Source: Escherichia phage EO1. From it: a stretch of DNA of 64,000 nt. This document shows positions 1 through 64,000 of this stretch, one piece after another. The DNA lies in the sequence record OQ223305.1. One strand, written 5' to 3'. The notes under the pieces were generated by a model. The model saw nothing but the letters and a program-made list of their open reading frames with translations. It did not search any database and had not been told where the DNA came from. Position 1 is the first letter of the stretch, and each line of letters starts with the position of its first letter. Both the position numbers and the translations under genes were made by a program.

Positions 1-60
1 AGACTAAGAAAGCAGTGAGCGCTTGGTTCAGTGGAAAAAATTGTGAAAGAAGTTTCTTTT

Positions 61-125
61 AGTTGTTTACAAGACTGTTCCTCTGTGGTACTATACAACT
101 ATCAACTACGGAGGAACAGAAAATG
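61..125 (+). repeat. 65-bp promoter cassette, copy 1 (copy 2 at 52673-52737)
   Basis: 60 of 65 positions identical between the copies; all 5 differences lie in one 8-bp block of the -10 region. Confidence 0.8.
65..96 (+). promoter_or_regulatory. early promoter cassette (-35 GTTTAC, -10 region GGTACTATAC) flanked by inverted repeat
   Basis: GTTTAC at 65-70; -10 region 87-96; inverted repeat CTGTTCCTC (75-83) / GAGGAACAG (111-119) brackets it. Confidence 0.65.
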
Positions 126-650
126 AACGCTAAAGATATTTTCAACTTGGTAAACTACAATGATGGTAAATTTAAATCTGAAGCACAAAGTAAGTTCTTT
201 AATGACATCTCAATCGGAGGTGAAATCACTGTTGATGGAGGACAAATTTACAAATCCCGTTGGAATTGGATCGTTATTATTGATGAGATTGGTATTGTAG
301 AAATTTACAAAAATACGAATAAAAATCGTACATTACACTGGTCTCGTGATACTAACGAACAGTACAAAAAGGATAAAGCATCTAAGTTATCTCGTGTAAC
401 TCAAGAAGATATTGAGTTCATCAAGAAAGATATTTTGATGTATGATAACTTAATTGCTGAAGAGCAAGCTGTTATTGATAAATTTGATGAGATTAAAGCT
501 TCTCATAAAATTCCTGATTTTATGAAAGAATCAGTAAATGAACGATACACTCTCATTTCAGAGCGTATTGAAACTTACAAAAAGCAAAGAGCTGAACGCC
601 AGAATACTCTTCGGAAGTTTGAAGAACGGTTAAAGACGGTACTCGCATAA
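123..650 (+). CDS. hypothetical early protein, helical/coiled C-terminus (175 aa)
   Basis: ATG 123 lies 6 nt after GGAGG and just downstream of an early promoter; the six-frame ORF 63-650 N-terminal extension is read-through of the promoter. No recognisable domain. Confidence 0.55.
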   Translation: MNAKDIFNLVNYNDGKFKSEAQSKFFNDISIGGEITVDGGQIYKSRWNWIVIIDEIGIVEIYKNTNKNRTLHWSRDTNEQYKKDKASKLSRVTQEDIEFIKKDILMYDNLIAEEQAVIDKFDEIKASHKIPDFMKESVNERYTLISERIETYKKQRAERQNTLRKFEERLKTVLA

Positions 651-705
651 CCGCTTTATACCAAGGATGGTATAATGGTTCTAAGCCCTTTTAATTGAGA
701 TTATT

Positions 706-1113
706 ATGAAACAGCTGATAATTAAAAGATTGAATTTATTGATATGTTGTTTATGTATAGTAATTGCATATGGTTATTACGCAATTAATGATTATATGCA
801 TTATAAAGATTATGATGTTACTGTAGTTAATACCCTTACAGGAACTCAAGGAAAGGGGTCTAGTTTATCGTTTATTGCCGTATATGAACTCAAAGACGGT
901 TATAGATTTAGCGAATATATTTCCCCAGAGATGTATTCATCAATAGAAAAAGGCGATAATATTACTGTAAGTTTACGTCCTTTCGACGTAAAACAGACAC
1001 TGTTTGATAATATTGTTTGGTTCTTTGGAATGGTATTAGTTCAATCTGTGTGTGGTGCTTATATAGTCTGTTCCATCTTATTCTGTATATTTAGTAAAAT
1101 TGAAATTGAGTGA
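706..1113 (+). CDS. hypothetical small membrane protein (135 aa)
   Basis: ORF with hydrophobic N- and C-terminal segments (LLICCLCIVIAYGYY; FFGMVLVQSVCGAYIVCSILFCIF); preceded by a TATAAT-like -10 at 671-676. Confidence 0.5.
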   Translation: MKQLIIKRLNLLICCLCIVIAYGYYAINDYMHYKDYDVTVVNTLTGTQGKGSSLSFIAVYELKDGYRFSEYISPEMYSSIEKGDNITVSLRPFDVKQTLFDNIVWFFGMVLVQSVCGAYIVCSILFCIFSKIEIE

Positions 1114-1120
1114 GGAAAAT

Positions 1121-2008
1121 ATGTCAGTAGTAATTAATAATGTCAATGCAGTAATTAAATCTTTAGTTAATAAAAAATTGAATGAATGGACTGTACTTCG
1201 TCGTGGAGAGCCAGATAAATTTTTTCATAGATTTAACCCAACTTTGGATTTGAATGTTATTGACAGAGATGTTCATACAGAAATTTTAGATAAATTTAAA
1301 GTTGATATTGGATTTGGATTAGAAAAACATTTACAGCGAACAAACGGGTCTGGAATGGGTTTATCTAATCGCATCATGAAAGCCCTTAATAAAATTGGAG
1401 CATTGTCTCGTATTAACGCGAGTGAAATCCTTCGTAATTATAATAAAGGATATGACCTTTATGGCCGACTAATGCCGAAATTGTCATTCGATCAAATGAT
1501 TGCGGATTTGTGGGAAAATCAACGACGATTATTAGCATTAGGCGCTAGATTAGCTAAAGGTCTAGATAAACAAATGATTTTTAAAACTAATAATACAGAA
1601 GACCTTAAATGCTTTAAATTTAGTACTCGTGGAGATGACTATTACATCAGAGCTCACTCTACAGATTATGTCAATATGGGGCATCATCTCTGTTTAGCTT
1701 TTGAAGTTTTAAAAGAAGCCGGAACATTAGAATATTCATCTGGGGCAAAATGCCCGATTGGTTCAAATTGTATTTTAATTTATCGCCCGAATGAATCCAG
1801 TTCAACTAAATTGCCTACAAAACCTGTACCAGTTCGTAGTAACGAAAAACATTCTGAGCAAATTGATTATTTTAATAAGCAAATTGAAGAACTGAATATT
1901 TCTATTCAACAATATGACGATGAAATCTTTAGACTATCTGGATTGAGTAGTAAAGCTAAATCTGAGCGTGAAAAGTTAATTAAAATTGTTGATTTACTTA
2001 AATCTTAA
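1121..2008 (+). CDS. hypothetical protein, member 1 of coiled-coil-tailed ORF array (295 aa)
   Basis: ATG 1121 follows GAGGAA; C-terminal ~45 aa are heptad-like (IEELNISIQQYDDEIFRL...EREKLIKIVDLLKS). Confidence 0.6.
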   Translation: MSVVINNVNAVIKSLVNKKLNEWTVLRRGEPDKFFHRFNPTLDLNVIDRDVHTEILDKFKVDIGFGLEKHLQRTNGSGMGLSNRIMKALNKIGALSRINASEILRNYNKGYDLYGRLMPKLSFDQMIADLWENQRRLLALGARLAKGLDKQMIFKTNNTEDLKCFKFSTRGDDYYIRAHSTDYVNMGHHLCLAFEVLKEAGTLEYSSGAKCPIGSNCILIYRPNESSSTKLPTKPVPVRSNEKHSEQIDYFNKQIEELNISIQQYDDEIFRLSGLSSKAKSEREKLIKIVDLLKS

Positions 2009-2016
2009 GGAATACC

Positions 2017-3036
2017 ATGAAAACTCGTTCTCAAATTGAAGATATGGTTCGTAATGCCAGCTATACCCGTAATGTTATGACATTTTTGTGCCAAAATAAT
2101 TTAGACCCTGATAGAGTTAATAGTTCCATTCACTTTAAGTATATGAATAGCAGTGAATGGTTACGTCATTTTAGTAAAGCGGGATATATTACACAAATGA
2201 CTGCTCGTGAGCAGCTCACCGATTTCTGTAAAACTATTGATTATAAAAATCCTCTATTTGTTCAAGGCGTTGGTCAGAGTAAGGTTGATTTATCAACAGG
2301 ATTTTTTAATCCAAATCATTATCGTATTGAATGGAGATTTATTGCTCTATTCCGTAAACAATTAAAGCAAATTTTGTCTACTGCTAGTCGATTAAAAGGT
2401 TCTGACATTAACTTAAAGAACCTGAAATTCGATGGTTATACTCTTCAGATGGAAGTAAGACCATTAAAAGAAAATAATAGAACTGCACGAATTAGCTTTA
2501 AACCTAATACAAAAAATTCTCTTTCAATTTGTGAATGCCTTAAATCACAGTTGACAGAAGCATTTAAGTATATGGATGTTGTTGCCGCTGTTCATTCTAA
2601 GATTTTACCTCATTTTGAGCGAAATTGGGAACATACAACAACGTATGAACTTGATATGATCGTTTCATTTAAATACGATTTTTTGAGAAAGGATGAAGTC
2701 CCGCAAGAGAAAAAGCAGGAAGTACAAGATAACTTAAATTTATCTAATTGCTCATCAAACTATCCTAAATTTTGGATGTATAGCTCAGGTAATGAGGATG
2801 CATGGAAATTCAATAAAGTGAATTTTCTTCCTGTTGAAAATCCGAGTCTTAAACCTGTTGAAAAATGGCACGCGGATGCGATTGAGAAGTCTCTTAAGGC
2901 AGTAGATGATGAACTCGTTAAAGCGACCAATGAAGTGCTAGAAGCTGAAAAGATGCTAGAAAAAGCACAAGAAAAAGTCAAAAATCTTACGAAGCAACGT
3001 TCTAAACTGAACAGTGCACTAAATGCACTGAACTAG
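2017..3036 (+). CDS. hypothetical protein, member 2 of coiled-coil-tailed ORF array (339 aa)
   Basis: ATG 2017 follows TAAGGA; C-terminus LVKATNEVLEAEKMLEKAQEKVKNLTKQRSKLNSALNALN is strongly heptad/charged. Confidence 0.6.
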   Translation: MKTRSQIEDMVRNASYTRNVMTFLCQNNLDPDRVNSSIHFKYMNSSEWLRHFSKAGYITQMTAREQLTDFCKTIDYKNPLFVQGVGQSKVDLSTGFFNPNHYRIEWRFIALFRKQLKQILSTASRLKGSDINLKNLKFDGYTLQMEVRPLKENNRTARISFKPNTKNSLSICECLKSQLTEAFKYMDVVAAVHSKILPHFERNWEHTTTYELDMIVSFKYDFLRKDEVPQEKKQEVQDNLNLSNCSSNYPKFWMYSSGNEDAWKFNKVNFLPVENPSLKPVEKWHADAIEKSLKAVDDELVKATNEVLEAEKMLEKAQEKVKNLTKQRSKLNSALNALN

Positions 3037-3065
3037 TTTACTTTGCCACAAGGATGTGGTATAAT
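3036..3065 (+). promoter_or_regulatory. early promoter cassette (GTTTAC, CCACAAGGATGTGG hairpin, TATAAT)
   Basis: GTTTAC 3036-3041, inverted repeat CCACA/TGTGG 3046-3059, TATAAT 3060-3065; 18-bp spacer; drives ORF at 3094. Confidence 0.65.
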
Positions 3066-3093
3066 GTTCTTACTTTCTACTGAGGAGATTAAT

Positions 3094-4095
3094 ATGACTC
3101 GTAACGAATATATCAAATCATTCAATAGAGTTATTGATGATAAAGTTAAACCCATGTCTAGTCAGAACGCTGTTCTTTCTATTATCAATCAATGGCTCAG
3201 CAGTATTGATGCAAGTATTGTTTCTTCCAGTAAATTTATTCATGAAGTTCGTGAAATTTCTAGCCGTGTAGATAAAGATGATATTAAGATAATCTTTAAA
3301 GGGTCTCGTCTTCTTTCATATTTAGTTAATCGGGATATTCTTGGTAATTTTGGGAAAGAAATTAAACGAACCAAAGATGTAATAGGATACAATTGGTTCG
3401 GTGATGTTAATTCTTATCATCTTAATAATAAAGAAGACCCTGAGAATATTTTTACTCGTCGTTGGATTAGTAATTTCAGACTTTTTAAAGGACAAATTCT
3501 AAAATCAGCTTCTAAATTATGTTATGGCGATTATCGTCAAATTCATCCTTTGGCTTCTGATATGATTATCGTAAAAGAATATGAGCTTGATAAAAATAAA
3601 GTAGCTATTTTTGTGAATTACGAATTTTTTACACCAAACGCTAACCAAAAGAATATTAATAAATTTTTCTCAATTGCTAGCACTATAACTCATCAATTAG
3701 AGACGGCTTTGGATTGTATGGAAACTGTAAAAAGTATTCATACTTATCCTTTTAAGAATATGTGTGGTTGGGAAGGATACAAAATTGTAGTTAGTCTTCG
3801 TGAAGTGAAATGTGCTTATTCACCTACTGATAAAGAAATTTATCAACAAAAATGTGAGGAAATTGTGAATACTCCTAAAGAAGAAACTACCCTTGAGGAA
3901 CTAATGGAATGTCTTGATGATTCACCTGAACCGGTAGAAATTCGTCCAGAAGTTATTGCATTAGAAAAAGCTTATAAAGAAGTTCTAGAAATTTCTAATA
4001 AAGCGCAGAAAGAATACGAGCAGGCTAAAAAGATTTGGGAAGAATCTGTCAATCGCTTGGATCGTCTTGAACAAGCTTTACAGTTAATTAAGTAA
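3094..4095 (+). CDS. hypothetical protein, member 3 of coiled-coil-tailed ORF array (333 aa)
   Basis: ATG 3094 follows GAGGAG and its own promoter cassette (3036-3065); the six-frame start at 3043 is a TTG inside the promoter. C-terminal coiled coil (EKAYKEVLEISNKAQKEYEQAKKIWEESVNRLDRLEQALQLIK). Confidence 0.6.
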   Translation: MTRNEYIKSFNRVIDDKVKPMSSQNAVLSIINQWLSSIDASIVSSSKFIHEVREISSRVDKDDIKIIFKGSRLLSYLVNRDILGNFGKEIKRTKDVIGYNWFGDVNSYHLNNKEDPENIFTRRWISNFRLFKGQILKSASKLCYGDYRQIHPLASDMIIVKEYELDKNKVAIFVNYEFFTPNANQKNINKFFSIASTITHQLETALDCMETVKSIHTYPFKNMCGWEGYKIVVSLREVKCAYSPTDKEIYQQKCEEIVNTPKEETTLEELMECLDDSPEPVEIRPEVIALEKAYKEVLEISNKAQKEYEQAKKIWEESVNRLDRLEQALQLIK

Positions 4096-4147
4096 TTTAA
4101 AGCCAAGGATGGCTCGGAGCATAAATCATTAACCAAGTGAGAAGAAC

Positions 4148-5074
4148 ATGAAAACTCGTAAACATTATATTGATTATTTTGACAGTCTTATTACTAAACA
4201 TCGTAATTATCAGATAGGACACAGAGCAGTAATCAATAATATTCTTCGTGATTTTTTAGACTATATTGGATGGGAAAACCATATTTGTAAAGATACACAA
4301 AATGCGTATTCACATTCTCTTGGTTCTTTGCTCGAGTGGTTCAAACGTTCCCGATTACTATCTTCTGTGATAGCTGTTAATAATGTTAAAAAATTTATGT
4401 ATCCAAGCTACATTAAGACTAATGTATCAAATGCTAGTGTTGTTACATTTAATATTATTAACGACGTGAAAAGAACTTATTTAGAAGAATGGTTTTCTAA
4501 AGATAGTAAAGAAAAATTTGCCAGTGAATTTTCACACGAATTCAATAATAACGTGAATATGCTTTTTAAGCATTCTCGTAGACTGTTTTGTCATGGTGAT
4601 AATCGTACTATTAATGTGAATGTAAAAGACTGGGTTACGGCTAAATTCACTCCATCGTCCCAGAATGGACAATTTGATTTGTCAATTATCATTTGTGCTC
4701 CGCATGAGATATATAAAAATCTTCCGTATATGAAACCACGCGAAGCTAATAAACACAATGAAACTATTAGTTCTTTGTCTTATAATTTGCATGAGTTATT
4801 ATCTAATATGGATGTAGTTAAATCATTTGATGATAATACGAATTATGGTCTTTCACTGTTTGAAACTAAATTTGTTATTAAGTTAAAGGACCCTAGTGAA
4901 TTTAAATCTGCACCAAAACCTAATCATGGGAATGATACTATGAAAGAAGAACGTGAATATCTCAATGCCCGTTTGATTGAAGTTGAAAAACAAATTGAAG
5001 AGCATACTAAAGTTCTTAAGGCTTTAACCGCCAAAGCAAATGGTTTACGTAATGCTATTGAGGTATTGAAATGA
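4148..5074 (+). CDS. hypothetical protein, member 4 of coiled-coil-tailed ORF array (308 aa)
   Basis: ATG 4148; C-terminus [42 protein letters not shown]; stop overlaps next ATG (ATGA). Confidence 0.6.
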   Translation: MKTRKHYIDYFDSLITKHRNYQIGHRAVINNILRDFLDYIGWENHICKDTQNAYSHSLGSLLEWFKRSRLLSSVIAVNNVKKFMYPSYIKTNVSNASVVTFNIINDVKRTYLEEWFSKDSKEKFASEFSHEFNNNVNMLFKHSRRLFCHGDNRTINVNVKDWVTAKFTPSSQNGQFDLSIIICAPHEIYKNLPYMKPREANKHNETISSLSYNLHELLSNMDVVKSFDDNTNYGLSLFETKFVIKLKDPSEFKSAPKPNHGNDTMKEEREYLNARLIEVEKQIEEHTKVLKALTAKANGLRNAIEVLK

Positions 5075-5460
5075 AAAAGCGTTTATTAGAAGACATTGCA
5101 GCTTCAAGTAATTCCAGTCTAATTAAAATTATTATGGCTGGTGAAGAAGACGATTTGGAAATGCGTGGAAAGATTCACGGCTGCGACGATTTAGATTTTA
5201 AACCTCCAGCATGGGATGCTATTATGGCTATGGTTGAACGGCGTGAAAGAGCTTCTAAAAACGTTCCTAATTGCCCTGAATGCGGTACTGAACAAGTTCA
5301 ATTGATTAACTGGCGTAAACCAGAGCTTGAATATAAATGCCGTCAATGTAAACATAAATTCAGTAAGCATGCTCCGGAAATGGTTAAATTGCCTGACTCT
5401 ACTGAGTTCTTTAAAGAACTTGTGAGTGTTCAACCAATGCCTAATAATATTTTGGATTAA
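5071..5460 (+). CDS. hypothetical zinc-ribbon protein (129 aa)
   Basis: Paired Cys motifs CPECG...CRQC typical of a zinc ribbon; translationally coupled to the upstream ORF. Confidence 0.5.
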
Positions 5461-5462
5461 AA

Positions 5463-5705
5463 ATGACCAAGCGTAAAGAATATATGGAGGCTGCTGAAAA
5501 GGCAGTCCGTGAATTAGCAATAGCTTATTATAATGAACATGGTAAATTTCCTGATAGATACAGCGTGCTTAAATCTGCTTTAACTCGTTCATATAAAAAT
5601 ATGCTATCAGAAGTAAGTGATATTATATACAAACATAAAGAACAAACGGGCCAAAGTCTTGATTACGACGAGACTTTTAAACAAGTACTAGGAATTAAGG
5701 AATAA
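5463..5705 (+). CDS. hypothetical protein (80 aa)
   Basis: ORF immediately upstream of nrdC, typical T4-like tight packing. Confidence 0.45.
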
Positions 5706-5706
5706 T

Positions 5707-5970
5707 ATGTTTAAAGTATATGGTTATGATAGCAACATCCATAAATGTGTGTATTGTGATAATGCAAAACGTCTTTTGACCGTGAAGAAACAGCCGTTTG
5801 AATTTATCAACATTATGCCGGAAAAAGGTGTTTTTGATGATGAGAAAATCGCTGAGCTTCTGACTAAACTAGGTCGTGATACTCAAATCGGCTTGACAAT
5901 GCCCCAGGTATTTGCTCCTGATGGAAGTCATATTGGTGGATTTGACCAACTGCGAGAATATTTTAAATGA
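5707..5970 (+). CDS. nrdC: phage thioredoxin/glutaredoxin NrdC (87 aa)
   Basis: N-terminus MFKVYGYDSNIHKCVYCDNAKRLL with CVYC redox motif matches T4 NrdC as recalled; 87 aa as in T4. Confidence 0.85.
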   Translation: MFKVYGYDSNIHKCVYCDNAKRLLTVKKQPFEFINIMPEKGVFDDEKIAELLTKLGRDTQIGLTMPQVFAPDGSHIGGFDQLREYFK

Positions 5971-6182
5971 TGCTCGAAGGAACTGACTATATTCATGATT
6001 ACCGCGGAAGCGCGGTATATGTAGGTGATGAAGTTGCAGTTTATTATGGGTATGGAACTTTGATGACAGCCAAGGTTATTCAAATTAAAAATAATCGTGC
6101 TAAACTCGAAGTTTATTATTCTAATGGTGAAAAGTCTATTTCTAAGTGGAAATACGGCGATTGTATGGTTAAATTGGGGTAA
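5967..6182 (+). CDS. hypothetical protein (71 aa)
   Basis: ATG overlaps nrdC stop (ATGA); ORF only. Confidence 0.4.
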   Translation: MMLEGTDYIHDYRGSAVYVGDEVAVYYGYGTLMTAKVIQIKNNRAKLEVYYSNGEKSISKWKYGDCMVKLG

Positions 6183-6184
6183 AT

Positions 6185-6355
6185 ATGATTTACGATATTA
6201 GTGTATCAAGAACTCCGTCAATGGTTACTATTCCAGCCGAAGAACTAGATCGTCTTCAGAAAATTGAAGAACTTCTTTGGGAAATTGAATGTGCCCTGCC
6301 ATCAGGACTAGAATCCTGGATTGACGATGAAGAACTTAATAAATTGCGAAATTAA
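6185..6355 (+). CDS. hypothetical protein (56 aa)
   Basis: Short ORF, acidic C-terminus; below the six-frame track length cut-off. Confidence 0.3.
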   Translation: MIYDISVSRTPSMVTIPAEELDRLQKIEELLWEIECALPSGLESWIDDEELNKLRN

Positions 6356-6365
6356 TTGGTGAAAA

Positions 6366-6686
6366 ATGACTATTGAAAATAAATTAGATGTTGATGCAGT
6401 TCTGAGCGAAATCATTGAAGACCATGATGCATTTTCGGAAAACTATGATTTCGATTTTTCCGATTATCTTAAACCTGTCGAAATAGAAGACTGGGTGCAA
6501 GATGGTAAATGCCAATATCGTCAGTGTGTTTACTTTAGTCCAAAACATAATGTACATGTAGCGGTAAATGAATCTCGGTCAGGTTCTTATCATTCTGACT
6601 GGTATTATGCAGTTCCGACTGTTGAACTAGTCGAGCCCCGTGAACGTGTAGTAACTCAGATAGTACGAGAATGGATTACGCTATAA
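6366..6686 (+). CDS. hypothetical protein (106 aa)
   Basis: ORF with start 4 nt after GGTGAAAA; no recognisable motif. Confidence 0.45.
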   Translation: MTIENKLDVDAVLSEIIEDHDAFSENYDFDFSDYLKPVEIEDWVQDGKCQYRQCVYFSPKHNVHVAVNESRSGSYHSDWYYAVPTVELVEPRERVVTQIVREWITL

Positions 6687-6809
6687 AACCTTGGTGGGCG
6701 GCTAGATGGGAAACTGTAGAGCCAGAGCTGGAAGAACCGGTTTACACTGATGAAGAAACAGTATATAATGAACCAACGATAAATGACTTAATTGATATGG
6801 AGATGGGAC

Positions 6810-7295
6810 ATGATTACAGTAGATAAGTGGTTTAGAATTAATCGTGCTGATACGGGGCTGTGTAATTACTGGCCGGAACTTAGTGCAGGTACTGTCTTTA
6901 AAGTTCGTGAACTTGCAAAAGAATGTGAAGATGATATAGAGCCTGACACTGGAATTATTGAAATTGAACTTTCTGATGGAAAGATTATTAACATCTACGA
7001 TAAGCCAATTACGTATTGGTGCTTGTGGAATACTGAATCAGTCGAAAATGGCGAAATTGAAGAAGTTGTAGAGCGAACTAATCAAGTTGTTCAGAAGCCT
7101 AAAGCCGATTTTCAAGGTGAACGTATTTCATACGCATTAGCTAAATTAGCTGCGCAAGAAAATAACGATGGCTATGAAGGTAACCTGATGCAAGCTGCCG
7201 CAGAATACATTGAATGGCTTGAAACTCAAATTTCTTTTTCTGACCAAAAGATTCGGCAATATAAGCGATTGAATCAAATGTTTTACAATACTTGA
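6810..7295 (+). CDS. pin: Pin-like protein (protease inhibitor position, 161 aa)
   Basis: ATG 6810 follows GGAG; 161 aa and position between nrdC and gene 49 match T4 pin. Assignment is by size and synteny only. Confidence 0.45.
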   Translation: MITVDKWFRINRADTGLCNYWPELSAGTVFKVRELAKECEDDIEPDTGIIEIELSDGKIINIYDKPITYWCLWNTESVENGEIEEVVERTNQVVQKPKADFQGERISYALAKLAAQENNDGYEGNLMQAAAEYIEWLETQISFSDQKIRQYKRLNQMFYNT

Positions 7296-7307
7296 AAATA
7301 ATAAATA

Positions 7308-7337
7308 CCCTTATCTATTTAAGGTAAGGGTTTTATT
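7308..7337 (+). terminator. rho-independent terminator after the pin-like ORF
   Basis: Stem CCCTTA (7308-7313) / TAAGGG (7325-7330) followed by TTTTATT. Confidence 0.55.
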
Positions 7338-7811
7338 ATGTTATTGACTGGCAAATTATATAAAGAAGAAAAACAGAAATTTTATGATGCACAAAACGGT
7401 AAATGCTTAATTTGCCAACGAGAACTAAATCCTGATGTTCAAGCTAATCACCTTGACCATGACCATGAATTAAATGGACCAAAAGCAGGAAAGGTACGTG
7501 GATTGCTTTGTAATCTCTGCAATGCCGCAGAAGGTCAAATGAAGCATAAATTTAATCGTTCTGGCTTAAAGGGACAAGGTGTTGATTATCTTGAATGGTT
7601 AGAAAATTTACTTACTTATTTAAAATCCGATTACACCCAAAATAATATTCACCCTAACTTTGTTGGAGATAAATCAAAGGAATTTTCTCGTTTAGGAAAA
7701 GAGGAAATGATGGCCGAGATGCTTCAAAGAGGATTTGAATATAATGAATCTGACACTAAAACACAATTAATAGCTTCATTTAAGAAGCAGCTTAGAAAGA
7801 GTTTAAAATGA
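7338..7811 (+). CDS. 49: endonuclease VII (Holliday junction resolvase), gp49
   Basis: 157 aa; MLLTGKLYKEEKQKFYDAQNGKCLICQRELNPDVQANHLDHDHEL matches T4 endo VII as recalled. Confidence 0.85.
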   Translation: MLLTGKLYKEEKQKFYDAQNGKCLICQRELNPDVQANHLDHDHELNGPKAGKVRGLLCNLCNAAEGQMKHKFNRSGLKGQGVDYLEWLENLLTYLKSDYTQNNIHPNFVGDKSKEFSRLGKEEMMAEMLQRGFEYNESDTKTQLIASFKKQLRKSLK

Positions 7812-9625
7812 CAATTGAAAAAGAAATTGAAGGATTGATTCATAAAACTAATAAAGACCTTTTAAACGAGAATGCTAATAAAGATTCTCGTGTTTTTCCA
7901 ACTCAACGGGACCTTATGGCTGGTATTGTGTCTAAACACATTGCCAAAAATATGGTCCCGTCTTTTATTATGAAAGCGCATGAAAGCGGAATTATTCATT
8001 TCCACGATATTGATTATTCCCCTGCTCTTCCATTTACTAATTGTTGTTTAGTAGATTTAAAAGGAATGCTTGAGAACGGATTTAAGCTTGGTAATGCGCA
8101 GATTGAAACTCCTAAATCAATCGGTGTTGCTACTGCAATTATGGCACAAATTACTGCACAGGTTGCTTCCCATCAATATGGCGGAACGACTTTTGCGAAT
8201 GTAGATAAAGTACTTTCTCCTTATGTTAAACGCACCTATGCAAAACATATTGAAGATGCAGAAAAATGGCAAATCGCTGATGCGTTGAATTATGCTCAAT
8301 CTAAAACAGAAAAAGACGTATACGATGCATTCCAAGCTTATGAATATGAAGTAAATACTCTCTTTAGCTCAAACGGACAAACACCTTTTGTAACAATTAC
8401 ATTTGGTACAGGAACTGACTGGACTGAACGAATGATTCAGAAAGCAATTCTGAAAAATCGTATTAAAGGTCTTGGTCGTGATGGGATAACTCCTATTTTC
8501 CCTAAACTTGTTATGTTCGTTGAAGAAGGTGTTAATCTTTATAAAGACGACCCGAACTATGATATTAAGCAGCTTGCTTTAGAGTGCGCAAGCAAAAGAA
8601 TGTATCCTGACATCATTTCGGCTAAGAACAATAAAGCTATCACCGGCTCATCTATTCCTGTTTCTCCAATGGGTTGTCGTAGTTTCTTGAGCGTATGGAA
8701 AGATTCGACTGGCAATGAAATTCTTGATGGACGTAATAATCTCGGTGTTGTAACACTGAATCTTCCTCGTATCGCATTAGATTCTTATATTGGAACACAG
8801 TTCAATGAACAGAAATTTGTTGAATTATTCAATGAACGAATGGATTTATGTTTTGAAGCTTTGATGTGTAGAATTAGTTCCTTAAAAGGAGTTAAAGCGA
8901 CTGTTGCTCCTATTCTTTACCAAGAAGGTGCATTCGGGGTTCGTCTTAAACCTGATGACGATATAATTGAGTTATTTAAAAATGGCAGAAGTTCAGTGTC
9001 TCTAGGATACATTGGTATTCACGAATTAAATATTCTTGTCGGTCGTGATATTGGACAGGAAATTTTAACTAAAATGAATGCTCGTCTTAAACAGTGGACT
9101 GAAAGAACTGGGTTTGCTTTTAGCTTGTATTCTACTCCTGCTGAAAACCTTTGTTATCGCTTCTGTAAACTTGATACCGAAAAATATGGAAGTGTAAAGG
9201 ATGTTACCGATAAAGGTTGGTACACTAACAGTTTCCATGTTTCAGTAGAAGAAAATATTACTCCGTTTGAAAAGATTTCTCGCGAAGCACCATATCATTT
9301 CATTGCGACAGGTGGTCACATTTCTTATGTTGAACTTCCAGATATGAAAAATAACTTAAAAGGTCTTGAGGCTGTATGGGATTATGCTGCACAACATTTA
9401 GACTATTTTGGTGTTAATATGCCAGTAGATAAATGTTTTACATGTGGAAGTACCCATGAAATGACTCCTACTGAAAACGGATTTGTTTGTTCTATTTGTG
9501 GAGAAACTGATCCTAAAAAGATGAACACAATAAGAAGAACATGTGGTTATTTGGGAAATCCGAACGAACGCGGATTTAATCTCGGCAAAAATAAAGAAAT
9601 CATGCATAGGGTTAAACACCAATGA
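7808..9625 (+). CDS. nrdD: anaerobic ribonucleoside-triphosphate reductase NrdD (605 aa), uninterrupted
   Basis: 605 aa; C-terminal glycyl-radical region (RRTCGYLG) and Zn-ribbon cysteines (CFTCGS...CSICG); no intron or intron-encoded endonuclease ORF interrupts it. Confidence 0.9.
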   Translation: MTIEKEIEGLIHKTNKDLLNENANKDSRVFPTQRDLMAGIVSKHIAKNMVPSFIMKAHESGIIHFHDIDYSPALPFTNCCLVDLKGMLENGFKLGNAQIETPKSIGVATAIMAQITAQVASHQYGGTTFANVDKVLSPYVKRTYAKHIEDAEKWQIADALNYAQSKTEKDVYDAFQAYEYEVNTLFSSNGQTPFVTITFGTGTDWTERMIQKAILKNRIKGLGRDGITPIFPKLVMFVEEGVNLYKDDPNYDIKQLALECASKRMYPDIISAKNNKAITGSSIPVSPMGCRSFLSVWKDSTGNEILDGRNNLGVVTLNLPRIALDSYIGTQFNEQKFVELFNERMDLCFEALMCRISSLKGVKATVAPILYQEGAFGVRLKPDDDIIELFKNGRSSVSLGYIGIHELNILVGRDIGQEILTKMNARLKQWTERTGFAFSLYSTPAENLCYRFCKLDTEKYGSVKDVTDKGWYTNSFHVSVEENITPFEKISREAPYHFIATGGHISYVELPDMKNNLKGLEAVWDYAAQHLDYFGVNMPVDKCFTCGSTHEMTPTENGFVCSICGETDPKKMNTIRRTCGYLGNPNERGFNLGKNKEIMHRVKHQ

Positions 9626-10092
9626 ATTACGATAGATTTTATCCCTGTGATTTTGTGAATGGCCCTGGATGCAGGGTCGTTCTTTTCGTTACAGGTTGTT
9701 TGCATAAATGTGAAGGGTGTTATAATAAATCAACATGGAATGCTAGAAATGGTATTCCATTCACTGGAGAGACACTAGAGCAATTAATTGAATGTTTGAA
9801 TAATGATTATATAGAAGGATTAACTATAACTGGGGGTGACCCTCTTTATCCTGATAACAGAGACGTGATTCACTCTGTGGTTCAAACAGTAAAAAATCTT
9901 TATCCCAATAAAAGCATTTGGTTGTGGACAGGACATAAGTTTGAAGATATTAAACAACTAGAAATGCTTAAATATGTTGATGTTATTATTGATGGGAAGT
10001 ATGAAAAAAATCTTCCGACTAAAAAGCTGTGGCGAGGATCAGATAATCAGCGACTTTGGTCAAATACCGATGGGGTGTGGACACATGATTAA
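9622..10092 (+). CDS. nrdG: anaerobic RNR activating protein NrdG (radical SAM)
   Basis: 156 aa; cysteine cluster GCLHKCEGCYNK near the N-terminus; follows nrdD with overlapping stop/start. Confidence 0.85.
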   Translation: MNYDRFYPCDFVNGPGCRVVLFVTGCLHKCEGCYNKSTWNARNGIPFTGETLEQLIECLNNDYIEGLTITGGDPLYPDNRDVIHSVVQTVKNLYPNKSIWLWTGHKFEDIKQLEMLKYVDVIIDGKYEKNLPTKKLWRGSDNQRLWSNTDGVWTHD

Positions 10093-10207
10093 ATTGAATT
10101 ACATTATTGATACTATAAATGATATGATTTTTCATTTTGGTCCAGAATTTTATTCGCAATATAGTTTAGTGCTTATCAATGCTTGGTTAATCAATTAAGG
10201 GTAAAAT

Positions 10208-10423
10208 ATGTATAAATTTCGTAAAGGTTTAGCTGATTTTCTTACAACTGTAACATTCTTTCTGTTTATGGCAGTTGGAGCTATTTTCCTTATTCCTTTT
10301 ATTGTTGTATTTTTCGTTATTAGTTTAATTTCTCCAGAAAAGGGCTTATCTTCTAGTGAGTTCAATGAGCGTCTGGATAAAATTACTAACAAGCTGAATG
10401 CTGTTCTTGATAAAAAGGCTTAA
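10208..10423 (+). CDS. hypothetical small membrane protein (71 aa)
   Basis: Long hydrophobic stretch TVTFFLFMAVGAIFLIPFIVVFFVISLI; ATG follows AAGGGTAAAA. Confidence 0.45.
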   Translation: MYKFRKGLADFLTTVTFFLFMAVGAIFLIPFIVVFFVISLISPEKGLSSSEFNERLDKITNKLNAVLDKKA

Positions 10424-10425
10424 TT

Positions 10426-10737
10426 ATGATTAGTTTTGAGCGGTATGTAGTAGAGAGTTGGAATGGTTTTGATATGTTCGGTAATGACTATTATTTCTAT
10501 GAATGTAGTCTGAACCCAAGCTTCTGGGCTGGACGTGAACAAGACCTCGAAGAAATTAATGCTCGTGCCGATTTGTTAGGTGAATTGCCTACTACTTATT
10601 TCACCTTTGATGAATCCGGCTTCGTTATCCAGGTTTATTTTCCTGAAGAAAACTCTGGTGAGGATTCTGTTAACCCGCCATACTGGGCTTATCAAGGAAT
10701 TATTTCTCGTGGAACAAAACTCGAACTTAAAGAATAA
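10426..10737 (+). CDS. hypothetical protein (103 aa)
   Basis: ORF with T4-like codon usage; contains an NPPY tetrapeptide but is far too short for a methyltransferase. Confidence 0.45.
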   Translation: MISFERYVVESWNGFDMFGNDYYFYECSLNPSFWAGREQDLEEINARADLLGELPTTYFTFDESGFVIQVYFPEENSGEDSVNPPYWAYQGIISRGTKLELKE

Positions 10738-11032
10738 GATTGAAGTCTATGGAATTCCAGATGAAGTAGGTCGTTGTCCTGGATGTCAATCAGTTACAAA
10801 ACTTCTAAAGGAGCTCAATGCTCCTTTTACTTTCTATAAAGTTCTTACTAATAATGGTAAGATTGAGTACGATCGCCCATTGATTGTATCTCTTGCCAAA
10901 CGCGCCGGATTCACATCTCTTAATATTCGGTATCCTGTCATTTTCATTAATGATTCTAGACAAAAGAACATTAAACAATTCAAAGAAACTCTCATTTCAC
11001 TTGGATATGATAGAGATATCATAGAAGACTAA
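10709..11032 (+). CDS. nrdH: glutaredoxin/thioredoxin-like redoxin (NrdH position); start uncertain
   Basis: CPGC redox motif (IEVYGIPDEVGRCPGCQSV); no in-frame ATG nearby, GTG at 10709 preceded by AAGGA is proposed. The six-frame ORF start at 10580 overlaps the upstream ORF and is unlikely. Confidence 0.5.
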   Translation: MEQNSNLKNKIEVYGIPDEVGRCPGCQSVTKLLKELNAPFTFYKVLTNNGKIEYDRPLIVSLAKRAGFTSLNIRYPVIFINDSRQKNIKQFKETLISLGYDRDIIED

Positions 11033-11035
11033 GAC

Positions 11036-11059
11036 GGGCCCTCTGGGCCTTTCTTTCTT
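11036..11059 (+). terminator. rho-independent terminator candidate after nrdH
   Basis: GC hairpin GGGCCCTCTGGGCC followed by TTTCTTTCTT. Confidence 0.5.
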
Positions 11060-11130
11060 ACATTCTGTATATTACCATTCTAAGCTATCGTTCCCTTCTT
11101 ATCATTCCCTAAAATAATTTTCACAAAGTT

Positions 11131-11160
11131 GTTTACAACGAGCTCAAACTGTGGTATTAT
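11131..11160 (+). promoter_or_regulatory. early promoter (GTTTAC ... GTGGTATTAT)
   Basis: GTTTAC 11131-11136 and TATTAT 11155-11160 with 18-bp spacer; follows the nrdH terminator. Confidence 0.6.
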
Positions 11161-11190
11161 TAACACATGAATTGCCTTTGAGGAATTGAT

Positions 11191-11373
11191 ATGGTTGTGG
11201 TTGATAAAGAAATTAAAAAGGGACAGTATTATCTCATTAATGGTAATGTTGTTCGTGTTACTTACGTAAATGGTTATGATGTTTATTATCTTATACTTAA
11301 GTTATATAAACACATGATTTGTGACCGTGCTGTATTTAGTTCAGTTGCTAAGGAAATTAAACTCCATGGGTAA
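11191..11373 (+). CDS. hypothetical protein (60 aa)
   Basis: First ORF after the early promoter at 11131-11160; SD GAGGAA. Confidence 0.4.
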   Translation: MVVVDKEIKKGQYYLINGNVVRVTYVNGYDVYYLILKLYKHMICDRAVFSSVAKEIKLHG

Positions 11374-11659
11374 AACGTATCGTCGTAAAGACTTAAAAGT
11401 GCGTGATTATGACTATTTCGGAAAGCGTAAAGCTCCTGATGGGGTAAGTTATAAAGATATGGTTGAAAACATTTTTCGCTCAGATAAATGGCGTAGAATG
11501 AAAGGTATTGATTCAGAAGTTAAAGATGAGCTAAATCGCCAATTACGTGGTGAAGTAAGAAAGTTGAAAAAATCAGTTTACATTGACGATGATTTTGATT
11601 ATAATACTTCTCAACGAGTTGCTAAACGTAAATCAAACGAGTGTTATCGTTACAGCTGA
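11366..11659 (+). CDS. hypothetical basic protein (97 aa)
   Basis: Lys/Arg-rich ORF; ATG 11366 overlaps the upstream stop. Confidence 0.4.
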   Translation: MGKTYRRKDLKVRDYDYFGKRKAPDGVSYKDMVENIFRSDKWRRMKGIDSEVKDELNRQLRGEVRKLKKSVYIDDDFDYNTSQRVAKRKSNECYRYS

Positions 11660-11666
11660 GGAAATT

Positions 11667-11798
11667 ATGAATATCAAACGAATGCTTTTTAAGCAAGGGC
11701 TATATACTTTAAATGTTATTCCAAAAGGCGATACAACTAAGTGGTCAGTAAATGACTGGATTAAATTCATTGATGAAAACGGTAATTGGAAAATTTAA
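11667..11798 (+). CDS. hypothetical protein (43 aa)
   Basis: ATG 11667 after GAGGAAATT; short ORF. Confidence 0.3.
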   Translation: MNIKRMLFKQGLYTLNVIPKGDTTKWSVNDWIKFIDENGNWKI

Positions 11799-11999
11799 AT
11801 GAATCCTGAATCTAAATTATCGCAGCGAATTGCTGAAGCTCGTCGTCAGTTCTTTGAAAATATGATAGCACAAGGTATTGATGACGAAGTTTTTCTGAAC
11901 TGGTTTTGGAATCACAAATACTCAAAATGCTCAGGAGCAATATTAATATCAGCCGCAATGATGTACGAAGGCTGGAAGGGTGCCAAAAAGTTTAGCTAA
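11799..11999 (+). CDS. hypothetical protein (66 aa)
   Basis: ORF followed directly by the terminator at 12000-12017. Confidence 0.4.
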   Translation: MNPESKLSQRIAEARRQFFENMIAQGIDDEVFLNWFWNHKYSKCSGAILISAAMMYEGWKGAKKFS

Positions 12000-12017
12000 G
12001 GGCTTCGGCCCTTTTTT
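12000..12017 (+). terminator. rho-independent terminator (GGGCTTCGGCCC + T6)
   Basis: UUCG-tetraloop hairpin 12000-12011 followed by TTTTTT. Confidence 0.8.
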
Positions 12018-12052
12018 GGATAATAAAATTTTAATGCAATTGAGGATAATGT

Positions 12053-12379
12053 ATGACTATTCAAATTAAAAACGCCATCAATTCTTACGCATATGATAAA
12101 GTAGTTTCTTTGTTAGAAAAAGGCGATATTGTAACTCCTCAAATTTTAGATAAATGGGAAAAAGAGCTTCATCAGATGATGAAACAGAATGATCAGAAGA
12201 TTGGACGCAATACTGTCCGTGAATTGTTGGTTCAATATATCTTGTCAGAATTTGATGTTAAAGCTTTTGGCGTAGAATCTAAAGCTTATCAAAAGCATGA
12301 AATTTCCGATAAAACTATTCGTCGCATGAAAAATCAACGCAAGAAAAAATTTGCAGACCTGAAAATTACTAAGGTATAA
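12053..12379 (+). CDS. hypothetical protein (108 aa)
   Basis: ORF with SD GAGGATAA upstream. Confidence 0.45.
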   Translation: MTIQIKNAINSYAYDKVVSLLEKGDIVTPQILDKWEKELHQMMKQNDQKIGRNTVRELLVQYILSEFDVKAFGVESKAYQKHEISDKTIRRMKNQRKKKFADLKITKV

Positions 12380-12381
12380 TT

Positions 12382-12597
12382 ATGAACGAAGCTCTTATTA
12401 ACGATTTACGTCTTGCTGGATATGAAGTAAATACAAATGGCATTGGTTTAACTCAAATTGAAGGAAACGGATTCATCCTTGAGTATGAATTTAGCCAATG
12501 GTGGTTATATGCCAATTATGGCGAATTGATTGAATATGTTGACCAATTTGATTCACTAGATGCAGCTCTTGGAGCGGCTAAGCTGATGAATGTATGA
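12382..12597 (+). CDS. hypothetical protein (71 aa)
   Basis: Tightly packed ORF, acidic. Confidence 0.4.
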   Translation: MNEALINDLRLAGYEVNTNGIGLTQIEGNGFILEYEFSQWWLYANYGELIEYVDQFDSLDAALGAAKLMNV

Positions 12598-12863
12598 AAT
12601 TTATTAATATTTCTATTACTATTGAAAATTATGGCATTTTCTATGTTGACCAATACATGAAAATTTCATTTTTCCCAAATAAGACTGGTGTTGGATATTG
12701 GGAAAGTCATGTTTCTGAATTAAATGAAAGTGAATATGTTAGCACACATGAAAAGTTTTTAGACTTTTTATATCATGCTGATTTAACTAGTCATTACATA
12801 GATATTCATGAATTTAAAAAGATGATGGAGAAAGTGTTCCAAGCATACTGCTTACTTAGATAA
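12594..12863 (+). CDS. hypothetical protein (89 aa)
   Basis: ORF overlapping the upstream stop (ATGA). Confidence 0.4.
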   Translation: MKFINISITIENYGIFYVDQYMKISFFPNKTGVGYWESHVSELNESEYVSTHEKFLDFLYHADLTSHYIDIHEFKKMMEKVFQAYCLLR

Positions 12864-12876
12864 CTGATATCCTCTA

Positions 12877-12904
12877 TGCTTTAAGATAGATCTTCAAATA
12901 TTAT
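12877..12904 (+). promoter_or_regulatory. middle (MotA-dependent) promoter candidate for gene 55
   Basis: MotA-box-like TGCTTTA at 12877-12883 with TATTAT at 12899-12904. Confidence 0.45.
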
Positions 12905-12941
12905 GATATAATAGATCTATGAATTGAGCTAAGAGGTGAAA

Positions 12942-13499
12942 ATGTCAGAAACTAAGCCTAAATATAATTACGTAAACAATAAAGAGCTTTTACAAGCTAT
13001 TATTGATTGGAAAACAGAATTAGCAAATAATAAAGACCCAAATAAAGTAGTTCGTCAGAATGATACTATCGGATTAGCCATTATGCTTATTGCAGAAGGC
13101 TTATCTAAACGTTTCAACTTTTCAGGATACACCCAGTCTTGGAAACAAGAAATGATTGCAGATGGTATAGAAGCTTCTATTAAGGGGCTTCATAATTTTG
13201 ATGAAACGAAATATAAAAACCCACATGCATATATAACTCAAGCTTGTTTTAATGCATTCGTCCAACGTATTAAAAAAGAACGTAAGGAAGTTGCAAAGAA
13301 ATATAGTTACTTCGTTCACAATGTCTATGACAGCCGTGACGACGATATGGTTGCGTTAGTAGATGAAACTTTTATTCAAGACATCTATGATAAAATGACG
13401 CATTACGAAGAATCAACCTATAGAACACCGGGGGCTGAAAAGAAAAGTGTTGTAGACGATTCTCCTAGTTTGGATTTTTTATATGAGGCTAACGATTAA
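12942..13499 (+). CDS. 55: late-transcription sigma factor gp55 (185 aa)
   Basis: [24 protein letters not shown] and 185-aa length match T4 gp55 as recalled; ATG 12942 follows GAGGTGAAA (the six-frame start at 12936 is a GTG). Confidence 0.85.
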
Positions 13500-13701
13500 C
13501 CTCTCCGGATTCTTGGAAGAAATACCTGAAGTTGAAGCTATTCCCTATTTACTTAAAATGTATCTCAGGGAAGTTTTAGCTCTTGACATTGATATTGATC
13601 CAGAAAATCCGTATGATACCGCTTTTAAATCTAATGGTGTAGAATTAAACTATCGGTATCATTTAACAGATGATGATTTTTATTTTATATTAGAGAAATA
13701 A
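13483..13701 (+). CDS. hypothetical protein (72 aa); start uncertain
   Basis: ORF overlapping the end of gene 55; no clear SD. Confidence 0.3.
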
Positions 13702-13702
13702 T

Positions 13703-14020
13703 ATGACTGATAAACCCGAAATTAATGATGAAGTGGAAAAGCTTATTTCTTCTATTGAAGAAAAGAACCGTCTTGAAGCAGAAAGAAAAGCAAATAAGTT
13801 ATTGTCTAAAAACAAACGCGAACTGAATCGTCTTTATAAGCACGCTCAGATTGCAGCTGAAAATAATAATTTTGCTCAATACGAATATGCTATCAAGAAA
13901 AGTCGGGATATTCTAAAACAGCCATATAACGATGAACTCATCAGTATTCTTTGGAAGACTACTAGATCGCAGATTGAGGATATGATTGATGCTTACACAC
14001 GTAAAATTCAAGCGTCTTAA
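13703..14020 (+). CDS. hypothetical protein, charged/helical (105 aa)
   Basis: ORF with Lys/Glu-rich helical composition. Confidence 0.4.
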   Translation: MTDKPEINDEVEKLISSIEEKNRLEAERKANKLLSKNKRELNRLYKHAQIAAENNNFAQYEYAIKKSRDILKQPYNDELISILWKTTRSQIEDMIDAYTRKIQAS

Positions 14021-14192
14021 AATTAATGCAGGATTTACTGAATCTTTGAATGGTCATCTTTGTGTGAAAATTTCTGAAAAAGAATACCATGATAGTTCAA
14101 TTAAAGAAGTTAATCCTCCTATTGTAAGAGCAGACCCTAATATGAAAGTGTGGGTTGATTCTTATCAAGTCAAAAAATGGTGGCAGTTATGA
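13989..14192 (+). CDS. hypothetical protein (67 aa); start uncertain
   Basis: ORF overlapping the previous ORF end; ATG at 13989 chosen over the six-frame TTG at 13986. Confidence 0.3.
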   Translation: MLTHVKFKRLKINAGFTESLNGHLCVKISEKEYHDSSIKEVNPPIVRADPNMKVWVDSYQVKKWWQL

Positions 14193-14252
14193 AAGATGAA
14201 CACCCAGACTTCTGAAATAGATTATAATAAAGTTCGTTCCTTTAAAGAGGAA

Positions 14253-14282
14253 ATCATGAGACTCTTTAAAGAGTCTCATGAT
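14253..14282. repeat. 30-bp perfect palindrome
   Basis: ATCATGAGACTCTTTAAAGAGTCTCATGAT equals its own reverse complement; lies in the gene 55 / alpha-gt intergenic region. Confidence 0.85.
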
Positions 14283-14368
14283 AAAGCTAAAGCAGAAGGA
14301 ACTATAACATATAAGCGCATAAAATTTAAAAGTTCTAACGAGCCTCTGTATGGCGTATTATGTGGATA

Positions 14369-14390
14369 GGAGCTTCGGCTCCTATATTGC
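14369..14390 (+). terminator. terminator-like hairpin (GGAGCTTCGGCTCC)
   Basis: UUCG-tetraloop hairpin 14369-14382 followed by a weak U-tract. Confidence 0.45.
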
Positions 14391-14435
14391 TTTATAAATT
14401 TTTGGTAAAATAAACCAAAACAAAGAGGATATTAA

Positions 14436-15638
14436 ATGAAAGTATGTATTTTTATGGCTCGAGGTCTTGAAGGTTGTGGTGTAACAAAATTCTCACTCGA
14501 GCAACGTGATTGGTTTATTAAAAATGGTCATAAAGTGACTTTGGTTTATGCTAAAGATAAATCATTTACTCGTAACTGTGCACATGATTATAAATCATTT
14601 TCAATTCCGGTTTTATTGGCAAAAGAATACGATAAAACACTTAAGCTGGTAAATGATTGTGATATTCTAATTATCAATTCAGTTCCTGCTACTTCAGTTG
14701 AAGAAGACACTATTAATAACTATAAAAAAATTATTGATAACATTAAACCTTCTGTTCGTGTTGTAGTTTATCAACATGACCATTCTTCTCTTTCTTTGCG
14801 CCGAAATTTGGGATTAGAAGAAACTGTTCGTCGAGCTGATGTTATTTTTAGCCATTCTGATAATGGTGATTTTAATAAAGTTCTGATGAAAGAGTGGTAT
14901 CCAGAAACTGTTTCTCTGTTTGATGATATTGAAGAAGCACCGACCGTATATAACTTTCAGCCTCCTATGGATATTGCGAAGGTTCGGTCAACTTACTGGA
15001 AAGATGTTTCTGAAATTAACATGAATATCAACCGTTGGATTGGTCGTACGACTACATGGAAAGGTTTTTATCAGATGTTTGATTTTCACGAAAAACATCT
15101 TAAACCTGCAGGACTAAGTACTATTATGGAAGGTCTGGAACGTTCTCCAGCATTCATTCCTATTAAAGAAAAAGGAATTCCATATGAGTATTATCGTCTT
15201 CATCAAGTAGACCAAATTAAAATTGCTCCTAATTTGCCAACGCAAATTCTCGACCGTTATGTAAATAGCGAAATGCTTGAGCGCATGAGTAAATCCGGAT
15301 TTGGTTATCAGCTGAGTAAATTAGATAAAAAATATCTACAGCGTTCTTTAGAATACACTCATCTCGAGCTTGGTGCATGCGGAACAATTCCAGTATTTTG
15401 GAAATCTACTGGCGAAAATTTAAAATTCCGTGTTGATAATACTCCTTTGACCTCGCATGATAGCGGTATCATTTGGTTTGATGAAAATGATATGGAATCA
15501 ACATTTGAACGTATTAAAGAACTGTCATCTGACCGAGCTCTTTATGACCGTGAACGTGAAAAAGCTTATGAATTTTTGTATCAGCATCAAGATTCAAGCT
15601 TCTGCTTTAAAGAACAGTTTGACATTATTACAAAATAA
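14436..15638 (+). CDS. a-gt: DNA alpha-glucosyltransferase (hmC glucosylation), 400 aa
   Basis: 400 aa; sequence closely resembles T4 alpha-gt as recalled (…CIFMARGLEGCGVTKFSLEQRDWFIKNGH…); flanked by terminators. Confidence 0.8.
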   Translation: MKVCIFMARGLEGCGVTKFSLEQRDWFIKNGHKVTLVYAKDKSFTRNCAHDYKSFSIPVLLAKEYDKTLKLVNDCDILIINSVPATSVEEDTINNYKKIIDNIKPSVRVVVYQHDHSSLSLRRNLGLEETVRRADVIFSHSDNGDFNKVLMKEWYPETVSLFDDIEEAPTVYNFQPPMDIAKVRSTYWKDVSEINMNINRWIGRTTTWKGFYQMFDFHEKHLKPAGLSTIMEGLERSPAFIPIKEKGIPYEYYRLHQVDQIKIAPNLPTQILDRYVNSEMLERMSKSGFGYQLSKLDKKYLQRSLEYTHLELGACGTIPVFWKSTGENLKFRVDNTPLTSHDSGIIWFDENDMESTFERIKELSSDRALYDREREKAYEFLYQHQDSSFCFKEQFDIITK

Positions 15639-15639
15639 A

Positions 15640-15656
15640 GGGCTTCGGCCCTTTAG
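15640..15656 (+). terminator. rho-independent terminator after alpha-gt
   Basis: GGGCTTCGGCCC 15640-15651 followed by TTT. Confidence 0.7.
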
Positions 15657-15677
15657 CTTTATACGGAGTTTGATATA

Positions 15678-15818
15678 ATGATATTTCTTGGATATGTGAT
15701 ACTTTTTCTTGCATTTTATCTATTCACTAGAGCATGTTGGATTGGGTTCTTTAGCACACCAGATGGATTTATTTCAATAATTTTATTTTGCATTTCAATG
15801 ACGGTTCTTGATATATGA
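15678..15818 (+). CDS. hypothetical small membrane peptide (46 aa)
   Basis: ATG 15678 is 9 nt after ACGGAG; hydrophobic; stop overlaps the homing endonuclease start. Confidence 0.3.
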   Translation: MIFLGYVILFLAFYLFTRACWIGFFSTPDGFISIILFCISMTVLDI

Positions 15819-16438
15819 AAAAATATATAACTTATTTAACAATATATAGTGGAGATAAACTTCCTCCTTTTTATATTGGATCTACGTCTTTAGATAGGCA
15901 TTTAGCTGGATATCATGGTTCAGTTTTATCTAAAAAGTATAAGAAAATTTATAATAAAGAGCTTTCAGATAATCCTCACTTATTTGATTCATGCATTTTA
16001 GCTGAATTTGATACGCGTGAAGAAGCTATTAAATGCGAGTTATATTATCAACGATTGCATGATGCAGTTAAAAATCCATTATTCTTTAATATGTCATATG
16101 CTGCTCCAGAAGGTTCATTTGGAAGAGATAATAAAGGACAAAATCATCCATTATATGGTTCTCATAATTGTAAAGGAAATATACATTCACATGATCCATT
16201 AACAGGAAAATCTGCCTTTTTGCCTTATATTCCAGAAGGTTATGTAAAAGGAAGGTCAAATAAATTTAAAGCTTCATCACATAATAAAGGTAAAAAATGG
16301 TATAATAACGGAGTTAAGCAAATGTTATGTCATGAACCTCCTGGTCCTGAATGGACAAAAGGAAAAATTAAAGAACTGGTTTCAAAAGCAGCTAAATTAG
16401 GATGGAAAAGACACCATGAAAATACTAAACTTGGGTGA
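15815..16438 (+). CDS. freestanding GIY-YIG homing endonuclease (Seg-like)
   Basis: N-terminal YITYLTIYSG...FYIGSTS (GIY-YIG), conserved R/E/N positions, C-terminal NHPLYG motif; very AT-rich; 3' end overlaps the gene 47 start. Confidence 0.7.
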   Translation: MKKYITYLTIYSGDKLPPFYIGSTSLDRHLAGYHGSVLSKKYKKIYNKELSDNPHLFDSCILAEFDTREEAIKCELYYQRLHDAVKNPLFFNMSYAAPEGSFGRDNKGQNHPLYGSHNCKGNIHSHDPLTGKSAFLPYIPEGYVKGRSNKFKASSHNKGKKWYNNGVKQMLCHEPPGPEWTKGKIKELVSKAAKLGWKRHHENTKLG

Positions 16439-17435
16439 TTGGCATTTAGGCGTTAAAGCTGATGATGAGTGGATTCGCGGTATTCAAATTGATGGAATTA
16501 AGCAAGCGATAGAATATTCTAAGAAAAATGGAATTACTGTATGGATTCAATATGGTGATATTTTTGATGTGCGAAAAGCAATCACACATAAAACTATGGA
16601 GTTTGCCCGTGAAATAGTTCAAATGCTTGATGACGCTGGAATCACATTACATACTATTGTAGGAAATCACGATCTCCACTACAAAAATGTAATGCATCCA
16701 AATGCCTCTACTGAGCTTTTGGCTAAATATCCTAATGTTAAAGTATATGATAAGCCTACTACAGTAGATTTTGACGGATGTTTGATTGATTTGATTCCTT
16801 GGATGTGCGAAGAAAATACTGGTGAAATTCTTGAGCACATCAAAACTTCATCTGCTTCTTTTTGTGTTGGTCACTGGGAACTGAATGGATTTTATTTTTA
16901 TAAAGGAATGAAATCTCACGGTCTTGAACCTGATTTCCTTAAGACTTATAAAGAAGTGTGGTCTGGTCACTTCCATACTATCTCTGAGGCTGCTAACGTT
17001 AGATATATTGGGACACCATGGACACTAACTGCAGGTGACGAGAATGACCCTCGTGGGTTCTGGATGTTTGATACAGAAACAGAACGAATGGAATTTATTC
17101 CAAACAATACTACCTGGCATCGTAGAATTCATTATCCATTTAAAGGAAAAATTGACTATAAAGATTTTACAAATCTATCAGTACGTGTTATAGTAACTGA
17201 AGTAGACAAAAATCTGACGAAGTTCGAATCTGAACTAGAAAAAGTTGTGCATTCATTACGAGTTGTGTCAAAGATTGATAACTCTGTCGAGTCAGATGAC
17301 AGTGAAGAAGTTGAAGTTCAATCTCTTCAGACATTGATGGAAGAATACATTAATGCAATTCCAGACATCACTGATTCTGACCGTGAAGCACTTATTCAAT
17401 ATGCAAATCAGCTATATGTAGAGGCAACACAATGA
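16416..17435 (+). CDS. 47: recombination endonuclease subunit gp47 (Mre11-like), 339 aa
   Basis: 339 aa; phosphoesterase motifs (GDWHLG, GNHD, GHWE); followed by gp46. Confidence 0.85.
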   Translation: MKILNLGDWHLGVKADDEWIRGIQIDGIKQAIEYSKKNGITVWIQYGDIFDVRKAITHKTMEFAREIVQMLDDAGITLHTIVGNHDLHYKNVMHPNASTELLAKYPNVKVYDKPTTVDFDGCLIDLIPWMCEENTGEILEHIKTSSASFCVGHWELNGFYFYKGMKSHGLEPDFLKTYKEVWSGHFHTISEAANVRYIGTPWTLTAGDENDPRGFWMFDTETERMEFIPNNTTWHRRIHYPFKGKIDYKDFTNLSVRVIVTEVDKNLTKFESELEKVVHSLRVVSKIDNSVESDDSEEVEVQSLQTLMEEYINAIPDITDSDREALIQYANQLYVEATQ

Positions 17436-17695
17436 CTTTTGATGAATTTAAAAATGTTATGATGAGTCAGCATTTTGAATGCGAAGTAAAAGATGATATT
17501 GGACATAAAGAAATTATTGAATATTGGTTTGAACCGCTAGAGGTTGAAGATAATTGTATTAAAAAGGTCACGGTCTGCACTGACTGGGCTGTATCTTTTA
17601 ACTTCAACATTTTAGATAATGACACACCTAAATCATTACGAGATATGGCTGTATCTTGTATTAAGGATGCATACTGTGAAGTTTTCGACATTTGA
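17432..17695 (+). CDS. hypothetical protein (87 aa)
   Basis: ORF translationally coupled to gene 47. Confidence 0.4.
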   Translation: MTFDEFKNVMMSQHFECEVKDDIGHKEIIEYWFEPLEVEDNCIKKVTVCTDWAVSFNFNILDNDTPKSLRDMAVSCIKDAYCEVFDI

Positions 17696-17882
17696 CATTA
17701 ATGATGAATTCATAGCAAACATTGATTATACCGAAGAAGATTCTAGATATGTTGGAATAATTTATATCACATCAAAAACAGCACAAGGTGTTGTTTGCAT
17801 GGCTGAATTTGATGAATACTTTTTAGATTATGATGATATGATAGAATGGTCTAAAAGATACATTAAAAGGAATCTTTTGTGA
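17619..17882 (+). CDS. hypothetical protein (87 aa); start uncertain
   Basis: ORF overlapping the previous one; alternative ATG at 17667. Confidence 0.3.
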   Translation: MTHLNHYEIWLYLVLRMHTVKFSTFDINDEFIANIDYTEEDSRYVGIIYITSKTAQGVVCMAEFDEYFLDYDDMIEWSKRYIKRNLL

Positions 17883-19561
17883 AGAATTTTAAACTTAATA
17901 GAGTAAAATATAAAAATATAATGTCAGTTGGTCAAAATGGGATTGACATTCAATTAGATAAGGTTCAAAAAACTCTTATTACTGGACGAAATGGCGGTGG
18001 TAAGTCTACTATGCTAGAAGCCATCACATTTGGGCTTTTTGGCAAGCCATTTCGTGATGTAAAGAAAGGTCAATTAATAAACAGCACAAATAAGAAAGAA
18101 CTTTTAGTTGAACTGTGGATGGAATATGATGAGAAAAAGTACTATATCAAAAGAGGACAAAAACCGAACGTTTTCGAAATCACCGTTAACGGTACACGTC
18201 TTAATGAATCTGCCAGCAGTAAAGATTTCCAAGCAGAATTTGAACAGCTTATCGGAATGTCATATGCCAGTTTCAAGCAGATTGTTGTCCTTGGTACAGC
18301 AGGGTATACCCCTTTCATGGGTTTGTCGACCCCTGCGCGAAGAAAGCTTGTGGAAGACCTGCTCGAGGTAGGAACATTAGCTGAAATGGATAAGCTTAAT
18401 AAAGCACTAATACGTGAATTAAATTCACAAAACCAAGTGCTTGATGTTAAAAAAGATAGTATTATCCAACAAATTAAAATATATAATGATAACGTTGAAC
18501 GCCAGAAAAAATTAACGGGTGACAACCTTACTCGTCTTCAAAATATGTATGATGATTTGGCAAAAGAAGCTAGAACGCTAAAATCGGAAATAGAAGAAGC
18601 TAATGAAAGATTAGTTAATATTGTTTTAGACGAAGACCCGACTGATGCATTTAATAAAATCGGCCAAGAAGCAGTTTTAATTAAATCAAAAATTGACTCG
18701 TATAATAAAGTCATTAATATGTATCACGAAGGTGGATTATGTCCAACCTGTTTGTCACAATTAAGTTCTGGTGATAAAGTTGTTTCTAAAATTAAAGATA
18801 AAGTTTCTGAATGCACGCATTCGTTTGAACAGCTTTCAACACATCGTGATAATTTAAAAGTTCTTGTTGATGAATACCGAGATAATATTAAAACCCAGCA
18901 GTCGCTGGCAAATGATATTCGCAATAAAAAGCAATCTCTAATCACGACGGTAGATAAAGCTAAAAAGGTTAAAGCGGCTATAGAAAAAGCATCTTCTGAG
19001 TTTATTGACCATGCTGATGAAATAGCATTGCTTCAAGAAGAACTTGATAAAATTGTTAAGACAAAAACTAATTTAGTAATGGAAAAATACCACCGAGGAA
19101 TTTTGACTGATATGCTCAAAGATTCTGGTATTAAAGGTGCTATTATTAAAAAGTACATTCCATTATTTAATAAGCAGATTAACCATTATCTTAAAATAAT
19201 GGAAGCGGATTATGTGTTTACATTAGATGAAGAATTTAATGAGACAATTAAATCCCGTGGTCGTGAAGATTTTAGTTATGCTTCATTTAGTGAAGGTGAA
19301 AAAGCAAGAATTGATATTGCTCTTTTATTTACTTGGCGTGATATTGCTTCTATTGTATCTGGTGTTAGTATTAGTACATTAATACTCGATGAAGTGTTTG
19401 ATGGGTCATTTGATGCCGAAGGTATTAAAGGTGTAGCTAATATTATAAATTCAATGAAAAACACTAATGTTTTTATAATTTCGCATAAAGACCATGACCC
19501 GCAAGAATACGGTCAGCATCTTCAAATGAAGAAAGTTGGTCGATTTACTGTAATGGTTTAA
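17879..19561 (+). CDS. 46: recombination endonuclease subunit gp46 (Rad50/SbcC-like ATPase), 560 aa
   Basis: 560 aa; Walker A GRNGGGKST, central coiled coil with CPTC zinc hook, C-terminal signature/Walker B; GTG start as in T4. Confidence 0.85.
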   Translation: MKNFKLNRVKYKNIMSVGQNGIDIQLDKVQKTLITGRNGGGKSTMLEAITFGLFGKPFRDVKKGQLINSTNKKELLVELWMEYDEKKYYIKRGQKPNVFEITVNGTRLNESASSKDFQAEFEQLIGMSYASFKQIVVLGTAGYTPFMGLSTPARRKLVEDLLEVGTLAEMDKLNKALIRELNSQNQVLDVKKDSIIQQIKIYNDNVERQKKLTGDNLTRLQNMYDDLAKEARTLKSEIEEANERLVNIVLDEDPTDAFNKIGQEAVLIKSKIDSYNKVINMYHEGGLCPTCLSQLSSGDKVVSKIKDKVSECTHSFEQLSTHRDNLKVLVDEYRDNIKTQQSLANDIRNKKQSLITTVDKAKKVKAAIEKASSEFIDHADEIALLQEELDKIVKTKTNLVMEKYHRGILTDMLKDSGIKGAIIKKYIPLFNKQINHYLKIMEADYVFTLDEEFNETIKSRGREDFSYASFSEGEKARIDIALLFTWRDIASIVSGVSISTLILDEVFDGSFDAEGIKGVANIINSMKNTNVFIISHKDHDPQEYGQHLQMKKVGRFTVMV

Positions 19562-19616
19562 TTTATAAGAGATTATGCTTTAATTTATTAGAGTATAATC
19601 TCTATGGAGGAAAAAC

Positions 19617-19805
19617 ATGGAATATTCAACTGGACAGCATCTATTAACTTTTCCTGAAATAAAACGATATATTCTGAGAAATAATTTTTCTAATGAAGAG
19701 CATATAGTTACTGAATCTATGCTTAGGAATGCATTTAAAGCAGAATATACAAAAATAATGTCCAATAGAAATGAAGCTTGGACTGTTACTGATTATTATG
19801 ACTAA
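19617..19805 (+). CDS. hypothetical protein (62 aa)
   Basis: ATG 19617 after GGAGG. Confidence 0.4.
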   Translation: MEYSTGQHLLTFPEIKRYILRNNFSNEEHIVTESMLRNAFKAEYTKIMSNRNEAWTVTDYYD

Positions 19806-19814
19806 AGGTGTATT

Positions 19815-20204
19815 ATGACTAAAATTACTGTGAATTATAACGTTGATGTAAAAGATATTCAGCCAAAACACGTGCGTTCTGAATCAAATCCACAAAACCA
19901 AAATAAAATTCGTCGAGCATGGGTTTTGTCTCTTTCTGATAACGCAATGGAAGTTATTCAAAACAAAATTAAATCTGCACCTGCTCGTCATGCGTATTAT
20001 GAAGCTATCGATCGTGAAGTAAGTAATAAATGGATTGAACTAATGCGCAAACATACTACAGAATCCCTAAACGCCGGTGCTAAATTTATTATGACTTCAT
20101 GTGGTGAACGCCTTGAAGATGATTATTGCGGTAATGCAGATGAACGTCTAATTGTTGCTGCTCAAATTGTTGCGGAAACAATTGCGGCTGATTTTAATCG
20201 TTAA
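19815..20204 (+). CDS. rpbA: RNA polymerase binding protein RpbA (129 aa)
   Basis: 129 aa, located between 46 and 45 as in T4. Confidence 0.65.
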
Positions 20205-20205
20205 T

Positions 20206-20228
20206 TGCTTTATTAAATTAGTTATAAA
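20206..20228 (+). promoter_or_regulatory. middle (MotA-dependent) promoter candidate for gene 45
   Basis: TGCTTTA at 20206-20212 and TATAAA at 20223-20228 upstream of gene 45. Confidence 0.45.
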
Positions 20229-20259
20229 ATTAAATCTCATTTGAATTGAAGGAAATTAC

Positions 20260-20946
20260 ATGAAACTGTCTAAAGATACTACTGCTCTGCTTAAAAATTT
20301 CGCTACTATTAACTCCGGTATTATGCTTAAATCCGGTCAATTTATTATGACTCGCGCAGTTAATGGTACAACTTACGCAGAAGCAAATATTTCTGACACT
20401 ATTGATTTTGATGTAGCAATTTACGATTTGAACGGTTTTCTCGGTATTCTGTCCCTAGTTAATGACGATGCAGAAATTTCCCAGTCAGAAGATGGAAATA
20501 TTAAAATTGCTGATGCCCGTTCAACAATTTTTTGGCCAGCAGCCGATCCGAGTACAGTAGTTGCTCCTAATAAACCAATTCCATTCCCGGTAGCATCTGT
20601 TGTTACTGAAATTAAAGCTGAAGACCTTCAACAACTGTTGCGTGTATCTCGTGGTCTGCAGATTGATACAATTGCTATCACGGTAAAAGAAGGTAAAATC
20701 GTAATTAACGGTTTTAATAAAGTGGAAGATTCTGCTTTGACCCGTGTTAAATATTCTTTGACTCTTGGTGATTATGATGGTGAAAATACATTTAATTTCA
20801 TTATCAATATGGCAAATATGAAAATGCAACCAGGAAATTATAAACTTCTGCTCTGGGCAAAAGGTAAACAAGGTGCTGCTAAATTTGAAGGTGAACATGC
20901 GAATTATGTAGTAGCTCTTGAAGCTGATTCTACCCACGATTTTTAA
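20260..20946 (+). CDS. 45: sliding clamp gp45 (228 aa)
   Basis: 228 aa; MKLSKDTTALLKNFATINSGIMLKSGQFIMTRAVNGTTYAE matches T4 gp45 as recalled. Confidence 0.9.
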   Translation: MKLSKDTTALLKNFATINSGIMLKSGQFIMTRAVNGTTYAEANISDTIDFDVAIYDLNGFLGILSLVNDDAEISQSEDGNIKIADARSTIFWPAADPSTVVAPNKPIPFPVASVVTEIKAEDLQQLLRVSRGLQIDTIAITVKEGKIVINGFNKVEDSALTRVKYSLTLGDYDGENTFNFIINMANMKMQPGNYKLLLWAKGKQGAAKFEGEHANYVVALEADSTHDF

Positions 20947-20950
20947 TAGA

Positions 20951-20965
20951 GGGCTTCGGCCCTTT
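20951..20965 (+). terminator. rho-independent terminator after gene 45
   Basis: GGGCTTCGGCCC 20951-20962 followed by TTT. Confidence 0.7.
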
Positions 20966-20997
20966 ATAATTTACACTAAAACTTGAATGAGGAAATT

Positions 20998-21957
20998 ATG
21001 ATTACCGTAAATGAAAAAGAACACATTCTTGAACAGAAATATCGTCCATCTACTATCGATGAATGTATTCTTCCCGCCTTTGATAAAGAAACCTTTAAAT
21101 CTATTACAAGTAAAGGTAAGATTCCACATATTATTCTTCATTCTCCTTCTCCAGGAACAGGTAAAACAACTGTAGCGAAAGCATTGTGTCATGATGTAAA
21201 TGCTGATATGATGTTTGTAAATGGATCAGACTGTAAAATTGATTTCGTTCGTGGTCCTTTGACTAATTTTGCTAGCGCCGCTTCATTTGATGGGCGTCAA
21301 AAAGTAATCGTTATTGATGAATTTGACCGTTCAGGTTTAGCAGAATCTCAGCGACATCTTCGTTCCTTTATGGAAGCTTATAGTTCAAACTGTAGTATTA
21401 TTATTACTGCTAACAATATTGATGGTATTATTAAACCTCTCCAGTCACGCTGCCGAGTTATTACATTCGGTCAACCGACCGATGAAGATAAAATTGAAAT
21501 GATGAAGCAGATGATTCGTCGATTGACTGAAATCTGCAAGCATGAAGGAATTGCTATAGCTGATATGAAAGTTGTAGCAGCTTTGGTTAAAAAGAATTTT
21601 CCTGATTTTCGTAAAACTATTGGCGAGCTCGATAGTTATTCATCTAAAGGTGTTTTGGATGCTGGTATTTTATCACTGGTTACTAACGATCGTGGTGCTA
21701 TTGATGATGTTCTTGAGTCTCTCAAAAATAAAGATGTTAAACAACTCAGAGCTTTAGCACCAAAATATGCGGCTGATTATTCGTGGTTCGTTGGTAAACT
21801 TGCCGAAGAAATCTATTCGCGTGTAACTCCACAAAGTATTATTCGTATGTACGAAATTGTCGGCGAAAATAATCAGTATCATGGTATTGCAGCTAATACT
21901 GAATTGCATCTAGCTTATCTTTTCATTCAGTTAGCATGTGAAATGCAGTGGAAGTGA
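20998..21957 (+). CDS. 44: clamp loader large subunit gp44 (319 aa)
   Basis: ATG 20998 (six-frame start at 20983 is TTG); Walker [11 protein letters not shown]; 319 aa as in T4. Confidence 0.9.
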
Positions 21958-21958
21958 T

Positions 21959-22522
21959 ATGAGCTTATTTGAAGATGATATTCAATTAAACGAGCATCAA
22001 GTTGCTTGGTATTCAAAAGATTGGACAGCTGTCCAATCCGCTGCTGATTCTTTTAAAGAAAAAGCTGAAAATGAATTTTTTGAAATAATTGGAGCTATTA
22101 ATAATAAAACTAAATGCTCTATTGCTCAAAAAGATTATTCAAAATTCATGGTCGAAAATGCATTATCACAATTTCCGGAGTGCATGCCAGCTGTATATGC
22201 TATGAATTTAATTGGATCAGGTTTAAGTGATGAAGCCCATTTTAATTATCTGATGGCTGCAGTTCCTCGTGGTAAAAGATATGGTAAATGGGCAAAACTG
22301 GTCGAAGATTCCACCGAAGTATTGATTATTAAGTTACTTGCTAAGCGGTATCAAGTTAATACAAATGATGCAATTAACTATAAATCAATTCTTACTAAAA
22401 ATGGAAAACTTCCTTTAGTATTAAAAGAACTAAAAGGTTTAGTCACGGATGATTTTTTGAAAGAAGTGACTAAGAACGTAAAAGAACAGAAACAACTCAA
22501 AAAACTAGCATTGGAATGGTAA
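21959..22522 (+). CDS. 62: clamp loader small subunit gp62 (187 aa)
   Basis: ATG 21959 overlaps the gp44 stop; 187 aa as in T4. Confidence 0.8.
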
Positions 22523-22523
22523 A

Positions 22524-22892
22524 ATGATTGAAATTACTCTTAAAAAACCTGAAGATTTTCTGAAAGTAAAAGAAACTTTGACTCGTATGGGAATTGCTAA
22601 TAATAAAGATAAAGTTCTGTATCAGTCCTGTCATATTCTTCAGAAAAAAGGACTATACTATATCGTTCATTTTAAAGAAATGCTTCGTATGGATGGTCGC
22701 CAGGTTGAAATGACAGAAGAAGATGAAGTTCGTCGTGATTCAATTGCATGGCTGTTAGAAGATTGGGAACTGATTGAAATCGTTCCTGGTCAAAGAACTT
22801 TTATGAAAGATTTAACTAATAACTTCCGCGTTATTTCTTTTAAACAAAAACATGAATGGAAACTCGTTCCTAAATATACGATTGGTAATTAA
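22524..22892 (+). CDS. regA: translational repressor RegA (122 aa)
   Basis: 122 aa; MIEITLKKPEDFLKVKETLTRMGIANNKDKVLYQSCHILQKKGLYYIVHFKEMLRMDGRQ matches T4 RegA as recalled. Confidence 0.85.
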   Translation: MIEITLKKPEDFLKVKETLTRMGIANNKDKVLYQSCHILQKKGLYYIVHFKEMLRMDGRQVEMTEEDEVRRDSIAWLLEDWELIEIVPGQRTFMKDLTNNFRVISFKQKHEWKLVPKYTIGN

Positions 22893-22896
22893 GCAA

Positions 22897-22916
22897 GGGG
22901 CTTCGGCCCCTTATTT
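22897..22916 (+). terminator. rho-independent terminator after regA
   Basis: GGGGCTTCGGCCCC 22897-22910 followed by TTATTT. Confidence 0.7.
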
Positions 22917-22970
22917 GGAGTATAATATATCAAGAGCCTAATAACTCGGGCTATAAACTAAGGAATATCT

Positions 22971-25667
22971 ATGAAAGAATTTTATATCTCTATTGAAACA
23001 GTCGGAAATAACATTGTTGAACGTTATATTGATGAAAACGGAAAGGAACGTACTCGTGAAGTAGAATATCTTCCAACTATGTTTAGGCATTGTAAGGAAG
23101 AGTCAAAATACAAAGACATCTATGGTAAAAATTGTGCTCCTCAAAAATTTCCATCAATGAAAGATGCTCGAGATTGGATGAAACGAATGGAAGACATCGG
23201 TCTCGAAGCTCTCGGTATGAACGATTTTAAACTCGCTTATATCAGTGATACATATGGTTCAGAAATTGTTTATGACCGAAAATTTGTTCGTGTAGCTAAC
23301 TGTGACATTGAGGTTACTGGTGATAAATTTCCTGACCCAATGAAAGCTGAATATGAAATTGATGCTATCACTCATTACGATTCAATTGACGATCGTTTTT
23401 ATGTTTTCGACCTTTTGAATTCAATGTATGGTTCAGTATCAAAATGGGATGCAAAGTTAGCTGCTAAGCTTGACTGTGAAGGTGGTGATGAAGTTCCTCA
23501 AGAAATTCTTGACCGAGTAATTTATATGCCATTCGATAATGAGCGTGATATGCTCATGGAATATATTAATCTTTGGGAACAGAAACGACCTGCTATTTTT
23601 ACCGGTTGGAATATTGAGGGATTTGACGTTCCGTATATCATGAATCGCGTTAAAATGGTTCTCGGTGAACGTAGTATGAAACGCTTCTCTCCAATCGGTC
23701 GAGTAAAATCTAAATTAATTCAAAATATGTACGGTAGCAAAGAAATTTATTCTATTGATGGCGTATCTATTCTTGATTATTTAGATTTGTACAAGAAATT
23801 CGCTTTTACTAATTTGCCGTCATTCTCTTTGGAATCAGTTGCTCAACATGAAACCAAAAAAGGTAAATTACCATACGACGGTCCTATTAATAAACTTCGT
23901 GAGACTAATCATCAACGATACATTAGTTATAACATCATTGACGTAGAATCAGTTCAAGCAATTGATAAAATTCGCGGGTTTATCGATCTAGTTTTAAGTA
24001 TGTCTTATTACGCTAAAATGCCTTTTTCCGGTGTAATGAGTCCTATTAAAACTTGGGATGCTATTATTTTTAACTCATTGAAAGGTGAACATAAGGTTAT
24101 TCCTCAACAAGGTTCGCACGTTAAACAGAGTTTTCCGGGTGCATTTGTATTTGAACCTAAACCAATTGCTCGTCGATATATTATGAGTTTTGACTTGACG
24201 TCTCTGTATCCGAGCATTATTCGTCAGGTTAACATTAGTCCTGAAACTATTCGTGGTCAGTTTAAAGTTCATCCAATTCATGAATATATCGCAGGAACAG
24301 CTCCTAAACCGAGTGATGAATATTCTTGTTCTCCGAATGGATGGATGTATGATAAGCATCAAGAAGGTATCATTCCAAAGGAAATCGCTAAAGTATTTTT
24401 CCAGCGTAAAGACTGGAAAAAGAAAATGTTCGCTGAAGAAATGAATGCCGAAGCTATTAAAAAGATTATTATGAAAGGCGCAGGGTCTTGTTCAACTAAA
24501 CCTGAAGTTGAACGATATGTTAAGTTCAGTGATGATTTCTTAAATGAACTATCGAATTATACTGAATCTGTTCTCAATAGTTTGATTGAAGAATGTGAAA
24601 AAGCAGCTACACTTGCTAATACAAATCAGCTGAACCGTAAAATTCTTATTAACAGTCTTTATGGTGCTCTTGGTAATATTCATTTCCGTTACTATGATTT
24701 GCGAAATGCTACTGCTATCACAATTTTCGGCCAAGTTGGTATTCAGTGGATTGCTCGTAAAATTAATGAATACCTGAATAAGGTGTGTGGAACTAATGGC
24801 GAAGATTTCATCGCAGCAGGTGATACTGATTCGGTATATGTTTGTGTAGATAAAGTTATTGAAAAAGTAGGTCTTGACCGCTTTAAAGAACAAAATGATT
24901 TAGTTGAATTCATGAATCAGTTCGGTAAGAAAAAGATGGAACCTATGATTGATGTTGCATATCGTGAGTTATGTGATTATATGAATAACCGCGAGCATCT
25001 GATGCATATGGACCGTGAAGCTATTTCTTGTCCTCCGCTCGGTTCAAAGGGTGTTGGTGGATTTTGGAAAGCGAAAAAACGTTATGCTCTGAACGTTTAT
25101 GATATGGAAGATAAGCGATTTGCTGAACCGCATCTAAAAATCATGGGTATGGAAACTCAGCAAAGTTCAACACCAAAAGCAGTACAAGAAGCTCTTGAAG
25201 AAAGTATTCGTCGTATTCTTCAGGAAGGTGAAGAGTCTGTCCAAGAATATTACAAGAACTTCGAGAAAGAATATCGTCAACTTGACTATAAAGTTATTGC
25301 TGAAGTAAAAACTGCGAACGATATAGCGAAATATGATGATAAAGGTTGGCCAGGGTTTAAATGCCCGTTCCATATTCGCGGTGTGCTAACTTATCGTCGA
25401 GCTGTTAGCGGTCTGGGTGTAGCTCCAATTTTGGATGGAAATAAAGTAATGGTTCTTCCATTACGTGAAGGAAATCCATTTGGCGACAAGTGCATTGCTT
25501 GGCCGTCGGGTACGGAACTTCCAAAAGAAATTCGTTCTGATGTACTGTCTTGGATTGACTACTCAACTTTGTTCCAAAAATCGTTTGTTAAACCGCTTGC
25601 GGGCATGTGTGAATCGGCTGGTATGGACTATGAAGAAAAAGCTTCGTTAGACTTCCTGTTTGGCTGA
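22971..25667 (+). CDS. 43: DNA polymerase gp43 (family B), 898 aa
   Basis: 898 aa; exonuclease and polymerase motifs (DIE, YGDTDS); uninterrupted. Confidence 0.95.
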   Translation: MKEFYISIETVGNNIVERYIDENGKERTREVEYLPTMFRHCKEESKYKDIYGKNCAPQKFPSMKDARDWMKRMEDIGLEALGMNDFKLAYISDTYGSEIVYDRKFVRVANCDIEVTGDKFPDPMKAEYEIDAITHYDSIDDRFYVFDLLNSMYGSVSKWDAKLAAKLDCEGGDEVPQEILDRVIYMPFDNERDMLMEYINLWEQKRPAIFTGWNIEGFDVPYIMNRVKMVLGERSMKRFSPIGRVKSKLIQNMYGSKEIYSIDGVSILDYLDLYKKFAFTNLPSFSLESVAQHETKKGKLPYDGPINKLRETNHQRYISYNIIDVESVQAIDKIRGFIDLVLSMSYYAKMPFSGVMSPIKTWDAIIFNSLKGEHKVIPQQGSHVKQSFPGAFVFEPKPIARRYIMSFDLTSLYPSIIRQVNISPETIRGQFKVHPIHEYIAGTAPKPSDEYSCSPNGWMYDKHQEGIIPKEIAKVFFQRKDWKKKMFAEEMNAEAIKKIIMKGAGSCSTKPEVERYVKFSDDFLNELSNYTESVLNSLIEECEKAATLANTNQLNRKILINSLYGALGNIHFRYYDLRNATAITIFGQVGIQWIARKINEYLNKVCGTNGEDFIAAGDTDSVYVCVDKVIEKVGLDRFKEQNDLVEFMNQFGKKKMEPMIDVAYRELCDYMNNREHLMHMDREAISCPPLGSKGVGGFWKAKKRYALNVYDMEDKRFAEPHLKIMGMETQQSSTPKAVQEALEESIRRILQEGEESVQEYYKNFEKEYRQLDYKVIAEVKTANDIAKYDDKGWPGFKCPFHIRGVLTYRRAVSGLGVAPILDGNKVMVLPLREGNPFGDKCIAWPSGTELPKEIRSDVLSWIDYSTLFQKSFVKPLAGMCESAGMDYEEKASLDFLFG

Positions 25668-25680
25668 TAGAATAAATCTA

Positions 25681-25701
25681 GGGACCTCCAGGTCCCTTTT
25701 T
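25681..25701 (+). terminator. rho-independent terminator after gene 43
   Basis: GGGACCTCCAGGTCCC 25681-25696 followed by TTTTT. Confidence 0.8.
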
Positions 25702-25783
25702 CATACAAGTAATATAAATCTATACTTATGAAAAACAGATGATTCTGGACATTTAGAATTCCCTAAAAAATTTTCACAAAACT

Positions 25784-25815
25784 GTTTACAAGAATGTTCT
25801 TCCATGGTACTATAC
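25784..25815 (+). promoter_or_regulatory. early promoter cassette with conserved 32-bp core
   Basis: GTTTAC 25784-25789; core GGTACTATACAACTATCAACTACTGATACGGA at 25806-25837. Confidence 0.65.
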
Positions 25816-25850
25816 AACTATCAACTACTGATACGGATTTGGATAATAAA

Positions 25851-26087
25851 ATGAAAATTGTTATGGGTTGCTTAGCAGTTTGTTTAGTTGCATTAGCAGC
25901 AGTTCCATTTGTTAGTGTTGAAAATGATACTCAACCTGTGATTGAATCTAGCACTGTTATTCACACTAATGGTAAAATATCAGTTAAAATTGATGATAAT
26001 CTTCATGTGAATACAAATGGATCTTTAGGTGTGCAAATGGGTAATACCTGCATAAGCACTACTGGAGTAATTACTACTTGCATTTGA
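25851..26087 (+). CDS. hypothetical secreted small protein (78 aa)
   Basis: ATG 25851 after promoter core and GGAT; N-terminal signal-like segment MKIVMGCLAVCLVALAAVPFVSV. Confidence 0.45.
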   Translation: MKIVMGCLAVCLVALAAVPFVSVENDTQPVIESSTVIHTNGKISVKIDDNLHVNTNGSLGVQMGNTCISTTGVITTCI

Positions 26088-26097
26088 GGAAATTATT

Positions 26098-26478
26098 ATG
26101 AAAATCGCTATTTTGGTTATTGCATTAGGTCTTACTGGTTGTGTGGCTCAAGGACCGGTAGTAAATCAGTCTGATGCAGGAAAAATTGTAAACTGTTCAA
26201 GCAAGTTTTATAATCCTAATGTCAAGTGTTATAAAGAAGCTCCAAAGCAAACAGTCGAACAAATGCAGGCGAATTTTGACGAAGCTATTCGTCCAGATGA
26301 ATCTGCTCAAGCATATCGTAATTCGGATGTAATTACACGCGAAGAAAAAATTGAAAACTACTGCGCCGAGCTTTGGGCAAATTGGGCTAATAATTACCAA
26401 TGGCGTACCGGTAAAAATGCTCCGATGGAGTATGTAGTGAATTCTTATAATTCATGCGTAAAAAATTTGACTAAGTGA
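26098..26478 (+). CDS. hypothetical lipoprotein (126 aa)
   Basis: Signal peptide with lipobox-like LTGC (MKIAILVIALGLTGCVAQG); adjacent to imm. Confidence 0.5.
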   Translation: MKIAILVIALGLTGCVAQGPVVNQSDAGKIVNCSSKFYNPNVKCYKEAPKQTVEQMQANFDEAIRPDESAQAYRNSDVITREEKIENYCAELWANWANNYQWRTGKNAPMEYVVNSYNSCVKNLTK

Positions 26479-26485
26479 GGAAAAC

Positions 26486-26737
26486 ATGGAAACTTTAGTA
26501 GCAGGTTCAATTTTTATGGTTTTAGTTTCAGGTGTGTTGGCTATTATTATATACATGCTTCCATGGTTTATCGCCTTGATGCGTGGGTCAAAATCGACAG
26601 TAGGAATCTTTTTCACATCTTTACTGTTTAACTGGTCAATTATTGGTTGGTTTATTACATTTATTTGGTCAATTGCGGGTGAAACTAAAAAGTCTGCACA
26701 ACCAAATCAGGTAATTATCATCAGAGAGAAGGAATGA
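26486..26737 (+). CDS. imm: superinfection immunity protein Imm (83 aa membrane protein)
   Basis: 83 aa, two hydrophobic helices, located between 43 and 42 as in T4. Confidence 0.7.
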   Translation: METLVAGSIFMVLVSGVLAIIIYMLPWFIALMRGSKSTVGIFFTSLLFNWSIIGWFITFIWSIAGETKKSAQPNQVIIIREKE

Positions 26738-26883
26738 AAAGCAAAATTATAGCAGTGTTGCTTTTAATCTTGATGATTATAATAAGTATATACTATAGTG
26801 TAACGGTTCCTCTTATGATTCCAACTATTATTTTAGGTTGGGGTTTATTACTGTTACAAGTTAAATATGAATGTATCAATTGA
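26734..26883 (+). CDS. hypothetical small membrane protein (49 aa)
   Basis: ATG overlaps the imm stop (ATGA); hydrophobic. Confidence 0.35.
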   Translation: MKSKIIAVLLLILMIIISIYYSVTVPLMIPTIILGWGLLLLQVKYECIN

Positions 26884-26890
26884 GGTTTAA

Positions 26891-27631
26891 ATGATTAGTG
26901 ACTCTATGACAGTTGAAGAAATCCGTCTTCATTTGGGGCTTGCATTAAAAGAAAAAGATTTCGTAGTTGATAAAACCGGTGTTAAAACTATTGAAATTAT
27001 TGGCGCATCATTTGTAGCAGATGAACCGTTTATTTTTGGCGCTCTTAATGATGAATACATTCAGCGTGAACTTGAATGGTATAAATCTAAGAGCTTGTTT
27101 GTTAAAGATATTCCAGGTGAAACACCAAAGATTTGGCAGCAGGTAGCATCTTCTAAAGGCGAAATTAACTCGAATTATGGTTGGGCTATTTGGTCAGAAG
27201 ATAACTATGCCCAGTATGATATGTGTTTAGCTGAACTTGGTCAAAATCCTGATTCTCGGCGTGGTATCATGATTTATACTCGTCCATCCATGCAATTTGA
27301 CTACAATAAAGATGGTATGTCAGATTTCATGTGTACTAATACAGTACAGTACCTGATTCGTGATAAGAAAGTCAATGCGGTTGTTAGCATGAGAAGCAAT
27401 GATTGCTGGGCAGGCTATCGTAATGATTATGCTTGGCAAAAATACGTACTAGATAAATTAGTATCTGATTTGAATGCAGGCGACCCATCGCGGCAATATA
27501 AAGCAGGTTCTATTATATGGAACGTTGGAAGTCTTCATGTGTACGAAAATCAGTTTTATTTAGTTGACCATTGGTGGAATACTGGCGAAACTCATATTGT
27601 GAAAAAAGACTATAAAGGTGAGTGGAAATGA
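26891..27631 (+). CDS. 42: dCMP hydroxymethylase gp42 (246 aa)
   Basis: 246 aa; thymidylate-synthase-like sequence matching T4 gp42 as recalled (MISDSMTVEEIRLHLGLALKEKDF…). Confidence 0.9.
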   Translation: MISDSMTVEEIRLHLGLALKEKDFVVDKTGVKTIEIIGASFVADEPFIFGALNDEYIQRELEWYKSKSLFVKDIPGETPKIWQQVASSKGEINSNYGWAIWSEDNYAQYDMCLAELGQNPDSRRGIMIYTRPSMQFDYNKDGMSDFMCTNTVQYLIRDKKVNAVVSMRSNDCWAGYRNDYAWQKYVLDKLVSDLNAGDPSRQYKAGSIIWNVGSLHVYENQFYLVDHWWNTGETHIVKKDYKGEWK

Positions 27632-28470
27632 TTCAATTCGTAATTCCAAGTTATCAGCGTGTCGGGGCAGTTTCTGCCCTTGATATGTTTCCGACTAATT
27701 ATGAACCCCATATTGTAGTGCGTGAACATGAAGAAAAAGCTTATTATGATGCCTATGGGTCTAGAGCTAAAATTATAACTATTCCTGACGATGTAAATGG
27801 AATTGCTGGTACTCGTAAAGCAATTACTGATATGTATGCAGGTCAACGAATCTGGATGATTGACGATGATACTACTATTCGTATGAGTTCAATGCGAAAA
27901 AGAGATGACCGTCGTTGTGTAGATAAAGTCAATCAATTAACCCGTGAACAGTTCTATGAATTGATTCAATACGTCGAAGATGCCATGGATTGCGGGTATT
28001 ATCATGGCCATGCTCGTCTACCTATTTTTAAAATTACTTCATCTTGGGGTAATTATCGTGAAAATTCATATGGATTCACGAATACATGGTATGACCTCGG
28101 AAAACTTACGACAGAACAAATTGGGTATGGAAAAATTGATTTATGCGAAGATATGTATGCATTTCTCAATTTAATTAATCAAGGTTATCCGCATTTGGCC
28201 TTGTTCAAATATCTGGTTGTATCTGGAAAAGCACAAGCTCCTGGCGGGTGTAGTTCAATTCGTAGTAATTCTAAACATAATAGAGCGCTTGAGCAAATCA
28301 ATAGAGAGTTTCCAGAGCAAGCTCGTTGGAAAACGTCGAATATTGAAAAACGAAAATCGTTGGGTGAAGAAGACGAGCCATTAAAGGTTCTTCGTATGTG
28401 TGTTTCGCGCAAAGAAAAATCAGAAGCATTTCATAAGTTTAATGCTATTCATCCGATAGCAGTTGATTAA
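27628..28470 (+). CDS. glycosyltransferase with DxD (GT-A-like) motif at the beta-gt locus; possible beta-alpha-glucosyl transferase
   Basis: ATG 27628 overlaps the gp42 stop; motif IWMIDDDTTI; sequence does not resemble T4 beta-gt as recalled. Confidence 0.55.
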   Translation: MIQFVIPSYQRVGAVSALDMFPTNYEPHIVVREHEEKAYYDAYGSRAKIITIPDDVNGIAGTRKAITDMYAGQRIWMIDDDTTIRMSSMRKRDDRRCVDKVNQLTREQFYELIQYVEDAMDCGYYHGHARLPIFKITSSWGNYRENSYGFTNTWYDLGKLTTEQIGYGKIDLCEDMYAFLNLINQGYPHLALFKYLVVSGKAQAPGGCSSIRSNSKHNRALEQINREFPEQARWKTSNIEKRKSLGEEDEPLKVLRMCVSRKEKSEAFHKFNAIHPIAVD

Positions 28471-28525
28471 TGCCTAAATTTATTGTGTTATAATTACTCT
28501 ATCTTTAACCAGTGAGGAAAATATA

Positions 28526-28582
28526 ATGATGCCTATGGAAAAAATGAATGTCTATTGTAGATTTAAAATCCCGTTTGATTAA
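28526..28582 (+). CDS. upstream ORF (18 codons) overlapping the uvsX start
   Basis: ATG 28526 sits 8 nt after GAGGAA, whereas the uvsX ATG (28548) has no good SD; uORF MMPMEKMNVYCRFKIPFD ends 34 nt into uvsX in another frame. Confidence 0.3.
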   Translation: MMPMEKMNVYCRFKIPFD

Positions 28583-29729
28583 AGCTTCCACTTCTAAAAT
28601 GACTGCTGAACTGACTACATCTAAATTCTTTAATGAAAAGGATGTAATCCGTACAAAAATTCCAATGCTGAATATTGCTATTTCTGGTGCGATTGATGGC
28701 GGCATGCAGTCTGGTTTAACTATTTTTGCAGGTCCTTCTAAACACTTTAAATCAAATATGTCTTTGACTATGGTTGCGGCATATTTGAACAAATATCCTG
28801 ACGCGGTTTGTCTATTCTATGATAGCGAATTTGGTATTACTCCAGCTTATTTGCGATCCATGGGAGTTGACCCGGAACGAGTAATTCATACGCCAATCCA
28901 GTCAGTTGAACAGCTGAAAATTGATATGGTGAACCAGCTTGAAGCTATTGAGCGGGGTGAAAAAGTTATTGTATTCATCGACTCAATTGGTAATATGGCT
29001 TCTAAGAAAGAAACGGAAGATGCCTTGAATGAAAAATCTGTGGCAGATATGACTCGTGCTAAATCACTGAAGTCATTATTCCGTATTGTTACTCCTTACT
29101 TTAGCATTAAAAATATTCCATGTGTTGCGGTTAACCATACAATTGAAACAATTGAAATGTTTAGTAAAACCGTGATGACAGGCGGTACAGGCGTAATGTA
29201 TTCGGCTGATACTGTATTCATTATCGGTAAACGTCAAATTAAAGATGGTTCTGATCTTCAGGGGTATCAATTTGTTCTAAATGTAGAAAAATCTCGTACC
29301 GTTAAAGAAAAAAGTAAATTCTTTATTGATGTTAAATTTGACGGTGGTATCGATCCTTATTCTGGATTGTTAGATATGGCTCTAGAATTAGGATTTGTAG
29401 TAAAACCTAAGAATGGTTGGTATGCTCGTGAATTTCTTGACGAAGAAACCGGCGAGATGATTCGCGAAGAAAAATCTTGGCGTGCAAAAGATACTAACTG
29501 CACTACATTCTGGGGTCCTTTATTTAAGCATCAACCATTCCGAGATGCTATTAAACGTGCTTACCAGTTAGGTGCTATTGATAGTAATGAAATTGTTGAA
29601 GCTGAAGTTGATGAATTGATTAACTCAAAGGTTGAAAAATTTAAATCTCCAGAAAGTAAAAGTAAATCAGCAGCTGATTTAGAAACTGACCTCGAACAGT
29701 TAAGTGATATGGAAGAATTTAATGAGTAA
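28548..29729 (+). CDS. uvsX: recombinase UvsX (RecA-like), 393 aa
   Basis: Near-identical to T4 UvsX as recalled (…DLKSRLIKASTSK…, GPSKHFKSN Walker A). Confidence 0.9.
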   Translation: MSIVDLKSRLIKASTSKMTAELTTSKFFNEKDVIRTKIPMLNIAISGAIDGGMQSGLTIFAGPSKHFKSNMSLTMVAAYLNKYPDAVCLFYDSEFGITPAYLRSMGVDPERVIHTPIQSVEQLKIDMVNQLEAIERGEKVIVFIDSIGNMASKKETEDALNEKSVADMTRAKSLKSLFRIVTPYFSIKNIPCVAVNHTIETIEMFSKTVMTGGTGVMYSADTVFIIGKRQIKDGSDLQGYQFVLNVEKSRTVKEKSKFFIDVKFDGGIDPYSGLLDMALELGFVVKPKNGWYAREFLDEETGEMIREEKSWRAKDTNCTTFWGPLFKHQPFRDAIKRAYQLGAIDSNEIVEAEVDELINSKVEKFKSPESKSKSAADLETDLEQLSDMEEFNE

Positions 29730-30066
29730 AGATGATTTAGATTTAGATCTAGAAATTATCGATGAATCCCCCTCTTCGGAGGGGGAAGAAGAAAGAAAAG
29801 AACGTCTTTTTAATGAATCTCTTAAGATAATTAAATCCGCTATGGAAAATGTTATCCAGGAGATTGTCATTAAACTAGAAGATGGTTCTACACATATAGT
29901 GTATGTGACAAAATTAGATTGGGTTGATGGAAAGGTTGTAATGGACTTTGCTGTTCTTGACCAAGAAAGAAAAGCTGAGTTAGCTCCTCATGTAGAAAAA
30001 TGTATTACAATGCAACTACAAGATGCATTTAATAAAAGGTCAAAGAAAAAATTTAAATTCTTTTAA
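29722..30066 (+). CDS. 40: head vertex assembly chaperone gp40 (114 aa)
   Basis: ATG 29722 overlaps the uvsX stop; size and position match T4 gene 40. Confidence 0.65.
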   Translation: MSKDDLDLDLEIIDESPSSEGEEERKERLFNESLKIIKSAMENVIQEIVIKLEDGSTHIVYVTKLDWVDGKVVMDFAVLDQERKAELAPHVEKCITMQLQDAFNKRSKKKFKFF

Positions 30067-30075
30067 GGAGTAAGT

Positions 30076-31503
30076 GTGGTAGAAATTATTCTTTCTCATC
30101 TCATATTTGATCAAGCTTATTTTTCAAAAGTTTGGCCATATATGGATTCAGAATATTTTGAAAGTGGTCCAGCTAAAAATACATTCAAATTAATTAAATC
30201 TCATGTTAATGAGTACCATAGCGTTCCATCTATTAATGCGTTAAATGTTGCATTAGAAAATAGTTCATTTACTGAAACAGAATATTCTGGTGTAAAAACA
30301 CTTATTTCAAAACTGGCTGATTCTCCAGAAGACCACAGCTGGTTAGTAAAAGAAACAGAAAAATATGTTCAGCAAAGGGCGATGTTTAACGCCACATCTA
30401 AAATAATTGAAATTCAAACTAATGCTGAGCTTCCTCCAGAAAAACGAAATAAGAAAATGCCAGATGTTGGTGCTATTCCTGACATCATGCGACAAGCATT
30501 ATCAATTTCATTTGATAGTTATGTTGGTCATGATTGGATGGATGACTACGAAGCACGTTGGCTATCTTATATGAATAAAGCTCGTAAGGTTCCATTTAGA
30601 CTCAAAATTCTAAATAAAATTACTAAAGGCGGAGCTGAGACTGGAACACTGAACGTTTTAATGGCTGGCGTTAACGTTGGTAAATCATTAGGACTTTGTT
30701 CATTAGCAGCAGATTATTTGCAGCTTGGTCATAACGTTCTTTATATCTCCATGGAAATGGCAGAAGAAGTCTGTGCTAAACGTATTGATGCTAATATGCT
30801 CGATGTTTCTCTTGATGACATTGATGATGGACATATTTCTTATGCCGAGTATAAAGGAAAAATGGAAAAATGGCGTGAGAAATCTACTCTCGGTCGTTTA
30901 ATCGTTAAACAGTACCCTACTGGTGGAGCAGACGCTAATACATTCAGGTCTCTCTTGAATGAATTGAAGCTCAAAAAGAATTTTGTTCCAACAATCATTA
31001 TTGTCGACTATCTAGGTATTTGTAAATCTTGCCGCATTAGAGTTTACTCAGAAAATAGTTACACAACTGTTAAAGCCATTGCAGAGGAATTGCGTGCTCT
31101 TGCTGTTGAAACCGAAACTGTTCTTTGGACTGCAGCACAGGTTGGTAAGCAAGCTTGGGATTCTTCTGATGTTAACATGAGCGATATTGCAGAATCTGCC
31201 GGTCTTCCAGCAACAGCCGATTTTATGCTTGCGGTCATTGAAACCGAGGAGTTAGCAGCTGCTGAACAACAACTAATTAAGCAAATCAAATCACGATATG
31301 GTGATAAGAATAAATGGAATAAGTTTTTGATGGGTGTTCAAAAGGGAAATCAGAAATGGGTAGAAATTGAACAAGATTCTACTCCAACTGAAGTGAGTGA
31401 AGTAGCAGGTTCACAACAGATTCAGGCTGAACAGAATCGCTATCAAAGAAATGAATCTACTCGAGCTCAGTTAGATGCTTTGGCAAATGAATTAAAATTT
31501 TAG
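30076..31503 (+). CDS. 41: replicative DNA helicase gp41 (DnaB-like), 475 aa
   Basis: 475 aa, GTG start; Walker A GVNVGKS; matches T4 gp41 as recalled. Confidence 0.9.
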   Translation: MVEIILSHLIFDQAYFSKVWPYMDSEYFESGPAKNTFKLIKSHVNEYHSVPSINALNVALENSSFTETEYSGVKTLISKLADSPEDHSWLVKETEKYVQQRAMFNATSKIIEIQTNAELPPEKRNKKMPDVGAIPDIMRQALSISFDSYVGHDWMDDYEARWLSYMNKARKVPFRLKILNKITKGGAETGTLNVLMAGVNVGKSLGLCSLAADYLQLGHNVLYISMEMAEEVCAKRIDANMLDVSLDDIDDGHISYAEYKGKMEKWREKSTLGRLIVKQYPTGGADANTFRSLLNELKLKKNFVPTIIIVDYLGICKSCRIRVYSENSYTTVKAIAEELRALAVETETVLWTAAQVGKQAWDSSDVNMSDIAESAGLPATADFMLAVIETEELAAAEQQLIKQIKSRYGDKNKWNKFLMGVQKGNQKWVEIEQDSTPTEVSEVAGSQQIQAEQNRYQRNESTRAQLDALANELKF

Positions 31504-31537
31504 TTTACAAGCTGACGAGACTATGGTATAGTAGTCT
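31503..31537 (+). promoter_or_regulatory. early promoter for dmd with -10 inside a stem-loop
   Basis: GTTTAC 31503-31508; TATAGT 31527-31532 lies between inverted repeat AGACTA (31518-31523) / TAGTCT (31532-31537). Confidence 0.6.
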
Positions 31538-31561
31538 TGTTGGTTAAATGAGGAGATTGTT

Positions 31562-31744
31562 ATGGAATTGGTAAAGGTAGTTTTTATGGGGTGGTTTAAG
31601 AATGAAAGCATGTTTACTAAAGAAACCACAATGATGAAAGATGACGTTCAATGGGCTACTACTCAGTATGCTGAAGTTAATAAAGCATTAGTTAAAGCTT
31701 TCATTGATGACAAGAAAGTATGTGAAGTGGATTGCCGAGGATAA
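31562..31744 (+). CDS. dmd: Dmd (discriminator of mRNA degradation; antitoxin against RnlA/LsoA), 60 aa
   Basis: 60 aa, first gene after 41 behind its own early promoter, as for T4 dmd (61.5). Confidence 0.65.
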   Translation: MELVKVVFMGWFKNESMFTKETTMMKDDVQWATTQYAEVNKALVKAFIDDKKVCEVDCRG

Positions 31745-31745
31745 T

Positions 31746-32003
31746 ATGCATATTGTTTTATTTAAACCTACTCCGTATAACGTTAGGAAAAATACTCAAT
31801 TCAAAGCACTTATTGCAGATACGTGGGAATTGGTGTTAGATATTCCATCAGAAGAAAGTCCTCCATTTGGTCGAGTGGAATTTATTAAGTTTGCTGTGCG
31901 CCCTACGAAGCGACAGATTCGTCAGTGTAAAAGGTATTTTCGTAAGATTGTTAAGCTAGAGAAACAGTTTGTAACATGTGATTATGCAGAAGTTTTAAAA
32001 TAA
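31746..32003 (+). CDS. hypothetical basic protein (85 aa), 61.4 position; possible TifA-like anti-toxin factor
   Basis: ATG 31746 overlaps the dmd stop; basic C-terminal half. Functional call is positional only. Confidence 0.4.
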   Translation: MHIVLFKPTPYNVRKNTQFKALIADTWELVLDIPSEESPPFGRVEFIKFAVRPTKRQIRQCKRYFRKIVKLEKQFVTCDYAEVLK

Positions 32004-32061
32004 TTGTTTACTTTTATTGGAAATTGAGATACTATAAACATAAACTACTGAGGAGATTATC

Positions 32062-32355
32062 ATGAAAAAATTTATCTTTGCTGCAATTTTTGCTTTATCT
32101 TCTTGTGCTGCTCAGCCTGCTATGGCAGGTTATGATAAAGATTTGTGTGAGTGGTCTATGACTGCAGACCAGACTGAGGTTGAAACTCAAATTGAAGCAG
32201 ATATTATGAATATCGTTGAGCGTGATCGTCCTGAAATGAAAGCTGAGGTGCAAAAACAACTTAAGTCTGGTGGTGTAATGCAGTATAATTATGTTCTGTA
32301 TTGCGATAAAAACTTTAATAATAAAAATATCATCGCTGAAGTGGTAGGTGAATAA
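32062..32355 (+). CDS. sp: Spackle (periplasmic superinfection-exclusion protein), 97 aa
   Basis: 97 aa with N-terminal signal peptide MKKFIFAAIFALSSCAAQPAMA; size and position match T4 sp (61.3). Confidence 0.6.
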   Translation: MKKFIFAAIFALSSCAAQPAMAGYDKDLCEWSMTADQTEVETQIEADIMNIVERDRPEMKAEVQKQLKSGGVMQYNYVLYCDKNFNNKNIIAEVVGE

Positions 32356-32981
32356 TGCTCTATCAAATGCACAAGTGTAAAGATACATACAAATATAAAG
32401 GTGCCCAGTGTTATATCATTAATCGTGAAAACGCGGGTCCGGGTCATTCACATCAATCACGGTTTGTATTCGTTAAAAACAATGAAATTATAGCAGTTGC
32501 TAATTATATGCTTGTGACTAATGATGTTAATCCGGTGCCTTTTACATATTATAATCTAATGGATTTGGCGTACGATTATAATTGGTTTAATCATGATAAT
32601 TTGGCTCATATTGAAGGCGTAGGATTTGACATCTCTTATTCTAGTTACTCGTTATGTCCTATAAGCAGAGCTCATAAAGAGCCTGAATATTTTTCATTTC
32701 GTCGGCGTGTAGATTTTAAACACAGCACAGAGTATGTCGGTGGAATCTTTGTTAAAGATGATCGAATTACTCGCATTATTTATCCTTTGGGCTGTGGTCA
32801 AAAAGATATTGATGTTGATTTAGACTTTACTGAAAACATCATTAATCATATTGCTTCTGTGTATTTTGATATTGATCACAAAATTGTAATATGTGGATAT
32901 GAATTACCATCAGAAAAACAGTCTAAAGTAGATGTTTCTATTGATGACCAAATTTTTAATGCTTTTATGAATAGAGGTTAA
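32355..32981 (+). CDS. hypothetical protein (208 aa), gp61.2 position (AdfA-like anti-DarT candidate)
   Basis: ATG overlaps the sp stop; 208 aa; positional equivalent of T4 61.2. Confidence 0.45.
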   Translation: MLYQMHKCKDTYKYKGAQCYIINRENAGPGHSHQSRFVFVKNNEIIAVANYMLVTNDVNPVPFTYYNLMDLAYDYNWFNHDNLAHIEGVGFDISYSSYSLCPISRAHKEPEYFSFRRRVDFKHSTEYVGGIFVKDDRITRIIYPLGCGQKDIDVDLDFTENIINHIASVYFDIDHKIVICGYELPSEKQSKVDVSIDDQIFNAFMNRG

Positions 32982-32982
32982 T

Positions 32983-33147
32983 ATGAAAACATATAAAGAA
33001 TTTATTAAAGAAGATATGGTAGCTGGAGATTCAGGTGGTAATCCTGAAAATATCTCCACTGGAACAACGTCAGGTGCTGTAGTAAATAAAGGTCCTGAAC
33101 AGATTCCTAAAAAGAAAAAAGAGGAATCTAAAGAAAAAGAAGAGTAA
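32983..33147 (+). CDS. hypothetical protein (54 aa)
   Basis: Short ORF with Gly/Lys/Glu-rich tail, immediately upstream of gene 61. Confidence 0.35.
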   Translation: MKTYKEFIKEDMVAGDSGGNPENISTGTTSGAVVNKGPEQIPKKKKEESKEKEE

Positions 33148-33149
33148 AA

Positions 33150-34178
33150 ATGTCATCAATACCTTGGATTGATAATGAGTTTGCATACCGTGCATTGGCT
33201 CATTTACCTAAATTCGCACAAGTAAATAATAGTTCAACTTTTAAATTACGGTTTAGATGTCCTGTTTGTGGAGATTCAAAAACCGACCAAAATAAAGCCC
33301 GTGGATGGTATTATGGCGATAATAATGAAGGAAATATTCATTGTTATAATTGCAACTATCATGCACCAATCGGAATATATTTAAAGGAGTTTGAACCCGA
33401 TTTATATCGTGAGTATATCTTTGAAATAAGAAAAGAAAAAGGTAAAAGTCGTCCAGTAGAAAAACCTAAAGAACTTCCTAAACAACCTGAGAAGAAAATA
33501 ATTAAATCTCTTCCGTCATGTATTAGATTAGATAAACTGGCGGAAGACCATCCAATTATAAAATATGTAAAAGCTCGTTGTATTCCAAAGGATAAATGGA
33601 AATATCTTTGGTTTACAACCGAATGGCCTAAATTAGTTAATAGCATAGCACCGGGAACATACAAAAAGGAAATTTCTGAGCCTCGTCTTGTTATTCCAAT
33701 TTATAATGCTAATGGAAAAGCTGAGTCTTTTCAAGGACGTGCATTAAAGAAAGATGCTCCTCAAAAATATATCACCATTAAAGCTTATCCTGAGGCAACA
33801 AAAATTTACGGTGTTGAACGAGTTAAAGATGGCGATGTATATGTTCTAGAAGGACCTATAGATTCACTTTTTATTGAAAATGGTATAGCTATTACGGGTG
33901 GTCAATTAGACCTAGAAGTTGTTCCATTTAAAGATAGGCGTGTGTGGGTCTTAGATAATGAACCTCGTCATCCTGACACTATTAAGCGAATGACTAAATT
34001 AGTTGATGCAGGAGAAAGGGTTATGTTTTGGGATAAATCTCCCTGGAAATCAAAAGATGTTAATGATATGATTAGAAAGGAAGGTGCAACCCCTGAACAA
34101 ATTATGGAATATATGAAAAATAATATTGCCCAGGGATTGATGGCTAAAATGCGGCTATCTAAATATGCTAAGATTTAA
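33150..34178 (+). CDS. 61: DNA primase gp61 (342 aa)
   Basis: 342 aa; N-terminal zinc-binding cysteines (CPVCGDS...CYNC) and TOPRIM region. Confidence 0.9.
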   Translation: MSSIPWIDNEFAYRALAHLPKFAQVNNSSTFKLRFRCPVCGDSKTDQNKARGWYYGDNNEGNIHCYNCNYHAPIGIYLKEFEPDLYREYIFEIRKEKGKSRPVEKPKELPKQPEKKIIKSLPSCIRLDKLAEDHPIIKYVKARCIPKDKWKYLWFTTEWPKLVNSIAPGTYKKEISEPRLVIPIYNANGKAESFQGRALKKDAPQKYITIKAYPEATKIYGVERVKDGDVYVLEGPIDSLFIENGIAITGGQLDLEVVPFKDRRVWVLDNEPRHPDTIKRMTKLVDAGERVMFWDKSPWKSKDVNDMIRKEGATPEQIMEYMKNNIAQGLMAKMRLSKYAKI

Positions 34179-34375
34179 ATTAACCCAACTAAAGCAAATG
34201 CTAAATCTACAAATGTATCAAGAGTAACTACTGGAATATTAATACCATGCGCAATTGCAACAGGTGATAGAATAAAGTTCCAGAGTAAAATTCCTACCAT
34301 AGCAGAAATAGTAAAAGCTATACGTTTTTTATTACCTTTTATGGCATTAACAAGTGCCATTAATTTTTGTACCAT
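34175..34375 (-). CDS. hypothetical small membrane protein on the opposite strand (66 aa)
   Basis: Minus-strand ORF with strong SD (GGAGG, 4 nt spacer) and T4-like codon usage; two hydrophobic segments; stop overlaps the gene 61 stop. Confidence 0.4.
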   Translation of the reverse strand: MVQKLMALVNAIKGNKKRIAFTISAMVGILLWNFILSPVAIAHGINIPVVTLDTFVDLAFALVGLI

Positions 34376-34388
34376 ATGTCCTCCTTAT

Positions 34389-34412
34389 TGCTTTATATAT
34401 TTATTGTATAAT
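34389..34412 (+). promoter_or_regulatory. middle (MotA-dependent) promoter candidate for gene 56
   Basis: TGCTTTA at 34389-34395, 11-bp spacer, TATAAT at 34407-34412. Confidence 0.5.
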
Positions 34413-34448
34413 TAATCTACTAACCCATGAATTGAAAGGAAAAATAAC

Positions 34449-34967
34449 ATGCCACATTTCAACGAATGTAGTCAACTGATCGAAGGCGCTGATAAAGCTC
34501 AAAATGAATATTGGGATATTCTCGGTGATGAAAAAGACCCGCTGCAGGTAATGCTTGACATGCAGAAATCTCTGCAAATTCGTTTAGCTAAAGATAAACC
34601 TGAATATAATCGTCATCCTGATGACTTGGCTACTGCCGGTGAAGTTGTTGATTGGTTGCGTAATCAGAAAGATTATATTGACGATGAATTCCGTGAACTT
34701 CTGACTTCTCTTGGTGGTATGAGTAATGGTGAAAAAGACGCATCTGCTGTATGGAAACCTTGGAAGTCGCAGCATGGTGAGCGTCGTGAAACTCTGATTA
34801 CTGATTTGTCTCCGCAAGACCAGTTAGAAATTAAATTTGAAATGATTGATATTCTTCATTTCGTTCTGAATATGTTCCAGGGTCTTGGTCTTACAGCTGA
34901 AGAAATCTTTAAACTTTATTACCTGAAAAATGCTGAAAATTTCGCACGTCAGGACCGAGGTTATTAA
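34449..34967 (+). CDS. 56: dCTPase/dUTPase gp56 (MazG-like), 172 aa
   Basis: 172 aa; position after 61 and a MotA-box promoter upstream. Confidence 0.7.
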   Translation: MPHFNECSQLIEGADKAQNEYWDILGDEKDPLQVMLDMQKSLQIRLAKDKPEYNRHPDDLATAGEVVDWLRNQKDYIDDEFRELLTSLGGMSNGEKDASAVWKPWKSQHGERRETLITDLSPQDQLEIKFEMIDILHFVLNMFQGLGLTAEEIFKLYYLKNAENFARQDRGY

Positions 34968-35107
34968 TGTCTCGTTTAAATAAACGTCAACTCAAAAAGT
35001 TGAATAAGAAAAGGGCGAAAGCCCTTACTGCTTTATTACGTAATGAAATAACTAAAGAAATAGACCAAGAGATTATTGAACAACTCTGGAAAGCCGCTAA
35101 ATTGTAA
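34967..35107 (+). CDS. hypothetical basic peptide (46 aa); may be non-coding
   Basis: ORF overlapping the gp56 stop; contains GGGCGAAAGCCC hairpin at 35013-35024. Confidence 0.25.
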   Translation: MSRLNKRQLKKLNKKRAKALTALLRNEITKEIDQEIIEQLWKAAKL

Positions 35108-35109
35108 GT

Positions 35110-35117
35110 TATAAATA
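35110..35117 (+). promoter_or_regulatory. late promoter (TATAAATA) for soc
   Basis: Exact TATAAATA 32 nt upstream of the soc ATG. Confidence 0.7.
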
Positions 35118-35148
35118 CACCTGTAATTAAACAATAAAGGAGTTTATT

Positions 35149-35385
35149 ATGGGTGGTTTCGTTAACATCAAGACCTTTACTCATCCAGCAGGTGAAGGCA
35201 AAGAAGTTAAAGGTATGGAAGTTTCTGTAGCATTTGATGTATATTCAAATGAACACCGTATTGCAGATTCTCATTATCAAATCTTTCCGTCAGAAAAAGC
35301 AGCTTATTCTGATGTAGTTTCCGATGCAGCAACTTGGAAAACTAAGAATGCTGCAATGTTTACGCCTACAGAAATAGGTGGTTAA
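35149..35385 (+). CDS. soc: small outer capsid protein Soc (78 aa)
   Basis: VNIKTF...VSVAF...HYQIFPSEKAAYS matches T4 Soc as recalled; late promoter TATAAATA upstream and strong terminator downstream. Confidence 0.75.
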   Translation: MGGFVNIKTFTHPAGEGKEVKGMEVSVAFDVYSNEHRIADSHYQIFPSEKAAYSDVVSDAATWKTKNAAMFTPTEIGG

Positions 35386-35393
35386 TAATTCAA

Positions 35394-35417
35394 GGACTCC
35401 CTAGGGAGTCCTTTTTT
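35394..35417 (+). terminator. rho-independent terminator after soc
   Basis: GGACTCCCTAGGGAGTCC 35394-35411 followed by TTTTTT. Confidence 0.85.
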
Positions 35418-35483
35418 CATTTTACCGGTTTACTTTCCAAAATGAGTATGGTATAATAAAATTATCTTATAGAGGAGAGCACT

Positions 35484-35690
35484 ATGTTAAATCGTTGGAT
35501 TAAACCAAATGAAGATTTAGATATTATCATTTCACGACATGTAATGAAGAAATATGAACTGCAGCCATGGTCCACAGAAGTTGTTGTGCATTCATTTATG
35601 ATGTACGCAGATGGTTCTGTCGAATTTAATGCAGAGATTCGATATGATTATGGCGAGAAGCAAGTTGAATTCAAGAGAGGTTTTTTGTAG
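35484..35690 (+). CDS. hypothetical protein (68 aa)
   Basis: ORF after GGAGAG SD. Confidence 0.4.
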   Translation: MLNRWIKPNEDLDIIISRHVMKKYELQPWSTEVVVHSFMMYADGSVEFNAEIRYDYGEKQVEFKRGFL

Positions 35691-36022
35691 TGTTTATCTT
35701 TAATTGGTTTAAAAGTTTCTTTACGGATTTTTTCTCTACGACTCCTGGGGAAGGTGTAGTTCCTATTTCAAATGACTACCTTCCTTTAACTGTAGTTGAG
35801 TATGTTTATATGGGAGATGGAACAGTAGAAGCAGTTACTATGACTTATGAAGAAGCCCAAGAATATTATAAAAATCCTTGGCGATGGTCAGTACCTACAT
35901 CTTCTAACGAAGTTAAAAGTTCTAATTCTTCATATGATACAAATGTTCCTGTTCACGTATGGGCAAGTGATTCATGCGGAAGTTCTTGTGATTCTAGTTG
36001 TTCATCTACATCTTGTGATTGA
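35690..36022 (+). CDS. hypothetical protein with Cys/Ser-rich C-terminal tail (110 aa)
   Basis: GTG start overlapping the upstream stop; C-terminus [18 protein letters not shown]. Confidence 0.35.
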
Positions 36023-36030
36023 GGAAAATT

Positions 36031-36516
36031 ATGGAAGCAATTTTGTTTGAAATGTTTATTAATAGTATTAGTATGGCGTTTGTCAAGGATGTTCCAATTA
36101 CTGTAGCAGTAATGATTGACAAAAGATATGACAATAGCATGTATCTAGTAGAAGATTTTATTTCAATGCCAGTTCCAGAAGATGTTGAAATAAAACTTAA
36201 AAAGATCGGAATTATTGAAACTGTACAAAATTCTCCATTTACGTCAATTCAAGCATTTACTAAATCTAACTATATTGATGTTGGTGAAGCATTTTATAAC
36301 AATAAACCGCTGTCCTTCTATTCATATGATTCAGTACATGACTGGAAAATAGATAAGGGAAATAAATTCATAATTGCGGAAGAAATTGCGCTATCATATT
36401 TTATTACTTCTTTATGGAATAAATTAACTCCAAATTTGCTAAAAATTCATAAATTTGACGATGCTCCTACTATTGTTTTAGGTAAAATGAATGAAAGTCC
36501 TAAAGAAAATATTTGA
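36031..36516 (+). CDS. hypothetical protein (161 aa)
   Basis: ATG 36031 after GAGGAAAATT. Confidence 0.45.
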
Positions 36517-36694
36517 ATGGTTTAATCGACCAAACTCAATGTATATTGATGATGGCTGGGTTGAACAAGCAAATAAAGAAATGCAGAATGAATCAGAAGA
36601 GTGGATGAAATCTATGATTAAAGCTGAGCAAGAAAAGAAATTAGAGCGCTCAGCGCTTAAATTGATGAGAGACATCTATGGTGATAAATCATGA
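36491..36694 (+). CDS. hypothetical protein (67 aa)
   Basis: ORF overlapping the previous one; Glu/Lys-rich. Confidence 0.35.
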
Positions 36695-36855
36695 CCAAAG
36701 ATATGACGTTAGAAGAGGCTAAAGCTAAAGCAAATGAAGCCTTAGATTTGCTTCTTAAAATCGGTAGTAAAATGATGGAAGAAAATGAGAAGTATATCCA
36801 GGAAAATAAAATTCCTGACGGTCCATTAGTAGGCAAAAGGAAATCACATGATTGA
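36691..36855 (+). CDS. hypothetical protein (54 aa)
   Basis: Short ORF, ATGA overlap with the upstream gene. Confidence 0.3.
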
Positions 36856-37318
36856 AGTAGCAAAATTATATTCAATAGAATTTATGTCTAAAGAAGGTAA
36901 ATCAGTAAATACACTTGATAAAAAGTGCTCATTAATTATTCCTTTAGCAGAAAATCCAGATATTTTAATTAAAAATATAAAAGAAAGAAAATATCCAGAA
37001 AATGTTATTCTAATTATAAAGCATACTGAAGATATTTTGCAGAATACAGATTCACCATTTTCTTCTTCTGAAGCTTTAACTATTAAAGGCTATAAAAGAG
37101 CTCATGAATATGGTCTTTTTGACATGTTTGAAGACGATAAAGTTAAATTAGCGAGTCAACCTTCTAAAAGTAAAACATTCATTATTGAAGATATTAAAGA
37201 TATAAATGCATTTGTTAGGATGGTCTGGGCTCATTTTGATGTTGGACTACGCTGGAGAATGTCCGAAGAAGAAAGAAAGATCATTGAAACTAATCGTAAA
37301 TTTGGTTTTTATCGCTAG
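36848..37318 (+). CDS. hypothetical protein (156 aa)
   Basis: ORF after AAAGGAAATCAC. Confidence 0.45.
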
Positions 37319-37326
37319 GAATTAAT

Positions 37327-37509
37327 ATGGATTTATTTGAGATGTTAGAAGATAATCATTCTACGAATATCCAGAATGATTCTAGTGATTATAAAAAAGA
37401 GTACCGTATAGTATTACAGAATTATGGAATTGAAGCCCCAGATGCTCTTCTAGAAGAACTAGCTTCATACCATCTTGACCCTCCGCCTTGGGCTCCCTGG
37501 GCAAAATAA
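37327..37509 (+). CDS. hypothetical acidic protein (60 aa)
   Basis: ORF; C-terminus PPPWAPWAK. Confidence 0.35.
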   Translation: MDLFEMLEDNHSTNIQNDSSDYKKEYRIVLQNYGIEAPDALLEELASYHLDPPPWAPWAK

Positions 37510-37520
37510 TTCAAAAAGTT

Positions 37521-37576
37521 GTTTACTTTCCTTTCTAACGATGATATGATAGCTTCTGAAGTATACGGAGGCTATC
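37521..37576 (+). promoter_or_regulatory. early promoter and leader hairpin upstream of the first mod-family gene
   Basis: GTTTAC 37521-37526, -10-like TATGAT 37545-37550; inverted repeat GATAGC (37548-37553) / GCTATC (37571-37576) brackets the SD GGAGG. Confidence 0.55.
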
Positions 37577-38200
37577 ATGATTATTAATCCTGCAGATGTT
37601 GAACAGTTATCTATAAAAGCTGAAAGCGTTGATTTTCAATATGATATGTATAAAAAAGTCTGTGAAAAATTTACTGACTTTGAGCAGTCTGTTCTTTGGC
37701 AATGTATGGAAGCCAAAAAGAATGAAGCTCTTCATCAGCAGTTGAATAAAATCGTTAAAAAGCATTTAACTAAATCACCTTATCAGCTATATCGTGGTAT
37801 ATCAAAATCGACAAAAGAACTCATTAAAGATTTACAAGTTGGAGAAGTGTTTTCAACGAACAGGGTAGATTCATTTACTACTAGTTTGCACACAGCATGT
37901 GGTTTTTCTTATGTTGAGTATTTCACTGAAATAATATTTCGCTTAAAAACTGATAAAGCTTTTAATTATTCTGACTATATCAGCGATATTATACTTTCTT
38001 CTCCTAATACTGAGTTTAAGTACACGTATGAAGATACTGACGGGTTAGATTCAGAAAGAACTGATAACTTAATGATGATTGTACATGAACAAGAATGGAT
38101 GATTCCAATTGGAAAGTATAGAATAACTTCTATTTCAAAAGAAAAATTACACGATTCATTTGGAACATTTAAAGTTTATGATATTGAGGTAGTTGAATGA
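37577..38200 (+). CDS. ADP-ribosyltransferase, ModA/ModB family (207 aa)
   Basis: R-S-E signature (LYRGIS, FTTSL, HEQEWMIP); own early promoter; located between soc and dda as T4 modA/modB. Confidence 0.6.
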   Translation: MIINPADVEQLSIKAESVDFQYDMYKKVCEKFTDFEQSVLWQCMEAKKNEALHQQLNKIVKKHLTKSPYQLYRGISKSTKELIKDLQVGEVFSTNRVDSFTTSLHTACGFSYVEYFTEIIFRLKTDKAFNYSDYISDIILSSPNTEFKYTYEDTDGLDSERTDNLMMIVHEQEWMIPIGKYRITSISKEKLHDSFGTFKVYDIEVVE

Positions 38201-38799
38201 AATACTCAATAATGCAACTAAAAGATTTTAAAATAAAATCAATGGATGCATCGGTGCGTGCTTCTATTCGTGAAGAATTGCTTTCTGAAGGGTTTAATTT
38301 ATCTGAAATTGAACTTTTAATTCATTGTATTACCAATAAGCCAGATGACCATACTTGGTTAAATGAAATAATCAAATCTCGTTTGGTTCCAAACGATAAA
38401 CCTCTTTGGAGAGGTGTTCCAGTTGAGACTAAACAGGTGTTAAATCAAGGAATTGATATTATTACATTTGATAAAGTAGTATCAGCTTCATATGATAAAA
38501 ATATAGCTCTACATTTTGCTTCTGGATTAGAATACAACACACAAGTTATTTTTGAATTCAAAGCTCCTATGGTGTTTAATTTCCAGGAGTATGCTATAAA
38601 AGCTTTACGTTGTAAAGAATATAGTCCGAGTTTTAAGTTTCCGGATAGCCATCGCTATCGTAATATGGAATTAGTTTCAGATGAACAAGAAGTAATGATA
38701 CCAGCTGGAAGTGTATTTAGAATTGCGGATAGATACGAGTATAAAAAGTATTCAACATACACTATCTATACTCTTGATTTTGAAGGATTTAATCTATAA
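38197..38799 (+). CDS. ADP-ribosyltransferase, ModA/ModB family paralog (200 aa)
   Basis: Same motif pattern (LWRGVP, VVSASYD, DEQEVMIPAGS); translationally coupled to the upstream paralog. Confidence 0.6.
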   Translation: MKYSIMQLKDFKIKSMDASVRASIREELLSEGFNLSEIELLIHCITNKPDDHTWLNEIIKSRLVPNDKPLWRGVPVETKQVLNQGIDIITFDKVVSASYDKNIALHFASGLEYNTQVIFEFKAPMVFNFQEYAIKALRCKEYSPSFKFPDSHRYRNMELVSDEQEVMIPAGSVFRIADRYEYKKYSTYTIYTLDFEGFNL

Positions 38800-38855
38800 T
38801 GGAAGGACTTAGATTCATTATACCATGAAAGTTTTAAAGCATTTTTCATAAAGTT

Positions 38856-38885
38856 GTTTACAAGCTGAAGTAAAAATGTTATAAT
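38856..38885 (+). promoter_or_regulatory. early promoter (GTTTAC ... TATAAT) for the srd-position gene
   Basis: GTTTAC 38856-38861, TATAAT 38880-38885, 18-bp spacer. Confidence 0.65.
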
Positions 38886-38915
38886 ATAAGTAGTTAACCC
38901 GTCCGTGAGAAAAAT

Positions 38916-39662
38916 ATGAAACTGTCTAAAAATCAAATTCGTAAAATTACACGTCGTCTAGAGCACACTCAGGCATCTGCTAAAAGACGTTCTAAAGATT
39001 TTAACTTAGACTTCAATTACATTAAGAACATTTTAGATCAGAAAGTTTGCGCTTACTCAGGAGAACCTTTTGATAATCGTATTGAAGGAGAGAAATTATC
39101 ATTAGAACGTTTTGATAATAACGTTGGATACATTAAAGGGAATGTTATTGCAGTAAAGAAAAAGTATAATACATTTCGTTCTGATTATACTTTAGAAGAG
39201 TTGATTGAAAAGCGTGATTTATTTGCTTTGCGAATTGGTCGTTCATCTGCGAAAAAAGTTCATAAACTAAATTTAGATGAAAAGAAATGGGCTAAAATCA
39301 AAAAGACTTATAATCAAATTAAAGCTATACAGAAAAAACGTGAAAACCGAATTGAACACATTTCTCAGCTTTCTAAATCAAAACAAACCTCTGACGTTAA
39401 GCTAACGATTGTATCACTCAAAGCTCGTATTGATGGTTCTCGTATAGCAGAAGGCGCTGAAGTTGTTAAACTGAACGTTCTTCTTAAAGGCTCGGATTGG
39501 AAAATTGTGAAAAAGTTGTCAGAAGCAGAAATGCAATATGATATGTGTGATAAAATTATTCAAGGTGTAGAGCGGTATCAAAATTTGTCTTTTATTGATA
39601 AACTTAAACTGAAAAGAGGATATCCGCTAAATTGTTCAATTTTTAAACTTATCCGAGGATAA
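38916..39662 (+). CDS. hypothetical protein at the srd position (248 aa)
   Basis: Own early promoter (38856-38885); size and position fit T4 srd. No motif confirmed. Confidence 0.4.
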   Translation: MKLSKNQIRKITRRLEHTQASAKRRSKDFNLDFNYIKNILDQKVCAYSGEPFDNRIEGEKLSLERFDNNVGYIKGNVIAVKKKYNTFRSDYTLEELIEKRDLFALRIGRSSAKKVHKLNLDEKKWAKIKKTYNQIKAIQKKRENRIEHISQLSKSKQTSDVKLTIVSLKARIDGSRIAEGAEVVKLNVLLKGSDWKIVKKLSEAEMQYDMCDKIIQGVERYQNLSFIDKLKLKRGYPLNCSIFKLIRG

Positions 39663-39663
39663 T

Positions 39664-39975
39664 ATGGTTTATGTATATGCGATAGTTTACCGAGACAAAG
39701 ACGGATTTACGGCGCCAGTTCCGCTTGATGAACATCGTCCTGCTGTGTTTTTTGAAAGAGAGATTGCTGATAGAGTTTTTACTACTCTCAAAGACCAATA
39801 TAAACTAGCTTTAGGTATGGGAATTCCAAGACTAGTTGAGACTCCACGCAAGTTTTGGTTTAATAAAATAGAAGTTAAACATGTTAAGCCTGATGTAGAT
39901 ACACAAAGATTATATCAACGAATTCTAGATACTGGGCGTATTGTTAGTATTCCAATTGCAGGGACTTTCCGATGA
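39664..39975 (+). CDS. hypothetical protein (103 aa)
   Basis: ORF immediately upstream of dda. Confidence 0.4.
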   Translation: MVYVYAIVYRDKDGFTAPVPLDEHRPAVFFEREIADRVFTTLKDQYKLALGMGIPRLVETPRKFWFNKIEVKHVKPDVDTQRLYQRILDTGRIVSIPIAGTFR

Positions 39976-41291
39976 CATTTGATGATTTGACAGAAGGCCA
40001 GAAAAATGCCTTTAACATCGTTATGAGGGCTATTAAAGAAAAGAAACATCATGTAACTATTAATGGACCTGCTGGTACTGGTAAGACTACTCTTACTAAG
40101 TTCATCATTGAAGCTTTAATATCTACGGGTGAAACTGGTATTATTTTAGCAGCTCCTACTCATGCAGCTAAAAAGATTCTTTCAAAACTGTCGGGGAAAG
40201 AAGCGAGTACTATTCACAGTATTCTTAAAATTAACCCAGTTACGTATGAAGAAAACGTTCTTTTTGAACAAAAAGAAGTACCAGATTTAGCTAAATGCAG
40301 GGTATTAATCTGCGACGAAGTGTCAATGTATGATAGAAAGCTCTTCAAAATTTTGCTTTCAACTATCCCACCGTGGTGTACTATAATTGGAATAGGCGAT
40401 AATAAGCAAATTAGACCTGTTGACCCAGGAGAAAATACTGCTTATATCAGTCCATTCTTTACACACAAAGATTTTTATCAGTGTGAACTTACTGAAGTTA
40501 AACGCAGTAATGCTCCTATTATTGATGTAGCTACTGATGTTCGCAACGGTAAGTGGATTTATGATAAAGTTGTTGACGGGCATGGAGTACGTGGATTTAC
40601 TGGTGATACCGCTTTACGTGATTTTATGGTAAATTATTTTTCAATCGTAAAATCATTAGATGATTTGTTTGAAAATCGCGTAATGGCATTTACGAATAAA
40701 TCTGTTGACAAGTTAAATAGCATTATTCGTAAAAAGATTTTTGAAACTGATAAAGATTTTATTGTTGGTGAAATTATTGTAATGCAGGAACCATTAATTA
40801 AAACATATAAAATTGATGGAAAGCCTGTATCAGAAATTATTTTTAATAATGGACAATTAGTTCGTATTATAGAAGCAGAGTATACATCAACATTTGTTAA
40901 AGCTCGTGGTGTTCCTGGAGAATATCTAATTCGTCATTGGGACTTAACAGTAGAAACTTACGGCGATGATGAATATTATCGTGAAAAGATTAAAATAATT
41001 TCATCTGATGAAGAGCTATATAAGTTTAACCTATTTTTAGGTAAAACGGCAGAAACTTATAAAAATTGGAACAAAGGCGGAAAAGCTCCATGGAGTGATT
41101 TTTGGGATGCTAAATCACAGTTCAGTAAAGTGAAAGCACTTCCTGCATCAACATTCCATAAAGCTCAGGGTATGTCTGTAGACCGTGCTTTCATTTATAC
41201 GCCTTGTATTCATTATGCAGATGCTGAATTAGCTCAACAACTTCTTTACGTTGGTGTAACACGTGGTCGTTATGATGTGTTTTATGTGTGA
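39972..41291 (+). CDS. dda: Dda DNA helicase (SF1), 439 aa
   Basis: 439 aa; Walker A GPAGTGKTT; MTFDDLTEGQKNAFNIVMRAI matches T4 Dda as recalled. Confidence 0.85.
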   Translation: MTFDDLTEGQKNAFNIVMRAIKEKKHHVTINGPAGTGKTTLTKFIIEALISTGETGIILAAPTHAAKKILSKLSGKEASTIHSILKINPVTYEENVLFEQKEVPDLAKCRVLICDEVSMYDRKLFKILLSTIPPWCTIIGIGDNKQIRPVDPGENTAYISPFFTHKDFYQCELTEVKRSNAPIIDVATDVRNGKWIYDKVVDGHGVRGFTGDTALRDFMVNYFSIVKSLDDLFENRVMAFTNKSVDKLNSIIRKKIFETDKDFIVGEIIVMQEPLIKTYKIDGKPVSEIIFNNGQLVRIIEAEYTSTFVKARGVPGEYLIRHWDLTVETYGDDEYYREKIKIISSDEELYKFNLFLGKTAETYKNWNKGGKAPWSDFWDAKSQFSKVKALPASTFHKAQGMSVDRAFIYTPCIHYADAELAQQLLYVGVTRGRYDVFYV

Positions 41292-41297
41292 GGCTAT

Positions 41298-41558
41298 ATG
41301 ATTAACATCAATTCAAAATATTTAAATCGTCTAATAGATGGTATAAGGAAGCATACTAATAAGCAAGATAATCTCGATGTTATGGTAACAGGAGCTGAGC
41401 TCCTTCATAAGCTTTATCTTATAAGTGATACTATATTAGCAATTAAACGAATTGAAAAACAATCATATCACAGTAATACAGATACGGTAATTACACTAGA
41501 TGAAAGTGTCTGTAAATTACTAATTAAATTTGAGGAAGCTATTCGTGGAAATAACTAA
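41298..41558 (+). CDS. hypothetical protein (86 aa), member of a local paralog trio
   Basis: ORF after dda; same size class as the two following ORFs. Confidence 0.4.
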   Translation: MININSKYLNRLIDGIRKHTNKQDNLDVMVTGAELLHKLYLISDTILAIKRIEKQSYHSNTDTVITLDESVCKLLIKFEEAIRGNN

Positions 41559-41790
41559 AGATCAGTTTTATCTGCTTCAAGATAAAGTGAGCGAAATTTA
41601 TGAAATAGCTTATAGTAAAAATCGTAGAAATGTAAAAATTGAATCTAGTAAGTTGAGGCTTCAATTAGAAGAAATTGAACGAGATTTAATTGCGTTAGAA
41701 TTCTTTTGTGGTGAAGTGAAAACTGTTACAATCAGTGATTATGTTTTAGGCGAAATTAGCCATCTTTATAAGGCGATTATTAATGATTGA
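41530..41790 (+). CDS. hypothetical protein (86 aa), paralog
   Basis: C-terminus TISDYVLGEISHLYKAI resembles the next ORF. Confidence 0.4.
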   Translation: MRKLFVEITKDQFYLLQDKVSEIYEIAYSKNRRNVKIESSKLRLQLEEIERDLIALEFFCGEVKTVTISDYVLGEISHLYKAIIND

Positions 41791-42025
41791 ATTAAGTTGG
41801 TATCAGTTTAAATCTCTTATGGCAAATGTTAAAGCTGTCATTGAAGAAAATCCGGGTCCTGAAAATATTACTATTCGCGAAAAAGCTTCAAAGATAGTAT
41901 ACAGTCTTGAAGAGATACAAAAAGACATTGAATCTATGGCAAAATTTATTGATGAGCCTATTAATAAAGTTTATATTCAAGACTATACTGTAGGTCAAAT
42001 TCGCGATTTAGCAAGGAAAATTTAA
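41783..42025 (+). CDS. hypothetical protein (80 aa), paralog
   Basis: C-terminus YIQDYTVGQIRDLARKI resembles the previous ORF. Confidence 0.4.
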   Translation: MIELSWYQFKSLMANVKAVIEENPGPENITIREKASKIVYSLEEIQKDIESMAKFIDEPINKVYIQDYTVGQIRDLARKI

Positions 42026-42709
42026 TGTTTGATTTTATTATAGATTTTGAAACAATGGGAAGCGGCGAAAAGGCAGCTGTTATTGATTTAGCTGTAATTG
42101 CTTTTGACCCTAATCCAGAAGTCGTTGAAACATTCGATGAATTAGTTTCACGTGGCATTAAAATCAAATTTGATTTAAAAAGCCAAAAAGGACATCGTCT
42201 TTTTACTAAAAGCACTATCGAATGGTGGAAGAATCAATCCCCTGAAGCTCGAAAAAAATATTGCACCGTCAGATGAAGATGTAAGCACTATTGATGGTAT
42301 TGCAAAATTCAATGATTACATCAATGCGCATAATATAGATCCTTGGAAATCTCAGGGTTGGTGCCGTGGAATGTCGTTTGATTTTCCAATTTTAGTCGAT
42401 CTCATTCGTGATATTCAACGTTTTAATGGCGTTTCTGAGAATGAACTTGACACATTTAAGTTAGAACCATGTAAATTCTGGAATCAGCGTGATATTCGTA
42501 CCAGAATTGAAGCACTTCTGCTCGTTCGTGATATGACCACATGTCCTCTTCCAAAGGGAACTTTAGATGGATTTGTTGCACATGATTCTATTCATGACTG
42601 TGCGAAAGATATTCTGATGATGAAGTATGCTTTGCGATATGCTATGGGTCTTGAAGATCCTCCGTCAGAGGAAGAGTGCGATCCTCTATCTCTTCCAACA
42701 AAACGATAA
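42025..42709 (+). pseudogene. dexA: dexA (exonuclease A) interrupted by a +1 frameshift in an A7 run
   Basis: N-terminal 83-aa ORF (MFDFIIDFETMGSGEKAAVIDLAVIAF) stops at 42276; continuation is in another frame to 42709. Removing one A from the run at 42252-42258 gives one ~227-aa reading frame. Confidence 0.6.
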
Positions 42710-42715
42710 AAAGTT

Positions 42716-42745
42716 GTTTACTTCCTCGGTTAGTTGTGGTATTAT
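42716..42745 (+). promoter_or_regulatory. early promoter (GTTTAC ... GTGGTATTAT)
   Basis: GTTTAC 42716-42721, TATTAT 42740-42745. Confidence 0.6.
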
Positions 42746-42772
42746 AACACCATAGCTACTGAGGATAATAAA

Positions 42773-43273
42773 ATGAAAATTTATCGTGTTGAATCATCGT
42801 TTAGTATTCTTGATTATGAAGATGCTATAACAATACGTCGAAATCTTTGTGTTCAAATAACGCCGTACAGGAGTATAATAGATTCATGGAGCGAAGAGTG
42901 GCTATTACACGTAGGTTATGACAGACCTAATTTTATGCATCATAGCGATAATAATAAAAGAATTCCTTTACCACACGAAGATAAACTATTAGTTAAAAAC
43001 GCTAATATAGTAATTAATACTAAGTTCAAGAAAGATTATGTTGGAGTAGAATATCATATTCCAGGATGGTTTATAGCTCTTTATCATTTTGCTTTCGCTA
43101 GTGAGTATGATATGATGAGATGGTTCACACGAGAAGAGCGGGAAGAATTATCTTCTAAAGGATTTTATCTCGCTGTATACGAAGTTCCTGAAGATGAAGT
43201 TATCATTGGTGGGCACCAAGTAATGTTCCGCAAATCGCATGCTGAACTCGTAGATTTTATTGAAATGAGATAA
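42773..43273 (+). CDS. hypothetical early protein (166 aa), motB-region
   Basis: ATG 42773 behind an early promoter (42716-42745); the six-frame start at 42734 lies in the promoter. Confidence 0.45.
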   Translation: MKIYRVESSFSILDYEDAITIRRNLCVQITPYRSIIDSWSEEWLLHVGYDRPNFMHHSDNNKRIPLPHEDKLLVKNANIVINTKFKKDYVGVEYHIPGWFIALYHFAFASEYDMMRWFTREEREELSSKGFYLAVYEVPEDEVIIGGHQVMFRKSHAELVDFIEMR

Positions 43274-43393
43274 TTATGAAATTTAATTATAATCCTGAAT
43301 ACACACCAAATCCGGTAGCTAAACTGATTGATTTTGATGTTGTAAAGCACTTATGTATGCCCTGTTAAACCACTGGAAATTAAGGAACCTACT

Positions 43394-43816
43394 ATGACTA
43401 CCGCCATTGAAATCGGCAAAACCTACAAACTGGTTGAAACTGAAATTAAAACTACTGAACTAAATTTGGGTTATAAAGCATTGACTAATGCTTTTGGTGA
43501 AGGCGAGTTTGTGGTTAAAAGCTTTTCAAAAAGTAACTGGTATGATAAGAATAAAGCTTACGTGATTCGAGTACGCCGTTTAGATAATGATGAAGTAATT
43601 AAAACTATAGTTTTTGAAGCAGAGTTCATCCTCTTTCAAGAATGCGATCCTACTGACCTTCTAACTCATGCGGTAGCTATCAAGACCCCATTTATTTCGG
43701 TTTGTGGTTGGGTAACAGACCAATGGATTGAAGATGGTGTTGAACTTCTGAACGTTGTTCATGCAGGTGATTTTAGCGTAGTACCTCGTAGTGCAGTGGT
43801 AGCTATTTTGAATTAA
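43394..43816 (+). CDS. hypothetical protein (140 aa), paralog A
   Basis: C-terminal region VCGWVTDQWIEDGVELLNVVHAGDFSVVP resembles the next ORF. Confidence 0.45.
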   Translation: MTTAIEIGKTYKLVETEIKTTELNLGYKALTNAFGEGEFVVKSFSKSNWYDKNKAYVIRVRRLDNDEVIKTIVFEAEFILFQECDPTDLLTHAVAIKTPFISVCGWVTDQWIEDGVELLNVVHAGDFSVVPRSAVVAILN

Positions 43817-43818
43817 TA

Positions 43819-43853
43819 GTTTACAAACTCTTGGGACCAGAGTATAATGGTCC
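43819..43853 (+). promoter_or_regulatory. early promoter with TATAAT in a stem-loop
   Basis: GTTTAC 43819-43824; TATAAT 43843-43848 bracketed by inverted repeat GGACCA (43834-43839) / TGGTCC (43848-43853). Confidence 0.65.
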
Positions 43854-43892
43854 TGTGGAGTATAAAATCTTTTTAACAAGTGAGAGATAACT

Positions 43893-44390
43893 ATGATTAT
43901 TAATATTGGTGAAATTGCTCGTGTATCTGATAAATCCCGTTCTAAAGCAGCAGGAAAATTGGTCGAAATTGTAAGCATTCAGCTTAAACACGGCGTTAAA
44001 GATGAAGATTCTGAAGTAAAAGTGCGTATCATTCCTAAAGATGGAAAGTCTAAACCTCAGTTTGGTTATGTTCGATGGAAATTTCTTGAGCCTGCGTTTT
44101 TGAAAGCTGTTCCCGCTAAAGGAATTGAAACGATTGATACTTCGCATGTAGGTGTAGACTTTAAGTGGAAACTCGGTCAGGCTATTAAGTTCGTTGCTCC
44201 TTATGAATTCGAATTTACTGAAGATGAGGAAGGGGTTGTTCAAAAACACCGTACTCGCGCTATGTGTGCATACATTACTGATCAATGGGTAGAAGACGGT
44301 GTTAAGCTGTACAACGCGGTATTTTTAGGAACATACAAAGTCATTCCTGAAAGTTGGATTAAACACTACAGCAAAGCTCGCTGTGCATAA
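43893..44390 (+). CDS. hypothetical protein (165 aa), paralog B
   Basis: C-terminal region MCAYITDQWVEDGVKLYNAVFLGTYKVIP resembles the previous ORF; own promoter at 43819-43848. Confidence 0.45.
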   Translation: MIINIGEIARVSDKSRSKAAGKLVEIVSIQLKHGVKDEDSEVKVRIIPKDGKSKPQFGYVRWKFLEPAFLKAVPAKGIETIDTSHVGVDFKWKLGQAIKFVAPYEFEFTEDEEGVVQKHRTRAMCAYITDQWVEDGVKLYNAVFLGTYKVIPESWIKHYSKARCA

Positions 44391-44424
44391 AGTTTAAATT
44401 TTTTTTTTTCATAAAACTATATAC

Positions 44425-44467
44425 ATCAGTAGTTGATTATGGTACTATATCAATATCAACTACTGAT
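44425..44467 (+). promoter_or_regulatory. promoter-like stem-loop element: 13-bp perfect inverted repeat bracketing a -10 region
   Basis: ATCAGTAGTTGAT (44425-44437) and ATCAACTACTGAT (44455-44467) flank TATGGTACTATAT; variant of the 32-bp core; no GTTTAC -35. Confidence 0.5.
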
Positions 44468-44491
44468 ACAGAAAATAACTTGGAGAATAAA

Positions 44492-44761
44492 ATGGAAAAT
44501 TTAATTATCATCGAGCAATCTTTCAATGATTATGGTATGGCTTACGGTTATCGTGCGATAATGGAAGATTCTCGTGGATGTGTTATCGATATTGCTGAAT
44601 GTAAAGATTTACTGCAGCTTTTGAAGATTGTTCGCAAAAATTGGGATTGTGAAAACATTAAAGCTCGTGTTGTAACGGAAGAAGAAACTGTTTTTCATGA
44701 TGTAAAATTCGCCAAAGGTGCTGCTACTCTTCTGAAACGCATTGCTCCACTGTTCAATTAA
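44492..44761 (+). CDS. hypothetical protein (89 aa)
   Basis: ATG 44492 after TTGGAGAATAAA downstream of a promoter stem-loop. Confidence 0.4.
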   Translation: MENLIIIEQSFNDYGMAYGYRAIMEDSRGCVIDIAECKDLLQLLKIVRKNWDCENIKARVVTEEETVFHDVKFAKGAATLLKRIAPLFN

Positions 44762-44774
44762 TGAGGAAATTGTA

Positions 44775-44990
44775 ATGAAACGTAAAATTGTTCAGAATTG
44801 CACTAATGACGAATTTGAAGATGTATTATTCGATCCAGATTTGGTAGTAGTTCAAAAGGAACACACCATCAAGTTTACTCACTTGACTTCGGTTTATGTG
44901 TATGAAAAGGTTGGTGATAAACAACCAATTTACGGTGTATTTCGTGAAATTACTGAAGATGGCACAACTTACTGGAAGGAAATTTATTAA
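44775..44990 (+). CDS. hypothetical protein (71 aa)
   Basis: ATG 44775 after GAGGAAATTGTA. Confidence 0.4.
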
Positions 44991-45415
44991 TGGCTATTAA
45001 ATTTGAAGTTAATAAATGGTATCAATTTAAAAATAAACAAGCTCAAGAAAATTTTATTAAAGACCATACTGATAACGGAATCTATGCACGCCGTTTAGGT
45101 ATGCATCCTTTTAAAATTTTAGATGTTGACCATCTTGGTCGTCCTACTAAAATTGTGACATCTACTGGCACAGTTGGATATGCAACACATGGTGATATCC
45201 TTGACGAAAACTTTATCTGGCTTTCTACTACCGAAGCTGGGTTCTTTGATGAAGTGGAAAATCCATACCAGGCAGCTGAAGAGCAAGAGCAGGAAGAGAA
45301 AGAGCAAGAACAAATAGAAGATTTCACAGAATTCCCGGTCATGAAAGTTACTATTGAAAATAATGAACAGGCATGGTCTTTGTATCAGATGTTGAAAGCA
45401 CACTTTAAGGAATAA
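44990..45415 (+). CDS. hypothetical protein with acidic low-complexity segment (141 aa)
   Basis: ORF with [12 protein letters not shown] tract. Confidence 0.4.
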
Positions 45416-45417
45416 TT

Positions 45418-45594
45418 ATGCCAATGTATGATTATAAATGCCAATCCGAAGATTGCGGGCATGAATATGAAAAAATTAAAAAGATTTCTGAACGAGAAAA
45501 TGATGTTTGCCCTAAATGTCATCGTTTGTCTACTCGTCGGCCTTCTGCTCCTAAGCATGTGAATGGCGGTTTTTACGATTTACTTAAAGGGTGA
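45418..45594 (+). CDS. small zinc-ribbon protein (58 aa)
   Basis: CxxC...CPxC arrangement (YKCQSEDCGHEY...DVCPKCH). Confidence 0.4.
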   Translation: MPMYDYKCQSEDCGHEYEKIKKISERENDVCPKCHRLSTRRPSAPKHVNGGFYDLLKG

Positions 45595-45596
45595 TT

Positions 45597-45971
45597 ATGT
45601 TTAAAATCGGTAAGAAATATCGTGTTCGCGAAGGTGAAGAAAAGAAATATCTACTTTCTGCTAGTAATAGGAATGGTTCTATTAATGCCGTAATATCTAC
45701 AAGCGAATTTATCGTTGAAGATATGAAAGGTCATAATGTTACAATGATTAGTACAGCAACTAGCAGAAATGCTGGAAAAATTCTTCACAGTCTGCGGAGT
45801 GAAGTTCTAATTTATGATGAAGAATTTGACTTCTTCGAAGAAGTCACTGAAGATTTTGATTTTGAATGCACTATCACTATGAAATCTGGCGACCCTCTTT
45901 CTTTTACAGTTAAAGATGAAAGAAGTCGCTTGAGAATTATTAGTCTTCTTCAAGCCATTAAATTTGAGTGA
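45597..45971 (+). CDS. hypothetical protein (124 aa)
   Basis: ATG 45597; no recognisable motif. Confidence 0.4.
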   Translation: MFKIGKKYRVREGEEKKYLLSASNRNGSINAVISTSEFIVEDMKGHNVTMISTATSRNAGKILHSLRSEVLIYDEEFDFFEEVTEDFDFECTITMKSGDPLSFTVKDERSRLRIISLLQAIKFE

Positions 45972-45975
45972 AATT

Positions 45976-46236
45976 ATGAAATATATTAATCGTTCTATCG
46001 CAGCATTAGTATTAGCAGTGTCTTTAGCAGGATGTACTGATGCTGATAATGCAACCAAAATTTTGTCATCAAGCGGTTTTACTAATATTGAAATCACTGG
46101 ATACAATTGGTTCGGTTGCTCTGAAAATGATTTCCAACATACTGGATTTCGTGCTATTGGACCTACTGGGCAGAAAGTAGAAGGAACAGTATGTTCTGGG
46201 TTGTTCTTTAAGGATTCAACTATTCGTTTTAAATAA
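45976..46236 (+). CDS. hypothetical lipoprotein (86 aa)
   Basis: Signal peptide with lipobox LAGC (MKYINRSIAALVLAVSLAGCTD); followed by a terminator. Confidence 0.45.
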   Translation: MKYINRSIAALVLAVSLAGCTDADNATKILSSSGFTNIEITGYNWFGCSENDFQHTGFRAIGPTGQKVEGTVCSGLFFKDSTIRFK

Positions 46237-46237
46237 A

Positions 46238-46254
46238 AGGCCTTCGGGCCTTTA
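46238..46254 (+). terminator. rho-independent terminator upstream of gene 39
   Basis: AGGCCTTCGGGCCT 46238-46251 followed by TT. Confidence 0.6.
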
Positions 46255-46305
46255 GCTTTATGATTACCGGAGTATAATATTCCCGAAACCAAACGAGGAT
46301 AAGTG

Positions 46306-48123
46306 ATGATTAAGAATGAAATTAAAATTCTGAGCGATATTGAACATATCAAAAAGCGTAGTGGCATGTACATTGGCTCTTCTGCTAATGAAATGCATGA
46401 GCGCTTTCTGTTTGGTAAATGGGAAAGTGTTCAGTATGTACCTGGTCTTGTTAAGCTTATTGATGAAATTATCGATAACTCAGTCGATGAAGGTATTCGT
46501 ACTAAGTTTAAATTCGCGAATAAAATTAATGTTACCATTAAAAATAATCAGGTAACAGTTGAAGATAACGGTCGTGGTATTCCACAAGCGATGGTTAAAA
46601 CACCTACCGGTGAAGAAATTCCTGGTCCAGTTGCTGCTTGGACTATTCCAAAAGCGGGTGGTAACTTTGGTGATGATAAAGAACGTGTCACCGGTGGTAT
46701 GAATGGTGTTGGTTCTAGTTTAACTAACATTTTTTCTGTGATGTTTGTCGGTGAAACTGGCGATGGTCAAAATAATATTGTAGTTCGTTGTTCAAATGGT
46801 ATGGAAAATAAATCCTGGGAAACTATTCCTGGAAAATGGAAAGGAACTCGTGTTACTTTCATTCCTGATTTTATGTCATTTGAAACTAATGAGCTGTCCC
46901 AGGTTTATCTTGACATTACACTGGATCGTCTCCAGACACTTGCTGTCGTTTATCCTGATATTCAATTTACCTTTAATGGTAAAAAGGTTCAGGGCAATTT
47001 TAAGAAATATGCACGACAGTATGATGAACATGCTATCGTTCAAGAACAAGAAAATTGTTCTATTGCGGTTGGTCGTTCACCGGATGGATTTCGTCAATTA
47101 ACTTACGTGAATAACATTCACACTAAGAATGGTGGTCATCACATTGATTGTGTTATGGATGATATTTGTGAAGACCTTATTCCACAAATCAAACGTAAAT
47201 TCAAAATTGATGTAACTAAAGCACGCGTTAAAGAATGTTTGACTATCGTTATGTTTGTTCGTGATATGAAAAACATGCGATTTGATTCTCAAACTAAAGA
47301 GCGTTTGACTTCTCCATTTGGCGAAATTCGTAGTCATATTCAACTTGATGCTAAAAAGATTTCACGCGCTATTCTAAATAATGAAGCAATTTTAATGCCG
47401 ATTATTGAAGCTGCGTTGGCTCGTAAATTGGCGGCAGAAAAAGCAGCAGAAACTAAAGCAGCTAAAAAGGCTTCTAAAGCTAAGGTTCATAAACATATCA
47501 AAGCGAATCTCTGTGGTAAAGATGCTGACACTACTCTTTTCTTGACTGAGGGTGATTCTGCTATCGGATATCTTATTGATGTTCGTGATAAAGAACTTCA
47601 TGGTGGTTATCCATTGCGTGGTAAAGTTCTCAACAGTTGGGGTATGTCATATGCTGATATGCTTAAAAACAAAGAACTATTTGATATTTGCGCAATCACT
47701 GGATTAGTTCTTGGTGAAAAAGCTGAAAACTTGAATTATCATAATATTGCTATTATGACCGATGCTGACCATGATGGTTTAGGAAGCATTTATCCTTCTC
47801 TGCTCGGATTTTTTAGTAATTGGCCAGAATTGTTTGAGCAAGGACGAATTCGCTTTGTCAAAACTCCTGTAATCATCGCTCAGGTCGGTAAAAAACAAGA
47901 ATGGTTTTATACAGTCGCTGAATATGAGAGTGCTAAAGATGCTCTACCTAAACATAGCATCCGTTATATTAAAGGACTTGGCTCTTTGGAAAAATCTGAA
48001 TATCGTGAGATGATTCAAAATCCAGTATATGATGTTGTTAAACTTCCTGAGAACTGGAAAGAGCTTTTTGAAATGCTCATGGGAGATAATGCTGACCTTC
48101 GTAAAGAATGGATGAGCCAGTAG
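46306..48123 (+). CDS. 39: DNA topoisomerase II large (ATPase) subunit gp39, uninterrupted 605-aa form
   Basis: GHKL ATPase motifs (IDNSVDEG, GRGIP) and TOPRIM region (LTEGDSA) in one ORF; 605 aa, i.e. not split into 39 + 60. Confidence 0.9.
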   Translation: MIKNEIKILSDIEHIKKRSGMYIGSSANEMHERFLFGKWESVQYVPGLVKLIDEIIDNSVDEGIRTKFKFANKINVTIKNNQVTVEDNGRGIPQAMVKTPTGEEIPGPVAAWTIPKAGGNFGDDKERVTGGMNGVGSSLTNIFSVMFVGETGDGQNNIVVRCSNGMENKSWETIPGKWKGTRVTFIPDFMSFETNELSQVYLDITLDRLQTLAVVYPDIQFTFNGKKVQGNFKKYARQYDEHAIVQEQENCSIAVGRSPDGFRQLTYVNNIHTKNGGHHIDCVMDDICEDLIPQIKRKFKIDVTKARVKECLTIVMFVRDMKNMRFDSQTKERLTSPFGEIRSHIQLDAKKISRAILNNEAILMPIIEAALARKLAAEKAAETKAAKKASKAKVHKHIKANLCGKDADTTLFLTEGDSAIGYLIDVRDKELHGGYPLRGKVLNSWGMSYADMLKNKELFDICAITGLVLGEKAENLNYHNIAIMTDADHDGLGSIYPSLLGFFSNWPELFEQGRIRFVKTPVIIAQVGKKQEWFYTVAEYESAKDALPKHSIRYIKGLGSLEKSEYREMIQNPVYDVVKLPENWKELFEMLMGDNADLRKEWMSQ

Positions 48124-48152
48124 TTTACTTTACCACAAGGATGTGGTATAAT
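48123..48152 (+). promoter_or_regulatory. early promoter cassette (second copy of the 3036-3065 type)
   Basis: GTTTAC 48123-48128, CCACAAGGATGTGG 48133-48146, TATAAT 48147-48152; differs from the 3034-3065 copy by one base. Confidence 0.65.
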
Positions 48153-48177
48153 TAATTGGGCAAATGAGGATATTGAA

Positions 48178-48381
48178 ATGAAATCATATAGAGTAAATTT
48201 AGAACTTTTTGATAAAGCAGTTCATCGAGAATATAGAATCATTCAACGCTTTTTCGATATGGGAGAAGCCGAAGAATTTAAAAACCGCTTTAAAGATATT
48301 AGAGATAAAATTCAATCCGACACCGCAACTAAAGATGAACTACTAGAAGTTGCTGAAGTTATTAAGCGTAATATGAATTAA
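48178..48381 (+). CDS. hypothetical protein (67 aa), rIIA.1 position
   Basis: ORF between gene 39 and rIIA behind a promoter cassette. Confidence 0.4.
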
Positions 48382-48391
48382 TGAGGAAATT

Positions 48392-50569
48392 ATGATTATC
48401 ACCACTGAAAAAGAAACAATTCTTGGTAATGGTTCTAAATCAAAAGCATTTAGCATCACAGCATCTCCTAAAGTATTTAAAATTCTGTCATCTGATTTGT
48501 ATACAAACAAAATTCGCGCAGTAGTCCGTGAATTGATTACCAACATGATTGATGCTCATGCACTTAATGGAAATCCTGAAAAATTTATCATACAAGTTCC
48601 TGGACGTTTAGATCCACGATTTGTTTGCCGAGATTTTGGTCCGGGTATGAGTGATTTTGATATTCAAGGTGATGATAATTCTCCTGGGTTGTATAATTCA
48701 TACTTCAGTTCATCTAAGGCTGAATCTAACGATTTCATTGGCGGATTTGGTTTAGGTTCTAAATCTCCGTTTAGTTATACTGATACGTTTAGTATTACTT
48801 CGTATCATAAAGGTGAAATTCGTGGTTATGTAGCTTACATGGATGGTGATGGTCCACAGATTAAACCTACATTCGTAAAAGAAATGGGTCCAGATGATAA
48901 AACTGGTATTGAAATCGTAGTTCCAGTTGAAGAAAAAGACTTTAGAAACTTTGCTTATGAAGTTTCTTATATCATGCGACCGTTCAAAGATTTGGCTATC
49001 ATTAATGGTCTTGACCGCGAAATTGATTATTTTCCGGATTTTGATGACTATTACGGTGTAAATCCAGAAAGATACTGGCCAGATCGCGGTGGATTATATG
49101 CTATCTATGGCGGTATTGTTTATCCTATCGATGGTGTTATTAGAGACCGTAACTGGCTAAGCATTCGCAATGAAGTGAATTACATTAAGTTTCCAATGGG
49201 TTCACTTGATATTGCTCCATCACGTGAAGCTCTTTCATTGGATGATCGCACTCGTAAAAATATTATTGAACGAGTTAAAGAGCTTAGTGAGAAAGCATTT
49301 AATGAAGATGTAAAACGATTTAAAGAATCTACATCTCCCCGTCACACATATCGTGAATTGATGAAGATGGGGTATTCTGCTCGAGATTATATGATTAGTA
49401 ATTCAGTCAAATTCACGACTAAAAATCTGTCATATAAAAAGATGCAGAGTATGTTTGAACCTGACAGTAAGTTATGTAATGCAGGCGTGGTGTATGAAGT
49501 AAATCTTGACCCTCGACTGAAGCGCATTAAGCAAAGTCATGAAACATCAGCCGTTGCGTCAAGTTATCGTCTGTTTGGTATTAATACAACAAAAATTAAT
49601 ATCGTTATTGATAATATTAAAAATCGTGTTAATATTGTCCGTGGATTAGCACATGCGTTAGATGATAGTGAATTTAATAACACTTTAAATATTCATCACA
49701 ATGAGCGTCTTCTGTTTATTAATCCGGAAGTAGAATCGCAGATTGATTTACTACCTGATATTATGGCAATGTTTGAAAGTGATGAAGTTAACATTCATTA
49801 TTTGTCAGAAATTGAAGCTTTAGTAAAAAGTTATATTCCAAAGGTAGTTAAAAGTAAAGCTCCTCGTCCTAAAGCTGCTACAGCATTTAAGTTTGAAATT
49901 AAAGACGGGCGCTGGGAAAAAGAGGAATTATTTACGCTCACATCAGAAGCAGATGAAATTACTGGTTATGTAGCGTATATGCATCGTTCTGATATTTTCT
50001 CTATGGATGGTACTACATCACTTTGTCATCCATCTATGAATATTTTGATTCGTATGGCTAATCTTATTGGCATTAATGAATTTTATGTTATTCGTCCGCT
50101 TTTACAGAAAAAGGTAAAAGAACTCGGTCAGTGCCAATGTATTTTTGAAGCTTTACGTGATTTATATGTAGATGCTTTTGATGATGTAGATTATGATAAG
50201 TACGTAGGTTATTCAAGTTCAGCTCAACGATATATTGATAAAATTATCAAGTATCCTGAACTAGATTTTATGATGAAGTACTTCAGTACAGATGAAGTTT
50301 CTGAAGAATATACACGACTCGCTAATATAGTTAGTTCATTGCGTGGTGTATATTTTAATGGTGGAAAAGATACCATCGGTCATGACATCTGGACAGTAAC
50401 TAATCTTTTTGATGTATTATCAAATAATGCTTCAAAAAACAGTGATAAAATGGTTGCTGAGTTTACCAAGAAATTCCGTATTGTTTCCGACTTCATCGGA
50501 TATCGCAACTCTTTAAGTGATGATGAAGTTTCCCAAATCGCTAAAACTATGAAGGCCCTTGCGGCCTAA
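48392..50569 (+). CDS. rIIA: rIIA protein (725 aa)
   Basis: 725 aa as T4 rIIA; N-terminal GHKL-like region; followed by rIIB. Confidence 0.85.
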
Positions 50570-50580
50570 TAAGGAAAATT

Positions 50581-51519
50581 ATGTACAATATTAAATGCCT
50601 GACCAAAAACGAACAAGCTGAAATTGTTAAACTGTATTCAAGCGGTAATTATACTCAGCAGGAATTGGCTGATTGGCAAGGTGTATCAGTTGATACAATC
50701 CGTCGTGTTTTGAAAAATGCTGAAGAAGCTAAACGCTCTAAAGTTACTATTAGCGGTGATATTACAGTTAAAGTTAATAGCGATGCAGTTATTGCTCCAG
50801 TTACTAAATCTGACATTATTTGGAATGCATCTAAAAAATTCATTTCGATTACTGTCGATGGTGTAACTTATAATGCAACACCTAATACTCATTCAAACTT
50901 TCAGGAAATTCTCAATCTGCTTGTAGCGGATAAGCTGGAAGAAGCGGCACAAAAAATTAATGTTCGTCGCGCTGTTGAAAAATATATTTCCGGCGATGTT
51001 CGAATTGAAGGTGGAAGCTTATTCTATCAAAATATTGAATTGCGGTCTGGTTTGGTTGATCGTATTCTTGATTCGATGGAAAAAGGCGAAAACTTTGAAT
51101 TTTATTTTCCGTTCTTGGAAAATCTGCTGGAAAACCCAAGCCAGAAAGCGGTATCTCGACTTTTTGATTTCTTGGTAGCAAACGATATTGAAATCACCGA
51201 AGATGGTTACTTCTATGCTTGGAAAGTAGTTCGTGACAACTACTTTGACTGTCACTCAAACACCTTTGATAACAGTCCGGGTAAAGTAGTTAAAATGCCG
51301 CGTACTCGTGTGAATGACGATGATACACAAACTTGTTCTCGTGGTCTGCATGTGTGTTCTAAATCTTATATTCGTCATTTTGGCAGTTCAACCAGCCGAG
51401 TTGTAAAAGTTAAAGTTCATCCTCGCGATGTAGTATCAATTCCGATTGATTACAACGACGCTAAAATGCGTACCTGCCAATACGAAGTAGTTGAAGACGT
51501 TACTGAACAATTTAAATAA
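50581..51519 (+). CDS. rIIB: rIIB protein (312 aa)
   Basis: 312 aa as T4 rIIB; follows rIIA. Confidence 0.85.
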   Translation: MYNIKCLTKNEQAEIVKLYSSGNYTQQELADWQGVSVDTIRRVLKNAEEAKRSKVTISGDITVKVNSDAVIAPVTKSDIIWNASKKFISITVDGVTYNATPNTHSNFQEILNLLVADKLEEAAQKINVRRAVEKYISGDVRIEGGSLFYQNIELRSGLVDRILDSMEKGENFEFYFPFLENLLENPSQKAVSRLFDFLVANDIEITEDGYFYAWKVVRDNYFDCHSNTFDNSPGKVVKMPRTRVNDDDTQTCSRGLHVCSKSYIRHFGSSTSRVVKVKVHPRDVVSIPIDYNDAKMRTCQYEVVEDVTEQFK

Positions 51520-51534
51520 GGGCTTCGGCCCTTA
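51520..51534 (+). terminator. terminator-like hairpin after rIIB
   Basis: GGGCTTCGGCCC 51520-51531; weak U-tract. Confidence 0.5.
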
Positions 51535-51547
51535 ACTAAGGAAAATT

Positions 51548-51742
51548 ATGTTAGGTTATCAAGCACGAGTAAAAGAAGAATACGATCAATTAATGCTCAA
51601 AATTAATGCACTGAGTAAATTTTTAGAAAGCGCAAAGTTTCTAACGGTTAGTGCAGTTGAGCAAGAACTGTTACTTTCGCAGTTTATCTCAATGAAATCT
51701 TATGCTGAGTGTCTAGAGAAAAGAATTGCGCAATTCAAATAA
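51548..51742 (+). CDS. hypothetical protein (64 aa)
   Basis: Small ORF flanked by two GGGCTTCGGCCC terminator hairpins. Confidence 0.4.
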   Translation: MLGYQARVKEEYDQLMLKINALSKFLESAKFLTVSAVEQELLLSQFISMKSYAECLEKRIAQFK

Positions 51743-51747
51743 AATAA

Positions 51748-51763
51748 GGGCTTCGGCCCTTTT
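51748..51763 (+). terminator. rho-independent terminator
   Basis: GGGCTTCGGCCC 51748-51759 followed by TTTT. Confidence 0.7.
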
Positions 51764-51824
51764 GTTTTAAGAGAAATTATGATTTATATGAATATCAGTG
51801 ATTCCGACATAAAGGAAAGTTTAA

Positions 51825-52382
51825 ATGCAGAAAACGAATCCGGGGCTACAGAGACTATTTCAGATTCCGACATTTACCCTATCGAACAGTGACTTGACTA
51901 GTGAAATGAAAGTCAAAATTGCTGATACAGCAAGATACTCTTTAAAACAAAACCCGAACCAGGATAAGGCAGAAGTTATCGAAAGATGCCGTATCGCTGT
52001 GTACGCAGAGTTTTTTGTAGCAGATTGGTTAAGCGGGTATGTTAATAAAGGTCAAGAAGATGTCGATGATCCGTACACATATGCATGGGATGTATTGGCG
52101 CATCCAAAATACTGTGGGCTTCGTGTAGAAGTCAAAACACATCAAACTGACTCACGATGGATTTCGGTAACAACCGGATGCAGCGGAGAGTATCCATACG
52201 GTTCTGGAATAAATCTAGGGCCCATTCTGAATCACCAAGTCGCTGACTGTATAATTATATTCAACACTAAAGAAATTCACCCAGGTGTCATCCAGTACAC
52301 TCCGAAATTCATCGGTGATAGAGAAGACCTTCGTAAGGTTGTAAGAAAAAGCAACTACAACGGATGGTATCTTTCCATTTAA
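51825..52382 (+). CDS. denB: endonuclease IV DenB-like (185 aa)
   Basis: 185 aa and position next to rIIB match T4 denB; assignment by size and synteny. Confidence 0.55.
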   Translation: MQKTNPGLQRLFQIPTFTLSNSDLTSEMKVKIADTARYSLKQNPNQDKAEVIERCRIAVYAEFFVADWLSGYVNKGQEDVDDPYTYAWDVLAHPKYCGLRVEVKTHQTDSRWISVTTGCSGEYPYGSGINLGPILNHQVADCIIIFNTKEIHPGVIQYTPKFIGDREDLRKVVRKSNYNGWYLSI

Positions 52383-52397
52383 AAATTTCACAAAACA

Positions 52398-52451
52398 GTT
52401 TACATACCACAAGGACCGTGGTACTATACAACTATCAACTACTGATACAGA
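52398..52451 (+). promoter_or_regulatory. chimeric early promoter cassette
   Basis: GTTTAC 52398-52403, CCACAAGGACCGTGG 52407-52421 (second cassette type) fused to the 32-bp core at 52420-52451. Confidence 0.6.
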
Positions 52452-52570
52452 TTTGGAGAATAAAATGAAAATCGCTGAGATTGAACTATGAGTTCATTAT
52501 GGTGGTGTTTTGTTTGGTTAATTAGTATTCCAGTAATTTGTTTAACATTTACTTTTGTGATGAGGTTATT

Positions 52571-52669
52571 ATGAAAATTTTGAATTCTGTACTTATTGCT
52601 TGTGCGTGGTGGGTTGCGCAAGTTTCAGCAGTAGTAGTTGGTATTCACATTTATTACGAATATTTTTAA
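52571..52669 (+). CDS. hypothetical hydrophobic peptide (32 aa)
   Basis: ATG after GAGG; single hydrophobic helix. Confidence 0.25.
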   Translation: MKILNSVLIACAWWVAQVSAVVVGIHIYYEYF

Positions 52670-52672
52670 AAA

Positions 52673-52737
52673 AGTTGTTTACAAGACTGTTCCTCTGTGG
52701 TATTATTACCCTATCAACTACGGAGGAACAGAAAATG
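52673..52737 (+). repeat. 65-bp promoter cassette, copy 2
   Basis: AGTTGTTTACAAGACTGTTCCTCTGTGGTA[TTATTACC]CTATCAACTACGGAGGAACAGAAAATG, versus CTATACAA in copy 1. Confidence 0.8.
52677..52731 (+). promoter_or_regulatory. early promoter cassette, duplicate of the 61-125 element
   Basis: GTTTAC 52677-52682; inverted repeat CTGTTCCTC (52687-52695) / GAGGAACAG (52723-52731); -10 block GGTATTATTACC. Confidence 0.65.
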
Positions 52738-52848
52738 AAAAAGATTGTTAAAGCTATATGGAATGTAGTTATAATACTAGTAGTTTTGAGTATATTCCCA
52801 ATCGTTTTAATGATTGATGTATTAAACGTTTACTTTGGATTTATGTGA
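52735..52848 (+). CDS. hypothetical hydrophobic peptide (37 aa)
   Basis: ATG 52735 after GGAGG, behind a duplicated promoter cassette; hydrophobic. Confidence 0.35.
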   Translation: MKKIVKAIWNVVIILVVLSIFPIVLMIDVLNVYFGFM

Positions 52849-52855
52849 GGAAAAT

Positions 52856-53053
52856 ATGAAGCGTAAACGCAGTGCTTTTACATTTATTGAATGGTTTTTC
52901 GATAATATTTTTCCGGCTTTATTCATTTTCATGCTGATTTTTGCCTTAGGTTCAGTTGTAGTTGGAATCTATTTGATGGCAGTAGTCGGAATGGATATTC
53001 ATCAAAATGGTTTAAAATCCGCGGTTGAAACAATTTGGAATGGTGTAAAATAA
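52856..53053 (+). CDS. hypothetical small membrane protein (65 aa)
   Basis: ATG 52856 after GAGGAAAAT; two hydrophobic segments. Confidence 0.4.
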   Translation: MKRKRSAFTFIEWFFDNIFPALFIFMLIFALGSVVVGIYLMAVVGMDIHQNGLKSAVETIWNGVK

Positions 53054-53156
53054 GCATTTGGTTTTATATTCTTATGTTTTACATTGGTGCAAATTTTCCA
53101 TATTGGATGGGATGGTCAACAACTGCATTTGGATTTTATACTCCTTGAGGTGAATT

Positions 53157-53372
53157 ATGAAAAGTTTTAAAGATGTAAAAGTTGGTGAAATTTTCTGTTT
53201 AGATAACGGTGATCAGTTAATTCGTATTTCACCTCTTAAGAGCACTAGCGAGAAACCGACAGTTAATGCTACTTTAGCAAATAACAGTAATGAACGTTTC
53301 TGTATTGAAAATGATACTGAAACTTATACCGTAGAAGAGTTTTGGGAATTGAGCGTCGACTGCGACGATTAA
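53157..53372 (+). CDS. hypothetical protein (71 aa)
   Basis: ATG after GAGGTGAATT. Confidence 0.4.
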   Translation: MKSFKDVKVGEIFCLDNGDQLIRISPLKSTSEKPTVNATLANNSNERFCIENDTETYTVEEFWELSVDCDD

Positions 53373-53432
53373 TTTAATGGCTGCGTGTATTCATGCGGCC
53401 TTGGAGTAGAAAATAATTTAGAGGAAATTAAT

Positions 53433-53891
53433 ATGAAATATATGACTGTTACTGATCTGAATAATGCAGGCGCTACTGTTATTGGTACAATCAAGGGCGG
53501 TGAGTGGTTTTTGGGAACTCCACATAAAGACATTTTATCTAAACCTGGATTTTACTTTTTAGTGAGCAAATTAGATGGTCGTCCATTTAGTAATCCATGT
53601 GTGTCTGCACGATTTTATGTAGGTAATCAACGTTCTAAGCAAGGATTCAGCGCAGTTCTAAGTCATATTCGTCAACGTCGGTCTCAGCTTGCACGTACTA
53701 TTGCAAATAACAATGTTCCATACACAGTATTTTATCTGCCTGCTTCTAAGATGAAACCTCTGACGACGGGATTTGGAAAAGGACAGTTAGCTTTAGCGTT
53801 TACTCGTAATCATCATTCCGAGTATCAAACACTTGAAGAAATGAATCGTATGTTGGCTGATAACTTTAAATTCGTTTTGCAGGCATATTAA
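53433..53891 (+). CDS. ndd: nucleoid disruption protein Ndd-like (152 aa)
   Basis: ATG 53433 after GAGGAAATTAAT; size and position (immediately upstream of stp) match T4 ndd. Confidence 0.55.
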
Positions 53892-53971
53892 TGAGTAATT
53901 TCCACAACGAACATGTGATGCAGTTCTATCGCAACAATCTTAAAACTAAAGGCGTCTTCGGACGCCAGTGA
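53891..53971 (+). CDS. stp: Stp peptide (26 aa)
   Basis: Translation [26 protein letters not shown] matches the T4 Stp peptide as recalled. Confidence 0.75.
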
Positions 53972-53978
53972 GGAAAAT

Positions 53979-54137
53979 ATGAATATCGCAAAATTATTAG
54001 GAGTTATTTCATTTATTTGTTGGATAGTAGCATGTGTTTTAACTATCTGTATCGATGCTAGCAGTGTGTTTTCACAAGCTTTAGCCCAGGGTATGTGTGC
54101 ATATTTAACATTTGTGTTGTTATCTACTAATGATTAA
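53979..54137 (+). CDS. ac: Ac (acriflavine sensitivity) small membrane protein (52 aa)
   Basis: 52-aa hydrophobic ORF between stp and gene 52, as T4 ac. Confidence 0.5.
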   Translation: MNIAKLLGVISFICWIVACVLTICIDASSVFSQALAQGMCAYLTFVLLSTND

Positions 54138-54270
54138 GAAAATCTTGGGCTATTCACTAGCCCTTGCTATTTTATTGATAGCATTATATTATGGAGTAAT
54201 GTTCGGATTAATTCAAGTCGTGCTTTTCATTTCTGATGTTATTATGGCACTACATTCACTAGTATGGTAA
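54130..54270 (+). CDS. hypothetical small membrane protein (46 aa)
   Basis: Hydrophobic ORF overlapping the ac 3' end, immediately upstream of gene 52. Confidence 0.3.
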   Translation: MIKKILGYSLALAILLIALYYGVMFGLIQVVLFISDVIMALHSLVW

Positions 54271-54274
54271 ATTT

Positions 54275-55603
54275 ATGCAACTGAATAATCGCGATTTAAA
54301 AAGTATCATTGATAATGAAGCATTGGCTTATGCTATGTACACGGTTGAAAATCGTGCCATTCCAAATATGATTGATGGATTTAAGCCAGTTCAACGATTT
54401 GTTATTGCTCGAGCTCTTGATTTGGCACGAGGAAATAAAGATAAGTTTCACAAACTCGCTTCTATCGCAGGTGGTGTAGCGGACCTTGGATATCATCATG
54501 GTGAAAACTCTGCACAAGACGCAGGTGCTTTGATGGCTAACACTTGGAATAATAACTTTCCTCTGTTAGATGGTCAAGGAAACTTTGGTTCTCGTACCGT
54601 CCAAAAAGCAGCAGCAAGTCGTTATATTTTTGCTCGTGTAAGTAAAAATTTCTATAACGTATATAAAGATACTGAATATGCTCCGGTACATCAAGATAAA
54701 GAACACATTCCGCCTGCTTTCTATTTGCCTATTATTCCTACTGTTCTTCTTAATGGTGTTTCCGGTATTGCAACTGGTTATGCAACTTACATTCTTCCTC
54801 ATAGTGTTTCTTCTGTCAAGAAAGCTGTATTACAAGCTCTTCAAGGAAAGAAAGTAACTAAACCGAAGGTAGAATTCCCAGAATTTCGTGGTGAAGTCGT
54901 TGAAATTGACGGGCAATATGAAATTCGTGGAACATATAAGTTTACTTCACGAACTCAAATGCATATCACTGAGATTCCGTATAAGTATGATCGTGAAACT
55001 TATGTGAGTAAAATCTTAGACCCACTTGAAGATAAAGGCTTCATTACATGGGATGATGCTTGTGGTGAGCATGGTTTTGGCTTTAAAGTTAAATTCCGTA
55101 AAGAATATTCTTTGAGCGATAATGAAGAAGAACGTCATGCAAAAATTATGAAAGACTTCGGGTTGATTGAGCGTCGTTCCCAGAATATTACCGTTATTAA
55201 TGAGAAAGGAAAACTACAAGTTTACGATAACGTAGTTGATTTAATCAAAGACTTCGTCGAAGTTCGTAAAACTTATGTCCAAAAACGAATTGATAATAAA
55301 ATTAAAGAAACTGAGTCAGCTTTTCGTTTAGCTTTTGCCAAGGCACATTTCATTAAGAAAGTAATTTCAGGTGAAATCGTTGTGCAGGGTAAAACTCGTA
55401 AAGAACTGACCGAAGAACTTTCTAAAATTGATATGTATTCTTCTTATGTTGATAAACTAGTTGGAATGAATATTTTTCATATGACTTCCGACGAAGCAAA
55501 GAAACTTGCTGAAGAAGCTAAAGCTAAAAAAGAAGAAAACGAATATTGGAAAACTACTGATGTAGTTACAGAATACACCAAAGATTTAGAGGAAATCAAA
55601 TGA
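54275..55603 (+). CDS. 52: DNA topoisomerase II medium subunit gp52 (442 aa)
   Basis: 442 aa; gyrase-A-like region with active-site Tyr context; matches T4 gp52 as recalled. Confidence 0.9.
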   Translation: MQLNNRDLKSIIDNEALAYAMYTVENRAIPNMIDGFKPVQRFVIARALDLARGNKDKFHKLASIAGGVADLGYHHGENSAQDAGALMANTWNNNFPLLDGQGNFGSRTVQKAAASRYIFARVSKNFYNVYKDTEYAPVHQDKEHIPPAFYLPIIPTVLLNGVSGIATGYATYILPHSVSSVKKAVLQALQGKKVTKPKVEFPEFRGEVVEIDGQYEIRGTYKFTSRTQMHITEIPYKYDRETYVSKILDPLEDKGFITWDDACGEHGFGFKVKFRKEYSLSDNEEERHAKIMKDFGLIERRSQNITVINEKGKLQVYDNVVDLIKDFVEVRKTYVQKRIDNKIKETESAFRLAFAKAHFIKKVISGEIVVQGKTRKELTEELSKIDMYSSYVDKLVGMNIFHMTSDEAKKLAEEAKAKKEENEYWKTTDVVTEYTKDLEEIK

Positions 55604-55749
55604 GTCCATTCATAGGTATTACAAGCGCAGCGCTAGTATCTGGAGGTGTTTTGCTAGCTGGTCTAGGTGTTGTTCCAGCCGTAGCAGGAGGTCTTCTTGC
55701 GTTCGGCATTCAACGTGTTATCATGACAGTTATCACAGTCATGCAGTAA
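55600..55749 (+). CDS. hypothetical Gly-rich hydrophobic peptide (49 aa)
   Basis: ATG overlaps the gp52 stop; GxxxG-type helix (SGGVLLAGLGVVPAVAGGLLAFG); followed by a strong terminator. Confidence 0.35.
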   Translation: MSPFIGITSAALVSGGVLLAGLGVVPAVAGGLLAFGIQRVIMTVITVMQ

Positions 55750-55754
55750 TTTTA

Positions 55755-55780
55755 GGGAGAGCCGAGGCTCTCCCTTTTTT
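55755..55780 (+). terminator. rho-independent terminator upstream of the motA promoter
   Basis: GGGAGAGCCGAGGCTCTCCC 55755-55774 followed by TTTTTT. Confidence 0.85.
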
Positions 55781-55806
55781 ATTTCAAAAATTTTTTTCAC
55801 AAAAAG

Positions 55807-55860
55807 GTTTACAACCAAAGCATACTGTGGTACTATACAACTATCAACTACTGATACAGA
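55807..55860 (+). promoter_or_regulatory. early promoter of motA with conserved 32-bp core
   Basis: GTTTAC 55807-55812; core GGTACTATACAACTATCAACTACTGATACAGA at 55829-55860. Confidence 0.65.
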
Positions 55861-55877
55861 ATTACGGAGATTAGAAA

Positions 55878-56513
55878 ATGTCTAAAGTAACTTACATCAT
55901 CAAAGCTTCTAACGATGTTCTGAATGAAAAAACTGCTGCGATTTTAATTACTATTGCTAAGAAAGATTTCATTACAGCCGCAGAAGTTCGTGAGGTGCAT
56001 CCAGATTTAGGTAACGCAGTAGTTAATAGTAATATTGGGGTATTGATTAAAAAAGGCCTGGTGGAGAAATCTGGTGATGGATTAATCATTACTGGTGAAG
56101 CTCAGGATATTATTTCAAATGCAGCAACTTTATATGCACAGGAAAATGCTCCGGAACTGCTGAAAAAACGAGCAACTCGTAAAGCTCGCGAGATTACTTC
56201 CGATATGGAAGAAGATAAAGACCTCATGTTAAAACTTTTAGATGAAAATGGATTTGTTCTTAAAAAGGTTGAAACTTATCGTAGTAATTATCTTGCTATT
56301 TTAGAAAAACGCACTTACGGAATTCGCAATTTTGAAATTAACAACAATGGAAACATGCGAATTTTTGGATACAAAATGATGGAACATCATATTCAGAAAT
56401 TTACTGATATCGGAATGTCTTGTAAAATCGCTAAAAACGGTAATGTGTATCTTGACATTAAACGTTCGGCAGAAAACATTGAAGCAGTAATCACTGTAGC
56501 ATCTGAACTGTGA
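55878..56513 (+). CDS. motA: middle-transcription activator MotA (211 aa)
   Basis: 211 aa; MSKVTYIIKASNDVLNEKTAAILITIAKKDFITAAEVREVHPDLGNAV matches T4 MotA as recalled. Confidence 0.85.
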   Translation: MSKVTYIIKASNDVLNEKTAAILITIAKKDFITAAEVREVHPDLGNAVVNSNIGVLIKKGLVEKSGDGLIITGEAQDIISNAATLYAQENAPELLKKRATRKAREITSDMEEDKDLMLKLLDENGFVLKKVETYRSNYLAILEKRTYGIRNFEINNNGNMRIFGYKMMEHHIQKFTDIGMSCKIAKNGNVYLDIKRSAENIEAVITVASEL

Positions 56514-56523
56514 GGAATAAATA

Positions 56524-56853
56524 ATGAACAAGTTAGAAATTGTTAATGAACTTCGTCGTTGCGCAGAACCCACTCAAGAGGGTTGGGACATCTGGTATCA
56601 TGGAGCTTATCTTGGAACTATTGTAAAGATTAAGACTGGTAAATACATGATTATTCGTGAAAGTAAAGATGCTCCAGTAGGTATTCGCAATAATTTTATG
56701 GCAGCGATAAGTTCATTTACGGATGCAGCTTACGAAATTTACCTTGCTGATTATAAAGAATTCCAGGAATCTCAACCAGTTATTCGTTCAATTGGTGTTA
56801 ACAAAGCTCAACAGAAAACGTTGTGGCAGCGTATTAAAGGATGGTTTAAATGA
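56524..56853 (+). CDS. hypothetical protein (109 aa)
   Basis: ORF after GAGGAATAAATA. Confidence 0.4.
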
Positions 56854-57311
56854 AAACTTTTAAAGAACGTTTAGCTCTGTTAGATAAAGCTTTGTTACGT
56901 GAGACTCCGGAAAGTCTGGCTGCTAAATTAGCTTCTTACGGCGGTGAATATACAAAACAAAATGTTTTAGATGAAGTTCCTGAAATCTGTTGGCAGACTG
57001 CATATTGGGATGAAAATCAAAAGTATCAACGACGAATTGTCTGTGCAGCCAACCGTTTTAAATTAAAAGATGGACGAACTCTTATTATTCCAGGTGCTCG
57101 TCATTATTCTAAAGATATGGCAGAAGTTTTAGATGTAGTTAAACCTCAATTAGTTACTCAACAAGTTTGTGATGATGACCAAGGGTTTATTGACCAATAT
57201 AGTAATTATTGGACACGTGAAGAAGCAATGATTATTGCAACTTACGCTGGACAAGTACGTATTGAACGTGGTGGTAGTGAAAAAGAACTTTACTCTGAGG
57301 ACCTTTACTAA
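56850..57311 (+). CDS. hypothetical protein (153 aa)
   Basis: ORF; no motif I can name. Confidence 0.4.
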
Positions 57312-57607
57312 TGAATATTAAAAAGTTTCAAATCGATGGAATTATGAATCAAATCCAGGCGTTGGAATATGCCAATAAAATGATGTCAACTAATTGGGGA
57401 ATTTATACCAATGAGCCGGCATTTAAATTTTGTGATATGGAATTTGCCAAAAAGCTTGTAGGAAAAGATTATGTATGTCCATTTAGTTTTCCAGTAAATG
57501 GAATGCTAAAACCTGCTTTACGCGATCTTTATATTGCGATGAACGAAGAAATGATAAAAGAATTAAAACGTCAACTGAAGGTGATTCAATTTGGCCAGGG
57601 AAATTAA
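57311..57607 (+). CDS. hypothetical protein (98 aa)
   Basis: Translationally coupled ORF. Confidence 0.4.
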   Translation: MNIKKFQIDGIMNQIQALEYANKMMSTNWGIYTNEPAFKFCDMEFAKKLVGKDYVCPFSFPVNGMLKPALRDLYIAMNEEMIKELKRQLKVIQFGQGN

Positions 57608-57809
57608 TTCAAAATCTGATTATTTTAATTCTCTCAATGATAAAGATAAAAATCTAATACGGCATTTTATTGTTGAGATGGGATATACCGATACACGCGA
57701 TTTAAGAGAACATATATTTGAATGTGGTGTAGCTAAAAAGTTTTCATTCACATGCAAATGTTTGAGAGAGGTAATTCAGCACTATGAACAATTTAGTCGC
57801 AAAACATAA
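57591..57809 (+). CDS. hypothetical protein (72 aa); start uncertain
   Basis: ORF overlapping the previous one. Confidence 0.3.
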   Translation: MAREINSKSDYFNSLNDKDKNLIRHFIVEMGYTDTRDLREHIFECGVAKKFSFTCKCLREVIQHYEQFSRKT

Positions 57810-57892
57810 TTTTAATAAAGCTTCTGTTCATAAAGATAAGAAGAAAGCGTTTAAAGAATCTAATCGCAAACAGAAACATAAGGGGAAGGTCT

Positions 57893-58171
57893 ATGATTAT
57901 TGATTCTCAGTCCGTGGTTCAATACACAATCAAAATTGATATTCTAGAAAAGCTATATAAGTTTCTACCAAATTTATACCACTCAATTGTTAATGAATTA
58001 GTTGAAGAACTACATCTCGAGAATAATGATTTCTTGATTGGAACTTATAAAGACCTCTCAAAAGCAGGATATTTTTACGTAATTCCAGCTCCAGGAAAAA
58101 GTATTGATGATGTATTAAAAACTATAATGATTTATGTCCATGATTATGAAATTGAAGATTATTTCGAATGA
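57893..58171 (+). CDS. arn: Arn-like protein (92 aa)
   Basis: 92 aa and position between motA and asiA match T4 arn; acidic. Confidence 0.55.
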   Translation: MIIDSQSVVQYTIKIDILEKLYKFLPNLYHSIVNELVEELHLENNDFLIGTYKDLSKAGYFYVIPAPGKSIDDVLKTIMIYVHDYEIEDYFE

Positions 58172-58320
58172 GTCATAATCTTGAAAAAGTAATCGAGCAT
58201 AATGTAGCTCAGGAACGTGAGTCGTTCAAGGAATTCGTAGAAAAAATTTTTCAAGAAAATAACACAGACCAGTTTACAAAACAAACGTCTGATGATATTA
58301 TAACAAAGTCAACTAATTGA
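58168..58320 (+). CDS. hypothetical protein (50 aa)
   Basis: ATG overlaps the arn stop. Confidence 0.3.
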   Translation: MSHNLEKVIEHNVAQERESFKEFVEKIFQENNTDQFTKQTSDDIITKSTN

Positions 58321-58332
58321 GTGGTATAGTTA

Positions 58333-58605
58333 ATGAATAAAAATATTGATACAGTTCGTGAAATTATTACCGTTGCGTCTATTTTGATTAAATTTTCCAG
58401 AGAAGATATTGTTGAAAATCGTGCTAATTTTATTGCATTTCTGAATGAGATTGGAGTAACGCATGAAGGTAGAAAATTAAATCAGAATTCATTCCGTAAA
58501 ATTGTTTCTGAATTAACTCAAGAAGATAAGAAAACCCTCATCGACGAATTCAACGAGGGTTTTGAGGGTGTATATCGATATCTAGAGATGTATACGAACA
58601 AATAA
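58333..58605 (+). CDS. asiA: anti-sigma70 factor AsiA (90 aa)
   Basis: 90 aa; MNKNIDTVREIITVASILIKFSREDIVENRANFIAFLNEIGVTHEGRKLNQNSFRKIVSELTQEDKKTLIDEF matches T4 AsiA as recalled. Confidence 0.85.
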   Translation: MNKNIDTVREIITVASILIKFSREDIVENRANFIAFLNEIGVTHEGRKLNQNSFRKIVSELTQEDKKTLIDEFNEGFEGVYRYLEMYTNK

Positions 58606-59262
58606 TTATTTAGCCCTTCCTAATATTCTGGCCGCCTGAGCACATATTGATTCAAGGCGGTCATTACTTATATGATCATTTCTATACCAGTACATAGTTA
58701 TCGTTCCAGCATAGATATTATCCAAATTAAAATATGGACAACTGTACATGTAGTTTATTTCGGGAGTAGGCTTTTTAGTTGGTAAAAAAGCAAATTTTGA
58801 GTTGGAATAATAATGACGTCCATTTAAATGAACTGTATATTCATCCATAGTTTTATCAACAGGATATCCTCCAAGTGATTTTTCACTTATTGTTGAAGGT
58901 AATTTTCCTTCATATGCTATAATATCAACAAAATAGTTTAAGTTTTTAGGGCGGAAAGAATACACCGCACTAAAGTCTGCCTCAGATGATATATGAACTA
59001 TCTGGAGTTGTTCCAGGGCGACAGATTCAAAGCGTGCATTTCTTTCCTTTTCAATAATTTCACTGTATGTTTCATACTTTGATTGCTTATAGTACTCAAA
59101 GAAACTATCTCCCCTATACCAAACAATCGCCATTATAAACAAAAGAATTACGACAGCTACCCGGGAAGCAAGAACATTCCCGGTAGCGTTATCTTTGAAC
59201 AAGCGATCTAGAACACCCAACAGAATATCAGAGGGCGAAAATGATATTCTAGGTACTGCCAT
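58606..59262 (-). CDS. t: holin T (218 aa)
   Basis: 218 aa; one N-terminal transmembrane segment and large C-terminal domain; late promoter TATAAATA and AGGAGG SD upstream on the minus strand. Confidence 0.85.
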   Translation of the reverse strand: MAVPRISFSPSDILLGVLDRLFKDNATGNVLASRVAVVILLFIMAIVWYRGDSFFEYYKQSKYETYSEIIEKERNARFESVALEQLQIVHISSEADFSAVYSFRPKNLNYFVDIIAYEGKLPSTISEKSLGGYPVDKTMDEYTVHLNGRHYYSNSKFAFLPTKKPTPEINYMYSCPYFNLDNIYAGTITMYWYRNDHISNDRLESICAQAARILGRAK

Positions 59263-59280
59263 AGACCCTCCTTTTAAGGA

Positions 59281-59288
59281 TATTTATA
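59281..59288 (-). promoter_or_regulatory. late promoter (TATAAATA) for holin t
   Basis: Minus-strand TATAAATA (plus-strand TATTTATA at 59281-59288), followed by AGGAGG SD and the ATG at 59262. Confidence 0.7.
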
Positions 59289-59307
59289 TGCTGAGAGGTA
59301 TTACCAT

Positions 59308-60087
59308 TTAAATCCAGGAACCGTAGATCGTGCCTGTTGCACCCCATGATGGTGAAGAACCAAATACCGCTCTACCTGGAGCACCACCGCCGGATCTAGA
59401 TAAGTGATTACCCCATCCATCTCCACCCCGACCTCCAGCATCACCGCCATTGCCTCCGCCGAATTGGGAAGTGTAACCGGCACCGCCCGGGGCGTCATAA
59501 CTAGCATTACCACCCGGCCAATTAACGCCGCCTCCGCCGATGCCAAATGGTCTACCACCACCGCCACCTGCTGTAGCATTTGGCGCCCAGCTATTCTGTA
59601 ATGACACTGCACCACCACCACCGCCGCCTGATGCAATAACGCCATAGTTCCAAATACGAAGTCTTCCGCCGATATCATTTTGGATTACATCGCCGCCATT
59701 TGTGCCTGGGTTTCCGTTTACAGTACCGTTACCACCTCGTCCCCACATATGAACTCCACCATGAATATTCAAAGTAACATATTCATTTGGCGTATCGCCA
59801 TACATAAAGAATAATGGAACATCTTTACTATATGATACCAAATTTCCGGTGATATTAAACACTATAGGTGCACTACCTGCCTCAAAACATCTATCTCGGA
59901 ACCATTGACCATTGAAGTTATGGTCTGCTCCAAGCGTGTGAATAATTTCTCGTGAGCGACCTGCAAATTGACTCATCCAGCAAGGAACACCCAATCTTAA
60001 TTGACCAGCCGCTTGACTCATCCAGCGCTGTCCAGTTTCATTTGCGGCTGAACTTCCAATCCAACCAGGAACACTAACTACTGCCAT
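59308..60087 (-). CDS. 38: receptor-recognising adhesin gp38, T2-type with glycine-rich motifs (259 aa)
   Basis: Poly-Gly tracts ([39 protein letters not shown]) separating variable segments; immediately downstream of gene 37. Confidence 0.8.
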
Positions 60088-60123
60088 AATTTATACTCCA
60101 AAGGGGGCGTTGCCCCCTTGTTG

Positions 60124-63100
60124 TTAGAATTTAAAATATTTACTAATTTTTCGAGCAATTTTAGTAAAGAAAGGCGTTTTCAATTCTTTAATTTCCTCAC
60201 TCATTTCCTGAATAGCCTTAATTAAAAGAGCATTCACAGCAGAGTTAGAAATTGTCAGAACATCAGATCCATCAACTTCAACTTTAGATACAGCTTCCAG
60301 TAATTCCTTTTCAAGGTCCTGAGCAATAATACCAACTTCACGTTTAATAACACTACGGTCTTTAATAGACTTAACTTTATCGTAAGTATAAACTTTCAGA
60401 CGGCATACTTTTTCAAGTGCTCCGTTTTCTAACTCTTCTTTATTAATCTTAAGACGATCATCAGAACGAATATAAACATCGTTAAAGTTACCATTACCAG
60501 GACAGTAAAAAGTACCATCATGATGGAACTCGAATACAGCTTGAGGATGACCAGCCGCTGGCGAGTTCTCCGCAGATCCAACACGAATGATTGCTTGCCC
60601 CCAATTTTGAGGAACACGACGCATACCAAAATCTACGGCAGTTGTATATCCTTGATTGGTGATTAAACTTCTGCCTTTAATAATTGGATAATAGCTATCC
60701 GGTCCAACATAGCCATGATCGACGAATATCGGAGCTTCTAAGCCCCATTGGTCGTTCCAACCTCCAGATTGACTAGCAGTCCAACGTTCACCATGAACAT
60801 AGAATCGAACGTTATTGACATGAGTCATTTCGATGCCTTTTGGACTTAGCGCGATATCCCCTCCGTTTGTAATGTATATACCGCCTTGCGTAACGTAACT
60901 GTAAAAACCTAGACCATTGTTTGCGCCACCTTTACCAATATACCAATTATTGACCCCGGCCGTATCAGAACGAATAAATGATGAATCACTGGCCAAAGGA
61001 GGATTAAGAACTATTCCAGCAGCATCTTTATTAATCCAAAGAGCGCCGGTCATCGTATCGCCTTCTTTGGCAACACGAGTAGCTATTGCATCACGAATAT
61101 TTGTAGTGTCTCCCGCAGAAGTAAACGTTTTCCAAATATCCGAGAAAATATTACCATTGCGAGCAATAGTAGCTTCACCGCCGCCGACCTGAACGTTATT
61201 GGGGAAATTAACTGTACCATCAGCATTAAATCTTGATGTATGGCCCTGTGATCCATCTTCTTTCAGATGATGTAAAACAAATGTACCCGAATTAATTTCA
61301 GTACCTAAAGACCAAACAGCTTTACTGTTTAAAAACTTCTGTTTAACAATAGGATAATATTTACTTACTGCGTCATCATCGATTTCCTGGAAAATAGGAG
61401 CTGCTTGAACATATTGAATATCATAACCACCAGCGCCTGCGCCGTGACCAGTAAATTTAATATAGCCGTTTGCTGCGAACGTATTGTAACTTGATTGTAA
61501 ATCTGGAATAGTAACTTTACCGGTATCTAAAGCCATACTAAACGGGCGAAGTGGACCGATATCACCATGTTTACCTTCACCATAAGCAGTTGGAATAATA
61601 TGAAGACTACCTTCTGAACGTCTAAAAATGGCTCCATAATCTGCATTCCAAATGCGAAGTGCATTCACAGCCCCAGATGAAATTTCGCCTGTTGTGTGAA
61701 CTCCTCTATTTCCAGCAGTAACACCAGATGATTCAAATGAACCGTTAACGTTCATTTCTATTTCACCGGTAGTAAGTCTTTGAATATAGCTCATCCAGCT
61801 AGTTGCATCGGAAATTTCCATGACATTTTTGCGATTACCTTCGCTAGGATTAGTAAATGTATTACCCCACACAGAAATTGTCATGTTATCCACAGAACTA
61901 CTACCTGTTGTGTTACCTCTAAACATCAGTGTAGAAGCATTATTTCTACCATCGATATTAACAGAACCACCAATAACGTCAATATTGCCTGGAGTAACTA
62001 ACAAACCGCCGTGAGTATTAATGTTTGTAGTGCCCTTGCCGCGGAAATAATGATGATAGTTACCGCCTTGATAATATCCTAAAAGAGTCTGACCATCTCC
62101 AAACGCGTTATTATCATGATATGTAACAACAGTAGCAAGAGCATAATTTTCAGTTGGAGGAGTAGTTAAATCGGTTCCGTTAGTAGAATATCCAGCTACA
62201 AATTTTCTTAGGCTAGTTGTTTCGCTAGGACTAAATAAAAACGTTTTTGTTCCATTATTAACGCTAAAATAATATCCATCTTGATGCCATTTAAATCCAG
62301 TATCATTATCTCCTAAAGCAATACTAGATGGTCCTAATATTGAATAATCTTTATTACCAGGTGTTAAACCAATAGAAATTGAGTGACTTGATTTAATTCC
62401 GCCGCTCCAAGTAAATGACCAAAGATAGGTGTCAAGTCCATCACCTGCATACCAAGTTATTCCATCATTATCTTTAACTTCATGGAAAATACCAGAACCA
62501 ACGGCATTACGCATGACACGAAGATGATTAATAGCAGTAGTGCTTTCAGACAATGGAACATTGTCTGCCATCGAATAGATGTCATAATCACCCGTAGATT
62601 TATTATTAGTAATGACTTTGTTGGTCAGAATTTGTGGAGACGAAATAGATTTCCATGCTGATACTTCAGGTGAAGTAAATAGTCCACTGCCTGAAAATGC
62701 ATAAGTGCTTTCGCTACCAGCGGCGTAGTCTTGAACCCTGATATTAAGTACTTGTGTAGTTAAACCATCATTAGCCGGGGCATAAATGATTCCGCGTTCG
62801 CGACTATTGTTATCGAAAAAACGAACATGCGCTGTACCTGAACTTTTTGTAATAAGTTCTCCGCCTTCAGTCATAATCTGCCCGGCGGCAATAATATCGC
62901 GAGTTACTCGAGCAATACCAGTTAAATTAAAATTACCAGTCTGAGTGAAGACGCCATTTAAAGTATAATCGCCAGTTTGGTTATAATTGCCTGTATGAAT
63001 AACATTCCCGTCAATACTACCGCCTTTAGCAAAACCCAGATCAATAATATTTCCTTGGTCATCTTTAGTAAAAAGTACACGGTCTTTTAAGTTTATAGCC

Positions 63101-63186
63101 AATTCACCTTCGGCTAATACTGAAGCGGCAGGACGTGCTCCTGCAGTTTTGCTTCTTTTAAATTGTATTTGTTTTAAAGTAGCCAT
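60124..63186 (-). CDS. 37: long tail fibre distal subunit gp37 (1020 aa)
   Basis: 1020 aa; N-terminus MATLKQIQFKRSKTAGARPAASVLAEGELAINLKDRVLF; order 36-37-38. Confidence 0.9.
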   Translation of the reverse strand: MATLKQIQFKRSKTAGARPAASVLAEGELAINLKDRVLFTKDDQGNIIDLGFAKGGSIDGNVIHTGNYNQTGDYTLNGVFTQTGNFNLTGIARVTRDIIAAGQIMTEGGELITKSSGTAHVRFFDNNSRERGIIYAPANDGLTTQVLNIRVQDYAAGSESTYAFSGSGLFTSPEVSAWKSISSPQILTNKVITNNKSTGDYDIYSMADNVPLSESTTAINHLRVMRNAVGSGIFHEVKDNDGITWYAGDGLDTYLWSFTWSGGIKSSHSISIGLTPGNKDYSILGPSSIALGDNDTGFKWHQDGYYFSVNNGTKTFLFSPSETTSLRKFVAGYSTNGTDLTTPPTENYALATVVTYHDNNAFGDGQTLLGYYQGGNYHHYFRGKGTTNINTHGGLLVTPGNIDVIGGSVNIDGRNNASTLMFRGNTTGSSSVDNMTISVWGNTFTNPSEGNRKNVMEISDATSWMSYIQRLTTGEIEMNVNGSFESSGVTAGNRGVHTTGEISSGAVNALRIWNADYGAIFRRSEGSLHIIPTAYGEGKHGDIGPLRPFSMALDTGKVTIPDLQSSYNTFAANGYIKFTGHGAGAGGYDIQYVQAAPIFQEIDDDAVSKYYPIVKQKFLNSKAVWSLGTEINSGTFVLHHLKEDGSQGHTSRFNADGTVNFPNNVQVGGGEATIARNGNIFSDIWKTFTSAGDTTNIRDAIATRVAKEGDTMTGALWINKDAAGIVLNPPLASDSSFIRSDTAGVNNWYIGKGGANNGLGFYSYVTQGGIYITNGGDIALSPKGIEMTHVNNVRFYVHGERWTASQSGGWNDQWGLEAPIFVDHGYVGPDSYYPIIKGRSLITNQGYTTAVDFGMRRVPQNWGQAIIRVGSAENSPAAGHPQAVFEFHHDGTFYCPGNGNFNDVYIRSDDRLKINKEELENGALEKVCRLKVYTYDKVKSIKDRSVIKREVGIIAQDLEKELLEAVSKVEVDGSDVLTISNSAVNALLIKAIQEMSEEIKELKTPFFTKIARKISKYFKF

Positions 63187-63194
63187 AAGTCCTC

Positions 63195-63851
63195 TTAATA
63201 ATAGCCGAAATCTTGAACAGAATCCTTAATAACAATTTGGTCAAATCGTGGAACATGCGAGGGTTGAGATGCAGGATTCTGTGAAAAAAGGTTTGGCGCA
63301 GTTAAATTTCCTGTCATAGTGTCTCCAGAGCGTAATACCCTAGAGTTTGCGTTTGCGGTAACAATATTTATTGCTCCATCAACATAATCTTTCCGCGTAA
63401 GGTCATAATTATTTACTGGTGATAACGAAGTTACACGGATTTGTGATGCTTCAATTACGCCCTTTGAACTAATATCTCCGTTTCGCGTGTTAATTACTAC
63501 AGTTCTACCTGCTGCCCCTTGTGATGATTTAAAGCCGATACCATACCATGAAACAATATCCATATTTGTAGTATCATATGTGGCATTATCACCAGGACCG
63601 GCAAAAATGCCGTTGTCACCTGACCCAGCACCAGGAACAGTCATTCCTTTATTAAAAATTACTTTATTTAAATAAGTACCACCATTAGCTTTAGAAACGA
63701 AATCGTTATCAGTTGCTTGTGGTTTATTATATTCTGAATATATTTTAAATGATTTATAGAGTACATCGTCACCGGCTGGATTCAATGGAAAATTTCCTTG
63801 ATGCCAAATGACAGAGCCTCCAGTTGTTGAACCTACTTTTAAATCAGCCAT
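63195..63851 (-). CDS. 36: long tail fibre distal connector gp36 (218 aa)
   Basis: 218 aa; late promoter TATAAATA (rc at 63875-63882) upstream; precedes gene 37. Confidence 0.8.
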   Translation of the reverse strand: MADLKVGSTTGGSVIWHQGNFPLNPAGDDVLYKSFKIYSEYNKPQATDNDFVSKANGGTYLNKVIFNKGMTVPGAGSGDNGIFAGPGDNATYDTTNMDIVSWYGIGFKSSQGAAGRTVVINTRNGDISSKGVIEASQIRVTSLSPVNNYDLTRKDYVDGAINIVTANANSRVLRSGDTMTGNLTAPNLFSQNPASQPSHVPRFDQIVIKDSVQDFGYY

Positions 63852-63874
63852 TGTATGCCCCTTTATTTTAATAG

Positions 63875-63882
63875 TATTTATA
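63875..63882 (-). promoter_or_regulatory. late promoter (TATAAATACTATT) for gene 36
   Basis: Minus-strand TATAAATA (plus TATTTATA 63875-63882) between the gene 35 terminator and the gene 36 ATG. Confidence 0.7.
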
Positions 63883-63883
63883 A

Positions 63884-63908
63884 AGAAAAAGGGAACCCGA
63901 AGGCTCCC
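63884..63908 (-). terminator. rho-independent terminator after gene 35
   Basis: Minus-strand GGGAGCCTTCGGGTTCCC (plus 63891-63908) followed by TTTTTC on the minus strand. Confidence 0.7.
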
Positions 63909-63913
63909 TCAAT

Positions 63914-64000
63914 TTAAACTTCTCTAAATTCTTGTCCAAACACTTTACCAGTTTTAGACGATGCTTGTGTAGGAAGTACCATTATATCTGGAGGCGAAGC
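63914..64000 (-). CDS. 35: long tail fibre hinge protein gp35, C-terminal 28 codons (5' end outside window)
   Basis: Open frame from the window edge to a stop at 63914-63916 on the minus strand, followed by a terminator hairpin; upstream neighbour of gene 36. Confidence 0.5.
   Translation of the reverse strand, partial: ASPPDIMVLPTQASSKTGKVFGQEFREV

Follow-up and report, generated by a model that had tools for sequence, protein, structure and literature searches.

A probable Seg-type homing endonuclease gene directed against the start of gene 47 in Escherichia phage EO1

Between genes 47.1 and 47 of Escherichia phage EO1 (record OQ223305.1) lies a 207-amino-acid ORF that is probably an active and free-standing homing endonuclease gene of the Seg type, with the 5′ end of gene 47 as its likely target. 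We hold this view with good confidence; it draws on genome comparisons and a structure model, and the activity is a prediction. All positions refer to the 64,000-nucleotide stretch of DNA that was analysed, hereafter the window. In the freely accessible literature searched, we found no name or description of an endonuclease gene at the 47.1/47 site.

Results

The endonuclease gene occupies 15815..16438 on the + strand, from an ATG start through the stop codon, as the original prediction and the ORF list both have it, and its protein matches phrog families (below). It had been placed between a-gt and gene 47. The gene 47 side of this placement holds. Gene 47 (16416..17435, + strand, 339 aa, Pfam Metallophos) encodes an SbcD/Mre11-type nuclease subunit, is the predicted target gene and has its phosphoesterase motif I at codons 7-10 (GDWH); its start is overlapped by the last 23 nt of the ORF, an overlap that had been foreseen. 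On the other side, however, the flanking gene is a 46-aa homologue of gene 47.1 (15678..15818, + strand, phrog_6693 match), so that the ORF does not adjoin a-gt (14436..15638, same strand, Pfam AGT, E 8e-237). The ORF, a-gt, 47.1, 47 and 46 all lie on one strand and there is no intron at the locus, which agrees with the description of the gene as freestanding. A GC-rich hairpin 3′ of a-gt (15636..15655, strand not applicable) is identical in T4. The ORF does stand out as AT-rich, but the effect is modest where it had been called marked: its GC content of 30.1% compares with a median of 34.8% across the window and ranks at the 3.9th percentile among stretches of 624 nt, and its GC3 reaches 12.6% where the adjacent genes have 22-26%.

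Relative to T4, EO1 has an insert of exactly 601 bp, which lies between the two copies of a 7-nt direct repeat, ATGAAAA. Alignments with T4 and with phage SHFML-26 show that the left copy (15815..15821, + strand) forms the ORF start and is equivalent to the gene 47 start of T4, and the right copy (16416..16422, + strand) is the gene 47 start of EO1. All eight ORF-carrying Tequatrovirus loci examined (8/8) have the same insert length of 601 nt. The start ATG of the ORF overlaps the 47.1 stop codon (ATATGA), just as the 47.1 stop overlaps the gene 47 start in T4.

These overlaps suggest a scheme of expression in which the ORF would have captured the 47.1-coupled translation start, which in T4 serves gene 47, translation of gene 47 would now begin within the 3′ end of the endonuclease gene, and both genes would be expressed within the existing a-gt/47.1-47-46 transcription unit. 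Neither a T4 late promoter (TATAAATA) nor a MotA-box consensus was found inside or just upstream of the ORF, sigma-70-like matches in the ORF region are in no excess (5, compared with 5.8±2.7 in shuffled sequence), and a search between the a-gt hairpin and gene 47 returned no endonuclease-specific promoter or terminator. RNA folding at the two start codons is no stabler than in shuffles (z +0.7 and +0.5), and a hairpin sequestering the RBS is not supported.

In order to count the alleles we used the GenBank phage collection, because IMG/VR yielded few T4-like loci (28 in a gp47 search, with a degenerate gene 47 start pattern returning the same 6 contigs only). Among close T4 relatives the junction is filled in ~68 records and empty in ~450 (452), i.e. 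~13% carry the ORF. It is missing from T4, T2 and RB14, and in T4 gene 47.1 overlaps 47 directly. This comparison across genomes bears out the suggestion that the gene is variably rather than universally present among T-even phages. The ORF-carrying copies are 96-100% identical to each other, and carriers and non-carriers are equally mosaic in the flanking DNA. The BASEL phage TadeuszReichstein is one of the carriers. Some copies are damaged: that of GEP001 has a stop at codon 183, and several other records match in 2-3 frameshifted pieces. The 'partial' copies of KNP1 and KNP5 come from UNVERIFIED records and were left out of the interpretation.

The first 105 residues (15815..16129, + strand) form an N-terminal GIY-YIG catalytic domain, with Y7, Y20-I21-G22-S23, G32-Y33-x-G35-S36, R68, E75 and N92 as its characteristic residues. 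The protein matches phrog_10820 (E 4e-94) and phrog_314, a 'homing endonuclease' family (E 4.5e-18). An AlphaFold2 model of all 207 residues has a mean pLDDT of 83, and a Foldseek search with this model finds the I-TevI catalytic domain with probability 0.99. The comparison recovers the three-stranded sheet with flanking helices of the GIY-YIG superfamily (I-TevI, UvrC, Eco29kI type). Among 38 matches at E≤1e-3 in a BFVD fold search, those with a functional name are all viral GIY-YIG, Seg-like, homing or intron endonucleases. In hhalign the protein aligns with a T4 SegA-G/I-TevI alignment at 97.6% (E 4e-12), and its E and N fall on the Seg E and N.

That said, the domain is less evident from sequence than had been claimed. 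The original prediction called it clear, and structure and profile evidence uphold the domain, but its Pfam PF01541 score of 21.4 bits (E 3e-4) is under the 22.6-bit gathering cut-off, and only 13/36 relatives match PF01541 at E≤0.01. The PDB, searched by sequence with the protein and with a profile of 36 sequences, yielded no GIY-YIG entry, one being found by fold comparison alone, and an NCBIfam search with the protein gave no meaningful match. The family is a divergent branch of GIY-YIG, for which profile-profile and fold evidence makes up for the sub-threshold Pfam score.

The residues themselves are well preserved. The GIY motif has the variant form I5-T6-Y7 and the YIG motif is Y20-I21-G22; Y7, Y20, I21 and G22 are found in 35/35 alignable relatives, and Y7, Y20, G22, Y33, G35, E75 and N92 are invariant across 36. 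A loss of catalytic residues on careful alignment, named beforehand as a possible objection, was not seen: Y7, Y20-I21-G22, E75 and N92 are intact. For the conserved arginine that follows the YIG motif (I-TevI R27), the candidates in the EO1 protein are R28, K40/K41 and R68. Position 28 is K/R in 30/36 relatives and N/E in 6/36. The T4 enzymes SegA-E, which are experimentally active, have no alignable arginine and carry a GYxGS motif (GY(M/L)GSG) instead. Taken together, alignment and model show a GIY-YIG nuclease fold with its conserved residues, cleavage itself being predicted.

Downstream of this domain is a low-confidence linker (aa 106-120, 16130..16174, + strand; pLDDT 52-55 for residues 101-120), placed by the alignment, that contains NHPLYG at residues 110-115. 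Two putative DNA-binding units follow. The first, module 1 (aa 121-147, GNIHSHDPLTGKSAFLPYIPEGYVKGR, 16175..16255, + strand), is a beta-hairpin (model strands 123-126 and 133-136) followed by PxGYxKGR, and aligns with the first SegE module and with the SegB C-terminus IPEGWFKGR, the shared element being IPEG(W/Y)xKGR. Module 2 (aa 159-184, GKKWYNNGVKQMLCHEPPGPEWTKGK, 16289..16366, + strand; model strands 161-164 and 169-172) is a second copy of the same unit, aligns with SegE GTFWVNNGAINKLIQPDGIIPDGFIKGR and is kept in full-length relatives from other genera. Homology of the Seg type is therefore found in both the nuclease and the C-terminal, putatively DNA-binding, parts. The NHPLYG sequence that had been pointed out as a DNA-binding motif is present, but the EO1 protein has no match to NUMOD3 (Pfam PF07460) at E≤1. 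NUMOD3 is matched in 17/36 relatives, the first repeat beginning at the position aligned to NHPLYG; the EO1 protein retains only the N-x-P-x-(Y/F)-G start of such a repeat, inside the low-pLDDT linker. The DNA-binding part would rather consist of the two SegE/SegB-type modules.

Selection on the protein is purifying along its whole length. Tequatrovirus polymorphisms in the ORF comprise 22 synonymous and 9 non-synonymous changes. Overall dN/dS is ~0.1-0.2, and between genera it is ~0.2.

The same site is occupied elsewhere. Full-length relatives lie directly upstream of gene 47 in Klebsiella phage SmallBear, LC53 (Winklervirus), L9-6 (Biquartavirus), FBB1 (Roskildevirus) and QL01-like phages, so that at least five T4-like groups beyond that of EO1 have one, with gene 47 as the invariable downstream neighbour. 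Presence varies here too, since some close relatives within the QL01-like and SmallBear-like groups lack the gene. When carriers are compared with non-carrier relatives, gene 47 identity climbs with distance from the endonuclease gene, from 75 to 95% and from 74 to 95% per 100 nt, whereas between two non-carriers it is flat at ~95%. One of the loci compared has a foreign 5′ third of gene 47. In these other genera, the part of gene 47 that adjoins the endonuclease gene looks imported over 300-400 bp. We read the gradient as a probable comparative trace of the unidirectional gene conversion, with co-conversion of flanking markers, that is predicted for mixed infections.

Close to the insertion, the ORF is accompanied by four synonymous substitutions that set gene 47 codons 3-6 apart from the empty-site allele (16424..16433, + strand: 16424 T>A, 16425 T>C, 16430 T>C and 16433 A>G; +9, +10, +15 and +18 of gene 47). 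This variant is found in 8/8 ORF-carrying loci and 1/11 empty loci, and is the sole fixed difference within ~±1.4 kb. With a chimeric query that joins the ORF end to a T4-type gene 47 start, the other ORF-carrying records among the best 25 rows match at exactly 97.5%, i.e. with four mismatches, with one exception. ERS-1 is the only ORF-carrying record in which all four positions have the T4-type bases. Four single-base indels lie in its ORF, and because it is an UNVERIFIED record (UNVERIFIED_ORG) with indels outside the ORF too, we count it neither for nor against the idea of immunity. An empty site goes with T4-type bases in ~440 records and with the variant bases in ~8, e.g. SHFML-26 and UGKSEcP1, and RB14 has one of the four substitutions; the substitutions can thus occur apart from the insert. 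Three of the four add a C on one strand, and in these phages C is glucosyl-hydroxymethylcytosine.

From these comparisons the four substitutions likely mark the target and immunity site of the endonuclease. A cleavage site in the a-gt/47 region had been predicted; the comparative data fit this and would confine it to the ~20 bp at the start of gene 47. Another candidate explanation of the 16424-16433 variant is that it forms the right end of a mobile cassette, and the association of insert and linked bases could partly reflect a single recent spread, the copies being so nearly identical.

Discussion

We propose the following course of events. In a mixed infection the enzyme would cut the allele that lacks the endonuclease gene, at the 47.1/47 junction (…GATATATGAAAATTTTAAATTTAGGTGATTGG…) or close to it. 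Resection and repair from the carrier genome would follow, by which the ORF and adjacent gene 47 sequence would be copied in. The carrier would be protected by the insertion, which would split the site, and/or by the four linked synonymous changes, which would alter it.

The closest known system is T4 SegE, a free-standing GIY-YIG homing endonuclease encoded between inh and uvsW. At 205 aa it is nearly as long as the EO1 protein and is collinear with it over 193 residues (BLASTP 28% identity, E 2e-5). The order of parts is the same, YIG…GYxGS…E…N followed by two 'WxNNG…PxG(F/W/Y)xKGR' modules, and each gene directly precedes a conserved gene of DNA metabolism, in the case of segE its target uvsW (PMC2988022). 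They differ in locus and presumed target, here gene 47; in the first motif of the EO1 protein, '(I/V)TYLTIY…LPPFYIGS'; and in the 3′ end of the EO1 gene, which overlaps the downstream gene. The EO1 gene is also absent from T4.

The N-terminal domain on its own has its best T4 match in SegG (gp32.1; 27% over 109 aa), which is the only phmmer match. Both proteins have a 'PPYYYIGS'-type YIG variant, and both genes are free-standing and adjoin an essential replication/recombination gene. SegG cleaves T2 DNA in gene 32, and marker exclusion results. However, its C-terminal region is unrelated to the EO1 protein, and its cut lies several hundred bp away from the gene that encodes it (PMC2988022), whereas in EO1 the one candidate for an immunity polymorphism is right beside the insertion.

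Further comparisons extend the picture. I-TevI (structures 1LN0 and 1MK0) has the equivalent of the catalytic E75 and of the structural Asn (N90 in I-TevI, N92 here), along with a nuclease-linker-DNA-binding layout. In contrast to the EO1 gene it is intron-encoded, the EO1 protein lacks its zinc finger, NUMOD3 helix and helix-turn-helix, R27 has no invariant counterpart here, and sequence identity is ~20%. The NUMOD3-containing GIY-YIG endonucleases of other T4-like phages, e.g. Yersinia phage TG1, HX01, Bp7 and IME281, are 45-70% identical over the N-terminal 115 residues, and on these alignments they clearly form one catalytic-domain lineage with the EO1 protein. They occupy other genomic sites and have NUMOD3 repeats in place of the two SegE-type modules. 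The occurrence of either kind of module on one nuclease fits domain shuffling with retargeting.

Could the enzyme cut farther away? It is possible, if on the unlikely side, that an active Seg-type homing endonuclease cleaves some hundreds of bp off, in gene 47, 47.1 or a-gt, and that the four substitutions are donor-derived flank and not a recognition or immunity site. A site beside the insertion would be atypical, because those free-standing T4 endonucleases that have been characterised cleave at distances of hundreds to thousands of bp from the genes encoding them (PMC2988022). The 300-400 bp of imported-looking gene 47 sequence in other genera would fit a distal cut, as would the pairing of ORF and T4-type bases in ERS-1 and the variant bases found without the ORF. 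However, no other position within ±1.4 kb separates carriers from non-carriers. A distal site would therefore be the same in carrier and target, and the carrier unprotected unless self-cleavage is tolerated. The gene 47 start is also the only constant neighbour across genera, which again argues for a site close by.

It is improbable that the gene is stranded and decaying, immobile and kept only as translation of gene 47 depends on its 3′ end. Gene 47 does start inside the ORF, hence deletion of the ORF could harm an important gene, and both the damaged copies and the near-identity of carrier copies could be read this way. Against this stand the purifying selection within Tequatrovirus and between genera and the invariance of all catalytic-motif residues. 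Furthermore, a 96-100% identical insert within mosaic flanks argues for recent horizontal spread, and SHFML-26-type genomes show that the locus works without the ORF.

More doubtful still is a domesticated GIY-YIG protein that does not home, acting as a DNA-binding regulator of the 47-46 operon or as a nuclease against competing phages or host DNA. There are precedents of a kind: I-TevI is also a transcriptional autorepressor (mentioned in PMC10448857), and SegB has lately been reported to be tied to amplification of anti-defence loci (PMC13096335). However, the gene is sporadic (13% of close relatives, and not T4, T2 or RB14), keeps to one conserved site across genera and has imported flanks, a distribution that marks a selfish element rather than a host-beneficial gene. 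Finally, we give virtually no credence to an HNH endonuclease, the label in many RefSeq records and the name of phrog_10820: the protein matches no Pfam HNH family at E≤1, its fold and motifs are GIY-YIG, and those GenBank depositors who took a closer look wrote 'GIY-YIG homing endonuclease' for relatives.

A homing endonuclease acting at the gene 47 start thus remains our preferred reading. It leaves the current picture of homing endonucleases unchanged, and the Seg (GIY-YIG) class is already familiar; with the EO1 gene, the T4 homing system gains one more Seg-type endonuclease, whose target is clearly predicted. The annotation is corrected as well, from 'HNH endonuclease' in RefSeq and 'hypothetical protein' in many records. 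For phage engineering and the design of cocktails, the locus is flagged for non-reciprocal DNA exchange between co-infecting T4-like phages.

Nature provides four configurations of the locus: filled with the variant bases (~68), empty with T4-type bases (~440), empty with the variant bases (~8) and the one-substitution intermediate of RB14. Target recognition, immunity, marker exclusion at gene 47 and protection by modified cytosine are therefore directly testable. The product of gene 47 is itself a component of the exonuclease believed to act on the breaks that drive homing. A bolder reading, which we offer as speculation and rather doubt, is that a long-lived endonuclease lineage has specialised on the motif-I end of gene 47, has moved among at least six T4-like groups and is self-immune via a few synonymous changes, three of which add cytosine. 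As that cytosine would be glucosylated hydroxymethylcytosine, DNA hypermodification would shield the target site. If this were true, the 'empty but resistant' alleles of SHFML-26-type phages and the one-step intermediate of RB14 would record an arms race between an endonuclease and its target.

A Seg-type endonuclease gene ahead of gene 47

The original prediction placed a freestanding GIY-YIG homing endonuclease gene between alpha-gt and gene 47 of Escherichia phage EO1. The ORF listing returns a 207-aa, ATG-initiated ORF with exactly the claimed position and length (15815..16438, +). Its final 23 nt overlap the start of gene 47 (16416..17435, Pfam Metallophos), as had also been claimed, but the gene that flanks it upstream is not a-gt (14436..15638, Pfam AGT, E 8e-237). 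It is a 46-aa homologue of 47.1 (15678..15818, 100% identity to T4 gp47.1), whose stop overlaps the endonuclease ATG (ATATGA). In T4 the 47.1 stop overlaps the gene 47 start, with no sequence between the two. Alignment with T4 shows a 601-bp insert with ATGAAAA at both ends (15815-15821 and 16416-16422). The start codon context that serves gene 47 in T4 thus belongs to the endonuclease gene in EO1, where gene 47 initiates within the 3′ end of the inserted ORF. The region, described as markedly AT-rich, is indeed low in GC, though only moderately so: the ORF has 30.1% GC against a window median of 34.8% (3.9th percentile), and its GC3 is 12.6%, compared with 22-26% in the neighbouring genes.

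The "clear GIY-YIG N-terminal domain" of the original prediction holds for fold, profile and motif residues, but not for the sequence-level Pfam score, which at 21.4 bits is under the 22.6-bit cut-off. PDB sequence and profile searches with the protein gave no matches, and sequence by itself would make only a weak case for GIY-YIG identity. The case from structure and profiles is clear. An AlphaFold2 model built with 36 relatives has a mean pLDDT of 83 (93-98 for residues 1-90) and matches 38 predicted viral structures at E≤1e-3; those that are functionally named are all GIY-YIG, Seg-like, homing or intron endonucleases. The family profile matches an alignment of T4 SegA-G and I-TevI with a probability of 97.6% (E 4e-12). 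Catalytic residues are retained: Y7, Y20-I21-G22, Y33, G35, S39, E75 and N92 do not vary across the family, and the positions of E75 and N92 match I-TevI E75 and N90. I-TevI R27 is without an invariant counterpart; 30 of the 36 relatives have K or R at position 28. This need not point to inactivity, because the experimentally active T4 SegA-E, which have the 'GYxGS' region in common with the endonuclease, are likewise without an alignable arginine.

The top PHROG for the protein, phrog_10820, is labelled 'HNH endonuclease', and RefSeq gives the same label to this gene and its relatives in other genera. An HNH endonuclease can be ruled out, because there are no HNH family matches in Pfam at E≤1, and the RefSeq and phrog_10820 labelling is a systematic annotation error.

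The NHPLYG sequence, proposed as a DNA-binding motif, is present in a linker (residues 106-120) modelled with low confidence, but the protein has no Pfam match to NUMOD3 and its C-terminal modules are of SegE type. In the model, residues 121-147 and the similar residues 159-184 each form a beta-hairpin followed by PxG(Y/W)xKG(R/K), and a terminal helix follows both modules. T4 SegE carries two such modules in the same order and aligns over 193 collinear residues (28% identity, E 2e-5); it is the closest known system in architecture. T4 SegB has one SegE-type module, at its C-terminal end. The nearest T4 protein for the N-terminal domain is SegG, and the nearest solved structure is I-TevI. NUMOD3 is found in 17 of the 36 relatives, its first position aligned with the NHPLYG site. 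Where the resemblance is confined to the N-terminal 115 residues, the relatives have NUMOD3 repeats and occupy different places in their genomes, as domain shuffling among such enzymes would be expected to produce.

Distribution and integrity

Presence at this locus is variable across T-even genomes. In the GenBank phage collection, the insert (≥96% identity) matched 68 records, some of them RefSeq/GenBank duplicates, and the contiguous 161-nt filled junction also matched 68, compared with 452 for the contiguous T4-type empty junction. The site is empty in T4, T2 and RB14, and no classical T-even or RB phage is among the 60 carriers listed. Full-length relatives (50-76% identity) lie directly upstream of gene 47 in at least five other phage groups: Klebsiella phage SmallBear, Serratia phage LC53 (Winklervirus), Aeromonas phage L9-6 (Biquartavirus), Erwinia phage FBB1 (Roskildevirus) and QL01-like coliphages. 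Close relatives of SmallBear and of the QL01-like phages are without the gene. What lies upstream differs, with 47.1 replaced in a QL01-like phage, and in LC53 a 121-nt spacer separates the gene from gene 47; the gene 47 start is the sole constant neighbour across genera. In L027, a QL01-like relative, the endonuclease (2249-3004) is a 251-aa version with an unrelated last 70 C-terminal residues.

Signs of function come from selection. Across eight Tequatrovirus copies, 22 polymorphisms are synonymous and 9 non-synonymous, the 9 including a nonsense codon in GEP001, and dN/dS between genera is about 0.18-0.23. A few database copies are apparently frameshifted, as is usual for elements of the homing-endonuclease type.

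Neither a late-promoter nor a MotA-box consensus was found inside or just upstream of the ORF, sigma-70-like matches in the region occur at background rate, and no stable RNA structure was found around the endonuclease and gene 47 start codons. For its expression the gene apparently relies on the transcription unit already there and on translational coupling to 47.1.

Linked substitutions and the predicted target

In a comparison of 8 carriers with 11 non-carriers over about 1.4 kb per flank, the two groups are equally mosaic. Only four positions split the two groups, all synonymous and all within gene 47 codons 3-6: +9 (16424 T>A), +10 (16425 T>C), +15 (16430 T>C) and +18 (16433 A>G). The variant bases are in 8/8 carriers and the T4-type bases in 10/11 non-carriers. 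Among the best 25 matches to a chimeric query (ORF end plus T4-type gene 47 start), other carriers all gave 97.5% identity, i.e. four mismatches, with one record excepted. Escherichia phage ERS-1 (L056, PP337211.1; compared with window 15640-16690) is the sole record in which the ORF occurs together with T4-type bases. This copy of the ORF contains four single-base indels. The record carries the flag UNVERIFIED_ORG and has further indels outside the ORF, so sequencing error is possible. Shigella phage SHFML-26 and about seven more records have an empty site with variant bases, as would result if the stretch between the ATGAAAA repeats were deleted. RB14 carries the +10 change alone, without the other three. 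Between 46.1 and gene 46 (L036, 3464-4085), SHFML-26 also has a different gene annotated as 'homing endonuclease'; other loci run straight to gene 46 at this point.

In other genera, gene 47 identity between carriers and non-carrier relatives rises per 100 nt away from the endonuclease gene, from 75 through 79, 84 and 88 to 95% for SmallBear against locus L018, and from 74 through 85, 87 and 91 to 95% for locus L024 against L021, whereas between two non-carriers it is flat at about 95%. Such a gradient is what co-conversion would be expected to leave behind if a break had occurred near the gene 47 5′ end. These comparisons suggest a target in or close to the 47.1/47 junction and the initial ~20 bp of gene 47, just ahead of the GDWH codons of the conserved phosphoesterase motif, and would narrow the original alpha-gt/47 prediction to the gene 47 start. 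A cut adjacent to the insertion is disfavoured by precedent, the characterised free-standing T4 endonucleases cutting at distances of hundreds to thousands of bp from the genes that encode them (PMC2988022).

With three of the four changes, one strand gains a cytosine. Cytosine in these phages is glucosyl-hydroxymethylcytosine, and we therefore speculate that the substitutions could sterically block endonuclease binding.

In L027 (3001-3400) identity to close relatives is only 55-72% over the first ~300 nt of gene 47 and 90-97% over the remainder, and this 5′ third looks imported. Loci L014, L015 and L016, with a gp47 identity of only 72-73% to EO1, match the T4-type sequence exactly in the 29 nt that open gene 47 (3001-3029); the putative target sequence is therefore conserved well beyond the genus. 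Two distinct a-gt alleles (14436-15638; left flanks L001, L003 and L045) differ at about 130-145 positions in 1.38 kb, one in T4, an IMG/VR contig and Yersinia phage fPS-90, the other in EO1 and most others. Their spread, independent of endonuclease presence, shows free recombination on the a-gt side of the insert.

Other differences from T4

The window is collinear with T4 54005→1, minus all T4 mobile endonucleases of that stretch: blastn shows clean gaps for the nrdD intron with I-TevII, mobC, mobB and segF (8343-8346, 9622-9642, 14420-14445 and 34967-35110), and the gene-47 endonuclease is the sole GIY-YIG homologue that tblastn found in the whole window. Between gene 42 and uvsX, where T4 has b-gt and segA, lies a 282-aa ORF (27622-28470, +) matching Pfam TAGT (TET-associated glycosyltransferase, E 1.7e-9), which may resemble the T2/T6-type second glucosyltransferase. 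A single 606-aa ORF (46303-48123, +) spans what in T4 is divided between genes 39 and 60. EO1 has no equivalent of the stretch that in T4 holds 60.1, the mobA remnant and the gene 60 region of translational bypass (50 nt), and the topoisomerase large-subunit gene therefore appears uninterrupted.

Significance

The literature searched holds no description of an endonuclease gene at 47.1/47, and the endonuclease gene table of a T4 review has no entry there (PMC2988022). The original reading is borne out overall, with four refinements: the 47.1 flank, the SegE-type modules, the narrowed target prediction and the wrong HNH label. As far as sequence and model can test it, the gene works like the Seg class of free-standing GIY-YIG homing endonucleases, with putative cleavage and biased inheritance. 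It is a new, uncharacterised member of an already known class. This is ordinary biology for T4-like phages, yet it offers a clean, ready-made natural experiment.

Follow-up and report, generated by a model that had tools for sequence, protein, structure and literature searches.

Introduction

Early promoters of phage T4 have been described as 'uber' sigma-70 promoters, in which UP, -35, TGn and -10 elements are joined by extra conserved regions (Hinton 2010, PMC2988021), and their consensus was also given by Nolan et al. 2006 (PMC1524935). The PeSL is a composite cassette of AT-rich tract, -35, -10, stem-loop, Shine-Dalgarno sequence and ATG (Arbiol et al. 2010, PMC2839356). Homologous recombination between PeSLs deletes, inserts or exchanges the ORFs that lie between them and gives rise to chimeric PeSLs, with crossovers mapped between the -10 and the ATG (PMC2839356). 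In the T4/PST pair, PeSLs have the consensus TTTACW-N17-TAYWAT and an exchange of ndd.4/.5 is observed (Comeau et al. 2014, PMC4122927). Repeats of ~70 bp that hold a T4 early promoter and may form a stem-loop are described as flanking the internal-protein genes (Repoila et al. 1994, as reported in PMC2839356 and PMC4122927). In a further arrangement, seen at the T4 genes e, soc, 49 and I-TevI, a hairpin sequestering the ribosome-binding site is combined with an internal late promoter (PMC3014915).

Here we analyse a repeated promoter element in a stretch of 64,000 nucleotides of Escherichia phage EO1 (the window). Its copies resemble T4 early promoters in the GTTTAC -35, the TGn, the TAnnnT -10, the A-rich UP tract and the place and orientation before early genes. 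The T4 consensus, as quoted in PMC2988021 and PMC1524935, ends at the start site, while the subfamily found here also shares +1 to +18. Like PeSLs, the cassettes are composite repeats among small non-essential early genes, beside indels or replacements between close relatives, with stem-loops between or over promoter boxes and with chimeric forms, which we infer from sequence. In contrast to PeSLs, not every cassette has a strong stem-loop of its own: those with a partial or variant copy of the element do, the three with an exact copy do not. Mini-circles are a feature of PeSLs, whereas the window cassettes are known from sequence alone. The PeSLs of RB49/phi1 are not sequence homologues of the window cassettes. 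As far as they are described in the two later papers, the ~70-bp repeats belong to the same phage group and are the same kind of repeat but lie at other loci. T4 cassettes upstream of ipI, ipII and trna.4 (73939, 65413, 73572) share TACTAT, (C)TATCAA(C/A) and an inverted repeat across the -10.

Copies of the element in the window

A search of the 64-kb window with the 32-nt pattern GGTACTATACAACTATCAACTACTGATACRGA, allowing up to three mismatches, returns four sites; the chance expectation from 100 dinucleotide-preserving shuffles is 0. Three of them are exact copies of GGTACTATACAACTATCAACTACTGATAC(A/G)GA, at 25806-25837 (with G at position 30), 52420-52451 and 55829-55860, and the fourth is a three-mismatch variant at 44441-44472. 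The first 23 nt of the 32-mer recur as a partial copy, GGTACTATACAACTATCAACTAC, at 87-109. All five had been listed in the preliminary description, which also rightly placed the 55829 copy before motA (ORF 55878-56513). The three types of upstream sequence that it distinguished are likewise present, as AAGAATGTTCTTCCATGG at 25790, CCACAAGGACCGTGG at 52407 and CTGTTCCTC...GAGGAACAG at 75-119. A sixth relative, absent from that list, is found at 52699-52731 (TGG TATTAT TACCCTATCAACTACGGAGGAACAG). It has TATTATTACCC in place of TACTATACAAC, and its CTATCAACTACGGAGGAACAG is the same as in the 87-109 copy.

An independent repeat finder gives these cassettes as the two largest families of dispersed direct repeats in the window (71 and 67 nt, five copies each). 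All copies are oriented with early transcription and placed exactly at gene starts. The early genes follow each other on the + strand in the order nrdC.x ... 43, imm, 42 ... motB, cef, 39, rIIA, rIIB, denB, ndd, 52, motA. Identity of this extent is not a property of most early promoters, and mosaic junctions are present (see below): among the 17 early-type promoters of the window, the 32-mer is full in three, variant in one and partial in two, and the other strong early promoters are mostly followed by unrelated sequence downstream of the -10. The coordinates of all cassettes are collected in Table 1.

Table 1. Early promoter cassettes in the window of phage EO1 and sites of the element in T4; promoter boxes and start sites are predictions.
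Genome	Feature	Position	Strand	Parts or form
EO1	Early promoter cassette downstream of gene 43	25763-25853	+	UP-like 25763-25783; -35 GTTTAC 25784-25789; spacer 25790-25804; TGG 25805-25807; -10 TACTAT 25808-25813; predicted start A 25820; 32-mer 25806-25837; ATG 25851 of a 78-aa ORF absent from T4
EO1	Early promoter cassette at the ndd.6 locus	52381-52491	+	UP-like 52381-52397; -35 52398-52403; CCAC..GTGG mini-hairpin in spacer 52407-52421; -10 52422-52427; predicted start A 52434; 32-mer 52420-52451; RegB/S1-type Shine-Dalgarno GGAGAATAAAA 52455-52465; uORF of 8 codons 52465-52491, overlapping the ndd.6 ATG (52488) by ATGA
EO1	motA early promoter cassette	55754-55880	+	Terminator hairpin 55754-55775 plus T-run; UP-like 55786-55806; -35 55807-55812; -10 55831-55836; predicted start A 55843; 32-mer 55829-55860; GGAG 55866-55869; motA ATG 55878
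EO1	Variant cassette between motB and cef	44403-44494	+	Degenerate -35 TATACA 44420-44425; -10 TACTAT 44443-44448; variant 32-mer 44441-44472; GGAGAATAAAA 44482-44492; ATG 44492; 13-bp inverted repeat flanking the -10, arms 44425-44437 and 44455-44467
EO1	nrdC.8-type cassette	61-125	+	-35 65-70; -10 89-94; partial element 87-109; ATG 123; 15-bp inverted repeat, arms 75-89 and 105-119
EO1	ndd.5-type cassette, sister of the 61-125 cassette	52673-52737	+	-35 52677-52682; spacer identical to that of the sister; -10 TATTAT 52701-52706; TACCC block instead of ACAAC; CTATCAACTAC 52711-52721; ATG 52735; hairpin arms 52687-52701 and 52717-52731
EO1	Early promoter with the CCACAAGGATGTGG spacer module seen at 52398 (family D6)	3036-3065	+	Module joined to TATAAT -10 and an unrelated leader
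EO1	Second promoter with the CCACAAGGATGTGG spacer module	48123-48152	+	Module joined to TATAAT and another leader
T4	Upstream of ndd.6	167064	early	Full
T4	motA	163651	early	Full
T4	imm.1	27058	early	Full
T4	e.8 (locus outside the window)	70674	early	Full
T4	Between motB and cef	6608	early	Three-mismatch variant
T4	nrdC.8	53921	early	23-nt partial
T4	nrdC.10	55384 (-35 GTTTAC; element ~22 nt downstream)	early	3-nt deletion form

Anatomy of the cassettes

The 32-mer is the -10 box, the predicted start site and the first 18 bases of the predicted transcript of near-identical early promoters. Its bases 1-2 complete a TGG, bases 3-8 form the -10, and base 15, an A located 7 nt past the -10, is the predicted start. 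With this start, bases 15-32 would be +1 to +18 of the transcript, so that the conservation first noticed beyond the -10 reaches ~18 nt into the predicted leader. GTTTAC is found 18 nt before the -10, corresponding to TTTACA-17 bp-TACTAT with TG ahead, except for the degenerate -35 TATACA at 44420; this copy is also the exception among the six to the TAnnnT -10 at 17-bp spacing from a GTTTAC-like -35. A TGG stands directly ahead of the -10 in all copies, as in an extended -10. Ahead of the -35, a UP-like TTTTCA(C/T)AAAA(C) is located at 25772, 52386, 55795 and 44407 (repeat family D3). Downstream, every copy is followed within 30-50 nt by a start codon with a Shine-Dalgarno sequence, and the composite layout of AT-rich tract, -35, -10, Shine-Dalgarno and ATG is present in the repeated cassettes. 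Judging from these features and from the orthology to T4 early promoters, the cassettes probably act as promoters.

Segment-by-segment comparison of the three exact copies reveals an uneven likeness. They agree at 17-22 of the 30 nt upstream of the -35, at all six positions of the -35, at only 3-6 of the first 15 nt of the spacer, at 9/9 positions of TGG and -10 and at 23-24 of the 24 positions from -6 to +18. Over the 20 nt past +18, the 25806 and 52420 copies share 19 positions, and either shares 6-7 with motA. Taken as a pair, the cassette downstream of gene 43 (imm1up) and the ndd.6 cassette match at 22/30 in UP, 3/15 in the spacer, 9/9 in TGG and -10, 23/24 from -6 to +18 and 19/20 in the next 20 nt. 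The nrdC.8-type and ndd.5-type cassettes have the same spacer (15/15) but match at only 20/24 from -6 to +18. Because the exact copies have the UP-like TTTTCACAAAAC tract and the GTTTAC -35 in common, and only the ~15-nt spacer and the distal leader differ, the repeat unit is, on this comparison, the whole cassette of ~90-100 bp, variable in a patch of the spacer and in the distal leader, and not a free-standing 32-mer. The idea that each copy is joined to a different upstream half holds for the spacer but not for UP and -35.

Two spacer families can be distinguished. One, CCACAAGGA(T/CC)GTGG, is located at 3036, 48123 and 52398. The other, AAGACTGTTCCTCTGTGG, is located at 65 and 52677, and the 25784 spacer is related to it (11/15).

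Orthologous sites in T4 and other phages

The window belongs to Tequatrovirus (T4-like), of which hundreds of genomes match at 95-99%; Escherichia phage PE37 matches the window with 100% identity around 25-27 kb, and phage ECP52 with 99.4% identity at 51.5-57 kb. The T4 reference genome was searched in full for the element (Table 1). The window copies are 95-100% identical to the T4 sites upstream of imm.1, ndd.6, motA, nrdC.8 and cef, and since the same element occupies orthologous T4 sites, they are orthologues of T4 promoters. In particular, imm1up is orthologous to the T4 imm.1 promoter and has further orthologs in five IMG/VR contigs. About 6 of the ~30 T4 early promoters carry the element, and CTATCAAC around the start site is found in ~12/28 of them. 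In GenBank, 506 phage records, all of them T4-like coliphage relatives, contain one to four exact copies each. The element is absent from outgroup genera where they have the orthologues of the motA and gene-43 sites. A usable T4 start-site map was not found in the literature searched.

Comparison of orthologs gives 0/216 changes in the -35 and 10/324 in TGn/-10; the ungapped mismatch profile is skewed by 1-nt shifts of A/T tracts and by 3-nt indels, and only these two figures are reliable. The stretch from +9 to +18 is the least stable part of the 32-mer at orthologous loci, with 3-nt indels and block replacement, which makes strong selection on the 32-mer as a whole less likely and favours recent copying as the cause of the agreement among the window copies there.

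Mosaic blocks and probable copying between loci

The cassettes are mosaics of blocks, as had been proposed. In one triplet the 25784 cassette was taken as child of two parents, the ndd.5-type and the ndd.6-type cassette. Here the spacer holds a run of ten informative sites that all follow one parent, while 24/24 downstream and 12/14 upstream informative sites follow the other. A longest-run permutation test gives p<1e-5 for this spacer block, p = 0.007-0.014 for the ndd.6 cassette and 0.04-0.10 for the -10 block of nrdC.8; the triplets were picked after inspection of the data, and only p<1e-5 survives correction for the ~2000 possible triplets. A single-breakpoint recombination test (p = 0.02-1) was replaced by the longest-run test because the mosaics are internal blocks, for which a single breakpoint is the wrong model. 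To be noted, part of the clustering of differences could also come from constraint that varies along the promoter, strict at the RNA polymerase contacts and relaxed in the spacer.

Copying is indicated between the T4 imm.1 and ndd.6 cassettes, which are identical but for one mismatch over 57 nt, from TGG through ATGAAAATCGCT, the first four imm.1 codons. In this way, Shine-Dalgarno sequence and start codon are included in the identity between two copies. The imm.1 codons at the ndd.6 locus open a mini-ORF of 8 codons (MKIAEIEL; 52465-52491), whose stop overlaps the ndd.6 start. Identity through four imm.1 codons is inexplicable by promoter function, which argues for copying rather than promoter design.

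Blocks are also swapped at orthologous loci. The ndd.5 promoter has TATTATTACCC in the window, TACTATTACCC in T4 and in the related sequences L007, L008 and L011, and TACTATACAAC in L009, with identical flanks. The 5' part of the spacer at the 25784 locus is AAGA(A/C)T or the e.8-type ATCCC(C/T) among close relatives, and the ndd.6-locus cassette of L009 has a different leader (CAGCTACGGAGGAG). In one lineage of RB69-like outgroup contigs, the cassette downstream of gene 43 and a cassette ~3.3 kb upstream of motA share ~60 nt (ATCCATGGA(A/C)GGATGTGT-TACTAT-TACCTCATCAAAA...); in another RB69-like lineage the same two loci share a different spacer, ATCCACATGGAAGTGG. Genome-wide concerted evolution was also considered for the 3-nt deletion variant CAACTGATAC, which in one genome is carried by both L007 and L031. 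The pattern is contradicted by contig 3300010279, where the deletion is present at the ndd.6 locus but not in imm1up, which is full length. Slippage at ACTACT makes independent recurrence likely, so the deletion is not counted as evidence.

The motA promoter and gene-content junctions

A MotA 100% identical to that of the window is preceded in some sequences by the 32-mer cassette and in others by an unrelated cassette together with an additional ORF of 75 aa. In the alternative arrangement, the order is motA.1, terminator hairpin, a 32-mer-type cassette without -35, the 75-aa ORF, the unrelated cassette and motA. The cassette directly before motA then reads GTTTAC-TTCTGCTTTAAACATGA-TACTAT-AGACCTATCAAATAAATG.... 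In GenBank, ~351 records have the arrangement of the window and T4 and ~138 have the alternative one. More distant relatives, with MotA 67-69% and 51-52% identical, share the spacer GCTT(T/C)AAAC of the alternative cassette, and the 51-52% group has AGACCTATCAAA following the -10 in common with it as well. As the alternative cassette is common to the outgroups, the 32-mer at motA is derived.

The downstream gene varies among close relatives behind each of the three exact copies. Besides the motA case, a 78-aa ORF (25851-26087) is found in the window where T4 and the related sequence L032 run straight into imm.1. At the ndd.6 locus, the mini-ORF and ndd.6 in the window and T4 stand against an ORF starting MKFKFYYAK in L007, L008, L009 and L011. 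Between the window and T4 there are ~17 homology breaks, of which only two are located at cassettes (25864 and 44501); both are 8-10-nt microhomologies at ATGNAAAAT and not exchanges of full cassettes. The other breaks are mostly indels of homing endonucleases or introns (T4 I-TevII, mobC, mobB, segF). An enrichment of breaks at cassettes was considered and dropped, as two of ~17 is not significant genome-wide, and cassette-mediated exchange is thus a minor contributor in this comparison.

Leader RNA

Folding of the shared leader had been proposed as a check in the preliminary description. The own-promoter leaders of all copies do not fold beyond shuffled sequences (-2.6 to -5.3 kcal/mol, z -0.3 to +0.25), and the read-through RNA of the three exact copies has no significant structure either (z +1.7, -0.7, +0.5). 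Strong read-through helices are limited to the partial and variant copies: 75-89/105-119 (-30.2 kcal/mol, z -4.77), 52687-52701/52717-52731 (-24.9 kcal/mol, z -3.54) and 44425-44437/44455-44467 (-23.4 kcal/mol, z -4.35). Stem-loops at the exact copies are confined to the upstream terminator hairpin at motA and a CCAC/GTGG pairing of 4-6 bp at 52398, with none significant at 25784. The whole window has no match to an Rfam covariance model at the gathering score.

The helices of the 61-125 and 52673-52737 cassettes cover a GGAGG Shine-Dalgarno sequence with the 3' arm, and their 5' arm lies upstream of the predicted start, so only read-through RNA would be blocked. This arrangement is like that of T4 e, soc, 49 and I-TevI, except that the internal promoter is early (sigma-70) and not late (gp55) and that the exact 32-mer copies are without a helix. 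Such helices were read as attenuators by the authors of the PeSL work.

The endoribonuclease RegB with S1 targets single-stranded GGAGAAUAAAA, with the consensus GGAGRAYARAA (PMC1702504). This motif is found at the Shine-Dalgarno sequence just outside the 32-mer in unstructured leaders and is a predicted cleavage site. In particular, GGAGAATAAAA begins 3 nt past the 52420 element and 9 nt past the 44441 element; the 25806 copy has GGATAATAAAA 3 nt downstream, and the motA copy has GGAGATTAGAA. A start-site consensus of the NAD-capping type and a complementarity of the leader to 16S rRNA were dropped as candidates, as the sequence fits neither.

Discussion

We consider it probable that these are dispersed T4-type early promoter and 5'-UTR cassettes, which are kept alike by selection together with ectopic recombination and serve as joints for gene swaps. 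Each cassette would comprise a UP-like tract, a GTTTAC -35, a 17-bp spacer, TGn, a TACTAT -10 and a start ~7 nt further on, followed by a G-poor unstructured leader, a GGAG(AAUAAAA) Shine-Dalgarno sequence doubling as RegB/S1 site, and the ATG. Unmodified host sigma-70 RNA polymerase would drive immediate-early transcription of the gene behind each copy. Purifying selection would hold the parts that the polymerase reads, i.e. UP, -35, TGn/-10 and the start-site region, while ectopic homologous recombination or gene conversion would copy blocks between cassettes and generate the mosaics. The cassettes may then be the joints where the phage acquires, loses or replaces small early genes, by the PeSL mechanism (Arbiol 2010; Comeau 2014). 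We infer this recombination mechanism, and likewise the share of the identity that each of the two forces would account for.

Rather unlikely is an explanation by function alone, in which every base of the 32-mer is needed for an exceptionally strong promoter or for a CA-rich leader recruiting S1 and the ribosome. TGn/-10, discriminator and initial transcribed sequence would be tuned for promoter escape, and similar sequences would be kept or reached independently, with no copying. In extent, the conserved -14 to +18 together with the shared UP and -35 roughly equals the footprint of RNA polymerase in the open complex, with the uncontacted spacer left free. The near-invariance of -35 and TGn/-10 among orthologs points the same way, as do the unstructured own-promoter leaders, expected for efficient initiation, and the wide occurrence of CTATCAAC at T4 early start sites. 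However, function does not account for identity that reaches over a start codon and into an unrelated gene for four codons, nor for multi-base blocks that flip states at one locus between identical flanks. Furthermore, the variation of +9 to +18 at orthologous loci speaks against a tight constraint, and most other strong early promoters of the genome are unrelated downstream of the -10.

The part from -6 to +18 (ACAACTATCAACTACTGATACAGA), which sigma-70 does not need, could be a cis-element of its own, spread by recombination as a functional module, although we give this only a small chance. It might be an operator or leader motif for a phage factor by which some of the immediate-early promoters are shut off or tuned, or it might be an initial-transcribed or S1-binding sequence which sets promoter escape and translation. 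Slightly less probable still is that -6 to +18 marks a regulon, as DNA operator or RNA leader motif of a co-regulating factor possibly involved in early shut-off. Reviews describe the shut-off of early promoters as not understood (PMC3014915, PMC2988021), and a subset of promoters does share sequence beyond the needs of sigma-70. Yet the genes behind the copies are a mixed set (motA, imm.1, small ndd.x membrane peptides, e.8, nrdC.8/.10), the shut-off is general to early promoters while the element is confined to a minority of them, and an unrelated cassette replaces the motA promoter in ~1/4 of the relatives with identical MotA. The exact copies are also without dyad symmetry, significant RNA structure or Rfam match. 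The dispersed, near-identical and short copies could further recall a MITE-like mobile element or a duplication artefact of assembly, but this is hardly credible: neither terminal inverted repeats nor target duplications are present, all copies are oriented with early transcription and lie exactly at gene starts, and hundreds of genomes, sequenced independently, have the same copies at these loci. A homing-endonuclease target is ruled out by orientation, position and this recurrence.

Recombining promoter cassettes are thus the reading that we prefer. That such cassettes are both promoters and recombination joints is already known, as the PeSL or early-promoter-repeat model has been published for T4-type phages; the exchangeable modules of the preliminary description are borne out as mosaicism, but they are not new. 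Earlier work may not have pointed out the 32-mer subfamily, the derived origin of the T4-type motA promoter or the trace of imm.1 codons ahead of ndd.6. The current understanding of T4 biology is unchanged, and the specifics would not surprise a T4 specialist. Annotators should expect near-identical promoter and 5'-UTR repeats at early gene starts, and remnants like the 8-codon uORF before ndd.6. Short-read assemblies may mis-join at these repeats. For the phages themselves, the promoter of motA, the master activator of the middle genes, is dimorphic among otherwise near-identical genomes, and regulation is coupled to genome plasticity, as one cassette of ~100 bp would join immediate strong expression of a new gene with enough homology for the phage's own recombination to swap, delete or insert genes at gene boundaries.

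Promoter modules and hairpins

The two 15-bp helices (see the table below), in the nrdC.8-type and ndd.5-type regions, give computed folds of -30.2 kcal/mol (z -4.8) at 75-119 and -24.9 kcal/mol (z -3.5) at 52687-52731. Both are predicted to mask the Shine-Dalgarno (GGAGG), but in read-through RNA alone. They form the early-promoter counterpart of the arrangement at T4 e, soc, 49 and I-TevI, in which an RBS-sequestering hairpin holds an internal late promoter. The perfect inverted repeat of the motB-cef cassette, a variant copy of the early promoter/5'-UTR repeat, is kept in T4, and the cassette has a degenerate -35 (TATACA).

The spacer module is found at three window promoters, among which the -10 and the leader differ. 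It is also observed in RB69-like outgroup contigs, at the promoter downstream of gene 43 (L040-L042, L048 and L051, about 3760-3790). A family of terminator-like UUCG hairpins is scattered across the early region. These hairpins contain a GGGC...GCCC motif, to which deletion endpoints were tied by Mosig et al. 1998, as cited in PMC2839356.

The motA promoter comes in two forms in Tequatroviruses whose MotA is identical (window 55754-55880; L007 9602-10003, in Yersinia phage ZN18-type genomes). The cassette with the 32-mer, which spans the -10 to +18, stands immediately 5' of motA in about 351 GenBank records, while an extra 75-aa ORF with an alternative, outgroup-like promoter is present in about 138. 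The spacer of the alternative promoter includes TGCTTTA, which is MotA-box-like but wrongly spaced.

Features in the window
Feature	Position	Details
15-bp helix	75-119 and 52687-52731	arms CUGUUCCUCUGUGGU / ACUACGGAGGAACAG; covers -10 and start site
Perfect inverted repeat, 13 bp	44425-44437 / 44455-44467	arms ATCAGTAGTTGAT / ATCAACTACTGAT; either side of motB-cef cassette -10
Spacer module CCACAAGGATGTGG	3042-3059, 48129-48146, 52404-52421	4-bp mini-hairpin, TGn at its end
(A)GGGCTTCGGCCC(T) hairpins	about 11999-12013, 15640-15655, 20950-20964, 22897-22911, 46239-46254, 51519-51533, 51747-51761	UUCG tetraloop
uORF, 8 codons (MKIAEIEL)	52465-52491	begins at the cassette's ATG
ndd.6	52488-52574	start overlapped by uORF stop, in ATGA
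89-aa ORF	44492-44761	3' of variant cassette; intact
78-aa ORF	25851-26087	between cassette and imm.1; N-terminus signal-peptide-like (MKIVMGCLAVCLVALAA...)
Segments missing vs T4	8343/8346, 9622-9642, 14420/14445, 34967/35110	about 1.0, 0.6, 0.86, 0.66 kb

Reading frames behind the cassettes and large indels

The first 12 nt of the uORF are identical to the T4 imm.1 start, and the uORF therefore looks like what a copied imm.1 cassette has left behind. Its translation may be coupled to that of ndd.6. At the site of the 89-aa ORF, T4 has lost some 200 bp between ATGGAAAATT and ATGTAAAATT, which leaves an 11-codon out-of-frame remnant (T4 6556-6521). The 78-aa ORF has both its limits marked by ATGAAAAT repeats and is found neither in T4 nor in the relative contig L032.

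The four T4 segments missing from the window match I-TevII (of the nrdD intron), mobC, mobB and segF. Homing-endonuclease content explains most of the large indels between the window and T4.

Follow-up and report, generated by a model that had tools for sequence, protein, structure and literature searches.

Phage T4 is the textbook case of superinfection exclusion, for which two proteins, Imm and Spackle, have been named. The target of Imm is the tape-measure protein, to which it binds, and plasmid-expressed Imm alone excludes T4 (bioRxiv 10.64898/2026.03.06.709160). Spackle (gp61.3) inhibits the gp5 lysozyme, which is its established target (PMC7677548). T4 also encodes Imm.1 (formerly ORF 42.2; UniProt P18057; PF17578), the gene of which lies between gene 43 and imm. 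No paper on the function of Imm.1 or its family, DUF5481, was found in the searchable literature, and the literature search returned no published test of the effect of Imm.1 on a superinfecting T-even phage. A CRISPRi-ART knock-down of T4 imm.1 was scored 'Not Fit' (-0.77), in an assay that measured plaque fitness and not exclusion (PMC11879866 supplement); imm.1 is dispensable for T4 in the laboratory. That no experiment links Imm.1 to exclusion, and that Imm alone suffices against T4, counts against a role of Imm.1 in exclusion.

Two kinds of phage lipoproteins from other systems are relevant for comparison. T5 Llp and T1/phi80 Cor are small, periplasm-facing outer-membrane lipoproteins with an intramolecular disulfide, and they protect the infected cell (PMC9586334). 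Both target the receptor FhuA and are encoded in linkage with receptor-binding-protein or tail genes. Ltp from the Streptococcus phage TP-J34 is a lipoprotein with a helical extracytoplasmic domain, which binds the incoming tape-measure protein and blocks DNA injection (PMC3952083).

Organization of the imm locus

The window analysed here, 64,000 nucleotides of Escherichia phage EO1 (OQ223305.1), is T-even phage DNA and matches Escherichia phage PE37 at 100%. The initial annotation had placed two small open reading frames directly ahead of imm, and both were recovered with identical coordinates. They are part of an immediate-early unit consisting of a terminator, an early promoter with its leader, ORF78, imm.1, imm, ORF49 and gene 42 (Table 1).

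Table 1. Features identified at the imm locus of the window
Feature	Position	Strand	Description
Intrinsic terminator hairpin	25680..25697	+	AGGGACC-TCCA-GGTCCCT then TTTTT; 7-bp stem, 5 G-C pairs; ends gene 43 transcript
T4-type early promoter and conserved transcribed leader	25758..25859	+	Promoter scan match at 25785-25813
ORF78, small exported or membrane-anchored protein	25851..26087	+	78 aa; phrog_4189; no Pfam family
ORF126, imm.1 orthologue (DUF5481)	26098..26478	+	126 aa; Pfam PF17578
imm, superinfection immunity inner-membrane protein	26486..26737	+	Pfam Imm_superinfect 7.7e-16; phrog_1039
ORF49, tiny protein with two hydrophobic segments	26734..26883	+	phrog_3610 5.7e-26; hydropathy

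Phage G8 and the T4 record M37159 both have this hairpin annotated as a terminator. The early promoter is made up of an A/T-rich upstream region, a -35 element GTTTACA and a -10 element tGGTACTATA, and the leader downstream of it reads CAACTATCAACTACTGATACgGA-TTGGAtAATAAAATG. At least 6 other copies of this promoter/leader cassette occur within the window, with 78–95% identity, and the repeats resemble the PeSL promoter/stem-loop cassettes of T4-type phages (PMC2839356). The promoter and leader sequences show that ORF78 and imm.1 are transcribed together with imm from a canonical T4-type early promoter. T4 Imm.1 has been classed as 'early-RNA_early-Protein' (PMC9697503 supplements), and together with the export signals described below this bears out the earlier description of the products as early, envelope-targeted proteins.

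The genes are tightly packed. The imm.1 stop codon is separated by 7 nt from the start of imm, the Shine-Dalgarno sequence of imm (GAGG) shares nucleotides with the stop codon of imm.1 (TGAGGaaaacATG), and the start of ORF49 overlaps the imm stop (ATGA). ORF49 was found in 761 phage records, and the T4 reference carries it without annotation. Among 119 crude plus-strand gene calls, 14 of which were positive for hydrophobic segments, the stretch 25851–26883 holds the sole run of four consecutive hydrophobic-segment proteins; about 0.02 such runs would be expected by chance.

ORF126 is an orthologue of T4 Imm.1

ORF126 is 98.4% identical to T4 Imm.1, and its residues 22–124 match PF17578 (DUF5481) with 236.7 bits (gathering cut-off 27; E = 3.2e-71), identifying it as the orthologue. 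It occupies the same position as in T4 and has a lipobox of the same design (LAGC in T4, LTGC in ORF126). Nothing substantive differs between the two proteins; the T4 locus differs in having no ORF78 upstream of imm.1. The RefSeq label 'iduronate sulfatase' on T4 Imm.1 found no support in our analysis. An NCBIfam scan gave no additional match, sequence searches against solved structures gave no match and fold searches with Imm.1 returned nothing informative.

The N-terminus of ORF126, MKIAILVIALGLTGC followed by V, contains Lys2, an h-region IAILVIALG and a signal peptide spanning residues 1–14. As criterion for a lipoprotein we used [LVI][ASTVI][GAS]C with the Cys at position 15–35, a positively charged n-region and a hydrophobic h-region. 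The lipobox LTGC, with the Cys15 codon at 26140–26142, passes PROSITE PS51257, G+LPP and DOLOP. The formal lipobox check proposed by the initial annotation thus agrees with its description of a 126-aa lipoprotein, although it had not recognised the gene as the named T4 gene imm.1. The residue following the lipidated Cys sets Lol-dependent sorting to the outer membrane (the +2 rule), and since this residue is Val and not Asp, ORF126 is predicted to be sorted to the outer membrane.

Only three real genes within the window pass both PS51257 and G+LPP. Besides ORF126 these are spackle and the open reading frame at 45976–46236, previously listed as a further lipoprotein, which proved to be an orthologue of gp39.1 (lipobox LAGC, Cys20). 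Because Spackle, which the literature regards as a soluble periplasmic protein (PMC7677548), also passes the patterns, a match alone is no proof of lipidation.

The mature ORF126 protein would be 112 aa long with 4 Cys (33, 44, 89 and 120), of which C89 and C120 are invariant throughout the DUF5481 family. The AF2 model is confident only in a C-terminal helical hairpin comprising residues 81–125 (pLDDT 87–94).

Conservation and genomic context of imm.1

A word-indexed protein search gave near-identical sequences only, and the divergent lineages came from an exhaustive HMMER search of 1.84 billion proteins. With T4, RB69 and four metagenomic lineages as its 6 representatives, DUF5481 is a very small family. 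The lipobox Cys is retained in four of these (T4, RB69, P0019 and P0021) despite only 32–39% identity, whereas signal-peptidase-I-type signals replace the lipobox in P0018 and P0022 (LAGF..AHA/S and LAFSSYAHA/E). The number of Cys in the mature forms is always 2 or 4, including one invariant pair. The predicted export signals point to a periplasmic location that is conserved and a lipid anchor that is not; the absence of the anchor from two lineages weakens the initial interpretation.

Within Tequatrovirus, imm.1 has an omega of 0.03–0.15. Between lineages Imm.1 is only 32–44% identical, as compared with 84–89% for gp43. Imm itself is 65–83% identical in three of the five comparisons and 37–45%, as divergent as Imm.1, in the other two.

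The DUF5481 gene is located 7–61 nt upstream of imm in all six lineages, in three different genomic contexts. In RB69, imm.1 and imm have moved as a pair to a site beside spackle (sp), which there follows directly after them, and ORF49 was left behind. Since Imm.1 is tied to imm in every lineage found, even after rearrangements, guilt by association suggests a role related to exclusion, and from this linkage we infer that Imm.1 acts with Imm or in the same process. The gene order of T-even phages is generally conserved, and the linkage is therefore partly inherited rather than independently maintained.

In four further Tevenvirinae genera, represented by JS98, RZ, STP4-a and Mineola, a lipoprotein of 147–176 aa (130–153 aa mature) adjoins imm; it either precedes imm or comes after both imm and an ORF49-like gene. 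These lipoproteins gave no Pfam match. They resemble DUF5481 in their architecture and in having a C..QG.VVPASEVGK.R motif, a Tyr that is invariant and a pair of Cys near the C-terminus. Homology between the two groups was not supported, as the first matches were driven by the signal peptides and the mature sequences were not significantly similar (hmmsearch E about 2; hhalign 76% over 28 columns).

Imm.1 might instead have an envelope role apart from exclusion, such as lysis timing or inhibition, countering a periplasmic or outer-membrane factor of the host, or stabilising the envelope, and its co-transcription with imm would then merely reflect a shared early class. The sufficiency of Imm for exclusion and the dispensability of imm.1 in T4 are consistent with this, as is the finding that many phages and bacteria carry Imm-family proteins without any Imm.1. 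Furthermore, the g43 locus is plastic and gathers unrelated cassettes (PMC2839356), as seen in the corresponding slot of T2. However, a mere shared early class does not fit well with the joint transfer of imm.1 and imm to the sp locus in Mosigvirus, in which ORF49 took no part, with the lipoprotein accompanying imm in ten lineages and three gene orders, or with the arrangement for translational coupling, in which the Shine-Dalgarno sequence lies inside the upstream stop codon. We consider this alternative somewhat unlikely.

Possible role of Imm.1 in superinfection exclusion

A periplasmic accessory role of Imm.1 in exclusion is plausible. As the best overall explanation of the locus we tentatively favour Imm.1 as a periplasmic accessory layer of T-even exclusion, with ORF78 as a separate, optional cassette gene. 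Judging from its sequence, Imm.1 would be exported by Sec, lipid-modified at Cys15 and routed by Lol into the outer membrane's inner leaflet, so that its helical C-terminal domain, stapled by disulfides, would lie in the periplasm. There it could meet components that the superinfecting phage ejects into the periplasm, namely its tape-measure protein (gp29) or its gp27/gp5 hub, and this encounter may precede or accompany the block of the tape-measure protein by Imm at the inner membrane. Imm.1 would act as an accessory, the basic activity of Imm not needing it.

Parallels can be drawn with Spackle and Ltp, one acting on the gp5 lysozyme and the other on a tape-measure protein. Like Spackle, Imm.1 is predicted to be a small, helical periplasmic protein with disulfide bonds, made early and exported by Sec; both are encoded by the same phage. 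Homology between Imm.1 and Spackle was rejected: only the signal peptides align, with no similarity outside them. Ltp differs in its Gram-positive host, its prophage origin and its HTH-repeat domains, and has no detectable similarity to Imm.1. For Imm.1, tape-measure binding of the Ltp type would be the most likely mechanism. The two-component spanins (Rz/Rz1; T4 PseT.3/PseT.2) are also encoded by neighbouring genes, one for a lipoprotein of the outer membrane and one for a protein of the inner membrane, but these genes are expressed late and serve in lysis, and the i-spanin has a periplasmic coiled coil, whereas imm.1 and imm are early and Imm is essentially without a periplasmic domain.

A more far-reaching proposal is that Imm.1-type lipoproteins form a third exclusion component, which is tethered to the outer membrane, captures the tape-measure protein or hub in the periplasm and hands the block to Imm. 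The sharp divergence of Imm.1 between genera would then set who excludes whom (e.g. T4 versus RB69), and the design would recur beside imm throughout the Tevenvirinae. This we regard as unlikely, more so than an envelope role apart from exclusion.

Receptor masking, which the initial annotation had named along with exclusion as a function enriched in this class of proteins, would have Imm.1 and/or ORF78 bind the periplasmic face of an outer-membrane receptor, thereby blocking superinfecting adsorption and the loss of progeny on debris. Imm.1 is small, early and by prediction an outer-membrane lipoprotein like Llp and Cor, and Llp, whose gene adjoins pb5, is exactly such a protein, acting from the periplasmic side (PMC9586334). 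In contrast, imm.1 is linked to imm and not to receptor-binding genes, the lipid anchor has been lost in two lineages, and no sequence or fold similarity to Llp or Cor was found. Furthermore, Imm.1 is 97–100% identical over about 500 Tequatroviruses regardless of receptor specificity, and these include T2 and T4, which differ in their receptors (OmpF/FadL for T2, OmpC/LPS for T4). T-even-infected cells also still adsorb superinfecting phage, and lysis inhibition needs such adsorption. Receptor masking is thus very improbable. The linkage of Imm.1 to imm in every lineage found speaks for the exclusion part of the earlier suggestion.

In all enterobacterial T-even genera examined, a conserved early gene for a periplasmic lipoprotein lies next to imm. 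Should Imm.1 contribute to exclusion, it would add a third layer to the current picture of how an infected cell is sealed by T-even phages, and could account for the specificity with which related therapeutic phages exclude one another. The gene imm.1 has already been named in T4; a third component of exclusion would, if true, be new. If it has no role in exclusion, Imm.1 would still stand out as an envelope protein that the best-studied phage makes early and in abundance.

ORF78 is a separate gene with a signal-like N-terminus

The alternative start of ORF78, an ATG at 25794 giving 97 aa, lies within the promoter and upstream of the -10 box, and the 78-aa reading is therefore correct. The N-terminus, MKIVMGCLAVCLVALAAVPFVSVEND, has Lys2 and a 21-residue hydrophobic stretch with a mean Kyte-Doolittle value of 2.3–2.7 over 19-mers; the N-terminal hydrophobic segment covers residues 1–23. 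At a '-3,-1' site, A14-L15-A16/A17, with acidic residues downstream, signal peptidase I may cleave behind Ala16. The signal-like N-terminus described earlier was thus seen again, in the form of Lys2, an h-region I3–V13 (or I3–V23) and the ALA/A site. A hydrophobic stretch of 21–28 residues also fits an uncleaved signal anchor, and the segment may be either this or a cleaved signal peptide. ORF78 did not match any of the three lipobox patterns (PS51257, G+LPP and DOLOP). Some alleles carry 7-aa duplications inside the hydrophobic segment, one of which creates a LAAC lipobox.

The C-terminal ~55 aa of ORF78 are beta-rich and contain Cys67 and Cys77; in the AF2 model of the protein (mean pLDDT 52.7), residues 3–16 form a helix, which is followed by six short strands. 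This C-terminus would face the periplasm, the protein being either secreted or N-terminally anchored.

ORF78 occurs in 325 phage records. Only about 325 of about 500 Tequatroviruses carry it, and it is absent from T4, T2 and all outgroups. The slot is empty in T4, and in T2 it holds an unrelated protein without a signal-like N-terminus. Because the slot is so variable, the position of ORF78 beside imm says little about its function and is weak evidence for the interpretation in the initial annotation. The overall interpretation given there was partly upheld, in its export signals, early unit and linkage to imm, and not in receptor masking or the argument from the position of ORF78.

This patchy distribution would also be expected if ORF78, and perhaps imm.1, were ORFan cassettes, neutral or selfish, that owe their spread to recombination between the repeated promoter/leader elements and have no selected function. 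In support of this, the endpoints of the ORF78 indel fall in ATGAAAAT, which is common to both start regions, phage CT01 has a scrambled copy with a duplicated leader, and PeSL-type cassettes are known to shuffle ORFans (PMC2839356). On the other hand, the frame and length of ORF78 are kept at a dS of 0.24–0.38 with an omega of 0.27–0.44, its C-terminal 20 residues are nearly invariant among alleles, and the omega of imm.1 is lower still. ORF78 is a real gene under purifying selection, and a neutral cassette is very improbable.

A profile search against the PDB with ORF78 gave a weak match to a baseplate central spike (E = 3.1), with an 8-residue periodicity visible. Pairwise BLAST against T4 gp5 gave only 19.6 bits, and gp5 ranked 12th against a background of 427 ORFs (E = 4.4). 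Mimicry of the gp5 C-terminal beta-helix by ORF78 was rejected, the likeness being one that arises by chance between beta-rich sequences.

Gene order and transcription of the imm locus

Across 25600–27000 the sequence matches Escherichia phage PE37 (Tequatrovirus) at 100% identity and several hundred further T-even phages at 95–99%. The two open reading frames placed upstream of imm by the initial annotation, encoding 78 and 126 amino acids (ORF78 and ORF126), were recovered at the same coordinates. They belong to the only run of four consecutive genes for proteins with hydrophobic segments (25851–26883) among 119 crude gene calls, with about 0.02 such runs expected by chance.

Positions of the features discussed, in window coordinates
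Feature	Position	Remark
gene 43	22971–25667	DNA polymerase
Hairpin terminator	25680–25697	strong; ends gene 43
Early promoter and leader cassette	25758–25859	through start codon; repeated, copies 78–95% identical
ORF78	25851–26087	
ORF126 (imm.1)	26098–26478	
imm	26486–26737	
ORF49	26734–26883	49 aa
gene 42	26891–27631	dCMP hydroxymethylase
Glucosyltransferase gene	27622–28470	beta-glucosyl-HMC-alpha-glucosyltransferase
spackle	32062–32355	lipobox LSSC, Cys15
gp39.1 orthologue	45976–46236	lipobox LAGC, Cys20
gene 39	46303–48123	topoisomerase II large subunit
Copies of promoter/leader cassette	near 64–109, 11104–11138, 44406–44501, 52381–52472, 52659–52721, 55794–55857	

The gene 43 terminator is followed by a canonical T4-type early promoter (GTTTACA-17-tGGTACTATA), whose transcribed leader recurs in the window at six or more further sites. 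A Shine-Dalgarno sequence, TGAGG, lies in or against the preceding stop codon at the ORF78–imm.1, imm.1–imm and ORF49–gene 42 junctions, and imm and ORF49 overlap by ATGA. On this basis, ORF78 to gene 42 form a tightly coupled immediate-early operon. A time-resolved omics study (PMC9697503, supplements 4 and 6) placed T4 Imm.1 itself in the class 'early-RNA_early-Protein'.

ORF126 is the orthologue of T4 imm.1

ORF126 is 98.4% identical to T4 Imm.1, occupies the same genome position and matches the Pfam family DUF5481 (3.2e-71). It is thus a gene already named in T4, and a literature search found no paper on the function of Imm.1 or DUF5481. The label 'immunity protein' given by many pipelines rests on proximity only, and no support was found for the RefSeq name 'iduronate sulfatase' of the T4 gene.

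The family is very small, with six clusters among 1.84 billion representatives in an exhaustive HMMER scan. Matches by tblastn were found in 656 phage records, about 500 from Tequatrovirus (identity 95% or higher) and about 155 from Mosigvirus (about 32%), with none in between. Purifying selection on imm.1 is strong among members of Tequatrovirus (omega 0.03–0.15), whereas identity between lineages is 32–44%, compared with 84–89% for gp43 (three lineages with gp43 on the contig) and 67% for Spackle (PE37 vs RB69). Imm.1 thus forms discrete, internally conserved types. These have diverged more than the neighbouring Imm in three of five lineages, where Imm identity is 65% (RB69), 79.5% (sequence L009) and 83% (L008); in the remaining two, Imm and Imm.1 have diverged to a similar extent (45% vs 32% in L005, 37% vs 39% in L006).

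ORF78 is an optional cassette

ORF78, starting with MKIVMGCLAVCLVALAAVPFVSVEND, has the signal-like N-terminus attributed to it earlier: one Lys, a 21-residue hydrophobic stretch and an ALA↓A site followed by acidic residues. It failed the lipobox patterns. A 97-residue reading used by some annotators was discarded because its start lies upstream of the -10 box. Frame and length are kept at dS 0.24–0.38, with omega 0.27–0.44, and the last 20 residues are nearly invariant; ORF78 is a real gene. It belongs to phrog_4189, occurs in 325 phage records, all with Tequatrovirus-type sequences, and has no Pfam family. Duplications of 7 residues make the hydrophobic segment variable, and one allele has gained a canonical LAAC lipobox in this way; UniRef names this allele 'Lipoprotein'. 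The AlphaFold2 model is poor (pLDDT 52.7), with a helix at the N-terminus, then a linker and six short strands.

In T4 the same leader runs straight into imm.1 without ORF78, the 247-bp difference from the window being bounded by ATGAAAAT, common to both start regions. ORF78 was absent from all outgroups compared. In T2 (MH751506.1, 637–888) and RB51 its place is taken by an unrelated 83-residue ORF (RB51ORF048) without a signal-like N-terminus, so the slot between promoter and imm.1 has at least three states. Shigella phage CT01 (OK018184.1, 409–1246) carries a scrambled locus with a duplicated leader, in the order leader, first 32 codons of imm.1, internal ORF78 fragment, second leader copy and intact imm.1, an arrangement suggestive of recombination between copies of the leader cassette. 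For T4-type phages, recombination between repeated early promoter/stem-loop cassettes has been described and the g43 region identified as plastic (PMC2839356); the variable slot content fits this process. The leader copies in the window are probably substrates for recombination by which small early ORFs are gained and lost. The position of ORF78 beside imm is therefore weak evidence on its function.

imm.1 is linked to imm across lineages

In all six DUF5481 lineages imm.1 immediately precedes an Imm_superinfect gene, at a distance of 7–61 nt. The order is 43/imm.1/imm/42 in the T4-type and three metagenomic lineages, frd.3-like/imm.1/imm/ORF49 in one metagenomic lineage and 61.4/imm.1/imm/sp/61.2 in RB69. 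In Mosigvirus imm.1 and imm have shifted as a pair to beside spackle, whereas ORF49 remained at the g43 locus.

Imm itself occurs in about 1000 phage records. In all four examined genera without a recognisable DUF5481 gene, a lipoprotein of 147–176 residues (130–153 mature) adjoins imm, upstream in STP4-a and Mineola and downstream, after an ORF49-like gene, in JS98 and RZ. The four are homologous to one another; homology to DUF5481 was not statistically supported after removal of the signal peptide. Immediately behind the lipid-Cys they carry the motif C..QG.VVPASEVGK.R, as DUF5481 does; an invariant Tyr, a helical middle region and a C-terminal Cys pair with the ending [FY]N[KQ]C are likewise common to both. 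They are best regarded as probable distant homologues or positional analogues.

ORF49 encodes two hydrophobic segments and is conserved in 761 phage records (MIPTxIxGW...QxKYxC[FI]N), including T4 (AF158101, 26230–26376), whose reference records leave it without annotation.

Export signal and predicted structure of Imm.1

ORF126 starts with MKIAILVIALGLTGC, then VAQ. The lipobox proposed for it passed PROSITE PS51257, G+LPP and DOLOP, with Cys15 as the lipid-Cys. Among the real genes of the window, only spackle and the ORF at 45976–46236 join ORF126 in matching both PS51257 and G+LPP. The match is suggestive only, because Spackle is treated in the literature as a 75-residue soluble periplasmic protein, cleaved after residue 22 (PMC7677548). 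RB69 Spackle has a Cys at the same position (AVSC), and the Spackle match may be either a false positive of the patterns or a reflection of lipidation.

The lipobox Cys is kept in four of the six DUF5481 lineages (LAGC, LTGC, LVGC, TTGC) and replaced by an ordinary signal peptide in two (…LAGFSAHA↓SD and …LAFSSYAHA↓EG), so an export signal is kept in all six. Judged from these signals, the predicted periplasmic location is a conserved property of Imm.1 and the lipid anchor is facultative. Under the +2 rule, a +2 residue other than Asp predicts sorting to the outer membrane, and Asp occurs at +2 in no lineage; outer-membrane sorting is thus predicted.

Mature Imm.1 proteins always have two or four Cys; C89, C120 and the motifs YNP..K.Y and YR.S are invariant. 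The AlphaFold2 model reaches high confidence only in a C-terminal helical hairpin (residues 81–125, pLDDT 87–94), within which the invariant Cys pair falls. Neither fold nor sequence comparison with solved and predicted structures returned anything informative.

A possible role beside Imm

What is established is the identity of the gene, early expression of its T4 orthologue, the presence of export signals in the sequence and the conserved linkage to imm. A 2026 preprint that makes no mention of Imm.1 (bioRxiv 10.64898/2026.03.06.709160) shows binding of Imm to the helical-bundle domain of the tape-measure protein gp29, and exclusion of T4 by plasmid-borne Imm alone. We tentatively suggest, as the favoured reading but one somewhat short of probable, that Imm.1 acts in the same process as Imm. 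Cys15 would carry the lipid, and sorting would place Imm.1 on the inner leaflet of the outer membrane, with its disulfide-stapled helical domain exposed to the periplasm. There it would most likely meet components ejected by a superinfecting phage, the tape-measure protein or the hub, forming a periplasmic layer alongside Spackle (gp5 lysozyme) and Imm (tape-measure protein, inner membrane). A precedent is Ltp, a Gram-positive lipoprotein whose target is a tape-measure protein (PMC3952083).

An envelope role unrelated to exclusion is rather unlikely, yet a serious rival. In a CRISPRi-ART screen of T4, imm.1 knock-down scored 'Not Fit' (-0.77; PMC11879866); imm.1 is dispensable for plaque fitness in T4, and the assay does not measure exclusion. 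Masking of a receptor in the manner of Llp or Cor (PMC9586334) is disfavoured and appears highly improbable. Two Imm.1 lineages are without a lipid anchor, and imm.1 is without linkage to receptor-binding genes. Furthermore, T2 and T4 have different receptors, yet their Imm.1 proteins are at least 97% identical. The initial observation of exported small proteins upstream of imm holds, and the interpretation given with it is partly supported.

What is new here is that, as predicted from sequence, conservation extends to periplasmic location but not to the anchor, and that the imm.1–imm pair persists through rearrangements; also new are the similarly built lipoproteins accompanying imm in four more genera and the optional nature of ORF78. 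Imm.1 beside imm is a modest but directly testable lead.

The further lipoprotein reported at 45976–46236, which likewise agrees with the patterns, is orthologous to T4 gp39.1 (comC-alpha-2) and immediately precedes gene 39. It is conserved in 1065 phage records, among them T4-like phages of Klebsiella, Serratia and Enterobacter, a much broader distribution than that of Imm.1. Gene 39, split in T4 into genes 39 and 60, is a single 606-residue ORF in the window.
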